Assembly: GCA_050251055.1 (NCBI GenBank)
Contig: JBFWNL010000009.1
Location: 64,001-128,000 of the forward strand
Length of the DNA: 64,000 bases
Direction of reading: 5' to 3'
From: Bacteriovoracia bacterium
GTDB lineage: Bacteria; Bdellovibrionota; UBA1018; JBFWNL01
In this document: positions 1 through 64,000 of the stretch, piece after piece
Numbering within the stretch: position 1 is the stretch's first letter
Layout of the letters: each line of letters begins with the position of its first letter
The notes under the pieces: model-generated
What the model was told of the DNA's origin: nothing
What the model saw: only the letters and a program-made list of their open reading frames with translations
Database searches by the model: none
Program-made: the position numbers and the translations under genes

Positions 1-1
1 C

Positions 2-229
2 GCCGTCGCGCTGAACCGCGAAGTCTACAAGCAGGTCGCCGGACAAAGGAAGCTCGAAGAGCAATCCAAAGCCGTTTCTGATTTAGCCGACAAGGTCGCC
101 AAAACCACCTGCGTGGTTGGTCCCGACGCTGAAGACAAGGAACCGGCGTTGACCGTCTTACTGGAGGTCACTCAGAAGAATTCAGAGTTCTACCAAGCCA
201 TCAAAGCCGCTTCGAAAACCAAGCTTTGA
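2..229 (+). CDS. 3' part of a hypothetical protein (truncated by window start)
   Basis: Frame 2 is open from base 2 (AVALNREVYKQ...) to TGA 227-229, followed by a hairpin. Confidence 0.6.
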   Translation, partial: AVALNREVYKQVAGQRKLEEQSKAVSDLADKVAKTTCVVGPDAEDKEPALTVLLEVTQKNSEFYQAIKAASKTKL

Positions 230-244
230 TCGCAAGTGACGTGG

Positions 245-285
245 AGCGGGAAGCGCGAACGTTAGCTACGGACACGCTTCCCGCT
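245..285 (+). terminator. Stem-loop after the first ORF, possible terminator
   Basis: AGCGGGAAGCG (245-255) / CGCTTCCCGCT (275-285), perfect 11-bp inverted repeat; weak U tract. Confidence 0.4.
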
Positions 286-319
286 TGACGCCCCGGCCTT
301 TCGGGGCAAGATTGGGCGC

Positions 320-1114
320 ATGACCGTCCCCGCCCCAGAAAACCTCGCCCATCTGGCCGCCGCGCTCTACCGCGCCCGGCGCGAACGCAAACCCTGTCCG
401 CCGCTCACGCAAACGGCGCCCGGCCTCACGTTAGCCGATGCGTACCGGATTTCAGAAATCAATCACTTCGAACGCCTCAAAGAGCCCGGCGTGAAGCCCG
501 TCGGCAAAAAAATTGGTCTGACTTCGAAGGCGGTGCAAAAACAACTCAGCGTTTACGAGCCCGACTACGGATACCTTACGAGCGATATGCTCGTCATGGA
601 CGGCGCCACCGCCCCAATCGGTGAACTCATCCAACCGCGCGCCGAAGGCGAAGTCGCGTTCGTGCTCAAAACCGATCTCATCGGCCCCGGGATCACGTCG
701 CAGCAGGTAGCCGCCGCCATCGATCACGCGGTCGTGTGCATCGAAATCATCGATTCACGCGTCGCCGACTGGAAGATCAAGATCCAGGACACCATCGCCG
801 ATAACGCCTCTTCGGCGATGTTCGTACTGGGTGCGCGGAAGATACCGGTGAAAGACATCGATCTGCGCCTGGCCGGGATGACCCTTTGGAAGAACGGCGA
901 GGTCGAATCCAGTGGCTGCGGCGCTGCTTGCCTAAACCACCCGTTCAATGCGGTGGCGTGGCTCGCCAACGCCATGGCCAAGCACGCGGTCCCGCTACGC
1001 GCGGGCGACATCTTGCTCTCGGGCGCCTATGGACCCGTCGTGCCCGTCAAAGCCGGGGATCAGGTCGAAGTGGAAATCAAGGGTCTGGGGAGAGTTTCAT
1101 GTCGGTTTCAATGA
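320..1114 (+). CDS. mhpD: 2-keto-4-pentenoate hydratase (FAH superfamily)
   Basis: Motifs GKKIGLTSKAVQKQL, EPDYG, PRAEGE, EIIDSR, DTIADNAS. Confidence 0.85.
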   Translation: MTVPAPENLAHLAAALYRARRERKPCPPLTQTAPGLTLADAYRISEINHFERLKEPGVKPVGKKIGLTSKAVQKQLSVYEPDYGYLTSDMLVMDGATAPIGELIQPRAEGEVAFVLKTDLIGPGITSQQVAAAIDHAVVCIEIIDSRVADWKIKIQDTIADNASSAMFVLGARKIPVKDIDLRLAGMTLWKNGEVESSGCGAACLNHPFNAVAWLANAMAKHAVPLRAGDILLSGAYGPVVPVKAGDQVEVEIKGLGRVSCRFQ

Positions 1115-1899
1115 ATTTAGACGGGCTGGCCGAGCGCCTGGACCAGGCGTACGTGCAGAATCGCGATCTGCCTCGCCTCACGCTGGAACATCCCGCGCTC
1201 ACGGTCGACGACGGCTACGCGATCCAAAAGAAAGTCGTGCAATACCGCCTGAATCGCGGCGACGTGACCTTCGGCATGAAGATGGGCCTTACTTCCAAGG
1301 CCAAGATGAGTCAGATGGGCGTGCAGTTTCCGATCGTGGGCGTGCTGACCGACCGCATGCGCGTGCTCCCCGGCGATGGCCTGGAGTTCAAGAAACTGAT
1401 TCACCCCCGCGTGGAGCCGGAGGTGGCGTTCGTGCTTAAACTGCCGATCCGGCGTGCGCTTTCCAGGGCCGAAGCCTTCGCCCACTGCGCCTACGTCTGC
1501 GCGGCGATCGAGATCATCGATTCGCGTTACCTGAATTTCGATTTCCGCCTACCGGATGTGCTGGCGGACAACTGCTCGGCCGCGCACTTCGTGCTCGGGC
1601 CCCTGGTGGCCCCCGAGGCCCTCAACGACGGCACGCCTGAGTTTGGCTTGGGAAATCTGGGCATGATCCTGCAGATCGACGGGGAAGGCGTGCAGTTCGG
1701 ATCTTCGAACGCGATCATGGGCCACCCGCTGGAGTCGCTCGTCGAACTTTCCCGCATGTGCGAGGCACGCGGGATCGAAGTGCCCGCCGGCCAAGTGATC
1801 CTGGCGGGATCTTCCACCGCGGCCGTCGCCGTGGAGCGCGGCAGCCGCGTCGAGGTCGAGGTTCAAAAGCTCGGCCGCGTCGCCGTGGATTTCCGCTAA
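1111..1899 (+). CDS. dmpH: 4-oxalocrotonate decarboxylase-like FAH-family protein
   Basis: KMGLTSKAKMSQMGV, LIHPRVEPE, EIIDSRY, ADNCS; start moved to ATG 1111 (ATGA overlap with the upstream stop). Confidence 0.75.
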   Translation: MNLDGLAERLDQAYVQNRDLPRLTLEHPALTVDDGYAIQKKVVQYRLNRGDVTFGMKMGLTSKAKMSQMGVQFPIVGVLTDRMRVLPGDGLEFKKLIHPRVEPEVAFVLKLPIRRALSRAEAFAHCAYVCAAIEIIDSRYLNFDFRLPDVLADNCSAAHFVLGPLVAPEALNDGTPEFGLGNLGMILQIDGEGVQFGSSNAIMGHPLESLVELSRMCEARGIEVPAGQVILAGSSTAAVAVERGSRVEVEVQKLGRVAVDFR

Positions 1900-1909
1900 T
1901 CCAAATCGC

Positions 1910-3247
1910 TTAGTTAAAATCCCGTCCCAGCTTTTCCAGCCGGCGGCGGTAGCTGAAATGCTCCACCTCGTGGATGTGGCGTGAACTCGAAAGGTACCGG
2001 ATCCCACGACCGAGTTCGAGGGCATGCTCCCCGCCCTGAACGCGCTTGGCGCGCGCGAACTTCTTGGCGTGGGCAGCGGCCGGGGGCACGATACTGGCTC
2101 CTTGAGCTTCTCGTCGAGCCTTCGCATAGCGCACGTACGCCTGGGCTTGGCAGTCGAGCAAACCCCAAACCCCGCTATCCGGCTGGATGAGCCCGATGAT
2201 CGCCAGGTCATCGTACTCGGGGTGGAAAACGTGGAGGTGAAAGCGCGGAAAGCCCTCCCGCCGGTTCAACAACTCGTCCGACAAATAGGGAACCGTGACG
2301 TGATATCCGGTGGCATACACGACGAGGTCGATTTCTTCCCGGGTGCCGTCTTGAAAAACCACGGTCCGGCCGGCAAACTCGCGCACGTTAGGCTTGGCGT
2401 GCAGATCCCCGTGGCCGAGATAGTAGAAAATCTGGGAATTAATGATGGGGTGGCTTTCGAAGAGTCGGTGATCCGGCTTGGGGAGGCCGAACTTTTGCGG
2501 GTCTCCCTGCACCATTTTCAAGAGTATATTATTAAAAAAACGGCGAACCACCAGCGGCACGCGCAGCCGAAGCGAGATCTCGCCCAACTGATCGGCGGGC
2601 ACGCCAAAGGCGTACTTCGGAATATAGTGATACCCCCGCCGCACGCTGTGGAAGGCCGCGGTTGCGTGCTGGGCGGCCTCGACCGCGATATCGCAACCGG
2701 AATTGCCCGCCCCGATCACCAGCACGCGCTTTCCGCGCAGGAGATCCGGAGTTTTATACTGGGCCGAGTGCAGACTTTCCCCTGCGAACGACCCAGGATA
2801 GTTTGGGAGTTTTGGGTCCCAGTTGAAACCGCTCGCGACGATTAACCCTGAGTAACGACTTTCGCGAGTTTCGCCGGTGGCGAGATCGCGCGTGACCACC
2901 CGCCAGTCCCAGGCGGCTTCACGATGAGCGCTCGCCACTTCGGTTCGAAAGCGGATCTTCGAGCCCAGACGATTTTTGTCGGCGTAAGCCCGTAGATAGG
3001 CGAGCGCCTGCCGATGATTGGGATAATCCGGATACTCTTTGGGCATAGGAAAATCCGTGTACTCGGTCAGGGGCTTTGACGAGATCATGTGCACGGACTG
3101 ATAGACCGTGCTGCGGGTATTACCGATGTTCCAAACGCCGCCGAGATCGGACTCACGCTCGAAAATATCGCAATCCCAGCCATGCTCGAGTAGATTTTTC
3201 GCCGCGGCCAGGCCCGAAGGGCCGGCGCCGACCACGCAATACTTCAT
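1910..3247 (-). CDS. Flavin-containing monooxygenase
   Basis: GAGPSG FAD motif, FxGxxxHSxxYK fingerprint (FAGESLHSAQYK), GAGNSG NADPH motif, ATGY. Confidence 0.9.
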   Translation of the reverse strand: MKYCVVGAGPSGLAAAKNLLEHGWDCDIFERESDLGGVWNIGNTRSTVYQSVHMISSKPLTEYTDFPMPKEYPDYPNHRQALAYLRAYADKNRLGSKIRFRTEVASAHREAAWDWRVVTRDLATGETRESRYSGLIVASGFNWDPKLPNYPGSFAGESLHSAQYKTPDLLRGKRVLVIGAGNSGCDIAVEAAQHATAAFHSVRRGYHYIPKYAFGVPADQLGEISLRLRVPLVVRRFFNNILLKMVQGDPQKFGLPKPDHRLFESHPIINSQIFYYLGHGDLHAKPNVREFAGRTVVFQDGTREEIDLVVYATGYHVTVPYLSDELLNRREGFPRFHLHVFHPEYDDLAIIGLIQPDSGVWGLLDCQAQAYVRYAKARREAQGASIVPPAAAHAKKFARAKRVQGGEHALELGRGIRYLSSSRHIHEVEHFSYRRRLEKLGRDFN

Positions 3248-3277
3248 TCGTCCCCGGTTTTAGGCTAGCATGGGCCA

Positions 3278-3892
3278 ATGGCCAAGGAGATTTTCATATT
3301 CCGGCATGGCGAAACGGATTGGAACCGCGAAGAGCGATTCCAAGGACATACGGATATACCCCTGAATGACACCGGAAGGGCGCAGGCGCTACGGCTGATC
3401 GGACCCCTGCGGCAACGGGGAATCGAAGCCATCTTGAGTAGTGACCTGAGCCGCGCCCGAGAAACTGCGGAAATCGTTGCCCAGGCTTTGGGGATCCCCG
3501 TACATGTTCATGCCGGATTACGGGAAGCCCACCTAGGCGTCGCCCAAGGGTTGACTCGCCAGGAAATCGAACGCCAGCTGGGCCGGGAAATCGCCGACCG
3601 TTGGCGCTCCAACCAAGTCACCGACGCCGACGTCAGCTACCCCGGCGGCGAAGCGGCGGCCGTCGTGCTCTCCCGCTCACGGGACGCGATCCGGGAGTTT
3701 GCGCGCACCCACCCCTGCCAGCGGTTTGGCGTCGCGAGCCATGGCGGGGTCATTCGGCGACTCATGCATTCGTTGCTGAATGCCCCCGGTGCCCACGTTC
3801 CCATTCCCAACGGAATCCTCTATCCGCTCTATTGGCATTCCAATGCCGATCAGCTGACGCCGGCGCCCTACACCAGCTGGCGACGCCCCTGA
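3278..3892 (+). CDS. Histidine phosphatase / phosphoglycerate mutase family protein
   Basis: RHGETDWN, SSDLSRARETA, SHGG motifs. Confidence 0.9.
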   Translation: MAKEIFIFRHGETDWNREERFQGHTDIPLNDTGRAQALRLIGPLRQRGIEAILSSDLSRARETAEIVAQALGIPVHVHAGLREAHLGVAQGLTRQEIERQLGREIADRWRSNQVTDADVSYPGGEAAAVVLSRSRDAIREFARTHPCQRFGVASHGGVIRRLMHSLLNAPGAHVPIPNGILYPLYWHSNADQLTPAPYTSWRRP

Positions 3893-3914
3893 AACCCGTA
3901 AAGATAGGTAGATT

Positions 3915-6110
3915 TTAGCGAGACTCGGCGGCGCCGATCCCGATGGTCACCCAGCCCGCGACGGGGTACGATTGTCCATGATAACTCACGGTCGCGCTGC
4001 CCGCGTTCACGGTCGCCGCCAAGTTCCCCGAAGCATCGGCGCTGAACTCAACCATCTCCCCCCCAAATCCGCCGGGCAGGCTAATTGAGTCGGCTCGCAC
4101 CACTTCGCCCGTATCGGGGTTCAAGAATACAAAGTAAACGTCACCGCCCGCATTCGACTCGTCAAAATCGACCGAAGCGATGGTCGAGGTAGGATTGCGG
4201 ATCGACATGTCACCTTGAAAAGTGCTCCCTACGAATAGGCGGCCGTCTCCCGTCCATTTCAGGGTGGGAACATTTCCTCCCTGATCCGTAAACACCCGAC
4301 TGAACACCACCGCGCCGTTCCCATTAAAGCGAACCAAGCCCAGCTCACCGGTTGCGCCCGCCGCCCAGCCTCCCACTACGCCAGCGAGCGCCGTTTCGTC
4401 GAAGATCTGGACATTGCCGAAGCCGGTTGTCGTGACGTATACCCCGCCTTCCCCATCGAGAAGCAAATTGTAGTTATAGTTAGCACCCGTGGTACCCAAA
4501 GAGCGTGCGAAAGTGAGCGCACCCGCCGGTGAAATTTTTGCCAAGAACACGTCGTAGTTTCCTATGTGATTCAAGTTGCCGACGGTGACGCCAGCCGTGT
4601 TCTTGATCGTTCCGGCCGCGCTAAAGATACCTCCCGCGTATGCATTTCCTTCGCTGTCGACCTTGACGTTTTGGCAACCGTCCAAACCAGCGCTCGCAAA
4701 ACCCACCTGGTAGCCGATGGCTCCGACCGCAGTCAGCTTTAGCAAGTACCCGTCCGAAAATCCCGCCGAGGCCGCGAAAGTATAAAGCGAGGCTCCGCTC
4801 ACGCCATCGACAATTGAGGGTGTGCCCGTGCGGGCGCCACAGTAGTAAGCGTTTCCGGCCGAGTCGAGGGCCATACTACTGACCGGCGTCGATATGTCGG
4901 TGTTGATGTTTCGCGCCCACTGCAAAGTTCCGTGAGCGTCGACCTTCAGGATCGTGGTTTCCGCGCCAAGGCCTTGGGATACCAGCGTCTCGACTAACCC
5001 CCCGTCATCGCTGATCGTTGGTGGTCCAGTATGACGTAGCGTGAGCCAAAAATTTCCGGAAGCGTCTATCTTGTAGTTCGCGATGTCGTCATGTCCGCCC
5101 GACTGAAACGCGCGCGAGTAAGTCAGGTCTCCATCCGCATTGAACCTGGCCCAATAGAAGTCGTTGTTGGCCGTTTGAGGAATCGTCGAGATCTCGACAT
5201 GATTGCCGCTCGCGTCTATGGCTAGGAGCGAGAGGGCTCCCGCACCCGCCGCTCCCAGAAAGACCTCGCCTTCTGGTCCCACCTCAAAATAAGGACCAAC
5301 TATACTACCGCCGGTATCCATGACCCGAGCCAAGAGAAATTCTCCGGCGGAAGAAAACTTCAGGAGGACAATCCCCGCTCCGGAGTTCGGAATAACCGTT
5401 ACCACCGGGGCGGACGGCGCCGTGGGGTCGAAAACCTCAAAACGGGCCTGGGTGTAACCGACTACCCACACGTCTCCCGACGACGTCGGTTGAATGAATA
5501 GGATATCTTGGCTGTCTCCCCCGTGCAGGCCGCGCACCCAAAGCAGATTTCCGAATCGATCGTACTTCGCCAGTGCCGTATCCGAGGTATTACCGGTATC
5601 CGCGTTCGCAATCGTCGAAATGGTCCCCGAAGCAACAGAAAATTGTAAATCGCTCGACCAGTACTTGAAGGCCTGAAACACATTTCCCTCGTGGTCAGTG
5701 ACCGACTTCAAGTTGGATTCTTCGGGCACGCCCGCCACCGATCGCACCCAATCCGGGCGTGTGCCCTGCACATCGACCGTGGCCGATGCTTCCGCCGTCT
5801 GCCCACCCGCGGCGGTGACGATCACCCGATACGAACCGTGGTCGCTAAACCGGGCCTTGGTCACCGTGTATTGGCTAGAATTGGCGCCAGCGATCGCTTG
5901 GCCGTCCAGATACCACTGATAGGTTAAATTCTTTCCGAGAGCCTCCACGGACAATGACACTTCGTCGAGATACTCTCGCACCGTCGCATCCGTCGGCGCC
6001 GTCACGATCACGGGAGTGCTGGAAGCAGCCGGATTAAAAAGCGCCGTGCGCAAGCAACCGGTCAGCGAGACCGCCATCCCGAAAATAAGGATGATGCGTC
6101 GATAAAACAC
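3915..6110 (-). CDS. Lipoprotein with an Ig-like domain and beta-propeller (SBBP-like) repeats
   Basis: Lipobox LTGC; YQWY...GSYRV Ig signature; repeated DxxGNxY and KxDxxGxLxW blades. Confidence 0.7.
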   Translation of the reverse strand: MFYRRIILIFGMAVSLTGCLRTALFNPAASSTPVIVTAPTDATVREYLDEVSLSVEALGKNLTYQWYLDGQAIAGANSSQYTVTKARFSDHGSYRVIVTAAGGQTAEASATVDVQGTRPDWVRSVAGVPEESNLKSVTDHEGNVFQAFKYWSSDLQFSVASGTISTIANADTGNTSDTALAKYDRFGNLLWVRGLHGGDSQDILFIQPTSSGDVWVVGYTQARFEVFDPTAPSAPVVTVIPNSGAGIVLLKFSSAGEFLLARVMDTGGSIVGPYFEVGPEGEVFLGAAGAGALSLLAIDASGNHVEISTIPQTANNDFYWARFNADGDLTYSRAFQSGGHDDIANYKIDASGNFWLTLRHTGPPTISDDGGLVETLVSQGLGAETTILKVDAHGTLQWARNINTDISTPVSSMALDSAGNAYYCGARTGTPSIVDGVSGASLYTFAASAGFSDGYLLKLTAVGAIGYQVGFASAGLDGCQNVKVDSEGNAYAGGIFSAAGTIKNTAGVTVGNLNHIGNYDVFLAKISPAGALTFARSLGTTGANYNYNLLLDGEGGVYVTTTGFGNVQIFDETALAGVVGGWAAGATGELGLVRFNGNGAVVFSRVFTDQGGNVPTLKWTGDGRLFVGSTFQGDMSIRNPTSTIASVDFDESNAGGDVYFVFLNPDTGEVVRADSISLPGGFGGEMVEFSADASGNLAATVNAGSATVSYHGQSYPVAGWVTIGIGAAESR

Positions 6111-6367
6111 GAGAATTCAAAACCTCCACTTACGTTCCGCCGAGTCGAAATTAACTGTAACTTAAGGATATCACGCCGCTAACCCCTTTCGGAATGTGTC
6201 ACCAGGACCCCAGTCCTGCTGCCAAAGTATGAATTCCATTCAGATAAATAGGCCACCCCGCGTAGGCTCAGTAAACGCGGGTGCACTTAAAACCTAGCTT
6301 ACGCGCCGGGAGGGTCGCTCCCCTGATCGTTTTGCGGAATACTGGAACCAAGCCACAGGGGGGCACC

Positions 6368-6718
6368 ATGAAAAAAAATTTCAAACTTCGTTTCACTACT
6401 TACACGCTTGCTCTGATTGTCATCGCCGCCGGACTAACGCCCAACGCGGACGCCACCGTCCGTCAATGCAAGTGCGCTTGCAAAGGCGAACACGGACGAG
6501 CCACCTACCTGATTGACGTCCCGGACGACGCCAACGCCGTGAAGGTCTGTCAAAACCTAGTTGCGCGCACCTGCAAACTCGACCTCACGGATGAAATCGG
6601 CACCTTTACTAGCTGCAGCGTGATCTCCGCCGCGCGCGAGATTTTTGAAGGTGATTTGGGAATTGAATCGTCAATCGACGCTTCCGCCGCCGATTTTGAG
6701 GCTTACGAAAAAAATTGA
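6368..6718 (+). CDS. Small secreted Cys-rich hypothetical protein
   Basis: ATG 6368 after a G-rich RBS; signal peptide; CKCAC plus 3 more Cys; followed by a terminator. Confidence 0.6.
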   Translation: MKKNFKLRFTTYTLALIVIAAGLTPNADATVRQCKCACKGEHGRATYLIDVPDDANAVKVCQNLVARTCKLDLTDEIGTFTSCSVISAAREIFEGDLGIESSIDASAADFEAYEKN

Positions 6719-6728
6719 TTTGGTCCCC

Positions 6729-6765
6729 GCGGGCGCGCTCGGCCCCGACGCGCCCGCATTTTTTT
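6729..6765 (+). terminator. Intrinsic terminator
   Basis: GCGGGCGCG/CGCGCCCGC stem followed by ATTTTTTT between convergent genes. Confidence 0.7.
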
Positions 6766-7438
6766 AAATACCGGCAAAGCTCGTTTGGCCGGAGATTTTT
6801 TCCTTAATAAACAGAAACGACTTGCGGTGAATGGGCAGAACGCCCCGTTCATTCACGGCAAGTTTATGCTTCGGCGTCGGATAACCCTTGTGCTTGGCGA
6901 GGCCATAGCCCGGATAAATCCCATCGAACTCCGTCATCAGCCGATCGCGCCAGACTTTCGCCAAGATTGAAGCGCAAGCAATACTGAGCGACTTCGCGTC
7001 GCCCTTTACGATCGCCGTGCAACGCCCGTGGAGTTGCTTCGGCGGCGCATTGCCGTCGACGAGCACATGCTCCGGCTGTACTGACATCGTCTGTACCGCG
7101 CGGAACATTGCGAGTCTCGCGGCGTGGTAGATATTGATCTGGTCGATTTCTTCCACGCTGGCCATCGCGATCGCGTGGGAACGCACCCAGCCTTGAATCA
7201 AGGGCGCTAGTTCCTCGCGCTTTTCCTCACTGAGTTGCTTGCTATCGGTGACTTCGCGTAGCCAAGGATGAGCATCGTAGTCCACCGTGGAGGGCAGAAC
7301 CACCGCGCCGGCCACGACCGGGCCCGCAATGCACCCCAAGCCCACTTCGTCCACGCCCGCGACAATGCGCGAGGGAAAGCCCGCCGCCTGCTCGTAAGCG
7401 AGCGTCGGTCCTTCCCCCTCTGGAGCCTTTTTCATCAT
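6764..7438 (-). CDS. rnhB: Ribonuclease HII
   Basis: GVDEVGLGCIAGPV, DSKQL, VDGN, KGD, ASILAKV, KHKGYPT; downstream of rplS. Confidence 0.95.
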   Translation of the reverse strand: MMKKAPEGEGPTLAYEQAAGFPSRIVAGVDEVGLGCIAGPVVAGAVVLPSTVDYDAHPWLREVTDSKQLSEEKREELAPLIQGWVRSHAIAMASVEEIDQINIYHAARLAMFRAVQTMSVQPEHVLVDGNAPPKQLHGRCTAIVKGDAKSLSIACASILAKVWRDRLMTEFDGIYPGYGLAKHKGYPTPKHKLAVNERGVLPIHRKSFLFIKEKISGQTSFAGI

Positions 7439-7462
7439 CTAAAAAGAGTTGAATGGTTAAAC

Positions 7463-7936
7463 TTAGGCCTTGGCCGAAGCTTTAGCGGCGGCCGCAGCCT
7501 TGGCCTTCGCCGTGGCGGCGCCCGCTTCAGCTTCCGTCTCTTCGCGGTCGATCTTCGCAGCCTTGCCTTCGAGCCCACGGAGGTAATAGAGCTTCGCGCG
7601 GCGAACCTTACCGGCTTGCACGACGTCCACGCTGGCTACGGTCGGCGAGTGATCCATGAACACGCGCTCGACGCCCACGCCGTGGGACATCTTGCGGACG
7701 GTGAAGGACTTATAGCCCGCGTTGCGACGGCCGATACAAACGCCTTCGTACGCTTGGATACGCTCTTTTTCGCCTTCTTTAATGCGGACGTTCACGCGGA
7801 CGGTGTCGCCCGGCTTAAAGGGGGCAAGCTTCTTTTCCACCGATTTCGTGACGGAATTCACGACATCCATGAGGCCCGGGCCACGGGCGTTGCGGGATTT
7901 AGCGGCTTTTTTTGCCTTAACGAGTTTCTGAGTCAT
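7463..7936 (-). CDS. rplS: 50S ribosomal protein L19
   Basis: [41 protein letters not shown]; start ATG 7936 after AGGAG. Confidence 0.95.
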
Positions 7937-8020
7937 GTCTAACTCCTGGTAACGAGGTTTACTTACATTCCTGCTTAGCCAAAACCGCGCGTGAGCCAAA
8001 ACCAAAACGGCGCGCGGTGG

Positions 8021-8602
8021 TTACAGTCCGAACAGCCGATCGAGAATGCACGCGACGGCGGATCGAACGGAGAGGTGGTTATACCCCTCGGGCGAGTTGC
8101 CTTCCGGCCCGTATATCGGAGCTAAGATCCGATGCACCTCGGGATAGAAGACTTCCGAAACTCCCCAGCCCGTACCAAAAACCACTGCGGCGGGTTTGGT
8201 ACGATTGGGGTCCGCCAACTCTTTACGCATTTGCGCGTAGCTGACGTTGTTCGGAAACGCGCTGGCGTCGGTGAGAATCACTTCGGGATCCTCCCCGCAT
8301 TCAGCGCGAATGGCGGCTTTTACCTCGTCGAAATTGCGGACCAACCGGGCCAGGGAAACCGCCTCCACGCGGTCCGGATGGTATCGTTTCGATTCTTCCG
8401 ATCGCCAGTGACTCAGGATGCGACCGATCAGCTCGTGCTGATCGTCGATCGGCGTCACCAGAAAGTATCCGCGCGCGCCATAGGTGCGAGCGGTCCTTGA
8501 GATATCGTGCACGTCCATGTTGGTCACCGCAGTGGTCACCAACTCTCCCCGGCGATTTCGAATCGGGTAGTGGAGTAGTACGACGTAAACCGGAGCTTTC
8601 AC
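8021..8602 (-). CDS. SPOUT-type RNA methyltransferase (trmD-associated, DUF2168-like)
   Basis: LLHYP, TTAVTNMDVHDISR, FGTGWG, YNHLSVRSA motifs; location between trmD and rplS. Confidence 0.8.
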   Translation of the reverse strand: MKAPVYVVLLHYPIRNRRGELVTTAVTNMDVHDISRTARTYGARGYFLVTPIDDQHELIGRILSHWRSEESKRYHPDRVEAVSLARLVRNFDEVKAAIRAECGEDPEVILTDASAFPNNVSYAQMRKELADPNRTKPAAVVFGTGWGVSEVFYPEVHRILAPIYGPEGNSPEGYNHLSVRSAVACILDRLFGL

Positions 8603-8778
8603 AACGAATCGAAAGACTTAGCATTCATGGGGGGGTAGAGCAATGGCGTTAATCGTATTGAGAGCCTATTGTAAGCGATTGATATTATTAAATTTATATT
8701 AGCAGATTGGATCCAGTAAAGATTGACTAATTAAGTATGTTTTTATATACCCGCCCCGAGCCAAAAGGAACGTCCCGC

Positions 8779-10134
8779 ATGAACTCCACCTTCCCGCCCA
8801 TCCCAACGCTGATACTCGCCACCACGCTGGGCTTCGCCCCCGTGGTTTCGGCGCAGGCGTTCGAAATTTTCGCGGAGCCCTCCTCCCGCACTTTCGCGCT
8901 GGCACATTGCCGGCCAGGCCACCCCTCCGCAGAAAATCCGGCTTGCGTGCTCTTTAGAAAAGCGTGCCTGTCGGCCGGCTCCACCCGGGCCGCGGACGAC
9001 CTGGACCGCGAGATTTGCACGGCTATTGCCGTCAACGCCACCACGCCTACTTCCGAAGCCGACGCCAACATCGACTACGCGCAATCATTCTTAAATCGAT
9101 ACGTGGACTCCAAAGCTAAAGCCGGTGCGTCGGCCCTGGCCACGATCTCGGGAGTACCGAACGGGCAGCTCGCGGAACGCGCCGTCGCCGTAGATCCAAT
9201 TGGCATCGACCAAGCCATCGAAGGGTGGCGCAAACTTTGTCTCGGCGATGAAAACCCGGCCCTAGGGCTTTGGAGCCACTACGCGCGGGAAACCGCCGAT
9301 AACCTATCTCCGCAACTCTCATTCAAAGACTACGAGCGACTCCTCCAGGGTTTGTACGTGAAACTTCCCAAAGAAAAACCGGGATGGGAGCGTCACTGGG
9401 ATAACATCATCTACACGGATCCCAGCAGTCGGGAACGACTCGGGCAAATCATGCTAGACGCGGCGGCCCGAGAAAACCATGGCTACCTGCTGGCTCGGTA
9501 TCTGAAAAACCTGGAATCACGCCTTGCGGAGCTCACCGAAACGCATGCGGCTAAATTCTTGCGAGACTTGGCGGATGTTGAAGCACACTTGGAGAAAAAT
9601 CGCCCGGACCTGTGGCCCCACGGTCAACCGAGCGTAGCCTTCCTAATAATCCGGTACCGGGGAATCGCCGATGTGATCCAATCCCAAGGTCAAGCCATGC
9701 TCAAACTCTTCCCGAACGAAGATGATCGCAAGATCTTGGCGGCCGCACGCCAGATGGACGCCGCTCCGATCTCGGGCGAGCTGGTGCGGGATCGCGTGCG
9801 AATCAACCCAACGCTCTTTCGGCAGCTGGTTTTGAGCGCGACCGAATCACGGCCGCCCCGGGCGCAGTGGAGAGAAACTTTTTTAGCGCGGCAGCAAGTC
9901 ATCTACGCGAACGCCTACGTGGCACGTATGGAGGTACTGGCGCAGTCACCGGCAATGCCCGCGGGCGAGAAATACGAGGCCCTCGTGGAGCTCGACGCCG
10001 TGGCCAAGTTCTTCGACCTGACACGTCCTCAATCGGGCGATCGGGTACGGTGGTTCATTCCCTTTAATGACGCCGCCGCCATTCGACGGGTACTTTGCCA
10101 AGTGGCGGACTCCGCCACCGACGAAGAAAAATAG
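8779..10134 (+). CDS. Secreted hypothetical protein
   Basis: Long ORF with signal peptide (..VSAQA); no recognised domain. Confidence 0.6.
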   Translation: MNSTFPPIPTLILATTLGFAPVVSAQAFEIFAEPSSRTFALAHCRPGHPSAENPACVLFRKACLSAGSTRAADDLDREICTAIAVNATTPTSEADANIDYAQSFLNRYVDSKAKAGASALATISGVPNGQLAERAVAVDPIGIDQAIEGWRKLCLGDENPALGLWSHYARETADNLSPQLSFKDYERLLQGLYVKLPKEKPGWERHWDNIIYTDPSSRERLGQIMLDAAARENHGYLLARYLKNLESRLAELTETHAAKFLRDLADVEAHLEKNRPDLWPHGQPSVAFLIIRYRGIADVIQSQGQAMLKLFPNEDDRKILAAARQMDAAPISGELVRDRVRINPTLFRQLVLSATESRPPRAQWRETFLARQQVIYANAYVARMEVLAQSPAMPAGEKYEALVELDAVAKFFDLTRPQSGDRVRWFIPFNDAAAIRRVLCQVADSATDEEK

Positions 10135-10156
10135 CGCAAAAATTTCCTCAGGAAGC

Positions 10157-10990
10157 TCAGCGCAAACGGCGGCGTTCCCAGAGATCCGGCCGCTTGCGTT
10201 GGGTGCGCTCCTCGCGCTGCAGCTGCCGCCAGCTTGCGATCTTGCCGTGATCGCCGCTCGTTAAAACTTCGGGCACCGAACGCGAAAGAAAATCGGCGGG
10301 CCGAGTAAACTGGGGATACTTCAATAAATCGTCTTCAAATGTTTCTTCGCTAAGTGAACGGGCGTTGCCCACCACTCCGGGCTGCACGCGCGTGACCGCA
10401 TCGGCCAAGGCCATCGCGGGAATCTCGCCCCCGGTGAGCACGAAATCACCCACCGATATTTCTTCATCCACGCACTCTTCGATGAAGCGTTCATCCAGCC
10501 CTTCGTAATGTCCGCACACCACCACCAGCCGCGGCAGGCGTGCGAGCTCTTTCACGCGGGCTTGGGTCAGCGGCTTGCCCTGCGGGCTCATGAGAATCGT
10601 GTGGCAAGGTTTGGCCGGCCGCCCGAGATTCGGGACCAGGATCTCCCCCGTGGCTTCGTTCACTTCGTCGAACGCCGGCTCGAACCGGTGCACCACCGAC
10701 TGCCAAGCCCGATGCAGGACGTCAGCGCGCAGGATCATGCCCTCGCCACCGCCGTAGGGCGTGTCGTCCACGGTGCGGTGCTTATCGAGCGAGAAGTCGC
10801 GAATTTGCACGGCTTCGAAGCTCACCAGGTTTTTTTCACGGGCTTTGCCGAGCAGGCTATGCTCGAAGAACGGCGGAAAGATCTCCGGAAAAAGCGTCAA
10901 AAAAAAGAATTGCAGGGGCGCGTCGGCGTTCGGGGAACTATTCGACGATTTCGAGGACGGTGCGTTTCTTGAGTTTGGTGGATGCGCCAT
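10157..10990 (-). CDS. trmD: tRNA (guanine37-N1)-methyltransferase
   Basis: [45 protein letters not shown]; start uncertain (ATG 10990 or CTG 10915). Confidence 0.93.
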
Positions 10991-11189
10991 TGAGAATCGT
11001 TCTGACCGCCCGTGCCGTCCGTCCCTGCTTACCGATGATCTTGCCTAGATCTTCTTTGGCGACTTTTAACTCGATTACGGTTGTGTTCTCGCCGGCGATC
11101 TCGTTCACTTCCACTTGGTCGGGAACGTCCACCAGCATCTGCGCCATGTATTTAATGAGCTTGGACAGCTCGCCCAATTCTTGAGACAT
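10938..11189 (-). CDS. khpA: KH-domain RNA-binding protein
   Basis: [20 protein letters not shown]; directly downstream of rpsP. Confidence 0.9.
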
Positions 11190-11281
11190 CGCGTTGCTCC
11201 TTCAAGCTTCCACTGCTACGGCCAACTCAGCACGCTCCACGAAAGTGTGGAGGGGGCAAACTACGTTCGAGTACTCAAGAA

Positions 11282-11527
11282 TTATTTTGCAAGAGTTTTA
11301 ACTAGTTGTCCAACGGTTTCTGAAACCTGAGCGCCCTTCGCCTTCCAACGCTCAAACGCCCTCATATCGATCTTGAGCTTGGCTTCGGCCTTGTCAGCTT
11401 TCGGAAAATACTGACCGAGCTTCTCAAGATACTCGCCTTCGCGCTTCTTCATCTTGTCGATGGCGACCACGAGGTAGTTCGGCTTTTTCTTGGCGCCCTG
11501 GCGGGACAAACGGATCACAACGGACAT
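11282..11527 (-). CDS. rpsP: 30S ribosomal protein S16
   Basis: VIRLSRQGAKKKP, YLEKLG, GAQVSETV. Confidence 0.93.
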   Translation of the reverse strand: MSVVIRLSRQGAKKKPNYLVVAIDKMKKREGEYLEKLGQYFPKADKAEAKLKIDMRAFERWKAKGAQVSETVGQLVKTLAK

Positions 11528-11658
11528 GAGATACCTTTCAAAAAAATGATTGAACTCGACTACTTAGCAATCAGCCGGGAGGCCGTCAACAAAAAGGTAT
11601 CCGAGCGTTTCCCTGTGCCGCGCCCTGCCACAAAAAACACCTGGATGCCTTTATATCC

Positions 11659-12219
11659 TTATTTTGAAAGGGATTTTCGGATGGCCTCGAGGAGCAACGC
11701 TCGCTCGGGGTCAGGAGACTTCCAGCCGGGCTTCATGAGGCGCCCCCCAGCCCCCGGAGGGATCTCGTGCGTGGGATTCTCCATCCCGGTCAGGAGCAAC
11801 GCGGGGATCTTGCGCGTAACCAGCTCCTTGAGAAAATCCAGACTGGATTCCCCGGGGAGTACTTCATCCAAAAGCACCAAATCCGGCCTACGACGCTCGA
11901 GTTCCATGCGCGCCTCCCAAATATTTGCCGCCATCGACTGCACGACGACTTCGCCGCTCTCCTCCAAGACCAGCTTTAGAAACTGGCGCATGGAATCGAT
12001 GTCTTCGACGATCATCAACTTATGCTTGCGTACGGGAGACGATACCGGAATCCCGGCCGAAGACGCACTCGATATTTTTTTGACAGCCGTGGTGGACCGG
12101 CGGACGCGCTTGGATTTTGACGGGGGCCGACTCCGCGCGACCTTCTCATTTCTCATAGGCTTCGCGCCAACCTTGGCCTGCTTCTTCGCCTTGCTTCGCT
12201 TCTTTTTCGCCGCCGCCAT
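11659..12219 (-). CDS. Response regulator receiver protein with a basic N-terminal extension
   Basis: MIVED, PDLVLLD, LLT and KP motifs. Confidence 0.8.
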   Translation of the reverse strand: MAAAKKKRSKAKKQAKVGAKPMRNEKVARSRPPSKSKRVRRSTTAVKKISSASSAGIPVSSPVRKHKLMIVEDIDSMRQFLKLVLEESGEVVVQSMAANIWEARMELERRRPDLVLLDEVLPGESSLDFLKELVTRKIPALLLTGMENPTHEIPPGAGGRLMKPGWKSPDPERALLLEAIRKSLSK

Positions 12220-12282
12220 CGTTCCCGCCGTGATGCCTAGAAGTTAAGTTATTCCGATATTTTACCGAACCAAAGGGTGAGT

Positions 12283-12828
12283 ATGGCTGCGCATCCGCAC
12301 TTCCTTTGGACCGATCTCTTTCGCCGGCAAAAGTCCGAGCAAAGCTCCCTCATCGAGGCGCTTAAAGACAACGTTCTCTTCAGCACCTTAAACGCCCGGG
12401 AGCTCTCTTATCTCGCGCGCATGGTTTACGAGAGAGTGTATCAGCAGGACGAGAACATCTTCCACCAAAATGATCGTGGCTTCGGAATGTACCTCATTGT
12501 GAAGGGACGCGTGGCGATCAAAACCATGCGCCATGATGGCGAAGTACTCGTTACCACGCTGGGCAAAGGCAGTTTCTTCGGTGAACTCTCGCTGGTGGAT
12601 CCAGAAAACATCCGCACCGCCACCGCCGCCGCTTCCGAGCGCACCGTGCTGGCCGGGTTCTTCAAACCCGACCTCTTGGAAATCCTGGAGCGCAAACCGG
12701 CGATGGGCGTGAAGATCCTCCACCAGCTTTCGACCGTGCTCGGTCGCCGCCTGCTCGAAACCACCGAAAAGATCACGCTGCTGACCCAGGCGCGCGGAAT
12801 CGAGAAGGTCCATGGTCAAGTCTTCTGA
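12283..12828 (+). CDS. Cyclic nucleotide-binding domain protein
   Basis: IFHQND, MYLIVKGRV, GSFFGELSL, RTATA. Confidence 0.88.
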   Translation: MAAHPHFLWTDLFRRQKSEQSSLIEALKDNVLFSTLNARELSYLARMVYERVYQQDENIFHQNDRGFGMYLIVKGRVAIKTMRHDGEVLVTTLGKGSFFGELSLVDPENIRTATAAASERTVLAGFFKPDLLEILERKPAMGVKILHQLSTVLGRRLLETTEKITLLTQARGIEKVHGQVF

Positions 12829-13900
12829 TTTCCAGCTGCGCCGAGATATCATCAAGCTGCTCTGCGTGTTCGGGGTCCTGGCCGGAATCGCCGGAATTTT
12901 CCTCGTTACGCCCGCGCTTTCCTCGCCCACGCTGATTTCCATCATTCTCACGATGCTGCTCTCGCCGCTCGTTACGTCGCTCCAACGCCGGGGATTCAGT
13001 CGCTCGCTCGCGATCGGGCTGATCTTCCTCGTCGCCACGGTGCTTTTCGGCATTGCCAGCATCAAAGCCACGCGATCCATCGGCGCCCAGTGGGAATCGT
13101 TCCAACAAAAAGCCCCGGAGTACTTCGATCTCACCGTGATCCGCCTGAAAACCTTCGAGCAGGGCTGGAAAGCGAAACTTCCGTTCCTAGAGGGTTTTCA
13201 CGCAACCGACACCCTCATTGGCTGGGGCGAAAAGAACGGGGCGTGGTTTCTAAGTCACGGAGCCGACTTTCTGAGTTGGATTTTCCTCGTACCCATCCTG
13301 ACCTTCTTCCTGTTGAAGGATGGATATGCGCTCCGCAAGTGGCTGATTGATCTTGTGCCTAATCGCTTCTTCGAGTCTTCGTTCATGATCAGCAGCCAGG
13401 TTTTCGAATGCCTTTCAGACTATATCCGCGCCAAGCTAATCGAGGCATTTCTGGTGGGCGCGATGGTGACCGTGGGACTGATGGCGGTGAAAGCTCCCTA
13501 CCCCGTCGTGTTCGGCGTGATTGCCGGTGTGACGAACATCATTCCCTATCTGGGACCGTTCCTGGGCGCAATTCCGGGGGTGCTCGTCATGACCTTCGAT
13601 GCGAGCCAGGCCGAACTGATCTGGCCGGTCGTGATGGTTTACTTGGTTGCGAACATCATCGATACGGTGCTGATATTCCCAGTAATCGTCGCGAAGCTCG
13701 TGGATCTGCACCCCTTGCTGCTTTTAGCGGCGGTGATCGTGGGTCAGCATTACTACGGACTCGTGGGCATGCTCATCAGCGTCCCGGTGGCCACCGTCTT
13801 GAAGGTAATGCTGCAGGAAATTTACTTTGTCGTCTATGAACGCTCCAAGCAGCGCGTGAACTCCCTGGCCGGGGATGCGGACGAGTCCGCCGCGGCCTAA
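12812..13900 (+). CDS. AI-2E family transporter
   Basis: Multiple TM helices; FFLLKDG, IIPYLGP, LHP, GMLISVP motifs. Confidence 0.88.
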   Translation: MVKSSDFQLRRDIIKLLCVFGVLAGIAGIFLVTPALSSPTLISIILTMLLSPLVTSLQRRGFSRSLAIGLIFLVATVLFGIASIKATRSIGAQWESFQQKAPEYFDLTVIRLKTFEQGWKAKLPFLEGFHATDTLIGWGEKNGAWFLSHGADFLSWIFLVPILTFFLLKDGYALRKWLIDLVPNRFFESSFMISSQVFECLSDYIRAKLIEAFLVGAMVTVGLMAVKAPYPVVFGVIAGVTNIIPYLGPFLGAIPGVLVMTFDASQAELIWPVVMVYLVANIIDTVLIFPVIVAKLVDLHPLLLLAAVIVGQHYYGLVGMLISVPVATVLKVMLQEIYFVVYERSKQRVNSLAGDADESAAA

Positions 13901-15057
13901 AGCTCGCTACCGATCCAGGTCTGCCAGTCGGTGAAAAAAGCCGGATTCCCCGAAACCCCGCCTACGTTCGGATGCCCGCCAAGCGGTCCCAGCGGCGTTA
14001 CGATGAGCTGGGAGGCCGGCGGATTGGCTGGATTAGTTTTCATCCGGGTGAGCAGGCACTTCGTCTGATCCGGAGTGGTCGTATTTGCGCCCAGGTTGAA
14101 AGCGCCTACACCTTGACCGGTGCCGGTGTGACAGCTAAAGCAATTCGTCCTCAGCGGCGGGAATACGTTCGCGGAGAAGCCCGCGAAATTCTTACAGCCT
14201 TGGGCCGCCTCAATCACCACGAAGGCAAAACCCACGGTATCAACGCCCGGGCCTTGGGCCTGTGCGACGTTGAGCATGAGTGTGCTCACGTTCTGGGTCG
14301 TGGGCGGCATCACCGTGGTGTCCACTGTCGTGTAGGTAGACGCGCTGAAAATTTCGAGATTATTGATGACTGGAATGAAATCAGCCACGCGTACGCCGTT
14401 CGTCGCCCCACCCGGGAAAGTGATGCGTGGGTTGCGGAAAAGATAGGCGTTAGTGGGATTGCTCGTGCCGGGCACATTCGGCCGACTCACTTCGATGGTA
14501 AAGGTGTATCCCGCTAGCTGCGGGCTGACTTCGGAAAGGTTCCAGGCCGGCAGCACCTGGAAGGTCGCGTTTAGACCCGCGGGAATCTGTTTCTGGGAAA
14601 GCCGGATACGGGAACTCGGCGCCGGGGCACCCCCGTCGCAAGCTCCCTGAACCACGCATTCTCCGTCTTCCCACCAGTGAGTAACCGCGTCCTGCATTTG
14701 CTGGCGACGCGCGGGGGTACCACAAAGCTCTACGCTGCCACAGTGATTATCCCCGGATTTTACGACGATCTTGGAACCCGGGATGTTCCCGAAGTTAACG
14801 ATGCTGCTCGAGAGCACGACGCTGTAAGCCTGTTCCGCGCTCGCCACCGCGAACTGAGGTGACTGGATGGTACCGTGGCACTGGGAACAGTTGGCGGTGA
14901 TGATGGGGAATACGGATGTCTTGAAAGCTCCGAGACTGTCGCCACTGCGGGAGACTCGGCTGGCCAGCACGGCGTCCTTCTGCTTGAAGAGCGAACAACC
15001 GGAGGCAGCGAAACCCACCGTTAGCATCAACAGGCTAATTAATCCCTGAATACGCAT
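13897..15057 (-). CDS. Di-heme c-type cytochrome lipoprotein
   Basis: Lipobox ASGC; two CxxCH motifs (CSQCH, CFSCH), each preceded by a V/FxxxVFP segment. Confidence 0.75.
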   Translation of the reverse strand: MRIQGLISLLMLTVGFAASGCSLFKQKDAVLASRVSRSGDSLGAFKTSVFPIITANCSQCHGTIQSPQFAVASAEQAYSVVLSSSIVNFGNIPGSKIVVKSGDNHCGSVELCGTPARRQQMQDAVTHWWEDGECVVQGACDGGAPAPSSRIRLSQKQIPAGLNATFQVLPAWNLSEVSPQLAGYTFTIEVSRPNVPGTSNPTNAYLFRNPRITFPGGATNGVRVADFIPVINNLEIFSASTYTTVDTTVMPPTTQNVSTLMLNVAQAQGPGVDTVGFAFVVIEAAQGCKNFAGFSANVFPPLRTNCFSCHTGTGQGVGAFNLGANTTTPDQTKCLLTRMKTNPANPPASQLIVTPLGPLGGHPNVGGVSGNPAFFTDWQTWIGSEL

Positions 15058-15116
15058 CCGCTCTACTATCCCCTTCCCCTGCCGAACTACCGTCCTAAAT
15101 GATACCCGATCCGCGG

Positions 15117-16583
15117 CTATCCGCGCGCGAAAACCACGCCTTTACCCAAGTCAGTGCCGTTGAGAATCGGCGTGCGGCCCGCCGGCAATTTGGCGACGTA
15201 CTCGTCCGGAGCCCGGCGATTGAACGACAACCAATTGGCGACTAGGAGCTCGCAAGCCCCGCCCGGGTTACCCGAAAAGGTGGCGTAGTTGTTGAGCACG
15301 CCGCCATTGTCGGCGTTGAGCACGCCGACTTGCGGCTTGGAAACGACCGGACGATTGACCGGATCGTAGGCGAAAAGCGAAACCGCGCCAGCCTCCCCGC
15401 GGTCGGAAGCCCAGCCGAAGAAGCTCACGCCGCCTGAGTTGGGCTGACTGCCCGCATCTACGGTACCGTTCGAGGAGACCGAACCATCGGAGATCAAGCC
15501 GATCATCAGCGGCTTGCCCGCGCGAGCTGCCGCCTCCAGCGCCTTGCGGATCACGAGCGCCGTCTTGCGGTTGCGTGTCGTACCGGCGTTGCGGTTGTTG
15601 TTGTGATAATCGAAGCCGCCCAATTCGGCGGTCGCAAATCCAGCATAGCCACTGAGCAGGAGGTGCACGAGCGTAGCGACCCGCGCTTCTTCGTTATCGC
15701 CCAGGTTGAAAGCGCCGGCCGTGACGGCGCCGTCGACGATCGAATTACCCGTCGGGTTCGGCGAGGCCGCACCACCGCCTAGCTCCGCGCCGCCTTTGTA
15801 TCCGCAGTACACCAGATCCTGCACTTGCTTAGGCAAAGACTGGGCGCTGTAGTTGCGCACTTGGCTGTCGGTCATGCTGGCGATACCGCGCAACACCCGG
15901 CTCACGAGGTTGTTATCGTTATTCAGCCGCGTACGCAGCTGTCCCAAACTGATGAGCGCTCCTGCGTCGTTCGGTGAACTCACACGCACAGAGGTAAAGG
16001 CCGCATCGGCAAATAAACTGACGGAGTTACCACCGGACGGGCTACCTTGGGTACCCACGACCTTGGCAATGATGCCGTTGGCCCCGCAACGACCCATGGT
16101 CGTGCCGGGATTAAAGGGATTGTTGCTTTGATCGTCCCCGCTTTGCACGGCGATGATGGTGCTATTCACCTTGGCCTTCACGTTAGCCGGCATCGCGGCG
16201 AACTCCTGCGAAAAAGGCAGGCCTTGAATATAACGAATCCCGATACTGTTATCGAGCAATCCGGTAGGGTCGCCATTCGTACCAAGGCTTCCGTACCCGC
16301 CCGCGTTGAGGGGTTGATCGCCCGAAGTAAGCGCAACGGTTTCGTGGATCATGGCCATGCCGCCGGAGCAATCGATCAAGAGAAAGGGGACGTTTGGCGA
16401 AGCCGCCAAGGGAGGGCACGCGACGTCCGCGCGGGCGCGGGCGGCGAGGGCCATGCCCAACACCGACGGAGCCATCGCCATGCCGACGCCGCTGATGAGG
16501 CCGTGACCCAAGAAGTCGCGGCGGGTAACCAGCTTAGGATGGCCTTCCGGCAATACGATCTTTTTTCCTTTATTATCTTCCAT
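15117..16583 (-). CDS. Tat-exported DUF1501/DUF1552-like protein
   Basis: TRRDFL twin-arginine motif; GGFDYH motif. Confidence 0.65.
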   Translation of the reverse strand: MEDNKGKKIVLPEGHPKLVTRRDFLGHGLISGVGMAMAPSVLGMALAARARADVACPPLAASPNVPFLLIDCSGGMAMIHETVALTSGDQPLNAGGYGSLGTNGDPTGLLDNSIGIRYIQGLPFSQEFAAMPANVKAKVNSTIIAVQSGDDQSNNPFNPGTTMGRCGANGIIAKVVGTQGSPSGGNSVSLFADAAFTSVRVSSPNDAGALISLGQLRTRLNNDNNLVSRVLRGIASMTDSQVRNYSAQSLPKQVQDLVYCGYKGGAELGGGAASPNPTGNSIVDGAVTAGAFNLGDNEEARVATLVHLLLSGYAGFATAELGGFDYHNNNRNAGTTRNRKTALVIRKALEAAARAGKPLMIGLISDGSVSSNGTVDAGSQPNSGGVSFFGWASDRGEAGAVSLFAYDPVNRPVVSKPQVGVLNADNGGVLNNYATFSGNPGGACELLVANWLSFNRRAPDEYVAKLPAGRTPILNGTDLGKGVVFARG

Positions 16584-16622
16584 AACTCTCTCTATCCTTC
16601 CCCTAAATACGAAACGAAAAAA

Positions 16623-17216
16623 TTAGTTCAAAACCGTCGACTTCGCCGAAGCGAGCACGGCCGTGCAAAGCGCCACGTTCAAGCCCTGGCCGTTCGCTCC
16701 CCCCGCCTTCAAATCCGAGTGCAGGGAACGCAGGACTTCCACCTGCTCCGCCGCCGGCGACGGTTCGAGCAGAAATTTCTGAAGGAGCGCCGTGATCACG
16801 CCATCCCGAGCCGCGTCCGGAAAGCTGGTGTTAGTCGTGCCCGGAAAGTAATCCAGGCGATTGGCGGCGCCATTCAGGATGTCGCAGAAACGCGAAGCCA
16901 GACGCGCTTGCGCCACCGTTACCGTGGCCGAAAGCGTTCGCGGATCGTTCACGGAGGTCATCAGGTTGTTGCGCACGCTATTGTATTCGTTGTTGGCCGG
17001 GCCGGCGGTCGAAGTGTCGATGCCGGTGAGCACGCCCATGGTCTTGTAAGTCTGCACGAAATCACGGGATCCCGTACCCAAGATCAGACTATTGATATCG
17101 AATTCACTCGGCCGGGCGTAGTTGACCAGGTCTTTCTTAGGGGTCAAGGAACACGCCGTAGCCAGAAGCAGCATCGAAGCGAGGGAAACTTTTTGCATCA
17201 TATAATTCGTCTTCAT
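16623..17216 (-). CDS. Lipoprotein of unknown function
   Basis: Lipobox ATAC; in operon with short spacers; C-terminal CTAVLAS. Confidence 0.65.
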   Translation of the reverse strand: MKTNYMMQKVSLASMLLLATACSLTPKKDLVNYARPSEFDINSLILGTGSRDFVQTYKTMGVLTGIDTSTAGPANNEYNSVRNNLMTSVNDPRTLSATVTVAQARLASRFCDILNGAANRLDYFPGTTNTSFPDAARDGVITALLQKFLLEPSPAAEQVEVLRSLHSDLKAGGANGQGLNVALCTAVLASAKSTVLN

Positions 17217-17227
17217 GGGCTACTCCT

Positions 17228-18415
17228 TTACTGCATCATGCACTGAGGAAGGATGGACGCGTCCTCAATGAGTTCCCGTAAGTTATAGTTGTCCGCTTCG
17301 AAGCTGGTCGCGAGCTGGACGATGGTTCCGGACTCATCTCCGCTTGGTTCACGCAAGCAAACCAGGCGAAACGCGCGCTTGGCCATGCATTTTGAAAAAG
17401 CTTCCGTCTTCTGGAGCGCTTCCCCCAACGCGCGCACGCCGTTGCCGCCCGAAGTAGCCGGGCCGCGCCAGCCGAGACCTACGTTGTTATTCTCATCCCA
17501 GTAGTTGAGCCAGGAGTTGTTCGATGTTTGGAACCCGGAAGGATAAACGCCGCCGTTTTGGTTCATCTTGTTCTGGACGCCGCCTTGGGTGATCTGATCC
17601 GAGAAGTTGAAGAAAGCCCAAGCGCCGGACATCGCATCCAAGCCTTTGTGACAGCCGCTGCACTGAGTTTGATAGATCGTGTGATCTCCCGTAGGATACC
17701 GGCTCACGTCGCGCCGCACGCGATCATCGCTGATGTTAGTATCAGCAACTTCGGGAATGTCCTTACAAAGGAAGTCTATGAACGCGAACCGGGTGGCGCG
17801 CCGGTTGGTGCCGGCGCTCAAGAATGCAGATCCGAAAGCGCGGGTGGTGAGCAAACCGGCCGTGTCCGTGATCTGTGGCTGCGCCGCACTTTGCGCGACC
17901 ATCTCGAGGGTTGCCGACGCGCGCAGGTCCAGTCCGCCGGCGGCCGTGGTCAAACGGCCTTCCAGCTGTTGATAGTGGTTATTGCTATTCACCGCGTAGG
18001 CCGCGACGCCGGTGAGGCCCGCTACCCCACGGTAAAGGCGGTCGACCGAGAGCGATTGGTCAAACGGGAAGTCGTCCCGGACCATGCCGACGAACGTGGC
18101 CACGAAGTCGTTCATATCCACGTAGGAGTTGATGTCTACGTTGGTCAGCGGCTTCGCCATGCGCGGAAGGTTGAGATTGTAGAAGTAAAAACTATCGTTC
18201 GCCGGCAAGGTCGCGATCTGAGCCGCGCCCTTCAGGTTGCCGACATCGATCAAGTTTTTCATCTGGATGATAGTCGATTCGCTGGGCACGACGCCCGTCA
18301 AACGACTAAAAAGAAGAATCGCTTTTTCACGAGATCCACCCTGGGCCGTCGCTGCCGAAAGAAGCACGGCGCTCCCGAGTACGATACCACCGAAAATACC
18401 ACCACTAATCTTCAC
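17228..18415 (-). CDS. Secreted PSD/DUF1588-like protein with a heme c motif
   Basis: Signal peptide; AGLLTTRAF...NRR...FLC; CSGCH; FSKCMAKR. Confidence 0.65.
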   Translation of the reverse strand: MKISGGIFGGIVLGSAVLLSAATAQGGSREKAILLFSRLTGVVPSESTIIQMKNLIDVGNLKGAAQIATLPANDSFYFYNLNLPRMAKPLTNVDINSYVDMNDFVATFVGMVRDDFPFDQSLSVDRLYRGVAGLTGVAAYAVNSNNHYQQLEGRLTTAAGGLDLRASATLEMVAQSAAQPQITDTAGLLTTRAFGSAFLSAGTNRRATRFAFIDFLCKDIPEVADTNISDDRVRRDVSRYPTGDHTIYQTQCSGCHKGLDAMSGAWAFFNFSDQITQGGVQNKMNQNGGVYPSGFQTSNNSWLNYWDENNNVGLGWRGPATSGGNGVRALGEALQKTEAFSKCMAKRAFRLVCLREPSGDESGTIVQLATSFEADNYNLRELIEDASILPQCMMQ

Positions 18416-18533
18416 TCTGCCTCCTCAGCTCTCACCGGCGTGCATTGCCGTTACCGGTTTCTCTCTAAAACCGGCGTGAGACGATCCGTTCTCTTGAGCT
18501 GACCCCTAGTACCTATTGCAGAGTCTAAACAGA

Positions 18534-18548
18534 GCAAGCGTGGTGCCA
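18534..18548 (-). promoter_or_regulatory. Sigma54 (-24/-12) promoter
   Basis: Minus strand reads TGGCAC-CACGC-TTGC, the consensus, about 120 bp upstream of the 18415 start. Confidence 0.75.
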
Positions 18549-18730
18549 AAGCGGAGTCCTTTGATTTCAACTCCTTGGCTGCCTCGCGCGCTGTCGATTT
18601 TCTAGGAAGTTGTTTGGGTATTAGACGACCGTCTAGAAGTTCGAAATGTGTCCCCGGAAACGCAGGTCATTTCTCTCATGTTTTCAAGGAAAAGCCGGGC
18701 AGAAGCAGGTAAACCCGCGGGGCCCAGACG

Positions 18731-20107
18731 TTACCCTACGACCGACACGTCGTTTAGGAGCGCGAACTCGGGGCCGTAGTAGCCCACGCCGTGCGGACGA
18801 TCGTTCGCCATAAAAGTAGAAAACTCCGCGCTCTTCACGCACCGATTGGAAAGCCGCACGTTCGAAAAGTTTTCGAAGATCGATCCAGCTAACGAACCGC
18901 CTTTCAGGTACGTCACCGTACCCGCCACGTTATCGAACAGGCGAGCAAGACGAATCTCGCTGCCGAACGTACCGGTGGTCGGATTGGTGAAAAGGGCCGA
19001 GAACTGGAGAATCTCGAGCACCTTGGGGGCGGCCTTCGTCAGCTCTTCGTAGGTGGACTTACCCGGTTCAATGACCACGCTCCCGCGCGTAGTCGTGGGC
19101 CGAATCTTGAGGTAATCCGAGTACTGCTTGTCGGCGATGGTCGTGATGATCCTATTTTCGCGGACCAGCTCAAGCGGACGCTGTTCTACCCCCTGGTCGG
19201 AGATCGAGGTGGATCCCGCCGCGAGCTCGAACTGCGGATCCAGCTTCAACGTGAGCAAGTCGCCCTTCGCGTCCGGAATAAGCGCGTCACCCGGCTTTTT
19301 GAAGGGCAGACCTAAATAGGAGCTCGTCGCCGAAAGATACGGGATGTAATCGTTGCAGAGCGAAAGCAACACGTCCGCGCCGACGATCACCGGATAACTG
19401 CCGGTCTCGGGCTTTGCCACCTCGATCGTGCGTTCGGCCAGCATGGCCGTTTCATCGAAGAGCTTTTCAATGGAAAGGTCGTTCAAACCCACCGACCAAA
19501 CGCGCGTGTTGAACTCGTCGGAAACCTTCTCGGCTCCGCTTCCCTTTTCAGCCGAGAACGCCGCTTCAGAATAAATGCGCGAAGAACTTTGGCGACGCAC
19601 GAGCCCGTTGCTCAGATGCAACTCGCGATCGTGCACGGAAAGGAAGAGCTCAGCGGAGTTGAAGATAGCCCGACGCTTGGCGGAGGCGAAGCGCACAACA
19701 TCACGGGTCAAGTCATTCACGACCCGATTCAGGTCTTCGGACATCCGGGGGTCCGCCGTGCGTACCTCGGGCAACTTTTGCGGGACCTCTGCGGGCAAAT
19801 CCCACGCTTCCATATCGGTTTGCTGGGCGGCCGCCACGGCTGAATCGAGCTGGGGCCCGAGCGGCAAGAGCGGAAATAGGTTTTTAGCAATCTCGCCCTG
19901 GCGTCCCGGTTTTGGGAGCTTCACGAACAAGCGCACGGAGATGCTCTGCGATTCCGTGTCACGGTCTTGATCCACCGCCACGTGCCCGTCTTTCTCGGCC
20001 AGGAAGTATCGCTCTCGGCGATGGACATTCTCCTGGGTCACGACCCAAGCCTTCAGCTCGGGACGGCGGCTCAGCTCCGATTTCAACTGCGCGAGCGTCC
20101 ACTTCAT
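18731..20107 (-). CDS. TldE/PmbA family protein
   Basis: Coupled to tldD by a 4-nt overlap; PmbA-like C-terminal domain; no HExxxH. Confidence 0.75.
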   Translation of the reverse strand: MKWTLAQLKSELSRRPELKAWVVTQENVHRRERYFLAEKDGHVAVDQDRDTESQSISVRLFVKLPKPGRQGEIAKNLFPLLPLGPQLDSAVAAAQQTDMEAWDLPAEVPQKLPEVRTADPRMSEDLNRVVNDLTRDVVRFASAKRRAIFNSAELFLSVHDRELHLSNGLVRRQSSSRIYSEAAFSAEKGSGAEKVSDEFNTRVWSVGLNDLSIEKLFDETAMLAERTIEVAKPETGSYPVIVGADVLLSLCNDYIPYLSATSSYLGLPFKKPGDALIPDAKGDLLTLKLDPQFELAAGSTSISDQGVEQRPLELVRENRIITTIADKQYSDYLKIRPTTTRGSVVIEPGKSTYEELTKAAPKVLEILQFSALFTNPTTGTFGSEIRLARLFDNVAGTVTYLKGGSLAGSIFENFSNVRLSNRCVKSAEFSTFMANDRPHGVGYYGPEFALLNDVSVVG

Positions 20108-21696
20108 CCGAGCACGACCTGGTCCATGAGCATGTAAGGCCCGCCCGATCCGGCGAATACGAGCTCTTTGTGGTATTTGCCGCAGCCGCCGGCATCATTA
20201 TAAGGGAAGCGTGCTTGGTCCGGGCCCGCGCGCTCGGCTTCGATCTTCGACTTGCCTAGGATGGAGTTCAGCACTTCGGGCGTATAACCCGTCATTTGAA
20301 TCTCCCCTCCCGTCGGCCCCTTGAAGAAACGACCGGTAAGCTTGCCGCCTTTTACTTCCTTCACGTAGGCCATGCCGACTTGGATACCCATGCCCTTGGG
20401 GTCTTCCATGCCGCCGGCCGGTCGCACGGCCAAGAAGCCATCTTCGATTTGCGCGAGCAGCTGCCCGTAAGTTTCCTCACCGGGGCTGAAATAGGTATTG
20501 GTCTGACGCGTATAAACGCCGCTCGCCCAGCTCTCGCGCTTGCCATTGGCCGTGCGCGGGACGCCCAAACGTACGGCCGAAGTCAGGTTCGTCATCGGCG
20601 GCTTGAGTTTACCCGATTCGAGCAGAACCTGTTCCTGCGCGAACCAGCCTTCCTCGTCGAAGAAGTAACTACCCCAGGCGGCGTATTTCTGATCGCCGTT
20701 CTCGTACATCGCGGGGTTATTCAAAATCGTGGCGTGCCGGTTTCCCACCAGCTCGCCTGAATGATAGAGATCCCACGCCTTGCTGCGACCGCGGACGCAC
20801 GTATCGCCTTCTTGCGAATGCCCAAACGCCTCGTGCGCGAGCACGCCGGATATACAAGGCGCGAAAAGCACGCGGTACTTACCCGGCTTCAGGCGCTCGG
20901 CGTGCTTCAGCCCATGTAGGTCACGGAGGACGTTCTCTAACTCCACCTCGGGTACTTCGATCACTTCGCGACCGCCGAGACCTCCGACGTAGAAGTAGCT
21001 ACGTTCTCCCCCCGAGCGTAAGGTCACGTTCGCGGCGAAACGGTACAACGTTTGGGAAAGGTTCACTTCGCGATCGATGAAGACCGTTTCTTCGAGATGG
21101 AACCGCTCCAAAGCGGAGCCGTAGGTGATGTCCTCGGCCTTAAGACCGAAACGCGGCGCCAACTCCTGGCAACGCGCGAGCAGCTGTTTCAACCGCGCCA
21201 AGCGGGCCTCGCCCGCGACGGCGTCCGGCGCGACGTCGAAGCGAATTCCGAAATGCACGGGAGTGGAAGCCTTCACGTCGGCGGGGACCTGCACGCGAAT
21301 CTCTTCCTCGAGAGGAAGGGCAAGGCGTTCGCGCCAGCTCGCGGGCCGATAGGGACGCCGCGGAAGTCCGCGGTAAGTCTCGTCCCCTTGGGCCGCGCGC
21401 ACGCGCGCGACCAGCTCATCGACGGCCTTGCGAAGCGCCGGGGCCTCGAGTTCGTCGGTGGCCTTTTCGTACATCGTGACGCCGTCGAAAATCCGCAGCA
21501 CTACGCCCATCGTGACGTTTTCGCTGACGTTGGTTTTCTTCAAATCGGCTTGAAAATAATTTGACGATTTGCATTCAAAATAGACGGAGCCGTACCAGTC
21601 GGGAGCAGCTTCTAGAGCCGAGACCAGGGGCGTTAAAGTCTCCCGAATTTTGACGGTTTCCGGGGAAAGCGGGGCGCGTTTAGTCTGCGAAGTCAT
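20104..21696 (-). CDS. tldD: TldD family metalloprotease
   Basis: HEAFGHSQEGD, FDEEG, NGKRES, RQTNT, GGCGK motifs. Confidence 0.85.
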   Translation of the reverse strand: MTSQTKRAPLSPETVKIRETLTPLVSALEAAPDWYGSVYFECKSSNYFQADLKKTNVSENVTMGVVLRIFDGVTMYEKATDELEAPALRKAVDELVARVRAAQGDETYRGLPRRPYRPASWRERLALPLEEEIRVQVPADVKASTPVHFGIRFDVAPDAVAGEARLARLKQLLARCQELAPRFGLKAEDITYGSALERFHLEETVFIDREVNLSQTLYRFAANVTLRSGGERSYFYVGGLGGREVIEVPEVELENVLRDLHGLKHAERLKPGKYRVLFAPCISGVLAHEAFGHSQEGDTCVRGRSKAWDLYHSGELVGNRHATILNNPAMYENGDQKYAAWGSYFFDEEGWFAQEQVLLESGKLKPPMTNLTSAVRLGVPRTANGKRESWASGVYTRQTNTYFSPGEETYGQLLAQIEDGFLAVRPAGGMEDPKGMGIQVGMAYVKEVKGGKLTGRFFKGPTGGEIQMTGYTPEVLNSILGKSKIEAERAGPDQARFPYNDAGGCGKYHKELVFAGSGGPYMLMDQVVLG

Positions 21697-21815
21697 AGAC
21701 TAATGGAGGTAGCCCAAATCCCCGCGAATATCAAAAGCAGACTTTTGACGCCCTTAGCAGACTGCTTTAGTCCGCTTAGATCAAGGTGTTGGCAGATTCC
21801 GTCGAGAAGAAAGGT

Positions 21816-22901
21816 ATGGAACGGTCCATTTCCCTCATTGCTTTCGCGGGGATGCTCACGGCGTGGGGCATGAGCGGCTGTGCGAAGCCGGGCGATGAAG
21901 ATCTCTTGCGGCTCACTCGGCGCTCAAGCCATCTCTACCTGGTAAGTGGCGCCTGCTACGGCGGAACCGCGTCCGTCGCGAGCGGATCATCCACCGTCGC
22001 CCGCTACAGCATGTTTACCGGTACTTTCCAAGACGTGGTCTGGGACTACGCAACAGAGTCCCCGGGCGACGTTCCCGTCGGCATCGCCGAGCTCAACGAA
22101 GACGAGCTGCTGGTCACTGTTCATAGCTCCTGGGGCAACCGCATCGATCGCGTGGCAAAAGACGGCAGCTCGGCCACGCCGTGGCTAGCCAATGCGGCGT
22201 ACTTGACCGGAGATTTTCACGCGTTCAGCTTAATGGCCGACGGATCGCCGATTCTCACCCGGGGAAACGTCGGTGGCGTCGTGGAAAAGCTGACGACGGC
22301 CGGCGCTCGACTCGCGCCCACCGGACTAAGCAACAAGGCGTTCGTCGAAGGCCCCGTCGGCGCCGGCGGCTGCGGAGCCACGACCACGCTTTCGCGCGTG
22401 ACGGGCGCGGTCGCGCTGGATGACGGCAAGCTCATTCTGACCAACGCCGGAAATTCGCCGAACAACCGCTTGTTGATGGTTTCCGCCACGGGTTACGGCG
22501 CGAGCGCGAACTGCCTGGCCGCGACCCAAGTCGGGGCGTCCGCGAGCTCAAACCCCACGGCCTTGCTCCTTCACTCGAGCGGAAAAGTCGTGGTTGCCTC
22601 CGCCGGCACCCTGGGCGCGAACAACTATCTCCACACCTACGACGTCGATCCGGCTTCGCCCGCTTTCACGCAAGGCACGCGTGCATACCAAGACCCCGCG
22701 GTAGTGAATGGCGTGACGGCGCTGGCGGAAAGCCCCGTCTCCGGCGAGATTCTGGTAGCCAACGGCCAGCAAGATCTCAACACGATCGAAAAGTTTTCCT
22801 TTGACCCCACCACGCGCACCGCGACCCGCGTAGGCGCTCAGCCCTTCATTCCCGCCAGCGTCTTCACCCGCTGCGTGAGTGGGATGATCGTCGGCTATTG
22901 A
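21816..22901 (+). CDS. Lipoprotein, probable beta-propeller
   Basis: Lipobox MSGC; repeated beta-rich blades with paired Cys. Confidence 0.6.
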   Translation: MERSISLIAFAGMLTAWGMSGCAKPGDEDLLRLTRRSSHLYLVSGACYGGTASVASGSSTVARYSMFTGTFQDVVWDYATESPGDVPVGIAELNEDELLVTVHSSWGNRIDRVAKDGSSATPWLANAAYLTGDFHAFSLMADGSPILTRGNVGGVVEKLTTAGARLAPTGLSNKAFVEGPVGAGGCGATTTLSRVTGAVALDDGKLILTNAGNSPNNRLLMVSATGYGASANCLAATQVGASASSNPTALLLHSSGKVVVASAGTLGANNYLHTYDVDPASPAFTQGTRAYQDPAVVNGVTALAESPVSGEILVANGQQDLNTIEKFSFDPTTRTATRVGAQPFIPASVFTRCVSGMIVGY

Positions 22902-22913
22902 AAACCCCGCGCG

Positions 22914-23576
22914 CTACTCGGTTTCTTTCGTCTCTTCTTTCACCGGTAGAATCATCCCGGCTAGGTCTATCCGGATATCGCACAAGGTGACGAGCGGGCG
23001 ATAAACGCTGATACCGCCCCCGCGGCTCCGACGGGCCACGCGCTTTTTGAAACATTGCACATGGGTACCTCGGTAAGAGGGATGCCCCCAATTTCCGGGA
23101 TACTCCACGCCGTGCTTGGCAAGATGCTCATACAGGAACGTGGCCACATCCCCCTTGAGCTGCAGGAAAAAATCAGGGTCGGCGGCGTTCGGCGAGCAAA
23201 CCACGCCTTGGAACCGGATCTCCCGTTTCGGGTCGGTTAAGTCGCCGCGCATGCGAACATCATCGCGCTTCAGCAGGGTCGGAGCGCCCTGACGATCCAG
23301 AATCATCATCGCATAGGGCCGTGGGCCGTACTGGGTTTCCAAATCCGTCCACACGAGATTCGCCATCTCACCTAGCTGCAGTCCTTCCTTGAAGGATTTA
23401 GCGCCGCCCCAGCCCAGCTCGATGCGGATCGCACTTTGCTCGGAATCTTCCCAGTAAATCGCCGCCTCGGTGGCGATTCCTTCGCGACCCGCTTCCGCGG
23501 ACGTGGCCCGCACGCCCATCCCGGCACTCAAAGCCAAGCAAGCCATCACCACATTTAATAAGAGAGATTTTTTCAT
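22914..23576 (-). CDS. Secreted hypothetical protein
   Basis: MKK plus hydrophobic signal peptide; fills the gap between neighbours. Confidence 0.6.
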   Translation of the reverse strand: MKKSLLLNVVMACLALSAGMGVRATSAEAGREGIATEAAIYWEDSEQSAIRIELGWGGAKSFKEGLQLGEMANLVWTDLETQYGPRPYAMMILDRQGAPTLLKRDDVRMRGDLTDPKREIRFQGVVCSPNAADPDFFLQLKGDVATFLYEHLAKHGVEYPGNWGHPSYRGTHVQCFKKRVARRSRGGGISVYRPLVTLCDIRIDLAGMILPVKEETKETE

Positions 23577-23684
23577 CGGCTACCCCTACGACTCATCCAG
23601 ACCGAAGTCAGTCGGGGCTACCTAGCAATTTCATTGCGCCGAGTCAACACCCGCGGCCGTCACCGCAAGGACTAGCGCCATGCA

Positions 23685-23942
23685 TTACTTTTGTTCCGTC
23701 TTCGGAAAACGCCCGTAGATGACGTTACCGGCGGAATCCACCGTGGCCTGTTCAGGCGCCTGAATACGCTTGCGGATTTCTTGCGAAAGTTCCGCCATCG
23801 TTTCGGCCACGGCGACGAACGCTTCTTGAGACACGTTGATCACGCTAGGGCCAAAGCTCAGATGCACTACTCCGCACCCACAAGCACGAACATAGAATTG
23901 ATCTGTATTCGTCATTACGCATGGACCACCGTGATTGCTCAT
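23685..23942 (-). CDS. Small hypothetical protein with a CxC...H motif
   Basis: AAGGAG RBS before ATG 23942; ACGCGVVHL. Confidence 0.6.
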   Translation of the reverse strand: MSNHGGPCVMTNTDQFYVRACGCGVVHLSFGPSVINVSQEAFVAVAETMAELSQEIRKRIQAPEQATVDSAGNVIYGRFPKTEQK

Positions 23943-23984
23943 GAGAAACACTCCTTAAATGTAGCTTTACAAGCAGCACCAAAG

Positions 23985-24001
23985 ATGAGAATGATTCTCA
24001 T
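23985..24001. promoter_or_regulatory. Fur-box-like palindrome
   Basis: ATGAGAA-TGA-TTCTCAT, perfect 7-3-7 inverted repeat between divergent genes. Confidence 0.7.
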
Positions 24002-24083
24002 TATTAATGAAAGCCGTTTCGAGGTCAAGGATATTCCTCCGGGTTGTCTTGGCTGACGGCGAGTTTATAAAGAAGAGGAGCCT

Positions 24084-25061
24084 ATGAATTATCTGCCTAC
24101 TCTAATGATGGCTTTCGCCGCCGTCGTTTCCGTCAACCATGCAAACGCGGCCGACACGCAACTCGAACGCGGCCTGAGCGCCCTCAAGAGCATGACCGGC
24201 TGTTACCTCGTGGACTACAGCTACACCGAAACCGAGTCCCTCAAGGAAGGTTACGAGCGCGACAAACGTGTTTACGACGTCAATCAGGACAAGTCGGTAA
24301 AGGAATGGGTCTTCGCCGATAGGGTTTCCGACACCCGTGTGCGCATGCAGCACGTGCTGTTCGCGACCGACCTGAACGGAAAAATTTTCGACGGCGCGTT
24401 TCTGCGCCACACCGGCGAAGACTGGGAATACGATGCACCTTTCTTATATGATTACCAAGGCCCGCTCGTTTGGAACGTGAAGGACCTTAAGGAAAGCAAA
24501 GGTAAATGGACCCGCCGCGTGACGAACCTCGACGACGGCCTACGTTACCAGTGCGCCGCCGCCTGGGAAATGGGCACGGCGTACCCGGAGTGGACATGCG
24601 ACGGTTACGCGCCCATTCCCGGCCGCGAAACCCGCGACATGGGCCGCAAAGACTACAACACGCTTCAACGCTCCACCCGCATCGTCGCTTATGGCACGAA
24701 CTGGCTCGAGCGCCAGGCCAACACGAAGATCATCCACGGCAAGGACAACTCCCGCACGCCGCTCGCCAAAGAACTGGGGAAGAACTGGTACGTTCGCCTG
24801 CCTGACTCCGAATGCGCGCCGGCCGTGAAATTCATCGAACCGCAGCTTCCCTTCTGGACGCTCGTGCGCGAAACCTGGGATGAAGTATTCACCGGAGATC
24901 GCCCATTCATCGAAAAGGTGCCACAAGCCGCGCCCCCTCGCTTCATCCGCGTGATGGAACTCGAGGAAGAATACGCAGCGAAGGACCTGAAAAACCCCGA
25001 CGTGCGCAAAGCCGCGCGGGCGGAGCTGCTGAAGATCATCGCCGATTACCGTAGCAACTGA
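24084..25061 (+). CDS. Secreted DUF6607-like protein, putatively iron-regulated
   Basis: GAGGAG RBS; signal peptide; SMTGCYxVxYSYTET, QHVL, DDGLRY, PIPGRE, RKDYN motifs recalled for this family. Confidence 0.6.
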   Translation: MNYLPTLMMAFAAVVSVNHANAADTQLERGLSALKSMTGCYLVDYSYTETESLKEGYERDKRVYDVNQDKSVKEWVFADRVSDTRVRMQHVLFATDLNGKIFDGAFLRHTGEDWEYDAPFLYDYQGPLVWNVKDLKESKGKWTRRVTNLDDGLRYQCAAAWEMGTAYPEWTCDGYAPIPGRETRDMGRKDYNTLQRSTRIVAYGTNWLERQANTKIIHGKDNSRTPLAKELGKNWYVRLPDSECAPAVKFIEPQLPFWTLVRETWDEVFTGDRPFIEKVPQAAPPRFIRVMELEEEYAAKDLKNPDVRKAARAELLKIIADYRSN

Positions 25062-26689
25062 GGCAGCGGCTGCATGCGGTCGCCCAGCACGGCTGCCGTG
25101 AAGGTCCCTGTACGCGGGCTGACATAGTTGGGGTCGATTCCTGAACGGAAAACGTTGTTGCCGTTCGCGTCCACTGGGATCACTAGATTCGCGTAGCCGT
25201 TCGCTACGCCGCCGGGGTTGGCATAGTCTTCCGGCGCCAGGCCCATCGCCCGCATCACGCTCACCCACCAGCGCTGCAGCGGCAGCCCCGGGAAGGAACG
25301 AGCCCAACTGACGTCCGCCTCATTTTCCACCACGTGGTTATCGAGGTTGCGAAAGTCGTGGTATTGGCCCGTGTTCAGGCGACCACCGGCGCTGCCAAAG
25401 GACATGAGGAAAGCTTCGCGCTGAAGGTGGGTCGTAGGCCCCGCCTCGTTTTGATAGACCACGAGCGATTGATCAAGTAGCGAGCCTCCCGCACCCGACG
25501 GCATGCTGTCGAGGGTCTGCAGCAAGGGTTTGAGCAGATACTCGAACACTCGCCGCTGACTCCGCACGTAGATGCGTTGACGTTCGGGATTCGTGTGGGC
25601 ATGAGCGATGTGGTTATGGAAATCGGAAGAACCGATTTCCGAATTCGTGCTCATCGTGTCAGGGATGCCGATCGTGGCGATGCGGGTCGCCCCGCAGCTG
25701 AGGGCGATCGTGATGATCTCGATCATGTGCTGCCAATAAAGCGCCGTGTAGGTCGGATCATAGTACGCTTCGTTCGGATCGTAGTTGACGCGCTGATAGC
25801 GGGAGCGCGGCATGGGCTGACACGTGAAGGTCGTTGGCGCCAGGCGGCGCTGCAGGTCCGTAAGGAGCGAAACGAACTGGTCGATGCGGTTACGATCTTG
25901 GCCGCTCATGCGCGCCGCGGGACCATACGCGCTGCGGGTTACCCGCCGATAATCCTCGAGCACCCGGTCGATCAAGAAAGTCCGGTTCGGCGCGGCTTGC
26001 CCCGAGGTATCCGGAAAGAGCGCATCAAACAGCTCGTTCGGCCAGTAATACTGCCCGGCGCGGGTGGAGGGGTTGGCCGGCGCGAAGGACATACTCCAAC
26101 GTCCCAACCCTACCGTCCGTAGCCGAGGATTTTGCGGATAGAATCCAGGCGCGGCGGCGATCGTGTGGTCGAGCGACTGCACAAACGGGCCGATACCCGG
26201 CATGCGATTGGGCTCTCCGTTCGTGTAGGTCTGGTTGCCCAAGAACTGTCCCACCGAGTGCTCCGGGTTAAACAGCTGGTCCACGCCGCGATACATATTC
26301 ATGCGCGTGAGATAAGGATTCATGAAACTGCCCAACATCCGCGATAGGCGCGCCTGGCCCGCGTCGGGGTCCGCCTCCGGATTTCCGAGGGGGCTATTAT
26401 CCACGGTTTTCAGATTGTTCAGCTCACCTTTGCGCACGTAATAGTTCGGATAGAGGAGACTCTCGGAAATGCCCCCGATCGCTCCGCGCGTGTACTGGGT
26501 GGCCACCGCGTTGGGATAAAAATTCACGGGATGGAAACCGCCGTGCCCCTGCGCGGTGTAAATGAGTGCACGGGGAGGGCCGTCCGCTGCCTCCGCTCGA
26601 GTCAGGAGCGAGGGTAGAAACGGGAGGGCTAGGGTCGCCCCGCCCACTCCCTGCAAAAAATGCCGCCGAGAAAGCTTCGTTTGCTTCAT
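25046..26689 (-). CDS. Tat-exported DUF1552 family protein
   Basis: SRRHFLQGVGGATLALPFLPSL; ALSCGATRIAT; HNHIAH; SLLDQSLV; GSAGG. Confidence 0.8.
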   Translation of the reverse strand: MKQTKLSRRHFLQGVGGATLALPFLPSLLTRAEAADGPPRALIYTAQGHGGFHPVNFYPNAVATQYTRGAIGGISESLLYPNYYVRKGELNNLKTVDNSPLGNPEADPDAGQARLSRMLGSFMNPYLTRMNMYRGVDQLFNPEHSVGQFLGNQTYTNGEPNRMPGIGPFVQSLDHTIAAAPGFYPQNPRLRTVGLGRWSMSFAPANPSTRAGQYYWPNELFDALFPDTSGQAAPNRTFLIDRVLEDYRRVTRSAYGPAARMSGQDRNRIDQFVSLLTDLQRRLAPTTFTCQPMPRSRYQRVNYDPNEAYYDPTYTALYWQHMIEIITIALSCGATRIATIGIPDTMSTNSEIGSSDFHNHIAHAHTNPERQRIYVRSQRRVFEYLLKPLLQTLDSMPSGAGGSLLDQSLVVYQNEAGPTTHLQREAFLMSFGSAGGRLNTGQYHDFRNLDNHVVENEADVSWARSFPGLPLQRWWVSVMRAMGLAPEDYANPGGVANGYANLVIPVDANGNNVFRSGIDPNYVSPRTGTFTAAVLGDRMQPLPQLLR

Positions 26690-26690
26690 A

Positions 26691-29600
26691 TTAAGGAGCC
26701 CCACCTTTTCGAAGTTTGAAGTGCGGATGCGTGGCGATCGCCCGCATCACCGACTTGATGTCGCGCTGGCCGCCCTGGGTCGCCTGTTGAAACATCTGCT
26801 GTACCATGCAGGCATCCCCGCCCGTCAGGTCTTCCGACTTGCGGAAGCTGTAGCGAAACCACTGACGCGAGAAGCACGCCTCGCCCTTGAGCGAATCGGC
26901 GATCATCCGTGAAAGCGTGACCCCATCCATTGAGGTTCGACTATCCTGGCTGAAGATCAGTGGAATCGTGGCCGAGTCCACTGTCGCCCGGCGCAGCTCC
27001 ATCCCCGCTTGCCCACTTGTATCCGAGTAATAAACTATTTCCTGCTCCCGGTCGCGTCCGAAAGAATCGTAATTCTCCAGTGCAAATCCGAGCGGGTTGA
27101 TCTGCGTCGTGTGACAGCCGGCGCAAGCGGTACCAGGAATCTGCGTAATCGCCTCGACGTACTGACGGGTGGTTTGATCCGGCGTGATCATCGCGGTCGC
27201 CGGAGTATTGTTATCCGCGGGCGGAAGCAGCGTATCGCAAAGAATGCGACGGCGAATGTCAGCGCCTCGGATAATTGGCCGGGTCTTGGCCGAACCCGTG
27301 AACGAGGTCTGCGCACGCGTAAGGATGCCCGCGCGAGTGCCGGCGGGGAACCTAACGAGGTTGGTCGGCGACCCACCCCACGGAGCGACGTTATAGATCG
27401 CCGAGGCGAGGTTTCCGGCGCGGGCGAACGAGGCATCCGAAAGCAGGAGGTCGCGATAAGTGCCTTGGTTCGCGAAGTAGTGGCCGGTCAGACTGTACAT
27501 CTCGTCGATCATCTCCTGGCGAACGGACGCCATGTTAATGCCGCTCACCTGCAGGGTCGCAATGAAGGATTGAGTGGAGGGAAGATTGTTGATTGCCGGG
27601 GTATCTTCCAACTTCAGCCATTCATTAAAGAATGTACGCACGCCAGTCACGGTCTTCGCGGAGCCGACCACCCGATCCAGCTGGGCGGCAAAGCCCGCGG
27701 TGGTCAAAAGGCTGCCGTCCGCCGCCGCGGCGAAAAGCGCGGAATCCGGCATGCTCTGCCAGAACGTGTACGAGAGACGCGCAGCGATCTCGTAACCCGT
27801 CAACGGATAGAGATAGCTCGTTCCCGCCTGAGCGTTGGCGCCATTTTCGAAGTGATGCAGGAAATAGGGTGTCGTCAGCATTACGACGAGCGTATTGCGA
27901 AACCCACCATTGCTCGCGTCGTTGAAGATGCCTTGCAGGTAACTAAGATCATCTGGCTCAAGCAGCGGCCGACGATACGTAAGGCGGCCCACCTCGCGCA
28001 AGAAGGCGTCCCGGCAAGTCGCGGAAACCGGGATCGTCGTGGCGCAGGCGCCGCCGATCTTTTGGAGCTTGGCGGCGGTGTTTGTGAGTTCGGTCGCGAT
28101 GATCTCCGCCGCTTCGAAATACTTATCCACGTGGAGCGCGGTCAAGGACTCATCCATGCCGGCCATGGTCGAATGCGCATCTTTGGGGATAGATCCGATC
28201 GGCGCTCCCGCGGCGTTCATGGCGGCCGCTATCTCCGTCTCGGTATAGGCTTTCGTCCGCATGAGATCTTGGAGCGAGTTCACGTATTCCACTTTCTTCA
28301 GTCGCTTGAGTACGCTCACCGACGGCTCCGCCGTAGCGTTACAAGAAAACCCTTGGTGCGTCGGGAAATCCCCCATATCTGGGCTCGCAGTCATGCCGTT
28401 GATCCAATTACTGAGCTTCGCCGCCTCCACCTCATTGAAGGTGCCCAGCGCGGGCGGCATATTCGCGGCTCCGGAAGTGCCGACAAAGCGCGTGCGCTGC
28501 ACGAGGCGCGAGCCCGCGGCGTTGCCCGCTACCACGAGGCCAGAAGCGACAAACTCCGCCTCGGTCGCGTAGTCCAGACGCGCGGAAGGCACACTGCCCG
28601 CGGGATTGTGACAACTCGTGCAGTACGTCTGCAAAACCATGCGGGCCGCCTCGAACCGATCCACCGGCAGCGTGATCGTGACGTTCACGGTGGCGGTAGC
28701 GGTCAATCCACCCGAATCGCGAATCGTATACTGGAAAGAGTCCGCCCCGCTCGCGGACGCGCCCGCCGTGTAAGTAACGGTCGAAGCGCTGATCACGGTC
28801 GTGCCCTTGGTGGCGCCCGTGGCGCTCACCACCTGAATGGCTTGACCGTCCGGGTCGGAGTCATTTGTCAGCACGTTCACGGTAACACTCTGCCCCTGCT
28901 CCACGGCCGTGGCGTCATTCAGGGCGATCGGCGCGCGATTGGGCGGGAGGGTCACCACGACCGAGACCGTCGCCGTCGCGGTTAACCCTAGCGGATCACG
29001 CACGGTGTAGGTGAAGGCGTCCGTGCTCGCGAAGTTCCCGCTCGGCGTGTAGACGATATTCATGCCGGAGATCGAGATCGTGCCGCGACTAGGGTTCGTT
29101 GCCGAGCTGATCGTCAGCGAATCGCCGTCGGGATCCGAGTCGTTCGCCAACACCTGGACAGAAACGCTTTGGCCGTACACCACCGTCGAAGCGTCGTTCT
29201 GGGCGACGGGCGGCCGATTCGGATTCGCGGAAATATTTACCGTCACCGTACCCGTAGCGGTACCGCCGCGGCCGTCGGAGGCCACATACGTGAACGTGGT
29301 GCTGACATTGGGAGTGGCGGGCGCCAGGTAGCTCACTTGCGAGCCCGAAATCGCCGCCGTACCCCGGCCTGGCGCGGTGATACTCATTAACGTCAGGGCG
29401 TCGCCGTCAGGATCCGAGTCGTTCGCCAATACGGAAATCAGGATGGCTTGCGAGGGCAGCACGGTGACCGTGTCATTTACCGCGACGGGGGCGCGATTAG
29501 GTAGCGGAAGAATGGAAACTGTGACCGAAGACGTGGCGATTTCTCCGCGGCCGTCGGAAATCGTGTAGCCGAATACGTCTTCTACATTGGCGAGACTGCC

Positions 29601-29906
29601 GGCCACGTAGCGAATCTGGCCATCAAGAATCTCCGTGGTGCCGTAAGTGGCCTCCCCCACATTCAAGATGGTCAGGGCATCGCCATCCGGGTCGGAGTCG
29701 TTCGCCAACACGGGAATCACCAAAGTCGCGCCAACGATGACCGAAGCCGTGTCCGGCCGGGCCAGCGGAGCCGCGTCCTCCGGGGCCGCCTGCTGCGCTT
29801 GGCCTGGACGACGCGCTTCCGAGTAAAGCTTGGGCTGAAAAAAACAGCCCGAGGCGCTAAGTGCGAATATTCCCAAAGCGATTCTGAATGAAAGCATCGT
29901 CTTCAC
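26691..29906 (-). CDS. Lipoprotein: 4 Ig/cadherin-like repeats + cytochrome c + DUF1592/DUF1588/DUF1585 domains
   Basis: Lipobox ASGC; 4x VLxNDSDPDG; CTSCH; RLKKVEYVNS; EIAARLSYTFWQSMPD; RAGILT; PIIRG; CAGCH...INPLGFALENYD. Confidence 0.85.
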   Translation of the reverse strand: MKTMLSFRIALGIFALSASGCFFQPKLYSEARRPGQAQQAAPEDAAPLARPDTASVIVGATLVIPVLANDSDPDGDALTILNVGEATYGTTEILDGQIRYVAGSLANVEDVFGYTISDGRGEIATSSVTVSILPLPNRAPVAVNDTVTVLPSQAILISVLANDSDPDGDALTLMSITAPGRGTAAISGSQVSYLAPATPNVSTTFTYVASDGRGGTATGTVTVNISANPNRPPVAQNDASTVVYGQSVSVQVLANDSDPDGDSLTISSATNPSRGTISISGMNIVYTPSGNFASTDAFTYTVRDPLGLTATATVSVVVTLPPNRAPIALNDATAVEQGQSVTVNVLTNDSDPDGQAIQVVSATGATKGTTVISASTVTYTAGASASGADSFQYTIRDSGGLTATATVNVTITLPVDRFEAARMVLQTYCTSCHNPAGSVPSARLDYATEAEFVASGLVVAGNAAGSRLVQRTRFVGTSGAANMPPALGTFNEVEAAKLSNWINGMTASPDMGDFPTHQGFSCNATAEPSVSVLKRLKKVEYVNSLQDLMRTKAYTETEIAAAMNAAGAPIGSIPKDAHSTMAGMDESLTALHVDKYFEAAEIIATELTNTAAKLQKIGGACATTIPVSATCRDAFLREVGRLTYRRPLLEPDDLSYLQGIFNDASNGGFRNTLVVMLTTPYFLHHFENGANAQAGTSYLYPLTGYEIAARLSYTFWQSMPDSALFAAAADGSLLTTAGFAAQLDRVVGSAKTVTGVRTFFNEWLKLEDTPAINNLPSTQSFIATLQVSGINMASVRQEMIDEMYSLTGHYFANQGTYRDLLLSDASFARAGNLASAIYNVAPWGGSPTNLVRFPAGTRAGILTRAQTSFTGSAKTRPIIRGADIRRRILCDTLLPPADNNTPATAMITPDQTTRQYVEAITQIPGTACAGCHTTQINPLGFALENYDSFGRDREQEIVYYSDTSGQAGMELRRATVDSATIPLIFSQDSRTSMDGVTLSRMIADSLKGEACFSRQWFRYSFRKSEDLTGGDACMVQQMFQQATQGGQRDIKSVMRAIATHPHFKLRKGGAP
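28675..29770 (-). repeat. Four tandem ~90-aa Ig-like repeats
   Basis: NRxPxAxND...VLxNDSDPDG...FxYTxxDxxG recurs; DNA motif GAGTCGTTCGCCAA recurs near 29140, 29420 and 29700; boundaries approximate. Confidence 0.8.
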
Positions 29907-30129
29907 GTTCGAACCTCATCGAGTTACATGCGTAGATTCGATATGCATCCAGTCGTGAAGGAACGTACGGTAGACGCGGACTGCCTGCTCACTTAGGATA
30001 ATCCCGGCCGGCCCCGCCCCTCCACGATCCCGCGCCGCCTTAACCACTTCGTGTTTCCCCGTGTTGACGCGGTTTGGGGTGCTTACGACACACTACCTCG
30101 AGAGGAATTCGCCTTTACAAGGTCTCATA

Positions 30130-30152
30130 ATAATGAGAACGCTTCTCATTAT
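30130..30152. promoter_or_regulatory. Fur-box-like palindrome
   Basis: ATAATGAGAA-CGC-TTCTCATTAT, perfect 10-3-10 inverted repeat overlapping ATG 30151; same core as 23985-24001. Confidence 0.72.
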
Positions 30153-30702
30153 GACAAAACGAAGACAACAGATCGCTTGGGCACCCTATATTGGGCTCCT
30201 CGTGATGTCCTTCATCGGTTTCGGAATACCTAGCTTGGCGCACGAAGGCGGACACGGCGTGAAGGTCCCCGGCCAAGGCCCGCACGGCGGCAAAATGTCC
30301 GCGGTGATATCAGCGGCCGATTCCGAAAAGGGTTCCGCCGCCCCGACCCAAGGCGTGGCCGAGTGGAAACAGCAGGGTCCAGAGATCGAAGTTCACCTCT
30401 GGGATAAGTCACCGATGGCGGGCAAACCCGCCGCCGTGAGCGTTCCGGTGGCGGATGGCGCGAAGTCCGAGTTAAAGTGGATCGTGCTTTACGGAAACCA
30501 CGGAGAAAAAAAACCGGCACGCAAGCCGTTAGTGGTGAAGTCGGAACTTGTCGCGACTGCCGCGACCTTTAAGCACGCGTTCACCCCCGAAGAGCTAACG
30601 GGCGCCCAGACGATCGAAGTGATCTTGCCGGCCTTCGGCTCGATCACCCAAAAGCACGTTTTCGAAATGAGTTTAGGCATCCCCAAAGGATCGAGAAAGT
30701 GA
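30151..30702 (+). CDS. Secreted putative metal-binding protein
   Basis: Signal peptide ending SLA, then HEGGHG...GPHGG. Confidence 0.65.
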   Translation: MTKRRQQIAWAPYIGLLVMSFIGFGIPSLAHEGGHGVKVPGQGPHGGKMSAVISAADSEKGSAAPTQGVAEWKQQGPEIEVHLWDKSPMAGKPAAVSVPVADGAKSELKWIVLYGNHGEKKPARKPLVVKSELVATAATFKHAFTPEELTGAQTIEVILPAFGSITQKHVFEMSLGIPKGSRK

Positions 30703-30716
30703 AAGGAAAAATAAAA

Positions 30717-31301
30717 ATGAACCCACTGAAAGCTCTCTCCTCATCTTTATGTTTGGCCGCGGTTTTGACGTTTTCGAGCGCCGCTTACGCGCATGACGAA
30801 CACAAGGCCGGCACCATTACCGGCGCTGGCATCCAGCTTTTTGAACGCGACCACGGCTTCGCCGGCCACGTCCTGGATCGCCCCGTCTTCGGCGCGTTCG
30901 AGCACGAACCCTTCGGCGCGAAGGTGCAAATCCGCAAAGGCGAGAAAATCATCGCCCTGGAACTCGTCTCCAACGACAGCCAATATGCGGGCGTTTTGAG
31001 CGAAGTCCGGGAAGACGAAAAGACCGGCGGCAAGCTCACCGTGGAAACCAAGGTTGAGTTCGTCAAGGTAAAGAAAACCGGCGAAGCCGAGGGCATGATC
31101 ACGCTGAAGCTCGACGGCGCCGAAGTCACCGTGCAAGTCACTGGTAAAACCTTCGCCAATGGCCACTTCCAAGCCCCGAGCTTCAAGACCACGCTGAACG
31201 GCAAGGAAGTCTCCTTCGCTTTCACCGGCGAAGCGTGCTTCGGCTACTCATCGAACCTCTCCATGATGATCCTGGGCGCCTACGCCCACCTGCAGAAGTA
31301 A
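30717..31301 (+). CDS. Secreted hypothetical protein with a His-rich N-terminus
   Basis: Signal peptide ending AYA, then HDEH; co-oriented with the upstream gene. Confidence 0.65.
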   Translation: MNPLKALSSSLCLAAVLTFSSAAYAHDEHKAGTITGAGIQLFERDHGFAGHVLDRPVFGAFEHEPFGAKVQIRKGEKIIALELVSNDSQYAGVLSEVREDEKTGGKLTVETKVEFVKVKKTGEAEGMITLKLDGAEVTVQVTGKTFANGHFQAPSFKTTLNGKEVSFAFTGEACFGYSSNLSMMILGAYAHLQK

Positions 31302-31321
31302 TTTAGGTCCATATAAAACGG

Positions 31322-31357
31322 CGAAGGCCGCGACTGAGAACTCAGTCGCGGCCTTCG
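31322..31357. terminator. Strong hairpin between convergent genes
   Basis: CGAAGGCCGCGACTGAG-AA-CTCAGTCGCGGCCTTCG, perfect 17-bp inverted repeat. Confidence 0.7.
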
Positions 31358-31398
31358 TGCTTCTAACCCCACCTTATACTAGGTAAATCTGCTTAATC

Positions 31399-31668
31399 TT
31401 ATTGCTTCAAATCGGAGAGCTCCTGGCTCTTATAGAGAAGTTGTTGGGCCTCTACGAATTTGCCGGCCATCACGGCCTCGACGGCTTCCTGAGAGTAGCC
31501 TTGCTCCATTAGGAAGGCGGCCATGTTCTGGACGGCTTCGGCTTCCGCTTCGCTGCCATCTAAAATCATTCCACGGGGGCCGCCACCATGCCCGGTTCCT
31601 TCCGCACCAAACGCAGACACGGAAAGCATCAAGAAACCCAGGGCTAAAAATGAGGACACGTACTTCAT
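31399..31668 (-). CDS. Small secreted protein (89 aa)
   Basis: GCAGGA RBS; MKY plus hydrophobic signal peptide; mature part starts AEGTGHGGGP. Confidence 0.65.
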   Translation of the reverse strand: MKYVSSFLALGFLMLSVSAFGAEGTGHGGGPRGMILDGSEAEAEAVQNMAAFLMEQGYSQEAVEAVMAGKFVEAQQLLYKSQELSDLKQ

Positions 31669-31797
31669 TCAATCCTGCCTTGTTTGAGTTTCTTAAATTT
31701 TAACGAGTATTTGACTATTTTTATATGTTAATAAATCATGACCTTTCAAAAAAAAATCATTTAATTTCAATTAGTTAAAAACAGAGAATGTTAATAG

Positions 31798-34700
31798 TTA
31801 AATATTATGAACGATTTTATAGTGAGTATTGCGACCTCGGCCAATCGGCGCGATCAGCCTCATTGAAACTAATGAACGCAACTCACGCTTGCATAGCGTC
31901 GGGCTGACTTTGAGTGCCTGTTCGATGGTGGCCCGGTGAATCCGTCCGTTGTTTTCCAAATACTTGATGATCCAATCCTGCCGCTCCGTCAGCACGCTGG
32001 GACCGTCGGCAAAATTCGTAGCGATGCCATACCTCACGTCGGCATTGACCGAGTATTTATGCCCATGACTTTCCACAACGGAGTAACCGGAGATCGACTT
32101 CATCAGCGAACGAACGCGTTTTACTGATGTGTAAATACGGGCATCGTGTACGAGTGGGTTGTACTTTTCGTGCCAAACATGAAGAGCAAGCTCTTCCTTT
32201 GAAAAAGCCTCCTGCGGATGCCGCAATAAAAACTGAAGCAAATTATAAATAATCGGCTTTGCTCCCAGCGGGACCGTTTTATCTCCCGAAGACGCGGTTC
32301 TATCTTCTTCTCTAAGCAATAACTCGTATTCTCGACTCTTAACCTTTTGATCCAGTTCACTACGGTTATAAATAAAGTTCTTGCCTCGAGAGTAGACTTG
32401 AACCTTTTCCGGATTCTTCAATCCCAGCAGGGCATAAAGTGCGTCATAGTATTTCTGATCCTGCTCAGTGGGCTCGATTCCGAATGTGACAAATTCCGGA
32501 AAATAAACCCTCGACACTTTTCGGACGAGGTAACTCAGCTTGCTTCCGTCAGGAATTTTCGCGAGCCAGGCTTTTGCCTGGGTATTTGATTGCCGGCGCA
32601 AAGCCACGGCCGCCAAACCGATCCAGTAAAGGTTTAGATCCTCCACAAAGAAGACCCTTTCCATGAGAGCGCGATTCGACAGCAGCCGTCGCTCTGCGGC
32701 GTCGACCCTGCCCAAAGCCAAGTCGATTAACGCCAAAAAACAAGTCGATCGAATCTGCCAGACGAAGTAGGATCGCCGCGACGCATTCTCGTTACAATGG
32801 ATCAAGCTAGCTTCCGCTTGTTTTAACTGTCCTCCTAGAATTTCCCATACGCCACGAAAGAACCGATACTGAATAGAAATGTAGCCCGCTTGAGACACCC
32901 CGGGCCACGCCGGCAACTGCTTTAGCAGTTCCCCAATTTTAGGGCGCATCGAGAATCGGTAATACGCCTCCAAAGCCATCAAACCCACGGTCGGCCGTTC
33001 AAAAAGGCTTAACTGGTCTAAAACTTCGGGGGCTACGGCCTTATCGAGGAGCTTAAAATCCCCTAAAAACAAAGCCTCGGCGATATTGATAAGGGCTACC
33101 GAAAAAGCCCGTCTAGAGGGAGAGTTCTGAATTTCGGATACCAAGAGCCTCTTACGGGCTAGCTCCAAAGCCAAACCGTAGTCTGACATGCGAAAGTAAC
33201 AACTAATTACGTTCTGCATGGAAAGGTCTTCAGGGGTTGTAATCATCGGATACTGAATGCCTTCCACCTGGTGAGAGACCTGGTCCTTCGCCTCCGTCAA
33301 AAGCCCTTGATTGAAATAGTCGTTGCTTCGGTAAATACGGCAATAAGCCAAGAATCCTCTATACGAATGCCTTTGGCACTCCGTCTCCGCCGCCTGCACC
33401 TCCTTGCGAAATTCATCTAGATTTCCGACGAAAAACAATGCGTTCACGAGGTTCAGCCTGGCCTTCACCACGTCATAGTGCTTCCCTGCGAGCGAATAGT
33501 TCGCCAAGGATTCCTGGAAGTCGCTTACACTCTCGAAGGTTCGCCCGGCACGAAACTTTGAATACCCTTCCCCGAAAAGAATATCGGCATTCAGCAAAGC
33601 CCGCTCGGGGTCATTGCCGGGAATCAGCCTCCTGGCCTCATTAAAACAATCCAGCGCTTTTTCTGCGTCAAAAACTGAATAAACCAATCCTCGCTCAGTA
33701 AATACTCGAGCGAGATACATCCCCCCATCCCCAAGGCCGGCGGCTCCTTCCTCAAGGTCAGATAATACTTTGAGCGAAGAATCTGAGTCCCCACGCCGAT
33801 CAAGACTCCTCGCCAAAAATAAGTCCAACTCAAATCTAGAAGCATCCTCCCAGTTTACGATTCTACCTTTCAAATCCGAACACTCTTCCACGATCTCGGC
33901 ATAAGCTCCCGCCGCGTACATCAACCTCAACCGAATCAACGCACTCTCCGGCGCCAAATGCCCCCGCAGCGCCGCGCTTAACTCCAAGCAAACCACCGAT
34001 TCGCCTTGCGCCACCATCGTCGGCGCGATTTTCGAGAAAAGCGCCGCGGCTTCCGGAATTTTTCCGAGCTTGATCATTTGCCAAAGCTTCTCTTTTAATC
34101 CAGCCTCGCCACCGCCCACATCGGACAGGATCTCCTCGCGCAACGTTTTTTCTTGTCCGCCTTCGATCCGGCGCAACGTCCACGCCAAAAAATCCGGCGC
34201 GATCTCCAGGCGCCCCCCTGCTTTACGAACTAAGTCATGTGCATTCAGGGATCGAAATACATCGGAAGTAAGCAGGGCCGCGAGACTCGAGGCGAATTCC
34301 TGCTCAAAACGCACGAGACCGATCCGACGCACGTCTTGCCAGGCTCCGCGATCCCAACGCGCGGTAATCTTCTCGAACGCGCGCTCGCGCACATTTACAA
34401 GCACGTCATTCAACTCACCCACGGTCAGCACCTTCCCTTCGAGGGAAGAGGCCGCAAGCGCCATTTTGATTTGTTGCGGATTGCCCTGCGTCTGGGTGAG
34501 TAACGCCCCCGCGAGCACGCGGGCGTCGGCGCCGAGCGCGCCCTGGCTCGCGTTCACGAGCTGCTCGATCTGCGCTACGTTCAATCCCAAGTGCCGGTAA
34601 GTGAAAAGGTCGAATAGCACGTTGAGCTCGAGATTGGGCACCGACTTCGCGGTGGCGATTAATCGCGCGGAACGCAGTCGCGAATGCAAGAACTCAACGA

Positions 34701-35052
34701 ACACTTCCCAGTCGCGCACCTGATCGATGTCATCAATAAAGACCACGGCCCGGTTACGCTCAAGGTGCTCAATGACGGCGTCTTGCAACCGCGTGAGCTC
34801 CGTCAGCTTCTGCCACCCCCGCAGAGACACCGCCTCTGCCAAGCGGCGAAACATGGCGGCGGGTTCGGGCTGATCGGAAACCGAGAGCTGAACACGCGGA
34901 CCGGCTCCGAGCGACGCCGAACCCGGAGCCTCCAAAATCTGCCTCAGTAAGACGGACTTACCCGAGCCACTAGGCCCATAAAGAAGGGCGATTCGACGGC
35001 TTTCCCAGCCTCGATTTATGGTTTCGATGACTTCGGTGAGTACTATCTGCAT
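31798..35052 (-). CDS. STAND-type ATPase / TPR / winged-helix transcriptional regulator
   Basis: Walker A GPSGSGKS, Walker B VVFIDD, GNP motif, helical repeats, wHTH (FSKEEL..VW..Y.P..HD.RI), second C-terminal HTH (G.GRNTHY). Confidence 0.75.
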   Translation of the reverse strand: MQIVLTEVIETINRGWESRRIALLYGPSGSGKSVLLRQILEAPGSASLGAGPRVQLSVSDQPEPAAMFRRLAEAVSLRGWQKLTELTRLQDAVIEHLERNRAVVFIDDIDQVRDWEVFVEFLHSRLRSARLIATAKSVPNLELNVLFDLFTYRHLGLNVAQIEQLVNASQGALGADARVLAGALLTQTQGNPQQIKMALAASSLEGKVLTVGELNDVLVNVRERAFEKITARWDRGAWQDVRRIGLVRFEQEFASSLAALLTSDVFRSLNAHDLVRKAGGRLEIAPDFLAWTLRRIEGGQEKTLREEILSDVGGGEAGLKEKLWQMIKLGKIPEAAALFSKIAPTMVAQGESVVCLELSAALRGHLAPESALIRLRLMYAAGAYAEIVEECSDLKGRIVNWEDASRFELDLFLARSLDRRGDSDSSLKVLSDLEEGAAGLGDGGMYLARVFTERGLVYSVFDAEKALDCFNEARRLIPGNDPERALLNADILFGEGYSKFRAGRTFESVSDFQESLANYSLAGKHYDVVKARLNLVNALFFVGNLDEFRKEVQAAETECQRHSYRGFLAYCRIYRSNDYFNQGLLTEAKDQVSHQVEGIQYPMITTPEDLSMQNVISCYFRMSDYGLALELARKRLLVSEIQNSPSRRAFSVALINIAEALFLGDFKLLDKAVAPEVLDQLSLFERPTVGLMALEAYYRFSMRPKIGELLKQLPAWPGVSQAGYISIQYRFFRGVWEILGGQLKQAEASLIHCNENASRRSYFVWQIRSTCFLALIDLALGRVDAAERRLLSNRALMERVFFVEDLNLYWIGLAAVALRRQSNTQAKAWLAKIPDGSKLSYLVRKVSRVYFPEFVTFGIEPTEQDQKYYDALYALLGLKNPEKVQVYSRGKNFIYNRSELDQKVKSREYELLLREEDRTASSGDKTVPLGAKPIIYNLLQFLLRHPQEAFSKEELALHVWHEKYNPLVHDARIYTSVKRVRSLMKSISGYSVVESHGHKYSVNADVRYGIATNFADGPSVLTERQDWIIKYLENNGRIHRATIEQALKVSPTLCKRELRSLVSMRLIAPIGRGRNTHYKIVHNI

Positions 35053-35197
35053 TTTAAATGGTTCTAATCGGACACATTTATAAAAACTCTATTTTATATC
35101 TATTTGTAATTACTAAATAAATAATAGCACAGCACAGCATTAAAAATCAAAAAATATAAAATAATTAATAATATTATATATTTATAAATTATATCAT

Positions 35198-35226
35198 TGT
35201 CATTTCAAGTCAGTTCAAAAATGACA
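35198..35226. promoter_or_regulatory. Candidate operator in an AT-rich divergent promoter region
   Basis: TGTCATTT-N13-AAATGACA inverted repeat within the very AT-rich 35053-35270 spacer. Confidence 0.4.
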
Positions 35227-35280
35227 CACCCCAGCGTATTTACTCCTTGCAGCGAATGACGCTGTTTTTTGGAGGTTCAA

Positions 35281-35952
35281 ATGCAAGTGGTCGATATCAA
35301 GCAATCCGAAGCCCTCACCCTGCCCCGCCGGGCCGAAAAGACCGGAGTACGATTCGAGCAGGTGCAAGATCCCGAACGCCGTGACCAGTGCTATCGCCTA
35401 CGTTACGACGTTTTCGTGGAAGAGCAGGGACTCACCACCAGCGCCAACTCAACCTTTCGGATCCTGGCCGACGAGCTAGATGAAAGCGCGGTCTTACTGG
35501 GCGCTTTCGATGGCGACGAAGCGGTGGCCACGAGCCGTATCAACTATACTGACCACGAACGCTCGCCTTACCGTGCCCTGTACGACTTGGACGAGCAGGA
35601 GGCCGCGCTCCCGGGACGCGTTTCGGTGATCTCGAAGTTAGTGATTGCCACTAGCCACCGCCATAGCTCCGTGTTCCTCCGCTTCTGCCGCTACATGTAT
35701 CGGCAACAGCTGGAACGAAATATCGCCCACTGCTTCGTGGGCTGCGCTCCCGCGCTCGCAGGCCTCTACGCAAAGCTGGGCTTCCGTCCTTACAAAGCCG
35801 CCATCGACGTCGAAGGCTTCGGACCCATCCAGCCCATGCTCCTCGACGTTTTCAACGAGGCGTACCTGAATGAAATTCGCTCTCCCCTGCTCCCCATCTT
35901 GAAAGTTCTCAAAAACACCGGTTCGGTAACGAAAGGAAATGAAAATGAGTAA
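35281..35952 (+). CDS. GNAT-fold N-acyl amino acid synthase-like protein (FeeM/NasP/LuxI-related)
   Basis: GGAGG RBS; YRLRYDVFVEE, DELD, ATSRI, ISKLVI, LYAKLGF. Confidence 0.72.
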   Translation: MQVVDIKQSEALTLPRRAEKTGVRFEQVQDPERRDQCYRLRYDVFVEEQGLTTSANSTFRILADELDESAVLLGAFDGDEAVATSRINYTDHERSPYRALYDLDEQEAALPGRVSVISKLVIATSHRHSSVFLRFCRYMYRQQLERNIAHCFVGCAPALAGLYAKLGFRPYKAAIDVEGFGPIQPMLLDVFNEAYLNEIRSPLLPILKVLKNTGSVTKGNENE

Positions 35953-36694
35953 GCTAGAAATCATCAAGTCGGAATGGCAGAAGGCCATGCAAGAAATGTC
36001 CGCGAGCCCAGGCTTCCGGAAACTATTGAATGGCGAAATGACAATCGAGCATTATCAGGCAATCCTGCGCCAGATCTTCCATCAGGTACGCGAACACCCC
36101 CAAGCGCTCGCTCTCATGACGGTAAACTTGCGGGGCCGCCAACGCCAGATGGTAAAAGGTTTGCTTCGGCATTCGCTTTCGGAAGTGGGACATGACCAGC
36201 TCGCGCTCAATGACTTGAAGGCGATGGGCGTCGACACCTTCCGCATCCCCTTCGAGCGGCCGCTACCGTCAACTTCGGCGATCTTGGGCTTTATGTACTA
36301 CCTGCTCGAGCATCAAAACCCGCTAAGCTTCCTAGGTTACCTTTTTCACCTGGAATTCATGCCCACTTCGGCGGGCGAACTCTACGCCCAGGCACTCGCA
36401 CGCGCGGGCGTAAAGCCAAATCAAATGACGTTCCTGAACGACCATGCCGAGGTAGACGTGCATCACAATAAGCTCATGGCCCAGTACGTGGATGAGTTGG
36501 TACTCACCGAAGACGACTTAGAATCGGTGATCTACGCCGCGAAAGCCACCGCCCAGCTGTATGGCCGCATGATCACCGAAGCCATGGAGTCGGTGGACCA
36601 AGCCACTAGTTATGGACTTTCTCGGGCCGAGCTCGTCGGGCACCCCGTGAGCCACCCCGTAACTCAGCCGGTCGCCGCCGTCGGCACGGCTTAG
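35945..36694 (+). CDS. Heme-oxygenase-like diiron (iron-containing redox) enzyme
   Basis: ExxH (EVGH...NDL), LE, HxxxDxxH (HAEVDVHH); overlaps the GNAT stop. Confidence 0.8.
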   Translation: MSKLEIIKSEWQKAMQEMSASPGFRKLLNGEMTIEHYQAILRQIFHQVREHPQALALMTVNLRGRQRQMVKGLLRHSLSEVGHDQLALNDLKAMGVDTFRIPFERPLPSTSAILGFMYYLLEHQNPLSFLGYLFHLEFMPTSAGELYAQALARAGVKPNQMTFLNDHAEVDVHHNKLMAQYVDELVLTEDDLESVIYAAKATAQLYGRMITEAMESVDQATSYGLSRAELVGHPVSHPVTQPVAAVGTA

Positions 36695-38427
36695 GCCGCG
36701 CGTTTGCGACGAGACCGCACCATCAGCGGCAATGAAGACACGCGCTTGGACCAGATCAGCTCGTTGAGATTGCCCGCCACCCGATCGTCCGGGCAAATGG
36801 CCAGCGCTTCCTCGAAATGACGGGCGGCCTGCTTGGGCCGCCCCGCCTCGAGAGCGGCAATGCCCGCCTCGAAAACCCGACGGGAACGGCTTAGGCGCTC
36901 CTGCAGGAACGGCCCTTCGGCCGCGTAAGCGTGATAAAACGATACGGGCTCGGACTTCCCCTTGAGCACGGCATGGCCGAGCCACCGGATGTTGGCGCGC
37001 GACTCTTCGCCTAGTTCCCGATAGGTCTCCTCACTGAGCAAGATCGTCGCGCCCATCTGCTTGGTCAGGCCCTCGAGCCGAGAGGCGGTATTCACGCAGT
37101 CGGAGATAACGGTGCCTCGCATCTGCTGCACGTTCCCGATCGTGCCCAGGATCACCCTCCCGGTGTTCAGGCCCAGGCCGATGCGAATCGTTTCGTATCC
37201 CGATTGGGCTCGGTGCTGATTGTAGACATCGAGCTGCTGGGACATCTCGACGGCGGCTCGCATGGCATCCTGCGCGGAACCAGGGAAGATCGCGATGATG
37301 CCGTCGCCGATGAAGTTGTCGATGAATCCGCCGTGCTTGCGAATGATCGGGGAAACCCGGCCCAAGTAGGAGTTTAGGAAATTGAATGTTTCCTGGGGGC
37401 TCAATCCTTCCGAAATTCGCGTAAAATCCCGCACGTCGGAAAAAAGCACGGTCATGCGCCGTTCGATGAAATCACCCAGCTGGATGTCCAAGATGCTCTG
37501 CTTGTTGAGCAGCTTCAATAGCTCCCAGGGTACGAAGCGGCTGTAAGAATCGGCGAGCTTGACGGACTTTTCCTTGGCCGCGAACACCTCGTGATACCGA
37601 CGATCCATGCGCGAAAGCGCGTCCAGGCTTTGCTTCACGCTGCGCTTAAGACGCAGATGCCGCGCCCAGAAATTCATCGATATGCCCGCGAACGCGAACA
37701 CTCCGGCGCTTAGCACCGAGAGCAGCCAAGAACCCGACTGGCGGTAAGCGAACCACGCCGCCAAGCCCGCCAGCGGCGGCACCAGTAAAAACGAGGCCGT
37801 TTGCCAATAGGGCGCGTGCGACTCGAACTGGATACGCATGCGGTAGCTAGCTCCGCGGGTTTCATCCTCCGTTAGGTCCGAATCGATTCGCGCGGGGGCC
37901 AAATTCTGGATCGTGGGCAGCGCCGTGTAGTAGCCAATGGTGTTTTCCAGCGCATATTGAAGCGCGCGCTTCGCGGTCTCACGATCAATCGATCCCGCCA
38001 TCTGCGGATTCACCTGGAAGCGCAGTTCGATGTGATTGCGGCCGAAGCTCAGCACGGAAACCTCGGTCACTTTGCTGAACATAGCGGTGAAAACCGGGAT
38101 CTGCTTATAAATACTCTTCAGCGGGATGACGTACTTCACGAGGAGATACAGTGAGCGCCCCACTAACTCTTCGGAGATCGAAACTTCTCCCGCGCGGTAG
38201 GTAAAATCGCGCAGCTTCGTTTCCTGAATACAAAGCTCGGTGAAACGTACGGCGAAACCCGCCGACACCCAGTTCTCGCCGTTCTCGATGTACTCCAAAG
38301 GAAGTCCGGCGCGGCGGCAGAGCGCTGCCAGATCGATCTCGGGACAATTACGCTGGAGGTAATAGAGGTACCCCCGAAAGATCTTCGTGCTGTAGTGCTG
38401 CTGGGTAAGGTCCAGCTCGGATTCCAT
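36691..38427 (-). CDS. Membrane-anchored class III nucleotidyl cyclase with an N-terminal sensor domain
   Basis: VLFSDVRDFT, FIGDG, GLGLNTG, VNTASRLE; two TM helices; C-terminal TPR-like helix pair. Confidence 0.88.
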   Translation of the reverse strand: MESELDLTQQHYSTKIFRGYLYYLQRNCPEIDLAALCRRAGLPLEYIENGENWVSAGFAVRFTELCIQETKLRDFTYRAGEVSISEELVGRSLYLLVKYVIPLKSIYKQIPVFTAMFSKVTEVSVLSFGRNHIELRFQVNPQMAGSIDRETAKRALQYALENTIGYYTALPTIQNLAPARIDSDLTEDETRGASYRMRIQFESHAPYWQTASFLLVPPLAGLAAWFAYRQSGSWLLSVLSAGVFAFAGISMNFWARHLRLKRSVKQSLDALSRMDRRYHEVFAAKEKSVKLADSYSRFVPWELLKLLNKQSILDIQLGDFIERRMTVLFSDVRDFTRISEGLSPQETFNFLNSYLGRVSPIIRKHGGFIDNFIGDGIIAIFPGSAQDAMRAAVEMSQQLDVYNQHRAQSGYETIRIGLGLNTGRVILGTIGNVQQMRGTVISDCVNTASRLEGLTKQMGATILLSEETYRELGEESRANIRWLGHAVLKGKSEPVSFYHAYAAEGPFLQERLSRSRRVFEAGIAALEAGRPKQAARHFEEALAICPDDRVAGNLNELIWSKRVSSLPLMVRSRRKRAA

Positions 38428-38516
38428 CGCTTATCTGATCGGATTAAACCCGCGCGGGATCAACCTATCAAATTTTTGACGTTGTCCTGGCGCCAAATCC
38501 TCAGAGCACATAAACT

Positions 38517-39173
38517 ATGCGCATGGGACTTCCCGCTACCCGCCTCCCGCCAGTCGTGGCCGCCATAATGGCCTTGATCTTGACGCCCCTGGCGAACGCC
38601 CACCCCGTTGCTTATCCAGGCGCTATCGGCGTCATGACCTGGAATCAATCCTATCTCGCCGATCATTGGCTTACCTATAGCTTCAGCCACCGGTTCGCCG
38701 TAGCTGCACGCTACATGCGCATGACCATGCGAGATGGAGAATTCCGCGGCTACCTCGCCCAGGCAGATTGGCTTTTACAGCGCTGGAACGGCGAGAATCT
38801 ACAGGCCAATGTCTATCTCTTCGCCGGCGGCGGAGGAATGCACTTCGACGGTCGAAATGGAGCCTGGGGCCTGACCGGCTTGGAGATAGACGCCGAAAGC
38901 CGCAGCCTCTTTGGCTTGGCGAAATATGAAGGAGGATTTCCTTCGCATGGGCAGCAGTTTCACCATGGCGAATTTTGCGTTGGAGTCGCCCCGTACGAGG
39001 CTGAATTCGACGAACTCGCCGCGTGGTTCATGCTTCACTTTCAGTACCACCCGCTGCTCGTCCGCAACTATGCCCTCACCCCGATGGCGCGTTTCTATTA
39101 CAAGAATGTGCTTTGGGAGACGGGAGTAAGTTTCGATGGGGATTGGATGCTAAACCTCATGTTTCATTTTTAG
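38517..39173 (+). CDS. Putative outer-membrane beta-barrel protein
   Basis: Signal peptide ending ANA, then HP; alternating aromatic strands; C-terminal Phe. Confidence 0.6.
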   Translation: MRMGLPATRLPPVVAAIMALILTPLANAHPVAYPGAIGVMTWNQSYLADHWLTYSFSHRFAVAARYMRMTMRDGEFRGYLAQADWLLQRWNGENLQANVYLFAGGGGMHFDGRNGAWGLTGLEIDAESRSLFGLAKYEGGFPSHGQQFHHGEFCVGVAPYEAEFDELAAWFMLHFQYHPLLVRNYALTPMARFYYKNVLWETGVSFDGDWMLNLMFHF

Positions 39174-39268
39174 CCGTCATAAGTATTTGATATTACTTAA
39201 TTTAAAAAAGAACCCACCTTAACCATTTACCACGCAAAGCATCATACAATAAAGGGAACGGGGGCTTT

Positions 39269-39907
39269 CTGAACTATCTGCGTTTCCTTTCCATCGCATT
39301 TTTAGTGGTCCAAGGCGCGTGCGCGCGGGGATCGCAAAGCATCGAAGCTTCGGGGGGAGGTTCTTCCTCGGGCAACCCGATTACCCCGGTGCAGATTCGT
39401 TTGAATCGCCTGCCCACGGTCAACGTTTCTACCGTCGTCGGCATTTCTGAAATCTACTTCATTAAACCCAATGGCGACGCCGTGCTCGCTTATCAAGCGA
39501 CCGAGTTCTCGGGGCTGTTGGCCTGGAACGAGGAATTCAATCCGCTGCCGCTCGCGGCGGCGCCCGCCGGCAGTTATATCGGCCTCCACATCGTGAACCA
39601 CGCAACCACGATCGTGAACCAGCACGGCGAAAACTTCACCACGGAAGATCCTTACACAATCCGGTTTGACGGGGTGTTTGAAGTACCGAACGCCCAAGAG
39701 GCCCGCATGGGACCGCTCGAGATATCCAACTCGTCGTTTTTCACGCGCGCCAGCCGCATGCGTGACGTGAACGCCTTTGGCTACGTGTATTCCGCGATCG
39801 GAAAAATTCAAGCCCACCCCCTGGAAGGGAAAGACGGCGTGACCGAAGCGGTGAACGTGGTGGAGATCGTTCCGCTTCAGCCCCTGACCCCACCCGGCGG
39901 CCCCTAA
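39269..39907 (+). CDS. Putative lipoprotein with a GSSSGNP motif
   Basis: Frame is open upstream of GTG 39305; a CTG start at 39269 gives the signal peptide NYLRFLSIAFLVVQGA-C. Confidence 0.55.
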   Translation: MNYLRFLSIAFLVVQGACARGSQSIEASGGGSSSGNPITPVQIRLNRLPTVNVSTVVGISEIYFIKPNGDAVLAYQATEFSGLLAWNEEFNPLPLAAAPAGSYIGLHIVNHATTIVNQHGENFTTEDPYTIRFDGVFEVPNAQEARMGPLEISNSSFFTRASRMRDVNAFGYVYSAIGKIQAHPLEGKDGVTEAVNVVEIVPLQPLTPPGGP

Positions 39908-39914
39908 GCCAAAA

Positions 39915-40745
39915 TCAAGCTTCTTCGGCATGGGCGGTGGGAAACGCCGCCATGGTTACGTGGTAGACCGCGTTGCGGGAAGGATTCGCTTGGCTCAGCT
40001 CGCGAATCTTCTGCATGGTTTCCTCGAATAAAACCGTCACTTTTTGGTAGGTATCGGCGTCCATACCGATAGTGAAGCCGGAAACGTGGCGTTTCTCGCG
40101 CTCCACCCGGTGGAGCGAATCAGCACCCAACGCTAGCATCGCGATGTGAAACTCTGTGAGCGCTACCCGGTAGACATTACCCTCGCACTGGATGTGCTTA
40201 TCCCCCGTCGAAACCCGGCCCTGCTTATCCACCACTTCAATGAAGCCATGCTCTTTTAGAAACCGAATCGCCTTTTTGATCTCGGCTAGCGGCACCGTGC
40301 GGACGAGCCGCCGGCTAATCCACTCGGCATCGAGCTTAAAGTGCTCAAGCTCCGCCATTTCGCGAATCGTGACGTAAAACCACCGGCTGAAGTAGCGAGA
40401 AACCTCAAATTCCTTAGGATTCATGCGCCGGTACGTACGGAAGTTCTGGATGGCATGAAAGCCTTCGGATCTTTCCTGCAAGTCCTTCGATTGCCCCATG
40501 GCGCGCAACGAGCGGAAGAAACTCGCTTCGGATGGAGAAAGATCCAAATGCGGAAGGACTTTTTCCAAAGCCTTTTCCGTGAGCGGACGCTTACGCAATA
40601 AGACCTGGGGAAAGAAGGCGCTCGAAAAGCCCGCCCGACGGGCGAACGCCCGGACGGTGAATCGCCCTTTAGCGGCTTTCTTGTAGGCGAACCAGTCCTT
40701 CAAAAAGGCAATGGGATCGTGGTAGCTGCGTATATCGGGTTTCAC
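39915..40745 (-). CDS. TIGR02147 / DUF4423 family HTH protein
   Basis: YHDPIAFLKDWF, FTVRAFARRAG, WFYVTIRE, WISRRL, FH..ML, R..SGFT, VYHV...FP. Confidence 0.85.
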   Translation of the reverse strand: MKPDIRSYHDPIAFLKDWFAYKKAAKGRFTVRAFARRAGFSSAFFPQVLLRKRPLTEKALEKVLPHLDLSPSEASFFRSLRAMGQSKDLQERSEGFHAIQNFRTYRRMNPKEFEVSRYFSRWFYVTIREMAELEHFKLDAEWISRRLVRTVPLAEIKKAIRFLKEHGFIEVVDKQGRVSTGDKHIQCEGNVYRVALTEFHIAMLALGADSLHRVEREKRHVSGFTIGMDADTYQKVTVLFEETMQKIRELSQANPSRNAVYHVTMAAFPTAHAEEA

Positions 40746-40752
40746 ATCTAAA

Positions 40753-40781
40753 ATGCTAACAAAATATCAGTCAAAATTCAA
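40753..40781 (-). promoter_or_regulatory. Sigma70 promoter of the TIGR02147 gene (leaderless geometry)
   Basis: TTGAAT-17 nt-TAGCAT-7 nt-GTG on the minus strand. Confidence 0.55.
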
Positions 40782-40862
40782 TATACGGTCAGCAGTACTA
40801 TGTTACCTAATTGTAATAATTAATTATTTATAAAATATAATCAAAATCTGCTAACAAAATAT
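40754..40862. repeat. 14-bp direct repeat, candidate operator
   Basis: TGCTAACAAAATAT at 40754-40767 and 40849-40862. Confidence 0.65.
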
Positions 40863-40872
40863 ATAACATTAT

Positions 40873-40901
40873 TTGACTTACACCGTCGGAAATCGTATGC
40901 T
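40873..40901 (+). promoter_or_regulatory. Sigma70 promoter
   Basis: TTGACT-17 nt-TATGCT with an AT-rich upstream region. Confidence 0.65.
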
Positions 40902-40907
40902 GTTTAC

Positions 40908-41138
40908 AAGGGGGCAGCAAAACGGGTTGGGGCAAAGCGGTTCGCTTGTGGCGACGCCATTCGGGGTAAAATGCCAAAACCCACTACTCCCTAAAATCTT
41001 GGTTCGGGGCGCTCACGTTGTCATTCGTAGTGAACGCGTTTTTTCGACACCCGTGTCTGGCCCATTATCCCTGCGGCCGCGTCGAAAAGGCGAGTCTGAA
41101 TTCCATTTCGGGGCGAATTCGGGCGACAACGTGAGCGT
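40908..41138 (+). ncRNA. Candidate structured non-coding RNA
   Basis: Follows the promoter; no credible ORF; 13-bp closing stem 41010-41022/41125-41137 encloses two further stems with G-U pairs. Confidence 0.5.
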
Positions 41139-41148
41139 GTGGCACTCC

Positions 41149-41820
41149 TCACGCGCGTTCCGCGACGACCAGAGTCTTACGCAAAAACTTACCCAAAGCA
41201 CTGCCTTCCGGTAAATGCTGGTGAATCAAAGCCCATGCCTCGTCATCCGAAAACGCTCCCGAAGCTTCCCACAAATCCTCGTATAGATGCCGAGTCGCGC
41301 CGACCGCGAGCGAAGGAAACGCGCCGTCATCCACCTCCCCAAAAGCCACGATCGAAAGACGGGTGAAGAGCTCCTTAACGCCCTTGCTATAGGCGCTTTC
41401 GTTAAACTTCCCTTGCAGATCGGTCATGCGCTTGAGCTCCTTGGTGGAAAGCGGCGAATCACTCTCCAAGGCTTCCAATATCCGGCGAGCGGTTAGGGAG
41501 TAACGGCTCCCCCCGGGTGGAATCCCGGCGTCCTGGCGCCGATACACGGCCAATAGCGCGGTGAAAAGCGGGCGAGAAAAGAACGTAGCGCGGCCCTGAT
41601 ACCACTTCACGTAGACAACCTGCCGACAGTCGCTTAAGCGCTTCATGAGATGCCACATGTCCGCAACGCGGTTATCGCCGCTCTCATCCCATTCCCAGCG
41701 CATGGGCGTGCGTGGAGAGAATTCATACCAAAGCGAGCGCGGCTCACGCTTATTGTTCACGGGAAACACGAGCAACACTCCGGCTCGATTGATCTTGCTG
41801 ATGGCGCTGCGCTGGTTCAT
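41149..41820 (-). CDS. AlkZ-related winged-helix domain protein
   Basis: SLW, YxKWYxGRATF, RRILEALESDSPLSTKELK motifs. Confidence 0.55.
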   Translation of the reverse strand: MNQRSAISKINRAGVLLVFPVNNKREPRSLWYEFSPRTPMRWEWDESGDNRVADMWHLMKRLSDCRQVVYVKWYQGRATFFSRPLFTALLAVYRRQDAGIPPGGSRYSLTARRILEALESDSPLSTKELKRMTDLQGKFNESAYSKGVKELFTRLSIVAFGEVDDGAFPSLAVGATRHLYEDLWEASGAFSDDEAWALIHQHLPEGSALGKFLRKTLVVAERA

Positions 41821-41924
41821 CCGTCTCTTGGTGTATCACGAGAAAGCCGGACGGCAATCTTGCGGTTGGCGCGAGATTGGGATTCCTCGGTTGGATAGCG
41901 GGCGGCTCGTTTTAAAGTGCACGG

Positions 41925-41963
41925 GCGATTTTGCTTCGCGCATCCTGCGCTACGCAAGATCGC
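41925..41963. repeat. REP-like imperfect hairpin
   Basis: GCGATTTTGC..GCGCA-TCC-TGCGC..GCAAGATCGC. Confidence 0.45.
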
Positions 41964-41999
41964 TAAGGAAGGTCGCGCCTCCAGCGCTCCTCACCGCAT

Positions 42000-42158
42000 G
42001 AACCATTTTTCTTCTCAATTTTATCTTAAAAAAAGACGCCGACCCGGGAGGGGGCATCCGCGGGCCACGAGGGCGCTGAGCGGTTGAGCGCATGGAAGCG
42101 CGTCCCCCTCACGGGTCGGCGTCTTTTTTTAAGATAAAATTGAGAAGAAAAATGGTTC
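42000..42158. repeat. Long inverted repeat (55-bp arms) abutting the tRNA 3' end
   Basis: 42000-42054 vs 42104-42158: 47 bp perfect + 1 mismatch + 7 bp; 49-nt spacer. Confidence 0.95.
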
Positions 42159-42227
42159 GGGCGATTGGGGTTGAACCAACGACCCCCACCGTGTCAAGGT
42201 GGTGCTCTGCCACTGAGCTACGCCCGA
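42153..42227 (-). tRNA. tRNA-Val(GAC)
   Basis: Cloverleaf: acceptor TCGGGCG/CGCCCGA, D arm GCTC/GAGC, anticodon arm CCACC-TTGACAC-GGTGG, T loop TTCAACC, encoded CCA. Confidence 0.97.
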
Positions 42228-42304
42228 ACATTAAATGATTGGCCTAAAGGATATAGCCTTTCCGCCTTGCTTCCGTCAATACCGGGGTTTAATCTCGTAA
42301 AACG

Positions 42305-43039
42305 ATGAAAAAGCCGCCAAAAACCCCCGATTCTCCGCCGGCGTTTCCCTACGAGCCCATTCGCGAAATCGCCCCGGACCTGTTCTGCGTGGACGGGGAT
42401 TGGCGTAACGCTTTCCGTCGCCGAATGACGATCATGCGACTCAAATCCCGCGAACTCATCGTCCATAGTGCGATCCATCTCCGCGACGAGGACTACCGCG
42501 CACTCGACAAGCTAGGCGAAGTCTCTACCATCGTGGTGCCGAACAAGTTCCATTGCAGCGAGGCCTTCCTTTATGCGGAACGCTATCCGACCGCGAACGT
42601 CCTCGTTTCCCCCGCGGCCGTAAAGGCCATCCAAGGCCGTTGCCGCGTCGACGGCCTGCTGCCCACCGACTGGCCCGCGCGCGCAAAGGAAGAGGTCGAA
42701 TGCCTGTCCGTACAAGGCACGCGCTTATTGGAGGAAACGGTTTTTTTCCACCGCGCTTCGAAGAGCCTCGTGACCACCGACCTGGTTTTCAATCTGCAAT
42801 TCGAAATGCGGGGCCTTGGAAAAATTTTCGGGAAGTGGAATCGGATTTACAAGCGGTTTGGACCGAGCAATATCTTTCGACTCGTGTTTACAAAAGACCC
42901 CGAGATGGTGCAGGAATCCGTGAACCGCATCTTGCGCTGGGACTTCGACCGCGTAATCATGAACCACGGGCAAATCCTGGAAAAAGGCGGGCGCGAAGCG
43001 CTCCAGCGCGGTTTTGCCGAAATATTCCCTAAAAAATAG
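42305..43039 (+). CDS. DUF4336 family protein (metallo-beta-lactamase-like fold)
   Basis: RMTIMRL, VHS, PNKFH, ETVFFHRASKSLVTTDL, WDFDRVIMNHG. Confidence 0.8.
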   Translation: MKKPPKTPDSPPAFPYEPIREIAPDLFCVDGDWRNAFRRRMTIMRLKSRELIVHSAIHLRDEDYRALDKLGEVSTIVVPNKFHCSEAFLYAERYPTANVLVSPAAVKAIQGRCRVDGLLPTDWPARAKEEVECLSVQGTRLLEETVFFHRASKSLVTTDLVFNLQFEMRGLGKIFGKWNRIYKRFGPSNIFRLVFTKDPEMVQESVNRILRWDFDRVIMNHGQILEKGGREALQRGFAEIFPKK

Positions 43040-43718
43040 AGTTTTCTGCGCTCCCATAGACGGCTTCCGTCGCGCGCGTAATAACCTGCCCCGCTTCATC
43101 AAATAGTGCGGACGCAGGGGGCTCGGAAAACACGAAGTCCGCCGAGGCGCAAAGCCCGCAGGGATTGATCCCAAAAAAACTCTCCGGCGTACGAAAGAAG
43201 TTGATGGCTAGCCCATGCAACAACCAGCCGTCCACGATTTGCACGCCTACCGACGCGAGTTTCCCACGCGCGGTCCACACGCCCGTTTGCGTGCCGCCGC
43301 GAATCTCGGCCGGACAATCAAACTGCCGAGCCGCCCGAACGCCGATCTCCAGTAAGCCTTCCACCGCTTTACGCACCCCACGCGAATCCCCCACCAAACG
43401 CGCCAAGGGAAAGACGGGGAAAAGCACCCATTGACCCGGTCCATGGTAGGTCGCAAGCCCCCCGCGATCAGTCGTCAGGACTTCTACTCCTCGAGACGCG
43501 AAATCATCGGGTGAGGCCAACAGCTGATCGGCCCCCGCGCGACGTCCCAGGGTAATGACGGGAGAAACTTCGGAGAGCAGGAATCGGCCCTCGCCTGCGC
43601 GCATCAGCTCACGCTGACGCTCATCCTTGCGAGCGTAAGTCCAAGGAGCCGCTTTCGAATGGCGGCGGACCTCCCAGGCGGATTTCCCATGGATTTCCAT
43701 GGGCGAGCCATACCACAT
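43029..43718 (-). CDS. lipB: Lipoyl(octanoyl) transferase
   Basis: PVITLGR, DRGGLATYHGPGQ, GVW...KLASVG, HGLAIN, INPCG. Confidence 0.9.
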   Translation of the reverse strand: MWYGSPMEIHGKSAWEVRRHSKAAPWTYARKDERQRELMRAGEGRFLLSEVSPVITLGRRAGADQLLASPDDFASRGVEVLTTDRGGLATYHGPGQWVLFPVFPLARLVGDSRGVRKAVEGLLEIGVRAARQFDCPAEIRGGTQTGVWTARGKLASVGVQIVDGWLLHGLAINFFRTPESFFGINPCGLCASADFVFSEPPASALFDEAGQVITRATEAVYGSAENSIF

Positions 43719-43855
43719 CCCCTACATGTCCGGGCATGTCGGCTGACGGAGGTCAAAAATCCGACTATATTGCACTGCGTTACGAATCAGCACTCGGGCT
43801 AAACCCTTAAGTCATTCATATTACGACTTAATTTAGGATCAGGAGATCGAATCAT

Positions 43856-44533
43856 ATGAAGCGAATCATTTTCACTGTTTTAGCCATGGCGTCCACCAGC
43901 TGGGCAATGGCGGACCAACTCACCCCCCAGCAACAGATCGACACGGTCGCGGGAGACCTCGAAGCCCTCATCATGCAACAACGGGTGACCTTCCCCCAAG
44001 GCGCCGCCGACCAGTTGGTCTACATGCAGGCGCTCCTGACCCTCAAAAACGTTTCCAAAGAACTCGCCGCCGCCCCGGCTCCGGCAGCGGACCCCAACCA
44101 ACCCGATAAGATGGACAAACTCGTGGAAGAGCTCGTCGAACTCCAGGGCCACGTCTCCGCTTTCTTGGGCGAAAAGAACACCTTCGGCTACGTGCTGAAA
44201 AAAGATCCCTCGCAGATCAAGATCAATGGCGCGGCTATCATTGGCGGCGTCGGCAGTAAGGTCGGCGGCGTGCTGGGCGGGATCCTGGGAGGCAGCGTAA
44301 AGATCGATACCTCGAAGGAGATCGTGAGCAAGTTCCAGGAATATCGCGGCAAGTACCTCGCCAAGCTGGCGCAGATCGCCGGTTTGGACAAAACCGACGA
44401 CCGCGCCCGCGCGCAAGTAGCCTGGCCGCGCTCATTCAAAGTGATCTACCCGGGCGGTGATGGCTTCGGAAAGGAATTCTGGTCCCAACCGGAATGCATC
44501 AAGCTCTTCAACGATTACGACCTCTGCCGTTAA
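43856..44533 (+). CDS. Secreted hypothetical protein
   Basis: AGGAG RBS; signal peptide; internal Gly-rich hydrophobic segment. Confidence 0.7.
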   Translation: MKRIIFTVLAMASTSWAMADQLTPQQQIDTVAGDLEALIMQQRVTFPQGAADQLVYMQALLTLKNVSKELAAAPAPAADPNQPDKMDKLVEELVELQGHVSAFLGEKNTFGYVLKKDPSQIKINGAAIIGGVGSKVGGVLGGILGGSVKIDTSKEIVSKFQEYRGKYLAKLAQIAGLDKTDDRARAQVAWPRSFKVIYPGGDGFGKEFWSQPECIKLFNDYDLCR

Positions 44534-44549
44534 AAAAGGAGAAGAAATC

Positions 44550-45230
44550 ATGCAAAAATCAAAACACTTTCTAGCCGGTCTGATTGTGTTGGCGAGCGTC
44601 AGTCTCGCGGGATCGGCGGCGGCGACTGCCGACGAAGGCAAAAAAACGCATCCGAAGTTGAACAAATCGGAAGTGAATAAGTGCGTGAAGGCGCTCAGCA
44701 AGAAGTTCCTCGTCGGCCACTACGAAGGCTGGGACTCGATGTATAAGGATCGCTTCACCACCTATTGCGAAAGCAACGGATTTCGTCTGCCCGCTTACTT
44801 GGAATGCAACAACCGGATCGCCGAAAAGCTAAAGACGGCGCTTCCGGATACGATTCCGGCGTTCTGCCGGCACGCCCGTGAGCGCAATGCGGCGGCATAC
44901 TTGGAATACCAAGATTGCATCATCGATCTGTATCCGATCAGTGGTTTCGGTGCCTTCGCCCGGAGTCACTGTGTGGACAACTCGAGCGTTGAGGCGCGTA
45001 ACTGCGTGAAGAACGCGCCCAAGGACGAAAATGCCCCGCGCATTTTCGAGCCGGTGGGTGAACCCGACGCGAATGGCAACCCGCCCACTTCCGGCGCCGC
45101 AGACCCCACCTTCCGCAAGGCTGAACAGGCCAAACAGGCGATGGATGACTGCGCCAAGAAGTTCCCCAAGCAGGTTCGCGCGGATGACGACGAGTCCTTG
45201 AACTGGTATCCGCTCCCTCACGAGAAATAG
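44550..45230 (+). CDS. Secreted Cys-rich hypothetical protein
   Basis: AAGGAG RBS before ATG 44550; signal peptide; 8 Cys. Confidence 0.7.
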   Translation: MQKSKHFLAGLIVLASVSLAGSAAATADEGKKTHPKLNKSEVNKCVKALSKKFLVGHYEGWDSMYKDRFTTYCESNGFRLPAYLECNNRIAEKLKTALPDTIPAFCRHARERNAAAYLEYQDCIIDLYPISGFGAFARSHCVDNSSVEARNCVKNAPKDENAPRIFEPVGEPDANGNPPTSGAADPTFRKAEQAKQAMDDCAKKFPKQVRADDDESLNWYPLPHEK

Positions 45231-45244
45231 GTTGTCTCAACGAA

Positions 45245-45279
45245 GCCCCGCGGCGTACGTCACCTGGACGTCGCGGGGC
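45245..45279. terminator. Hairpin between convergent genes
   Basis: GCCCCGCGGCGT...ACGTCGCGGGGC. Confidence 0.55.
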
Positions 45280-45285
45280 CAATCT

Positions 45286-46956
45286 TTAAAAATCGGTTTT
45301 CTTTTCCGGGAAGATACGAGGGCCGGCGATCGTGTAGATTCGGTCCGGCGCTAGATAAGCGTCGATTCGATAGCCCCCCGTGCGGCTGAGCAACACGTGA
45401 AAATGCTCGGACGTGAAGTACCGCAAGCCGTGCGCAACGAGCTTTTCCTCCGGCATGCCTTGGGCTTTGACCGTGCCGGAAACGGATAATGTGCCGTCGT
45501 CTTGCCGCTTATACTCCACCAACACTTCCAAACCGATTCTATCCGCACGTAGCGAAGTGGTTCCATCACTTTCGGTGTGCTCGACCGAGATGTCGTCCTT
45601 GGTCTGAGCGAACGGGTCCGCCATCGCGCCGAGACCTCGGACTAATGCCATGGAAGTCACCCCTTTTCCATTTTCATGGTAGCCCGGGAGCTTGTAATCC
45701 AAGCCGGGCGGTAGGGGTTCGTCGGGATGGCTTAGCCAAAATTTCCCGTCCTTTTCGAAAACACCGCGCAGTAATTCGGGTTTGGCCAAACTTTGACGAA
45801 TCGAAGGCGAAGCCGGCTCAAACTCATTCCACCCGTAACCGTTGCGCTCACGCAGCGAAAGCCAGCGTTTTCCGTCAACCAAGATTCCCGTCACGGGCAA
45901 CGCACGCTTTCCCGGACGCATCGCCCCCGGGCCTCCGTCACCCAGGCTACCACCACCGTCGCCTAAACTACCGCCGCCATCTCCTAAACTTCCTCCGGCC
46001 GGGATCTTAAGTTCGCGCAGATGTACCGCCCCGGAAGCGACATAAAGAGTCCCCTGCCGATCGCGACGCACCGGCTCCTGATCGATGGATTCTTTACATT
46101 TGAAGATGTCCTGAATCAGGCGAAAAATTTTCGGGCCCGGCAGCGCGGCGATCTGCCGGCCGTAGGCATCCACCGCTAGCACCATACCGATCAATCGGTC
46201 GTTTTCACGGTAGAAGTGCGCTGACATCGCCATATTGGAATTTTGATCGACATTGCCCCACGGGTCCGGCCAGGCAATCACCGCCGATCCCGATTGCCCA
46301 CGCCAACCCCGGCCAAAAACCAGCAATAGGCGCCCCGTTTCGTCGTGACCGGCGATGCCGGTCTCGTAAGAGGCGACCGCCATGGTTACCATGTGATGCG
46401 TTTTGATTTTCCAATCCGCCGGCACATCGGGGGATTCAATGCGAAGCTGGGTTTTCTGGCGCGTACTGACGGCATCGATATCGTAGCCTTCTACCACGTG
46501 AAACTTCGTGGCGATCGGTAAACACGGCGTATTGGCCACGGCGGACGAAAACAGAGAAAAATCCGCCAACCCACTCGTATCTTCGAGCCGCAGCTCTAAG
46601 CCATCTTCGGTCACTATCTGGTTTTTTCCGTCGGAAACGTGCGCCGGAGTAATCCACCACGACCGATTGGGCGGGGGTTTGCGCCAGAGTCGCCGTGCCT
46701 CGCGATCTTCTTCGTAATATTTCTTATCCAAGCACACGTGCACGGCGGTGCCGATGCGCCGGCCGCCGACTTTATCTAAGAGCACGCTCGTATAGCGCGC
46801 GCCACCCACTTCGGTAAGCCCCACTTGGGAAGAGTCGCTATTTCGGGTCAACTCCTGAAAAAACGACGGCGGCTCCTCGGCGCGCACGCGAATCCAATCG
46901 CCCATCGCCCAGGCGAGCAAGATTCCACCGACGGTGATCCACCGGCTCGAGTTCAC
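45286..46956 (-). CDS. Secreted divergent trypsin-like serine protease with Gly-rich repeats
   Basis: ITPAHV (His), ADFSLF (Asp), RGQSGSAV (Ser) in the correct order; (GGSLGDG)x3. Confidence 0.6.
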   Translation of the reverse strand: MNSSRWITVGGILLAWAMGDWIRVRAEEPPSFFQELTRNSDSSQVGLTEVGGARYTSVLLDKVGGRRIGTAVHVCLDKKYYEEDREARRLWRKPPPNRSWWITPAHVSDGKNQIVTEDGLELRLEDTSGLADFSLFSSAVANTPCLPIATKFHVVEGYDIDAVSTRQKTQLRIESPDVPADWKIKTHHMVTMAVASYETGIAGHDETGRLLLVFGRGWRGQSGSAVIAWPDPWGNVDQNSNMAMSAHFYRENDRLIGMVLAVDAYGRQIAALPGPKIFRLIQDIFKCKESIDQEPVRRDRQGTLYVASGAVHLRELKIPAGGSLGDGGGSLGDGGGSLGDGGPGAMRPGKRALPVTGILVDGKRWLSLRERNGYGWNEFEPASPSIRQSLAKPELLRGVFEKDGKFWLSHPDEPLPPGLDYKLPGYHENGKGVTSMALVRGLGAMADPFAQTKDDISVEHTESDGTTSLRADRIGLEVLVEYKRQDDGTLSVSGTVKAQGMPEEKLVAHGLRYFTSEHFHVLLSRTGGYRIDAYLAPDRIYTIAGPRIFPEKKTDF

Positions 46957-48419
46957 GCGATTTCCCCCGTTTCGCGGCGGCGCAGGTCGTAGCGAAGTAC
47001 GATCGACCCGTCACCGGGTAACTGCCACGGGCAGGGTAATCCCCGCGCCGTAAACTTCGCCTCGGAGCGCTTGAGGAGCTTTTGGAGACGCCCGTCGTGA
47101 AGTCTCGCGACATAGCGACTACGGGTCAATTTTTCGTGCAGATAAGACTTCTGGAACGAATCGCCACGTCGGCCTCCCAACAGACGCAGCAAAGCCAAAG
47201 TGATGGGCTGCCGCCGCAAACTCAGGGAAACGGACTCCGGATGTCCAGGCGTCTGAAACACAACCTCATTTTCCTCCAGGGAAAACGCAGAGGCGGATGT
47301 CACCTGCAAAGGGAACAAACGACGCTCTAGCCGTTGGCGCCAAGGAGACTCGACTCCCCCCAGCCGATCGGCATCGATCGCCGGCATCAACGGGGAACGA
47401 AACCCCACCGCGGCTAACTGCGGATTCAGCTCATCCCGCCAAATCCGCCGCGCGTAGTCGACGTCTTCATCGATCGCGATCAGCGCCGTCAGATAAGTGA
47501 AATACAAACGGAAACGCCAGGGCAAGGATTCCACTCGGACGCGAGGACGATCAGAATCACCCCAGAGACGGCGGCAGAGAGTAGCGATGGCCCTTCGGCC
47601 CGGGTCGCGCTGAACGTCGTCCGAGCGGAAATACTCGTGCAGCCATCGCGCATGAGCTAGAGCCGCAGGATCGTAGATAAAGAGAAATTCCGTGCAAAGC
47701 TTGGCGATATCGAAGCGATCGGGCGCGGCCACGTGCACGGGTGGCCCCTCCACGCTCCAGCGCCGGGCAAGGCTCGAATCTCCGTCGCCATCGAGGAACT
47801 CGAGGCAGAGGTCCACCCGAGGCAGAAAGCCGGGAGGGATGCGGTCTCGAACTCCCCGCAGGTACTCGGGGTTGCCCAGATCCCAGCGGATCCAAGCTTC
47901 GTTCATCTGGCTGAGACCTCGGCGGTAACCGGCCGCACGCGTATCGGCGGCGATACTTTGAAAGAGATCCGCGGCCACGAAGAGCTTGCCCAGTTCGGCC
48001 TGGGCAAATGCATAGGCGAATTTGGCGTCATTGCCCAACATCGCGGCGACCGAAGGATCCCCGTGATTTTGGCTCAGTTCCCAGCCAATTTGGGCGGTCT
48101 GGGCGGCTTCCACGAACTTGCCTTGGGCTCGCTCCACGCGGGCCTGGGCGAGTAAGGCCCGCAGCTCCGTCTCCGGGTCGAACACGGGAGGACTCTCATC
48201 CGCCGCCGCGCGGACTTCACGGATCATCCGGCAAGCGTCCTCTTCACGCCCCAAGAATGCGTACGCGCGCGCCAGGGCCGCTTTTTCCCGCAGGCCGCGA
48301 TGCAGGCGAGGCTCGAGCACGCGCACGACGGACGCAAAATCCCCTTCCCGTTCGTATTGCCGGTAGTCGGGTGTTAAAAAATTCGACAATCCATCGCGCG
48401 GATTCGCCACTTGAGACAT
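46953..48419 (-). CDS. TPR + C-terminal winged-helix regulator
   Basis: Helical repeats; C-terminal K..L...L....Y....HD.RL..L..R; 4-nt overlap with the downstream protease gene. Confidence 0.65.
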   Translation of the reverse strand: MSQVANPRDGLSNFLTPDYRQYEREGDFASVVRVLEPRLHRGLREKAALARAYAFLGREEDACRMIREVRAAADESPPVFDPETELRALLAQARVERAQGKFVEAAQTAQIGWELSQNHGDPSVAAMLGNDAKFAYAFAQAELGKLFVAADLFQSIAADTRAAGYRRGLSQMNEAWIRWDLGNPEYLRGVRDRIPPGFLPRVDLCLEFLDGDGDSSLARRWSVEGPPVHVAAPDRFDIAKLCTEFLFIYDPAALAHARWLHEYFRSDDVQRDPGRRAIATLCRRLWGDSDRPRVRVESLPWRFRLYFTYLTALIAIDEDVDYARRIWRDELNPQLAAVGFRSPLMPAIDADRLGGVESPWRQRLERRLFPLQVTSASAFSLEENEVVFQTPGHPESVSLSLRRQPITLALLRLLGGRRGDSFQKSYLHEKLTRSRYVARLHDGRLQKLLKRSEAKFTARGLPCPWQLPGDGSIVLRYDLRRRETGEIA

Positions 48420-48434
48420 TCGACGCGGGCTATA

Positions 48435-48449
48435 GCAAGCGATGTACCG
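48435..48449 (-). promoter_or_regulatory. Possible sigma54 promoter
   Basis: Minus strand CGGTAC-ATCGC-TTGC, GG-N10-GC spacing, just upstream of the 48419 start. Confidence 0.45.
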
Positions 48450-48476
48450 CGGGGAGGCTAGGGGGCGGGCGGGCGA

Positions 48477-49442
48477 TTAATACAGGCGGACGACGTCGCC
48501 TTCTTGGAACTGGCCGCCGGTGTGGATGTTCGCCACGGCTGCGTCCTCGCCGATGAAATCAACGACTTCTAGCGTGCCTTTTAATTGGCCTTGCGAGCGG
48601 CCCAGATAAGCACCGGTTTCGGGATCGTAAACGTCATCGCCCTTGGTGAGAACCTTTAGGATATCTCCCCCGACCAAGCCCGAAACGCGGCCCGAGTTGA
48701 GGTAAACCTTCTGCCCCGTGATTTTGGCGATGGCACCCTGCCAGGTCATTTTTTCGATGCCGCGGATCACGTCGTTGGTGAACTGCTTCATCGCCTCGCG
48801 GATGGCGAGCTTGATGAGTTCGGCGCGGTACTCGGGCGTCTGCATGTCGCTGCCTTCCATCGTCACAACGGCGTTATTGGAAGACTCCCCCGCATGGGCC
48901 GAAGCCATCATTTCACGGCCGGCGGCCACGTCAAACATCTTGATCTCGACGTCGGCGGCGGCGAGCGATTGTTTCTGGCGGAACAAACCCACCTCGTCGC
49001 CGCGTTGCCGGAAAAGCACGCGCTTGATGCGACCAATAACCAGCACGGCCACGCCCATGCGACGACCTTCCTGAATCAACTGGGCGACGCGCACCTTATC
49101 TCCCTGGATGAAGTCCGAAGTCTCGAGCTGCGTGCGCAGGTCTTGGGGCAAGATCAGGCGCTCGGTTTGGTGGAGCTCGCGCCGAAGCTCATCGGCCGCG
49201 AAAGTGCCTAACTCCTTGTAGTCGGTGGGCGTGTCGTTCCAAAAATTAAACACCACGATGCGCTTCTTGGGCTGTCCCAGCTGGGCCAGACGCTGCGTGG
49301 GCGGCTGCGGGGCTTCGTCCGCGCGATTGTAATAACTCACCGGCTCGTCGACCACCTCCTGCTTGCGCGCGTATTCCTGGGAGCGCGCGCAACCGGTCGC
49401 CATTAAAATCAAAAACGCCATTCCGATCGACTTTTTCATCAC
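48477..49442 (-). CDS. Lipoprotein, CsgG/FlgT-like
   Basis: Lipobox ATGC; IVVFNF; ADVEIKMFDV..G; C-terminal VYLNSG...G...GD.L.V......DPETG..LG. Confidence 0.65.
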   Translation of the reverse strand: MMKKSIGMAFLILMATGCARSQEYARKQEVVDEPVSYYNRADEAPQPPTQRLAQLGQPKKRIVVFNFWNDTPTDYKELGTFAADELRRELHQTERLILPQDLRTQLETSDFIQGDKVRVAQLIQEGRRMGVAVLVIGRIKRVLFRQRGDEVGLFRQKQSLAAADVEIKMFDVAAGREMMASAHAGESSNNAVVTMEGSDMQTPEYRAELIKLAIREAMKQFTNDVIRGIEKMTWQGAIAKITGQKVYLNSGRVSGLVGGDILKVLTKGDDVYDPETGAYLGRSQGQLKGTLEVVDFIGEDAAVANIHTGGQFQEGDVVRLY

Positions 49443-50074
49443 CTAATCCTCACGCTGAAGGCAAAATCCCCCGAGCTGGAATCGAGCACGGATACGGTCG
49501 AAGCCGCGCTTCCCGGCAACGTCAGGCGTGAAATCACCCCGCGCAGGTCGGCGACCGGCATCGAAGTCTTAATCTCCATCACCACCTGGCCACGCGATAC
49601 CTTTTTTTCAAAAAAGGAAGACCCGTTGGGGAGCTGCTGGCCCAGCATTTCTTTAAAGGCCGCCAAATGCTTGTAAGACTTCAACTCCGCGATTTCGAAG
49701 TAAAGCGCCTGCGTACCCCCTGTGGTTTCCGGAGCCGTCGCCACATCGGTCGTCGCGCCCCCCATCAGATTCTGCTGGGTATCGCCAATCGCCGTGGAAA
49801 GGCCCGTTTCGGGAATCACCTGGGGAGAGGCCGCCGTCTTCGGCCGGGCGGCGGGCCTCACTCGCTTTCCCTCGGTACCCAGGGTCGGGACAGGGACCTT
49901 CTGGCCGGGGGCACCACTCTCCGCGGCCGCAGCCTCGTCGGACGGCGGCGCCTCATCCGAATAATCAGCTTCGCTGGACGACGGGGGTTCCGCGTACGCG
50001 ACGATGGCGATCAATATCAGGAGACATAACCCGGCGTGGATAGTCGATAGAACAGCCCTGTTCATCTCCATCAT
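49439..50074 (-). CDS. Exported hypothetical protein
   Basis: N-terminal hydrophobic helix, low-complexity linker; in operon between dnaE and the lipoprotein. Confidence 0.6.
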   Translation of the reverse strand: MMEMNRAVLSTIHAGLCLLILIAIVAYAEPPSSSEADYSDEAPPSDEAAAAESGAPGQKVPVPTLGTEGKRVRPAARPKTAASPQVIPETGLSTAIGDTQQNLMGGATTDVATAPETTGGTQALYFEIAELKSYKHLAAFKEMLGQQLPNGSSFFEKKVSRGQVVMEIKTSMPVADLRGVISRLTLPGSAASTVSVLDSSSGDFAFSVRIR

Positions 50075-50098
50075 CTTAACCGGAAAAAACCAGAATGG

Positions 50099-53000
50099 CT
50101 ACTCGCGGAGGCTGACGACGGAGGCGCCGAAGATCTTATTGACGGCCGCGACCATGGCCGGCGAGGTGGCGACTTTCAGGTCTCCCGGCAAATCCAGCCG
50201 GGTGCGGAATTTCCGACCGGACGACTCGCCGGCGAATTCGATGGCGACCGGACACTTGCCCCGGTGCTCGATGAGGTGTTTTTTCAATTCGCGCAGCTGC
50301 TCGACGCTGATACCGGTGGAGTTAAGGCTCACGATCACGCGCGAGAACTTGCCCTGCTGGTTATCGTTGAGGACTTCGGAGGCCTTCTCGATCGCTTTCG
50401 CCAGAATCTTGACGGTGCCATCGCGATACTCGAGCTCGCCAGTAATGATCACGGGCTCGGCCTCGCCCAAGGCCAGCTTCAGCTTATCGGCCAAACTCGC
50501 GTAGGCATCGGGAAAGAAGATGATCTCAACCTTCCCTTTTAGGTCTTCGAGCTGGGCAAACGCCATGCGGGTGCCCTTCTTCGTGGTGATCTCCTTGCTC
50601 TCGGTCATAAGACCCGCAATACGGATTTCCTTCCGCTGTGGCCGCTGAAAACCGCCCTTCCCGAAAGTCGGCGTGGAGGCCGGGGCCTGCGGCTGCAAGG
50701 CCTTTTGCTCGCCCCAGGCCTGAAGCTTCTCGGTGCTCCAACCCAGCCACTCCTCGCAAATGGTTTGCCAGTGATCCATCGGGTGGCCGGACACGTAGAA
50801 GCCGACGACCTGCTTTTCGTTCAAAAGCTTCTTAGCGAGCGGCCAGTCGGGCTCTTGTTTGAAGATGAGCGAAGTAGGCTGCACGAGCTTGATATCTTCG
50901 GCGTTGAAGGAGTCAAAGAGCGAGGACTGCCCCAGCTCACGCTCCGCCTGCTCGTCGGCCGCCGTCTCCAGCAGCCCTTCCAGAGATGAAAAGAGGCTCG
51001 CGCGATTGACCGGGCTGATGCGATCGAGCGCGCCCGAAAGCGTCAATGCTTCCAGAACCTTCTTGTTGACCTTACGGACTTCCACGCGTTTGCAGAAATC
51101 GGCCACGTCTTTAAAATCTTTTGTCGTGCGCGCGTTAAGGATGGAGTCAACGGCGATGCCGCCCACGCCCTTGATGGCTTCCAAACCAAAGCGGATCGCT
51201 TTTATCGGTTTGCCCGTGCCGCGCAGAGCCTTGGGATACTCATCGTGATCGGGCGTGAGCACTTCCACGCTGAAATGCTTTTTCGAGCGGTTCACGTCCG
51301 GCGGCAGGATCGGAATCTGGTGCGCGCGCGCGTCGGAGATGTACTTCGTGATCTTGTCCGTGCTGTTGAGTTCGGTTGTCATCAGCGCGGCCATGAATTC
51401 CGCGGGATAGTACGTTTTCAGGTACGCCGTCTGGTACGTCAGGACCGCGTAGGCGGCCGAGTGGGACTTGTTAAAGCCGTATTCGGCGAACTTCGCCATC
51501 AAGTCGAAGATCGTTTCGGCCTTCTTTTGGTCGAACTTACGCTCAATCGCGCCCTTAACGAACATGTCGCGATGCTTGGCCATCTCGTCGGCCTTCTTCT
51601 TGCCCATCGCGCGACGGAGCATATCGGCTTGCCCTAGCGAGTAGCCCGCCATCTCGCGGGCGATCTGCATCACCTGTTCTTGATACAGGATCACCCCGTA
51701 CGTATCTTTTAAGATGGGCGCGAGTTCCGGCACTTCATAGACGATTTGCTTGCGCCCGTGCTTGCAGTCGATGAAGTCATCCACCATGCCCGACCCCAGC
51801 GGGCCCGGGCGGAAGAGCGCGTTGATCGCGGTGAGATCTTCGACCGAGTTGGGCTGCAGCCGGGCGCAAAGGTCCTTCATGCCCGAGCTTTCGACCTGGA
51901 ACACGCCGTCGGTATCGGCCGCGGAAATCAGCTCGTATACTTTGGGGTCCCGGTAATTAATCCGCTCGAGCCTTACTTCCACGGCCGGCTCCGCCGGAGC
52001 CGAAACTTCGCGTACCAGCCGAATCGCATTGTCGATCACGGTCAGGGTCTTGAGTCCCAAGAAGTCGAACTTCACCAGACCGATCTTTTCGGCAAAATCT
52101 TTATCGAACTGACAGACGGGCGCGCCTTCCGAGCCCATATACAGCGGGCAATAGCTGACGACCGGCTTTTCGGTGATGATCACGCCGGCGGCGTGCACGC
52201 CCGCGTTGCGCGATAAGCCTTCGAGCGCCAACGCGTACTCCATGACTTTAGCGAGCTTGGCGTCCGCGTTCATGCGATCGCGCAGCAGCGGTTCCTTTTC
52301 AATGGCATCGGTGAGCTTGATATTCAGCTCGTCCGGCAGAAGCTTCGTGATCTGGTCGGATTCTGCGAAAGTCAATCCCAGCACACGCGCGACGTCCTTG
52401 ATGACCGCGCGGGCCTGCAGCTTACCGAACGTGATGATCTGGCAAACGTTCTGGGCGCCGTACTTGCGATTCACGTAATCGATGACTTCCCCGCGGCGGT
52501 CCTGGCAGAAGTCGACGTCGAAGTCGGGCAAGCTGATACGCTCGGGATTGATGAACCGCTCGAAAAGCAGGTTGAACTCGATGGGATCGATATCCGTGAT
52601 GAAAAGCGAATAAGCGACGAGCGAGCCCGCGCCCGATCCGCGGCCCGGCCCCACCGGAATCTGGTTCTTTTTTGCGTAACCAATGAAATCCGCGACGATG
52701 AGGAAGTAACCGGCGAATCCCGTGCGCTGGATCATCTCGACTTCGTCTTTGAGTCGCTTGCGGTAAATCTTCTCTTTTTCGGCCCAATCGGTGGCTTTTT
52801 TCTTCTCGAGAAACTGCGGCTCCAACAGCCGTGCTTCCAAACCCTTCAGGGACTCCTCGGCGAAGTACTTGCCGATGTCGAAGGCCTTGTCTTCCGCACT
52901 GCCCGGCACGATCCCATCGGGACGGAAACTGGGCAGGTGGTAAATCGGCCGACCTTCGGCATCTTTAAACTTGAACTTGAGATCGCACTTCTCGGCGATC

Positions 53001-53887
53001 TCCAGCGACGCTTCGCAAACGCCAGGAAAACGCTCAAAACGCGCGTGCATCTCGGCCGCGCTCTTCACGTGGTACTCACTCGGCACCAGGCTTTTCGGCC
53101 GATCGAAGTCGAGGTTGCGCCCATTCATGATGCACTGAAGGACCTCGTGCGCTTCGGCGTCCTCGGGATTCAGGTAGTGGCAATCGTTCGTGGCGACGCA
53201 GGCGATGCCGAACTTCTTACCGAAGTGATAAAGGATGTCGTTCGTCTGCGTCTGCTCAGGCAACCCGTTGTCTTGCAGTTCGAGATAAAAATCCGCGCCG
53301 AAACGCTGCTTGAACCACTTGACGATTTTTTCTGCGCCCTCTTCGTCCCCCTGCAGGATCTTGTAAGCGAGCTCCCCGCGTAGGCAGCCCGAGAGCACGA
53401 CCAAGCCGTCGCCGAACTGATCGAGCAGCTTTTGACTGACGAGCGGAAGCGGCGCCTTCTGCCCCTTTTTGGGCGGAGGCATGTCCGTGTACGCATGCGT
53501 AACGAGTTGGCAAAGATTTTGGTATCCCGCCTGATCCTTGCAAAGCAGCACGAGGTGGTGGAATCGCGGCTTCAAGCGGTCCGCTGGCGAAAGCGCGGCC
53601 GCTTCTCCCCCGAAATGGCCTTCGGCATGATAGAGAACTTCGCAACCAATGATGGCCTTGATGCCGTATTCTTTGGCGGTGAAATAGAAATCGATCGCGC
53701 CGAAGAGGTTATTCGTGTCGGTAATGGCGACCGCCGGCATGCCGAGCGATTTCACTTTTTCGAATAGTGGCTTTACGCGAATTGCGCCCTGGAGCAGGCT
53801 ATACTGCGTGTGCATGTGCAGGTGCACGAAACCGGGGCCAGGTGTGGCCGGTGCAGTATGAGCTGAAGATTCCTTAGGCTTTTCCAT
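50099..53887 (-). CDS. dnaE: DNA polymerase III alpha subunit
   Basis: PHP HLHMHTQYSLL, GPGRGSGAGS, PDFDVDF, KFDFLGL, YGFNKSH, C-terminal OB fold. Confidence 0.98.
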   Translation of the reverse strand: MEKPKESSAHTAPATPGPGFVHLHMHTQYSLLQGAIRVKPLFEKVKSLGMPAVAITDTNNLFGAIDFYFTAKEYGIKAIIGCEVLYHAEGHFGGEAAALSPADRLKPRFHHLVLLCKDQAGYQNLCQLVTHAYTDMPPPKKGQKAPLPLVSQKLLDQFGDGLVVLSGCLRGELAYKILQGDEEGAEKIVKWFKQRFGADFYLELQDNGLPEQTQTNDILYHFGKKFGIACVATNDCHYLNPEDAEAHEVLQCIMNGRNLDFDRPKSLVPSEYHVKSAAEMHARFERFPGVCEASLEIAEKCDLKFKFKDAEGRPIYHLPSFRPDGIVPGSAEDKAFDIGKYFAEESLKGLEARLLEPQFLEKKKATDWAEKEKIYRKRLKDEVEMIQRTGFAGYFLIVADFIGYAKKNQIPVGPGRGSGAGSLVAYSLFITDIDPIEFNLLFERFINPERISLPDFDVDFCQDRRGEVIDYVNRKYGAQNVCQIITFGKLQARAVIKDVARVLGLTFAESDQITKLLPDELNIKLTDAIEKEPLLRDRMNADAKLAKVMEYALALEGLSRNAGVHAAGVIITEKPVVSYCPLYMGSEGAPVCQFDKDFAEKIGLVKFDFLGLKTLTVIDNAIRLVREVSAPAEPAVEVRLERINYRDPKVYELISAADTDGVFQVESSGMKDLCARLQPNSVEDLTAINALFRPGPLGSGMVDDFIDCKHGRKQIVYEVPELAPILKDTYGVILYQEQVMQIAREMAGYSLGQADMLRRAMGKKKADEMAKHRDMFVKGAIERKFDQKKAETIFDLMAKFAEYGFNKSHSAAYAVLTYQTAYLKTYYPAEFMAALMTTELNSTDKITKYISDARAHQIPILPPDVNRSKKHFSVEVLTPDHDEYPKALRGTGKPIKAIRFGLEAIKGVGGIAVDSILNARTTKDFKDVADFCKRVEVRKVNKKVLEALTLSGALDRISPVNRASLFSSLEGLLETAADEQAERELGQSSLFDSFNAEDIKLVQPTSLIFKQEPDWPLAKKLLNEKQVVGFYVSGHPMDHWQTICEEWLGWSTEKLQAWGEQKALQPQAPASTPTFGKGGFQRPQRKEIRIAGLMTESKEITTKKGTRMAFAQLEDLKGKVEIIFFPDAYASLADKLKLALGEAEPVIITGELEYRDGTVKILAKAIEKASEVLNDNQQGKFSRVIVSLNSTGISVEQLRELKKHLIEHRGKCPVAIEFAGESSGRKFRTRLDLPGDLKVATSPAMVAAVNKIFGASVVSLRE

Positions 53888-54007
53888 TTATTGGCGTGCG
53901 GTTCCCGTGAATGCTTGCCCTGCTTCTATGAAACCCGACTCGGAATGTCTATACGAAGCGCGCAATTTGACACGAGGCAACACAAACTTGTAAGCTGGGG
54001 TGAAAAT

Positions 54008-54715
54008 CTAGTCTTTGGAACCCGAAACAATCGCCATATGCGGCGCATGAAGGAGGCCGATATGCCGCTTCTGGCCGGCAATCTGACCCCATTCGTAGAC
54101 TAAGTACTTTTCGCCAGGGAGCGGCACGGCGTCTCCCTCGGGGATGTAAACCACGATCTGCTTGCCTTTTTGGATCTCCACGCCCACGCCCTGTAGGCAG
54201 TACATCCAGGTGAAATCGTCGGCGCGGGTCAACGCGGGATTCGTCACCGTGCCCTGAAAGGCGGGCTTCTGTTTTTCCAGCACTCGCCTCGCCTTCCGGT
54301 ATTGGATGCCCAGTTGGTCCATCGCGAAGAAAAAATAGGCCAGCACCCACAACAGGGGGGACAGGGCTAGCGCCGAGGTTTTGGCTAAGTCCTCCCAATG
54401 CTGCACGCAGGTACGCTTCTGAAAGTCGTTCACGGCTCCGCCAAAGATACAGACGGCGGGGGGCAGAAAAACGAGTTTCAGAAAACGCCCATAGGTTTGC
54501 GCGACTTTCATGGGCGGAGAAACCCGCACGGGTTCCGCCGGCACGAGCGAGGGAATCGCTTCGTCACGTTTCGTTTCTCGGATGACTTGGAAGGCGGGAA
54601 GGTCGGCGAGGAACCCCACGAGAAAAACACCGACGAGGGCGGCGGCGACGCCATTTTTCCAGCGCCGCCGCGCCAATTCAAGTTTGGGGATTCTGCGGAA
54701 AGGAAGATTCGACAA
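54008..54715 (-). CDS. Hypothetical membrane protein
   Basis: Hydrophobic helices; abuts the upstream gene. Confidence 0.6.
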   Translation of the reverse strand: MSNLPFRRIPKLELARRRWKNGVAAALVGVFLVGFLADLPAFQVIRETKRDEAIPSLVPAEPVRVSPPMKVAQTYGRFLKLVFLPPAVCIFGGAVNDFQKRTCVQHWEDLAKTSALALSPLLWVLAYFFFAMDQLGIQYRKARRVLEKQKPAFQGTVTNPALTRADDFTWMYCLQGVGVEIQKGKQIVVYIPEGDAVPLPGEKYLVYEWGQIAGQKRHIGLLHAPHMAIVSGSKD

Positions 54716-55372
54716 TCAGAACCAGTCGAAGAACCAGCCCAGGCTCATGTAGGGCAAGCCACCCAGGCCTGCCTGAAGTCCTTTGATGTAGCCCAAGCCG
54801 AAGTTCAAGCCGTACTCGGTTTGCCAATCAATCCCGAAGCTCACGCTCATCGTGTTACCCGAGGCCGAAAAACCGCCGATATCCAGCCCGCTCGTGTTTC
54901 CGGTCAAAGTCAATGTCGCGATGCTGTACCCAAATCCCACCACCGGCGTAAAATTCCACCCCGGCACCATCGCCTTCACGCCAAATCCGATGGTTTTGAG
55001 CGAAATACTGGCGTTGCCACTCGTGGTGCTCGCCATGCCGTAGCCGGCGTGGAAGCGGAAAACGTCGATAACGTTATAGCCCAAGTTAAAACCGTAAAGC
55101 GCTGGGAACGGCTCGCCCAACAGGCTGGCGTAAATGCCGAAGCGCTTGGAGTTACGCGCGCTGCCCCCCAGGGATTCGGCCGGAATCTCCACGGGCGGAA
55201 CCGAAGCCGGCGTGGCCACGACGGGCGCTTCCGGAGCCGACGGCGTCGCCGGTGCTTCCGTGGTTGTGGGTTTGGTGATGCGTGAAGACTTCGCCTTCTT
55301 TTCCGCGGCGCTAACCGAGATCGCGGCCCCCATGGCGAACAGCACAACTAAAACTCGAAGAAACTTGGTCAT
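54716..55372 (-). CDS. Outer-membrane beta-barrel protein
   Basis: Signal peptide from ATG 55372; Pro/Ala linker; amphipathic strands; aromatic C-terminus LGWFFDWF. Confidence 0.65.
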   Translation of the reverse strand: MTKFLRVLVVLFAMGAAISVSAAEKKAKSSRITKPTTTEAPATPSAPEAPVVATPASVPPVEIPAESLGGSARNSKRFGIYASLLGEPFPALYGFNLGYNVIDVFRFHAGYGMASTTSGNASISLKTIGFGVKAMVPGWNFTPVVGFGYSIATLTLTGNTSGLDIGGFSASGNTMSVSFGIDWQTEYGLNFGLGYIKGLQAGLGGLPYMSLGWFFDWF

Positions 55373-55463
55373 ACCCTTATCCCCCTGATTTTTAATGAAG
55401 AGAGTATGATTATTGGCGGGTTTAACAACCGCGTCAACGGGAAACCCGCCCGCGCCGGCAGGG

Positions 55464-58543
<3,080 letters not shown>

Positions 58544-59131
58544 TCATCCTCCTTCAAAGGGTTCTTCGACAAACGGGTCTTCCAAATCCTGCTCGCGGTT
58601 ACCCAATAGCACCGGACCGCGGACATAACTTTTATAAGCCTGCGAGTCGCGTACGTAGTTGTCCGCGCTGCGCTTCAGGAATTCGCGCTCATCCGACGTA
58701 AGCTCGCGCGTGGCCTTCGCCGGCGATCCTAGGATCAGGCTACCGGGCGGGAACTTCTTTCCCTTGGGCACGAGGGCCCCGGCGGCGACGATGCTATCGT
58801 CGCCGATCTCGACATCATCCATCACGATCGCCCCCATCCCAATCAGCACGCGATGGCCAATCCGGCAGCCGTGTAGGAGCGCGCGGTGACCCACCGTCAC
58901 GTCGTCGCCGATAACGGTGGCGCTGACCTGACGGGTCACGTGGATGGTCGAGGAATCCTGAATGTTGGTGCGGGCGCCAATGCGGATGGAGTTCACGTCT
59001 CCGCGCACGACGCATTGAAACCAGATACTGGAATTTTCTCCGATCTCCACCTCGCCGATAATGTCCGCGGAAGGCGCCACGAAAGCCGTTTCGTGGATCC
59101 GGGGCCACTTATCGTGATGAGGAATGATCAT
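58544..59131 (-). CDS. Gamma carbonic anhydrase family protein
   Basis: Hexapeptide repeats; RGDVN, NIQD...IH, GH..LHGC. Confidence 0.92.
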   Translation of the reverse strand: MIIPHHDKWPRIHETAFVAPSADIIGEVEIGENSSIWFQCVVRGDVNSIRIGARTNIQDSSTIHVTRQVSATVIGDDVTVGHRALLHGCRIGHRVLIGMGAIVMDDVEIGDDSIVAAGALVPKGKKFPPGSLILGSPAKATRELTSDEREFLKRSADNYVRDSQAYKSYVRGPVLLGNREQDLEDPFVEEPFEGG

Positions 59132-60726
59132 TCCGGAATCTCCAGTGCGAGCTCACCGTAGAGGGCCAGGCTCGTAGCCTCGGTAATCTTCACGTTCACG
59201 AGCTGACCGTTCAGGGCGCGCGTCATTTGATCCGGTGTCCGACCGAGGACTTGCCCTGGAGACGCGATAAAGTTCACGATCCGATTGCAGGTCGTGCGGC
59301 CCGTGAAAACGCGGGCGGCGGTCGCCGAGTTCATGGACGGGTGCGCCGATCCCGAATCGCCGGGCACGCCCAAGCTGCTGGCTTCGCTGATGGCCGCCTT
59401 CGCGGCTTCCCGCTCGGCCATGAGTTGGTTTTTCGCCTCGCCTTCGACCAGCACTTCCATCGTCTGGCCGACCTTCGCGGCGTAACGCTTGGCGGAGATC
59501 CCGAGCTGGTAATCCAGCAGATAATTCAGCCGATCGGCCTTCACTTTCTTCGGAACGTCGTCTTCCATCTTCGCCGCCTTGGTTCCAGGGCGCGGGGAAT
59601 AGGCGAACGCGAAAATCATGTCGTACTGGATCGCGTCGAGCAGCTTTATGGTTTCTTGGAATTCTTCGTCCGTTTCCGTGGGGAATCCGACGATGAGATC
59701 CGTCGAAATGCCGACCAGCGGATTGAGTTCCTTCAAGCGACGCATTTGGGCGATGTAGTCTTCGATTTTGTGGTGCCGGGACATTTTCTGCAAGACCCGA
59801 TTGCTACCGCTTTGGACCGGCAGGTGTAAATGTTGCGCAAGCTTCGCCACCCCACCCTGGTCGGCCGGAGCGTAGCACTCGATTAACTGATCACTGAAGT
59901 CCAGTGGATGGCTCGACGTGAAGCGAATACGCTTAAGCTTCGCGCAACGCGGATCGGAATCGAGCGCGCGCAGCAGCTGCGGGAAGTTCTCCTCGCCCTC
60001 GCGCGGACCAACCTTGCCGATGCGGTTGCTGAGTTCGCGCGGCTCGCGGGCATAAGCATTCGGATTGCCCTTTCCGAAGGAGTTCACATTCTGACCAAGC
60101 AACGTCACTTCCGTCACGCCCTTTTCCACGAGCGCCGCCACGTCGTCGACCACTTCGTCGATGGTGCGCGATTTCTCACGGCCCCGCGTAAAAGGTACAA
60201 TGCAGTAGCTGCAGTACTTGTCGCAGCCCTTCATAATATTGACGAATGCTTGGGCCTTCTCGCCTACGACTTTCGTGCGCGTCGAATACTTCATCGACTT
60301 GTCGAAGTCGGCGAATACCGCGTGGCGCTTCCCGTGATCGACTTGATGGAGGATTTCCGGCAGCTCGTCGATCGCATCCGGGCCAAACACGAAGTCGAGA
60401 TAAGGCGCGCGGTTGAAAAGCTGGTCTTTGGTAAGCTGCCCCACGCAGCCACCCAACCCGATGAGCGGGCCGCGGCCGTTGTTCTTTAAGATTTGGAATC
60501 GCCCGAGGGCGGACACCGCCTTGTGTACGGCCTTCTCACGCACGCTACAGCCGTTGACGAGGATTACGTCGGCGCGATCGGCGCTCGGAGCGGGGGTCAT
60601 GCCCGTTTCCGAGAGCAGCGCTTCCATTCGCTCCGTGTCGGCGACGTTCATCTGGCAACCAAAGGTTTGGATGAAGTATTTGCGCCCCGCGGGTGGCGTT
60701 TGCTGAGTTACTTCCATAGGTTGCAC
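59128..60726 (-). CDS. miaB: tRNA-i6A37 methylthiotransferase
   Basis: TFGCQMN, CSVREKA, CDKYCSYC radical SAM motif, HLPVQSGS, TRAM domain. Confidence 0.95.
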   Translation of the reverse strand: MQPMEVTQQTPPAGRKYFIQTFGCQMNVADTERMEALLSETGMTPAPSADRADVILVNGCSVREKAVHKAVSALGRFQILKNNGRGPLIGLGGCVGQLTKDQLFNRAPYLDFVFGPDAIDELPEILHQVDHGKRHAVFADFDKSMKYSTRTKVVGEKAQAFVNIMKGCDKYCSYCIVPFTRGREKSRTIDEVVDDVAALVEKGVTEVTLLGQNVNSFGKGNPNAYAREPRELSNRIGKVGPREGEENFPQLLRALDSDPRCAKLKRIRFTSSHPLDFSDQLIECYAPADQGGVAKLAQHLHLPVQSGSNRVLQKMSRHHKIEDYIAQMRRLKELNPLVGISTDLIVGFPTETDEEFQETIKLLDAIQYDMIFAFAYSPRPGTKAAKMEDDVPKKVKADRLNYLLDYQLGISAKRYAAKVGQTMEVLVEGEAKNQLMAEREAAKAAISEASSLGVPGDSGSAHPSMNSATAARVFTGRTTCNRIVNFIASPGQVLGRTPDQMTRALNGQLVNVKITEATSLALYGELALEIPE

Positions 60727-60806
60727 CTTGGGATACCATAGAATCCGAACAAACCCTTATTTAAAATTTAATAGTAATTTCAGATAGATAAAGTATCCTG
60801 AGACTT

Positions 60807-61370
60807 GTGGCAAACGTCCTTTACCACTTCCCTGCCCGGGCCGGGCACGGAGCCCAGAAAGTCCCCCACCTGCTCTTCGGAGGAATCACGTGCTTTCTCC
60901 TCGCCATCGCTTGGATCAGCGCGCAATTTCGGCCGATCGCCGTCCCGCTCGGCACCGTCCTACCCGTATGGCTGACCTTCTGGCTTAGGGGGAGCCCCCG
61001 GTGGACGCGCTATCAAATTCGACCGGACGGGTTATTTGTGGGTCGCTACTTCTACCGCACGCTGATCCCCTACGGCGAGATTCGGAGTGTGGACATCCAA
61101 TCGGGGCCGGAAGTTTTGGCCGAACTCCGAGCGAAGACCCCGTCCGAATCACCTTCTCCGCTTCAGCTGCGGCGAGCCTTGAACGCGACGTTACGTTACT
61201 CGTCCGTTCCCCAAAGTTATCGCCATGCGCACTCGCGTGTTACCGGACTCCACCTCGCCGGGGATTTCGTAAAGTTGGAGCTCATGAACGGCAAAACGCT
61301 TCACCTCAGTCCGCTGGATTGCGATGGCCTGATGGGCCAGGTGCGAGAGATGATGACGACGGTGGGATAA
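60807..61370 (+). CDS. Membrane protein with a PH-like domain
   Basis: Two TM helices, then Y.I...GL.V......IPY.EI..V and LSP.D. Confidence 0.55.
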   Translation: MANVLYHFPARAGHGAQKVPHLLFGGITCFLLAIAWISAQFRPIAVPLGTVLPVWLTFWLRGSPRWTRYQIRPDGLFVGRYFYRTLIPYGEIRSVDIQSGPEVLAELRAKTPSESPSPLQLRRALNATLRYSSVPQSYRHAHSRVTGLHLAGDFVKLELMNGKTLHLSPLDCDGLMGQVREMMTTVG

Positions 61371-61462
61371 GATTGAATAAGGGGCGAGACAACTTGGACT
61401 TCCAGCGTATCCGCGATTTCCCAACCATTGCCGAACGGGGGAACTTGGGCTACTCAAGGAAT

Positions 61463-61672
61463 ATGGCACCGAAGGGAAAAGCCCCCCTCTTAAAACTCTG
61501 CTACACTGCCCTGGCCGCGGTCAGTTTCGCGGTGGGGGCCTCTTCGGTCGTCACCGGACAATGGGAAACCATGCTCTATGCGGGCGGATTCCTGCTCGTG
61601 CTGTCGCTCCTCGCCCTAGGCCAAGCCGCCCTTCAAGGCTGCCGCAAATTCTTCGCGCGCGGCTCGACGTGA
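61463..61672 (+). CDS. Small membrane protein
   Basis: AAGGA RBS before ATG 61463; two hydrophobic helices. Confidence 0.5.
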   Translation: MAPKGKAPLLKLCYTALAAVSFAVGASSVVTGQWETMLYAGGFLLVLSLLALGQAALQGCRKFFARGST

Positions 61673-61947
61673 TTCCCGTGCCTTCTCGCCTCCGCCTCGC
61701 CTTGATCGCATTCACGCTCCACGCACCAGGATTGATCCACTTCGCGAAGTACCGCCTCCGCCGCCAGACGCGCGCGCTTAACCTGGTGTTTCTAGGGGCT
61801 ACACTTTTCGCGATGAGTTTTGTGGCGCCGGAGGAAGGCGGAGCCGGCATCTTGCGGGTCTGGCTAATTGGGCATTTCGCCTGGAGCGTCTTTTTGGCGG
61901 TGCTGGTTTATCGGGGAATAGGCGGCGTACCCGGCGCTAAAGCTTAA
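61669..61947 (+). CDS. Small membrane protein
   Basis: GTGA overlap with the upstream stop; three hydrophobic segments. Confidence 0.45.
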   Translation: MIPVPSRLRLALIAFTLHAPGLIHFAKYRLRRQTRALNLVFLGATLFAMSFVAPEEGGAGILRVWLIGHFAWSVFLAVLVYRGIGGVPGAKA

Positions 61948-63865
61948 CCTGTAGCCCCAGCTCGATCACGTGATCGGGTGGGACGTGAAAGAACGCGGTC
62001 GCCGACTGCGCATTGCGGGACATGAGCGTGAAGAGCTTCTTGCGCCAGCGCCACATATTGGTTTGCCCCGGAATGAGCTTCACGGGCCCGGGCTTGCCCA
62101 AGATGATCGTTTCGCGCCCCAGGAAGAAGCTCACGTCGTCCCAGCGAATTTTCAACTCCGTGAACTCGCAACGTTTCAGAATCTCGAGCACGCTCGGGTT
62201 CTGCATGTAACCGTAACGCGCGACCAACTGGAAAAGACCGTGGCCCAGATTGGTCAACCGGCAGTGTTCTTCGGAAGGCACCGAGGGCACGTGTTCGTTG
62301 AGGATCGTGAGGAAAACCACCTGCTCGTGCAACGCTTTGTTGTGTTTCAGATGGTGCAGCAGGATCCCGGGCGCGATATTCCAGTTCGGCGTCATGAAGA
62401 TGGCCGTGCCCTTCACGCGCGCGGGCGCCTCTTTCTTCACCTTGTCTATGAGCTCCCGAATCGGCATCGATTTGGCGAGCAACGTCGTGTAAAGCATCGT
62501 GCGGCCCTTCCGCCAGGTCGACATCAGCACGAAGAAAAAGACCCCCACGCCGATCGGCAACGCGCCGCCATGCATGATCTTCGCGAGATTCGCGCCCAGG
62601 AAAGAGAGATCGATCAAAAGAAAACCGCCCGTCGCGGCGAACGCCGCTAACCACGACCATTCCCAAATCCAACGCGACACCGCGAAAAAGAGTAACGACG
62701 TGATGACCATGGTTCCCGTCACCGCGATCCCGTAAGCACCGACCAACCGGTCGGAGCTCTGGAAATAGAGGGTGATGGCGATGCAGGAGATCGCCAAAAA
62801 TTGGTTGATCTTCGGAATGTAGATCTGGCCTTCGGTCGAAGCTGAAGTGTGCACGACTTTAAATCGCGGCAAAAATCCCAGCGCGGTCAGCTGGTGCGTC
62901 AGCGAGAAAACGCCCGAGATCAACGCCTGCGAAGCGATCACGGCCGCCATCGTCGCCAGGATCACCATCGGATAAAGCAGCATGCTGGGTACCATGCCGA
63001 AGAAGGGGTTCTTGATGATTTCCTCGCCTTTGGTAAGCAGCGCCGCGCCTTGGCCGAAATAGTTCAATAACAGCGCGGGAAACACCACGCGGTACCAAGC
63101 CATACGGATGGGTTTCTCCCCGAAGTGGCCCATGTCGGCGTAAAGCGCCTCGCCGCCCGTGATGCAAAGGACGACGACTCCCAGCGAAAGAAAGCCGTGG
63201 AATCCATTGTCGCGAAAGAACCGGATTGCTTCCCATGGATTAATGGCACGCAGGATGTCGGGCTTCTGCAAAATCCAGTAAAGGCCCAACAGACCAATCG
63301 CCGTAAACCAGCTTAAGATGACCGGCCCAAACACCGCGCCTACCTTAGCCGTGCCGAAGCGCTGGGGAAGAAAAAGCATGATAAGAACGGCCACCGTGAT
63401 CGGAACGACGAACGGGGCGAACATCGGCGTGGCGGTCTGAAGCCCTTCCACCGCGCCCAATACGGAAATAACGGGCGTGATCATGCTATCGCCAAAGAGA
63501 AGCGACGCTCCGAATAAGCCACACAAGATGAAGTAGTAGATGTGCTTGTGCTCGGCGGAAGAGCGCATCTTGAAGATCAAAAGCGCCATGAGCGCGGTGA
63601 CCCCACCTTCGCCCTCGTTGTGCACACGCATGAATACGGTCAAGTACTTCACTACAATGACGAGGGTGAGCGACCAGAAGAAAAGCGAAAGGATACCGAG
63701 CACGTTGTGCTCGGTCAGCACCAGCGCGCTGTGCCCGTAAAAACATTCTCGCACGGCATAGAGCGGAGACGTACCGATGTCTCCATACACCACGCCCAAG
63801 GCCGCCATCGCCAAAGGCAGCATCTTTCCGGTTTTGGCAGAATGCGGTTTCCGATCGGTTTTCAT
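61937..63865 (-). CDS. kup: KUP/HAK/KT potassium uptake protein
   Basis: GVVYGDIGTSPLY, NEGEGG, GGEALYADMGHFG, GQIYIP, GAYGIAV; start trimmed to ATG 63865. Confidence 0.96.
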   Translation of the reverse strand: MKTDRKPHSAKTGKMLPLAMAALGVVYGDIGTSPLYAVRECFYGHSALVLTEHNVLGILSLFFWSLTLVIVVKYLTVFMRVHNEGEGGVTALMALLIFKMRSSAEHKHIYYFILCGLFGASLLFGDSMITPVISVLGAVEGLQTATPMFAPFVVPITVAVLIMLFLPQRFGTAKVGAVFGPVILSWFTAIGLLGLYWILQKPDILRAINPWEAIRFFRDNGFHGFLSLGVVVLCITGGEALYADMGHFGEKPIRMAWYRVVFPALLLNYFGQGAALLTKGEEIIKNPFFGMVPSMLLYPMVILATMAAVIASQALISGVFSLTHQLTALGFLPRFKVVHTSASTEGQIYIPKINQFLAISCIAITLYFQSSDRLVGAYGIAVTGTMVITSLLFFAVSRWIWEWSWLAAFAATGGFLLIDLSFLGANLAKIMHGGALPIGVGVFFFVLMSTWRKGRTMLYTTLLAKSMPIRELIDKVKKEAPARVKGTAIFMTPNWNIAPGILLHHLKHNKALHEQVVFLTILNEHVPSVPSEEHCRLTNLGHGLFQLVARYGYMQNPSVLEILKRCEFTELKIRWDDVSFFLGRETIILGKPGPVKLIPGQTNMWRWRKKLFTLMSRNAQSATAFFHVPPDHVIELGLQVKL

Positions 63866-63887
63866 TGGCTTATGATGGCAGAATACC

Positions 63888-64000
63888 ATGCTTTTCTTGA
63901 CCTTCCTTGGTCTTTTTGTGGGCGCTTTCGGCACGATGATCGGCACCGGGGGGGGCTTTATCCTCATGCCGATCTTTCTATTGCTGTACCCGGGGGAAAG
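63888..64000 (+). CDS. 5' part of a TauE/SafE (TSUP) family transporter (runs off the window)
   Basis: MLFLTFLGLFVGAFGTMIGTGGGFILMP carries the family's GxGGG N-terminal motif; absent from the ORF track. Confidence 0.7.
   Translation, partial: MLFLTFLGLFVGAFGTMIGTGGGFILMPIFLLLYPGE

Follow-up and report, generated by a model that had tools for sequence, protein, structure and literature searches.

A possible orphaned leader RNA transcribed divergently from a TIGR02147 regulator gene in a Bacteriovoracia bacterium

The TIGR02147 locus and its paralogs

The window analysed here, a stretch of 64,000 nt from the genome of a Bacteriovoracia bacterium, contains a 403-nt spacer that separates a gene for a TIGR02147 protein from an AlkZ-related gene (Table 1) and comprises a control region and a divergent output. 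The element under study lies upstream of, and divergent from, the TIGR02147 gene, and directly 3' of the convergent AlkZ-related gene. The latter is single-copy in the genome, and 11 nt separate its stop codon from the end of the element's outer stem.

Table 1. Positions of genes and sequence features in and around the element (window coordinates).
Feature	Position	Strand	Remarks
TIGR02147/DUF4423 gene	39915..40745	-	276 aa, GTG start
Ultra-AT-rich control tract	40746..40872		low GC
Direct repeat copy 1, candidate operator	40754..40767	+	14 nt; TIGR02147 start codon 9 nt away
Direct repeat copy 2, candidate operator	40849..40862	+	14 nt; ends 10 nt upstream of -35 hexamer
Sigma70-type promoter TTGACT-17-TATGCT	40873..40901	+	divergent from TIGR02147
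5' domain of putative transcript	40908..40997	+	MFE -30.3 kcal/mol, z -1.32, not significant
TTCGGGG motif copy 1	40960..40966	+	
7-codon ATG mini-ORF MPKPTTP	40971..40994	+	putative; GGGG 4 nt upstream
TTCGGGG motif copy 2	41003..41009	+	
Three-way junction	41009..41138	+	13-bp outer stem and one G.U; encloses 12-bp and 10-bp hairpins
TTCGGGG motif copy 3	41107..41113	+	loop of third hairpin
AlkZ-related (PF24741) gene	41149..41820	-	convergent; Pfam 2.9e-17

The product of the 39915-40745 gene matched NCBIfam TIGR02147 at 159.8 bits (cut-off, 50) over model positions 2-270 of 272, and its Pfam match was DUF4423 (3.2e-28). This result confirms the assignment of the neighbour as a TIGR02147 regulator, which had been made in an earlier reading of the DNA alone (the sequence-only reading). 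In an AF2 model of the protein (pLDDT 94), residues 7-93 resembled XRE-type HTH domains (3pxp, Z 7.7; HigA, Z 7.0) and residues 107-186 resembled winged-helix domains (ArsR/HxlR/PadR, Z 7.2-7.3); all of the structural matches were at Z < 8, a range for which the tool cautions that a common arrangement may explain the match. Foldseek gave local probabilities of 0.94-0.99 for HigA and ClgR, and no match at E<=1e-3. The fold predicted from this model would combine two DNA-binding-like modules, an XRE-type HTH and a winged helix.

The tract that adjoins the TIGR02147 gene is strikingly poor in GC: 20.7% in 40746-40880, versus 57.8% for the genome. We counted 64 ultra-AT-rich tracts in the genome, 16 of which are directly upstream of TIGR02147 genes. 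Within the tract at the element, a 14-nt sequence occurs twice as an exact direct repeat with a spacing of 95 bp, or about nine helical turns; the number of exact 14-nt repeat matches expected from 100 shuffles of the window was 0. The 14-mer is present in three exact copies in the genome, two at the element's tract and one in an AT tract on contig C10 (C10:82189-82345), where the exact copy has a partner with 2 mismatches at a distance of 96 bp. When up to 2 mismatches were allowed, 13 matches were found, including four within these two tracts. We found that the two tracts are collinear, promoter and Shine-Dalgarno sequence (SD) included. On C10, a 95-aa ORF whose N-terminus is hydrophobic begins with an ATG 7 nt after the SD, and the repeat pair precedes small secreted-protein genes; it is with this real SD that the SD-like block of the putative transcript aligns. 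These arrangements suggest that the 14-nt repeats are private operators of the adjacent TIGR02147 protein, which would bind to them, and the C10 operon with the same repeat pair is more likely than the element to be the regulator's productive target.

The good sigma70-type promoter proposed by the sequence-only reading is present and matches 9 of 12 consensus positions. Taken alone, the TTGACT-17-TATGCT pattern occurs at chance level (1 site, versus 0.7 +/- 1.0 in shuffles); 12 further paralog loci have such a promoter in the same position. The genome encodes 33 full-length TIGR02147 paralogs, and a promoter scan that covered 23 TIGR02147 loci identified TTGAYN-N17-TAnnnT at 13 of them, in each case at the far end of an ultra-AT-rich tract. 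These edge promoters point away from the TIGR02147 gene, and the closest paralog's locus has an identical promoter motif, ATTATTTGACT. Genome-wide, we found 16 promoter matches at an AT-to-GC boundary, 12 of them at TIGR02147 loci; in ORF-free DNA, the background of the promoter pattern is 0.135 per kb per strand. From the sequence we infer that the element's promoter would be active.

At the 12 other promoter loci, cargo ORFs with GGGGG-type SDs are found 16-420 nt downstream, and their N-termini, as judged by eye, are hydrophobic or prepilin-like. The promoter at these 12 sister loci of a predatory-type bacterium thus appears to drive the gene for a secreted or pilin-like protein. The element's locus is the only one of the 13 promoter loci without a cargo gene. 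The closest relatives of its TIGR02147 protein are in-genome paralogs (C4:329003, 56%; C1:552266, 53%), and the best match in 115 other genomes was 42%. The element's locus and those of the C4 and C1 paralogs share their tract length (139-141 nt), and each has its own direct repeat, with a spacing of 94-96 bp. In other genomes, this AT-tract architecture was absent upstream of the best TIGR02147 matches at the 9 loci with usable flanks, and the pattern may therefore be lineage-specific.

Long hairpins occur in the sister leaders, including one at C6:197524 that is followed by a T-run, and a folding z of -2.3 or lower was obtained for 4 of the 10 other leaders long enough for testing. Perfect inverted repeats of at least 12 bp lie downstream of 6 of the 13 promoters, where about 1.4 would be expected by our own arithmetic from the rate in ORF-free DNA (102 per 278,721 nt). 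The C4 leader contains a strong GC hairpin about 125 nt before the cargo gene and could therefore itself be a separate RNA. The putative RNA at the element did not align with the 12 other leaders (z -0.9 to 1.6), and beyond about +20 it had no alignment to the C4 or C10 sequences.

Folding and coding potential of the putative RNA

The sequence-only reading had described three nested stems of 13, 12 and 10 bp, and all three are present exactly where it placed them. The outer stem (41010-41022/41125-41137) consists of 13 Watson-Crick pairs, the second stem (41037-41048/41081-41092) of 12 pairs and the third (41094-41103/41115-41124) of 10, with two U.G pairs in each of the latter two. Its remark that the non-Watson-Crick pairs are G-U on the + strand is likewise true of all five, the four in the stems and that at 41009/41138. 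This asymmetry (p ~0.03, one-sided, by our own arithmetic) favours a + strand RNA.

The nested-helix fold has an MFE of -60.1 kcal/mol on the + strand and -50.4 kcal/mol on the - strand. For the 3' domain, z was -3.23 and -2.82, respectively, and 2 of 200 shuffles were as stable on each strand. The claim of a structured RNA thus holds for the 3' domain, but not for the longer stretches: the whole 251-nt stretch gave z -1.66 (16/200 shuffles fold equally well), the 235-nt putative RNA gave z -1.68 (12/200), and 20 of 200 shuffles fold as well as the 5' domain alone. Compared with ORF-free DNA of this genome (contigs C1 to part of C6), the + strand fold ranks among the most extreme 2.25% of 9,684 strand-windows; a 138-nt window at least as extreme is nevertheless present in 78 of the 421 ORF-free regions scanned. 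The folding signal is modest.

Within the 5' domain, an SD-like AAGGGGG (40909-40915) pairs with CUCCCU (40990-40995). The putative RNA also contains three copies of TTCGGGG, a motif found genome-wide at 0.117 per kb per strand. Same-strand clusters of at least 3 copies within 250 nt number only three in the genome, and two of these lie, in sense orientation, in the putative RNA and in the leader at C4, the locus of the closest paralog. A search of 40400-41500 for terminator-like sites was negative on both strands. The arms of the outer stem are 102 nt apart, and the stem is followed by GTGTGGCA on the + strand and CCCCGAAC on the - strand; no U-tract lies on either side of the palindrome, which is therefore not a canonical intrinsic terminator.

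The description of the element as ORF-less proved correct for ATG starts: the only + strand ATG in 40908-41148 is at 40971, and MPKPTTP is the sole ORF of this kind. It did not extend to TTG starts, as a TTG-initiated frame of 113 codons (40873-41214) is open through the entire element; TTG 40927 (95 codons) and TTG 41018 (38 codons) both fall within the putative transcript. A 105-aa version of the long frame is recorded as a predicted protein, and its ATG is inside the -10 hexamer. The GC3 of the frame is 0.57-0.59, versus 0.64-0.75 in five neighbouring genes. Among 5.8 billion proteins, the frame matched only itself, and a phmmer search of 1.84 billion proteins returned itself and one repeat-inflated match. 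We rejected the latter, a 1075-aa filamin-repeat protein (E 6.6e-4), as a relative: it adds up six alignments between a single segment of the query and a repeated unit. Pfam returned no family for the frame, Filamin included, even at E<=10, and a 37-aa sORF at C4 did not align with the 38-codon TTG frame. A decayed gene was also considered and rejected, as tblastx against the genome itself and the AlkZ-related loci gave nothing at or below E 0.05. The putative ~230-nt RNA is most likely non-coding.

Searches for relatives

The sequence-only reading had recognised no known RNA family, and Rfam 15 bore this out. At the gathering score, the search of the whole window returned tRNA-Val only; at E<=10, 40600-41300 gave two chance-level rows, one of 23.9 bits (cut-off, 55) and one of 15.5 bits (cut-off, 60). 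A genomic island or att site was considered and rejected, since the tRNA-Val 3' end lacks a direct repeat, the adjacent palindrome arm excepted. A covariance model of the 3' domain, built from this single sequence, found only itself in the genome and, under stricter filters, nothing at E<=0.1 in 115 other genomes. A DNA search of 60 same-order genomes yielded only matches of 24-26 nt (E 1e-3 and 7e-3).

By blastn, nhmmer and covariance model, the element is single-copy in its own genome, and a REP- or MITE-like repeat was rejected for that reason. The 13-nt arms have scattered matches elsewhere in the genome at 1 mismatch only, and a profile of the genome's tRNA-trailer palindrome family did not match the element. 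At 11 AlkZ-related loci from other Bdellovibrionota-type MAGs, 4 of which have <500 nt downstream, we found no TIGR02147 match and no similar DNA. A scan of metagenome contigs with the TIGR02147 protein returned no relative, and the operator-pair pattern retrieved from metagenome contigs 7 loci of 30-40% GC, with no TIGR02147 homologue at E <0.2 and no similar DNA. The sequencing runs found to contain the locus were three, all of DNA and from one landfill-metagenome study, and two of them may be where the sequence came from. Logan contigs of these runs were identical to the window wherever the element was covered; one run of the three covers only 41140-41353. No homologue of the element was found in the genome itself, in the 115 same-order genomes, at the 11 AlkZ-related loci or in metagenomes. 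On these comparisons, the RNA appears to be a lineage-specific orphan of uncertain function.

Interpretation and comparison with known systems

Our preferred reading, to which we assign about an even chance, is that the element produces an orphaned, leader-like transcript under the regulator's control, with its end at a palindrome that the convergent AlkZ-related gene shares. The AT tract and its two 14-nt operators would confer control by the adjacent TIGR02147 protein. At the far edge of the tract lies the sigma70-type promoter, whose equivalents appear to drive cargo genes, often through a hairpin-rich leader. Here the cargo gene would be missing, and transcription from near 40908 would give a leader-like RNA of ~230 nt, which would retain the SD-like AAGGGGG that on C10 stands before a real start codon, as well as three UUCGGGG motifs. 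This RNA would run head-on into the 3' end of the AlkZ-related gene, such that the convergent transcripts would meet at the palindrome, probably a stop or 3'-end-protecting structure for both. In sum, the RNA would be an orphaned leader under regulation, either a by-product of a regulator-cargo cassette or a relic of one. Both the ends of the RNA and the loss of the cargo gene are points that we infer.

Because the promoter at the 12 other loci appears to drive a protein gene through a leader, the simplest reading is that of a leader without its lost gene; and because no relatives were found and the sister promoters appear to drive protein genes, an orphaned leader is likelier than a new conserved RNA gene. 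As the RNA cannot be aligned to C4 or C10 over most of its length, the term 'orphaned leader' is based on its location, the SD-like block and a single short motif. Counter to an orphaned leader, the three perfect or wobble-only helices and the near-consensus promoter are better kept than would be needed in a pure relic, and some function is therefore favoured. Also counter to it is the frame of 95-113 codons that lies open across the element.

The sequence-only reading had instead proposed a novel ncRNA tied to TIGR02147. The link to TIGR02147, the promoter and the motif cluster common to C4 uphold part of this proposal, whereas an independent conserved ncRNA gene is not borne out, no homologues having been found. 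It is unlikely, in our judgement, that the element encodes a functional, lineage-specific ncRNA of ~230 nt, made from a TIGR02147-controlled promoter and acting in trans or, against the AlkZ-related mRNA, as a cis-antisense or insulating RNA. Its strongest points are a near-consensus promoter conserved in position among paralog loci, and three helices that total 35 bp without a mismatch, with every wobble pair on the + strand and a marked z for the 3' domain; the triple UUCGGGG common to the C4 leader, possibly itself a separate RNA, and the lack of a credible protein gene agree with it as well. Set against these are a whole-RNA z of only -1.7, equally strong folds in many ORF-free regions of the genome, the lack of a terminator and of any homologue or paralogue found, the 12 of 12 comparable promoters that appear to drive protein genes, and the plausible protein-coding target of the regulator on C10. 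Similarly doubtful is a fuller version with an RNA-only divergent output: a structured ~230-nt ncRNA with three UUCGGGG motifs, paralogous to the closest paralog's leader or sRNA, co-regulated through the 14-nt operator pair with a distant operon for small secreted Cys-rich proteins, and acting on the AlkZ-related mRNA or in trans. If this were true, TIGR02147 proteins would be dual-HTH regulators that, through private operators, govern regulatory RNAs as well as genes for secreted proteins.

Since the 3' domain also folds well on the - strand (z -2.82) and abuts the AlkZ-related gene, it may be part of that transcription unit only, serving on the - strand as a 3'-UTR stop or stabiliser, with the divergent promoter a silent leftover. 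The closeness of the outer stem to the AlkZ-related stop codon, the -50.4 kcal/mol fold and the lack of any other terminator-like site for this gene before the AT tract are consistent with such a unit, as is the finding that 45 of 52 long-loop perfect inverted repeats in ORF-free DNA have no T-run. We nevertheless consider it improbable: all five wobble positions become A.C mismatches on the - strand, and the third TTCGGGG, on the + strand within the palindrome, ties the palindrome to a TIGR02147-type leader. The flanks of the 11 AlkZ-related orthologues contained nothing similar, which says little at 31-59% protein identity. By far the least credible alternative is a small orphan protein, encoded by the 95-113-codon TTG frame, the 38-codon TTG frame or the 7-codon ATG mini-ORF. 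One frame is indeed open over 342 nt, with a 105-aa product recorded by a gene caller; the SD-like AAGGGGG stands 11 nt before TTG 40927, and GGGG stands 4 nt before ATG 40971 and 8 nt before TTG 41018. The marginal phmmer match would also count in its favour, but that match is repeat-inflated and lacks Pfam support, and apart from it the frame matched only itself in the two protein collections. The frame has a GC3 below that of its neighbours, lacks the signal peptide that cargo proteins appear to have and overlaps the AlkZ-related gene by 66 nt, and the ATG of its 105-aa version falls within a promoter hexamer.

The value of the locus lies less in the RNA itself than in what it shows about TIGR02147/DUF4423, a family with many paralogs. 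The AT tracts, the divergent promoters, the predicted dual DNA-binding fold and the private repeat pair yield predictions that can be tested directly, on the operator, the regulon and how control is exerted, for a family without known function. A full-text literature search on the family led to a single paper, in which a DUF4423 protein is no more than an entry in a proteomics table. Divergently transcribed ncRNAs in Escherichia coli are, as a general class, the subject of PMC7967276.

The palindrome resembles bidirectional terminators and REP-like stabilisers in being a GC-rich, nested structure between converging units that folds on both strands. It differs from bidirectional terminators in having no U-tract on either side, from terminator hairpins in its outer stem, which has 102 nt between its arms instead of a short loop, and from REP or MITE families in being single-copy. 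With structured 5' leaders and attenuators, the element shares a predicted start at a promoter that normally precedes a gene and an SD-like block that pairs with an anti-SD-like stretch, CUCCCU. Unlike structured leaders and riboswitches, it has no downstream gene on the same strand, the next gene being the convergent AlkZ-related one, and it matches no known aptamer or leader family.

In E. coli, the regulator genes of the OxyR/OxyS and GcvA/GcvB pairs each have a divergent non-coding RNA. The element differs from these pairs in that its regulator belongs to a different, uncharacterised family, TIGR02147, in that it lacks a terminator and conservation, and in that its promoter type appears to drive a protein gene at 12 sister loci. 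As in OxyR/OxyS and GcvA/GcvB, the putative divergent product has no convincing ORF, and the gene for a DNA-binding regulator and a divergent promoter share one control region.

Architecture and predicted fold of the spacer

The element lies in a 403-nt spacer, all of which the finding covers. Both flanking genes, encoding a TIGR02147/DUF4423 regulator and an AlkZ-related protein, are on the minus strand, and the spacer is therefore upstream of the former and downstream of the latter. The window is positions 64001-128000 of contig C9. No other genome compared belongs to the family or genus of the source assembly (3.77 Mb, 21 contigs, 57.8% GC); the AlkZ-related protein has relatives in MAGs labelled Bdellovibrio, Bacteriovoracaceae and Oligoflexia. 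Two ORFs on opposite strands overlap almost totally just downstream of the regulator gene, and the plus-strand member has no Pfam or NCBIfam family.

Features of the spacer and its surroundings (window positions)
Feature	Position	Strand	Remark
TIGR02147/DUF4423 gene	39915-40745	-	159.8 bits (cut-off 50)
AlkZ-related gene	41149-41820	-	PF24741, 2.9e-17
AT-rich tract of spacer	40746-40880		GC 20.7%
Middle part of spacer	40881-41005		GC 52.8%
GC-rich part of spacer	41006-41148		GC 58.7%
14-nt direct repeats	40754 and 40849		identical, 95 bp apart, in AT-rich tract
Promoter-like site TTGACT-17-TATGCT	40873-40901	+	9 of 12 positions match
5' domain of putative RNA	40908-40997	+
3' domain, nested palindrome	41009-41138	+
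TTCGGGG, three copies	40960, 41003, 41107	+	in putative RNA
TTG-initiated frame	40873-41214	+	113 codons
Overlapping ORFs	39302-39931	-	209 aa
	39305-39907	+	200 aa
Other ultra-AT tracts	31680-31832
	35044-35234		between ORFs 31798-35052 (-) and 35269-35952 (+), divergent
tRNA-adjoining family copy	42002-42155		C9:106002-106155
tRNA-Val	42153-42227	-

The sequence-only reading had proposed a structured RNA transcribed from a divergent promoter. We found the promoter-like site in place and the three helices of the 3' domain exact: the outer one has 13 Watson-Crick pairs, and the inner ones have 12 and 10 pairs, two of them U.G in each case. The outer stem is lengthened by one more pair, G.U (41009/41138). 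The reported strand bias also holds, with all five wobble pairs G.U on the plus strand where the minus strand would have A.C. The 3' domain folds better than shuffles (z = -3.23 on the plus strand and -2.82 on the minus, with 2 of 200 shuffles as good on each), but the structure is weaker than had been implied over the 251-nt stretch (z = -1.66), the 235-nt putative RNA (z = -1.68) and the 5' domain, whose MFE fold pairs the 5' AGGGGG with CUCCCU (40990-40995) at a z that is not significant (-1.32). Relative to 138-nt windows of the genome's own ORF-free DNA (contigs C1 to part of C6, MFE regressed on GC content), the plus-strand fold of the 3' domain ranks within the top 2.25% of 9,684 strand-windows, but 78 of the 421 ORF-free regions on these contigs contain a window at least as extreme. 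Among strongly folding windows, 39% show a strand difference of at least 9.7 kcal/mol.

Rfam contains no match. The element is single-copy: blastn, nhmmer and a covariance model of the 3' domain detected no further copy in its own genome. Similarly, a DNA search of 60 same-order genomes gave no convincing relative, the covariance model had no match in 115 same-order genomes, 11 AlkZ-related loci of other genomes contained neither similar DNA nor a TIGR02147 gene, and two metagenome scans returned no related sequence. Contigs from three public runs do not differ from the window where they cover it, and the runs listed for the locus include no RNA run. By the criteria applied, the element does not qualify as a member of an Rfam family, as an intrinsic terminator, as a repeated palindromic element, as a leader preceding an ORF or as a protein gene.

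Palindromes also occur elsewhere in this genome. It contains 180 perfect inverted repeats (arms, at least 12 nt; loops, 3-130 nt), versus 27 in block shuffles, and many have loops of at least 30 nt and no T-run (examples are C1:210971, C7:169945, C3:188073 and C6:197524). Beside tRNA-Val lies one copy of a family of about 25, in which a conserved core of ~55-60 nt, containing covarying hairpins, lies between perfect inverted arms of 25-46 nt that are locus-specific and include an A-run and a T-run; 17 of 25 profile matches follow the 3' end of a tRNA gene at a distance of 32-65 nt (45 tRNAs in the genome), always in one orientation. This family has no Rfam match and only one weak match in 115 other same-order genomes.

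A promoter class at TIGR02147 loci

The genome has 36 TIGR02147 matches, 33 of them above the cut-off, and about 20 lower-scoring TIGR02147 genes are immediately preceded by 100-400 nt of DNA so rich in AT that the GC content of 50-nt bins falls to 2-30%. Of 23 loci scanned, 13 have a TTGAYN-N17-TAnnnT motif exactly at the tract's far edge, oriented away from TIGR02147. Only 16 such motifs genome-wide are preceded by at most 20% GC and followed by at least 40%, and 12 of these, including that at 40873-40901, are at TIGR02147 loci. The spacer's promoter is thus one of a class that recurs at a conserved position, which supports the site first noted and its link to TIGR02147.

Downstream of the 12 other promoters, 16-420 nt on, we found a GGGGG-type SD and then an ORF whose N-terminus, as judged by eye, is hydrophobic or like that of a prepilin; among the 13, a cargo gene of this type is absent only at 40873-40901. 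The leader fold reaches z <= -2.3 in 4 of 10 testable cases at the other loci, and a perfect inverted repeat of at least 12 bp lies within ~240 nt after 6 of the 13 promoters, versus ~1.4 expected from an ORF-free rate of 102 per 278,721 nt. One leader repeat, followed by the T-run CCCCCTTTTTTG, looks like an attenuator, and two others enclose the presumed start codon of a prepilin-like gene.

The TTCGGGG motif, found at 0.117 per kb per strand genome-wide, forms only three same-strand clusters of at least three copies within 250 nt: one in the putative RNA, one on the sense strand of the 420-nt divergent-promoter leader of the paralog at C4:329003, and one inside a long ORF. Likewise, 3 of the genome's 31 ATTCGGGGT sites fall in the putative RNA and the C4 leader, two sequences that do not align beyond ~+20. 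The third TTCGGGG is located in a hairpin loop inside the palindrome, and thus ties the 3' domain to a TIGR02147-type leader and not to the AlkZ-related flank.

The C4 leader (L022:2456-2879, C4:329958-330381) precedes the gene transcribed divergently from the closest paralog. Besides its three TTCGGGG motifs, it contains a 37-codon ATG ORF with a GGGGG SD (L022:2573-2686) and, ~125 nt before a 247-aa cargo gene, a strong GC hairpin followed by A7GT5; its fold over 305 nt has z = -2.28. It may be a gene in its own right, for a small RNA or a small protein.

Candidate operators and a sister tract

The regulator's closest relatives are paralogs in the same genome (C4:329003, 56%; C1:552266, 53%; best elsewhere, 42%), with tracts of the same length as the spacer's (139-141 nt). 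Shuffles predict no 14-nt repeat pair such as the spacer's, and its tract alone, among the genome's 64 ultra-AT tracts, has an internal direct repeat of at least 11 nt with at least three G/C. Each of the two paralog tracts has a different direct repeat in the corresponding places, at spacings of 96 and 94 bp. The single further exact copy of the 14-mer in the genome, C10:82310, is within another AT tract (C10:82189-82345, in locus L059, C10:80000-84500) that holds a second copy, with two mismatches, 96 bp away. Spacer and C10 tracts are collinear through the promoter (C10: TTGAGT-17-TAATCT) and an AGGGGG 6-7 nt after the -10 hexamer, and their similarity ends directly after this block. On C10, AGGGGG is a real SD: 7 nt on, a 95-aa, Cys-rich ORF whose N-terminus is hydrophobic starts with ATG, and a similar ORF of 96 aa comes next; no Pfam family matches either. 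The C10 tract has no TIGR02147 gene beside it. We infer that the 14-nt repeats are probable operators of the 39915-40745 protein, for which the C10 operon is a candidate target in trans.

The model of this protein is confident (pLDDT 94; 30 in-genome paralogs used). Its residues 7-93 look like HTH domains of the XRE type (3pxp, Z 7.7; HigA, 7.0; DdrO, 6.7) and residues 107-186 like winged-helix domains (ArsR/HxlR/PadR, Z 7.2-7.3), although Z values below 8 may reflect a common arrangement. Foldseek gave local probabilities of 0.94-0.99 for HigA and ClgR, and no match at E <= 1e-3. Genome-wide, the 64 tracts (at least 80 nt, at most 20% GC) comprise 16 directly upstream of TIGR02147 genes and 48 elsewhere.

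Origin of the putative RNA and related systems

We propose that the TIGR02147 protein would bind the two in-phase repeats and so regulate its own gene as well as the divergent promoter, from which an RNA would begin near 40908. With the cargo gene absent, this RNA would be a leader-like non-coding transcript that meets the convergent AlkZ-related transcript at the nested palindrome, perhaps a shared stop or 3'-end structure of both. We favour, with about as much belief as doubt, an orphaned leader, regulated and probably made, and a by-product or relic sooner than a trans-acting ncRNA. The sequence-only reading is confirmed in part as an observation and supported in part as an interpretation; the RNA itself is an orphan with modest intrinsic support. 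A functional lineage-specific ncRNA or antisense RNA, a reading in whose favour its clean helices, wobble asymmetry and well-kept promoter speak, is one that we consider unlikely.

The palindrome, which has no U-tract, is 11 nt from the AlkZ-related stop codon and folds on both strands, and could serve that gene alone with the promoter silent; given the motif in its loop, we find this improbable too. That the spacer encodes a small orphan protein is very improbable. The sole plus-strand ATG in 40908-41148, at 40971, encodes MPKPTTP, so the description of the element as ORF-less stands for ATG starts, but not for the TTG frame, which is open through the element. GC3 of this frame is 0.57-0.59, versus 0.64-0.75 in five neighbouring genes, tblastx of the element gave no protein-level match, and a search of 5.8 billion proteins with its 113-aa translation recovered that sequence alone. 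From 1.84 billion representatives came the sequence again and one filamin-repeat protein (E 6.6e-4). We rejected this last match, whose score adds up six alignments of a single query segment with a repeating unit and which Pfam did not confirm even at E <= 10.

More useful than the RNA is the architecture exposed for the uncharacterised TIGR02147 family, for whose names, TIGR02147 and DUF4423, the literature text available lists only a DUF4423 protein in a proteomics table. Divergently transcribed ncRNAs are treated as a class in PMC7967276. The element differs from intrinsic terminators and is similar both to stem-loops between convergent genes and to structured leaders, although, unlike the latter, it has no downstream ORF. 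Regulators paired with a divergent sRNA include OxyR/OxyS and GcvA/GcvB, and the geometry of the spacer is like theirs.
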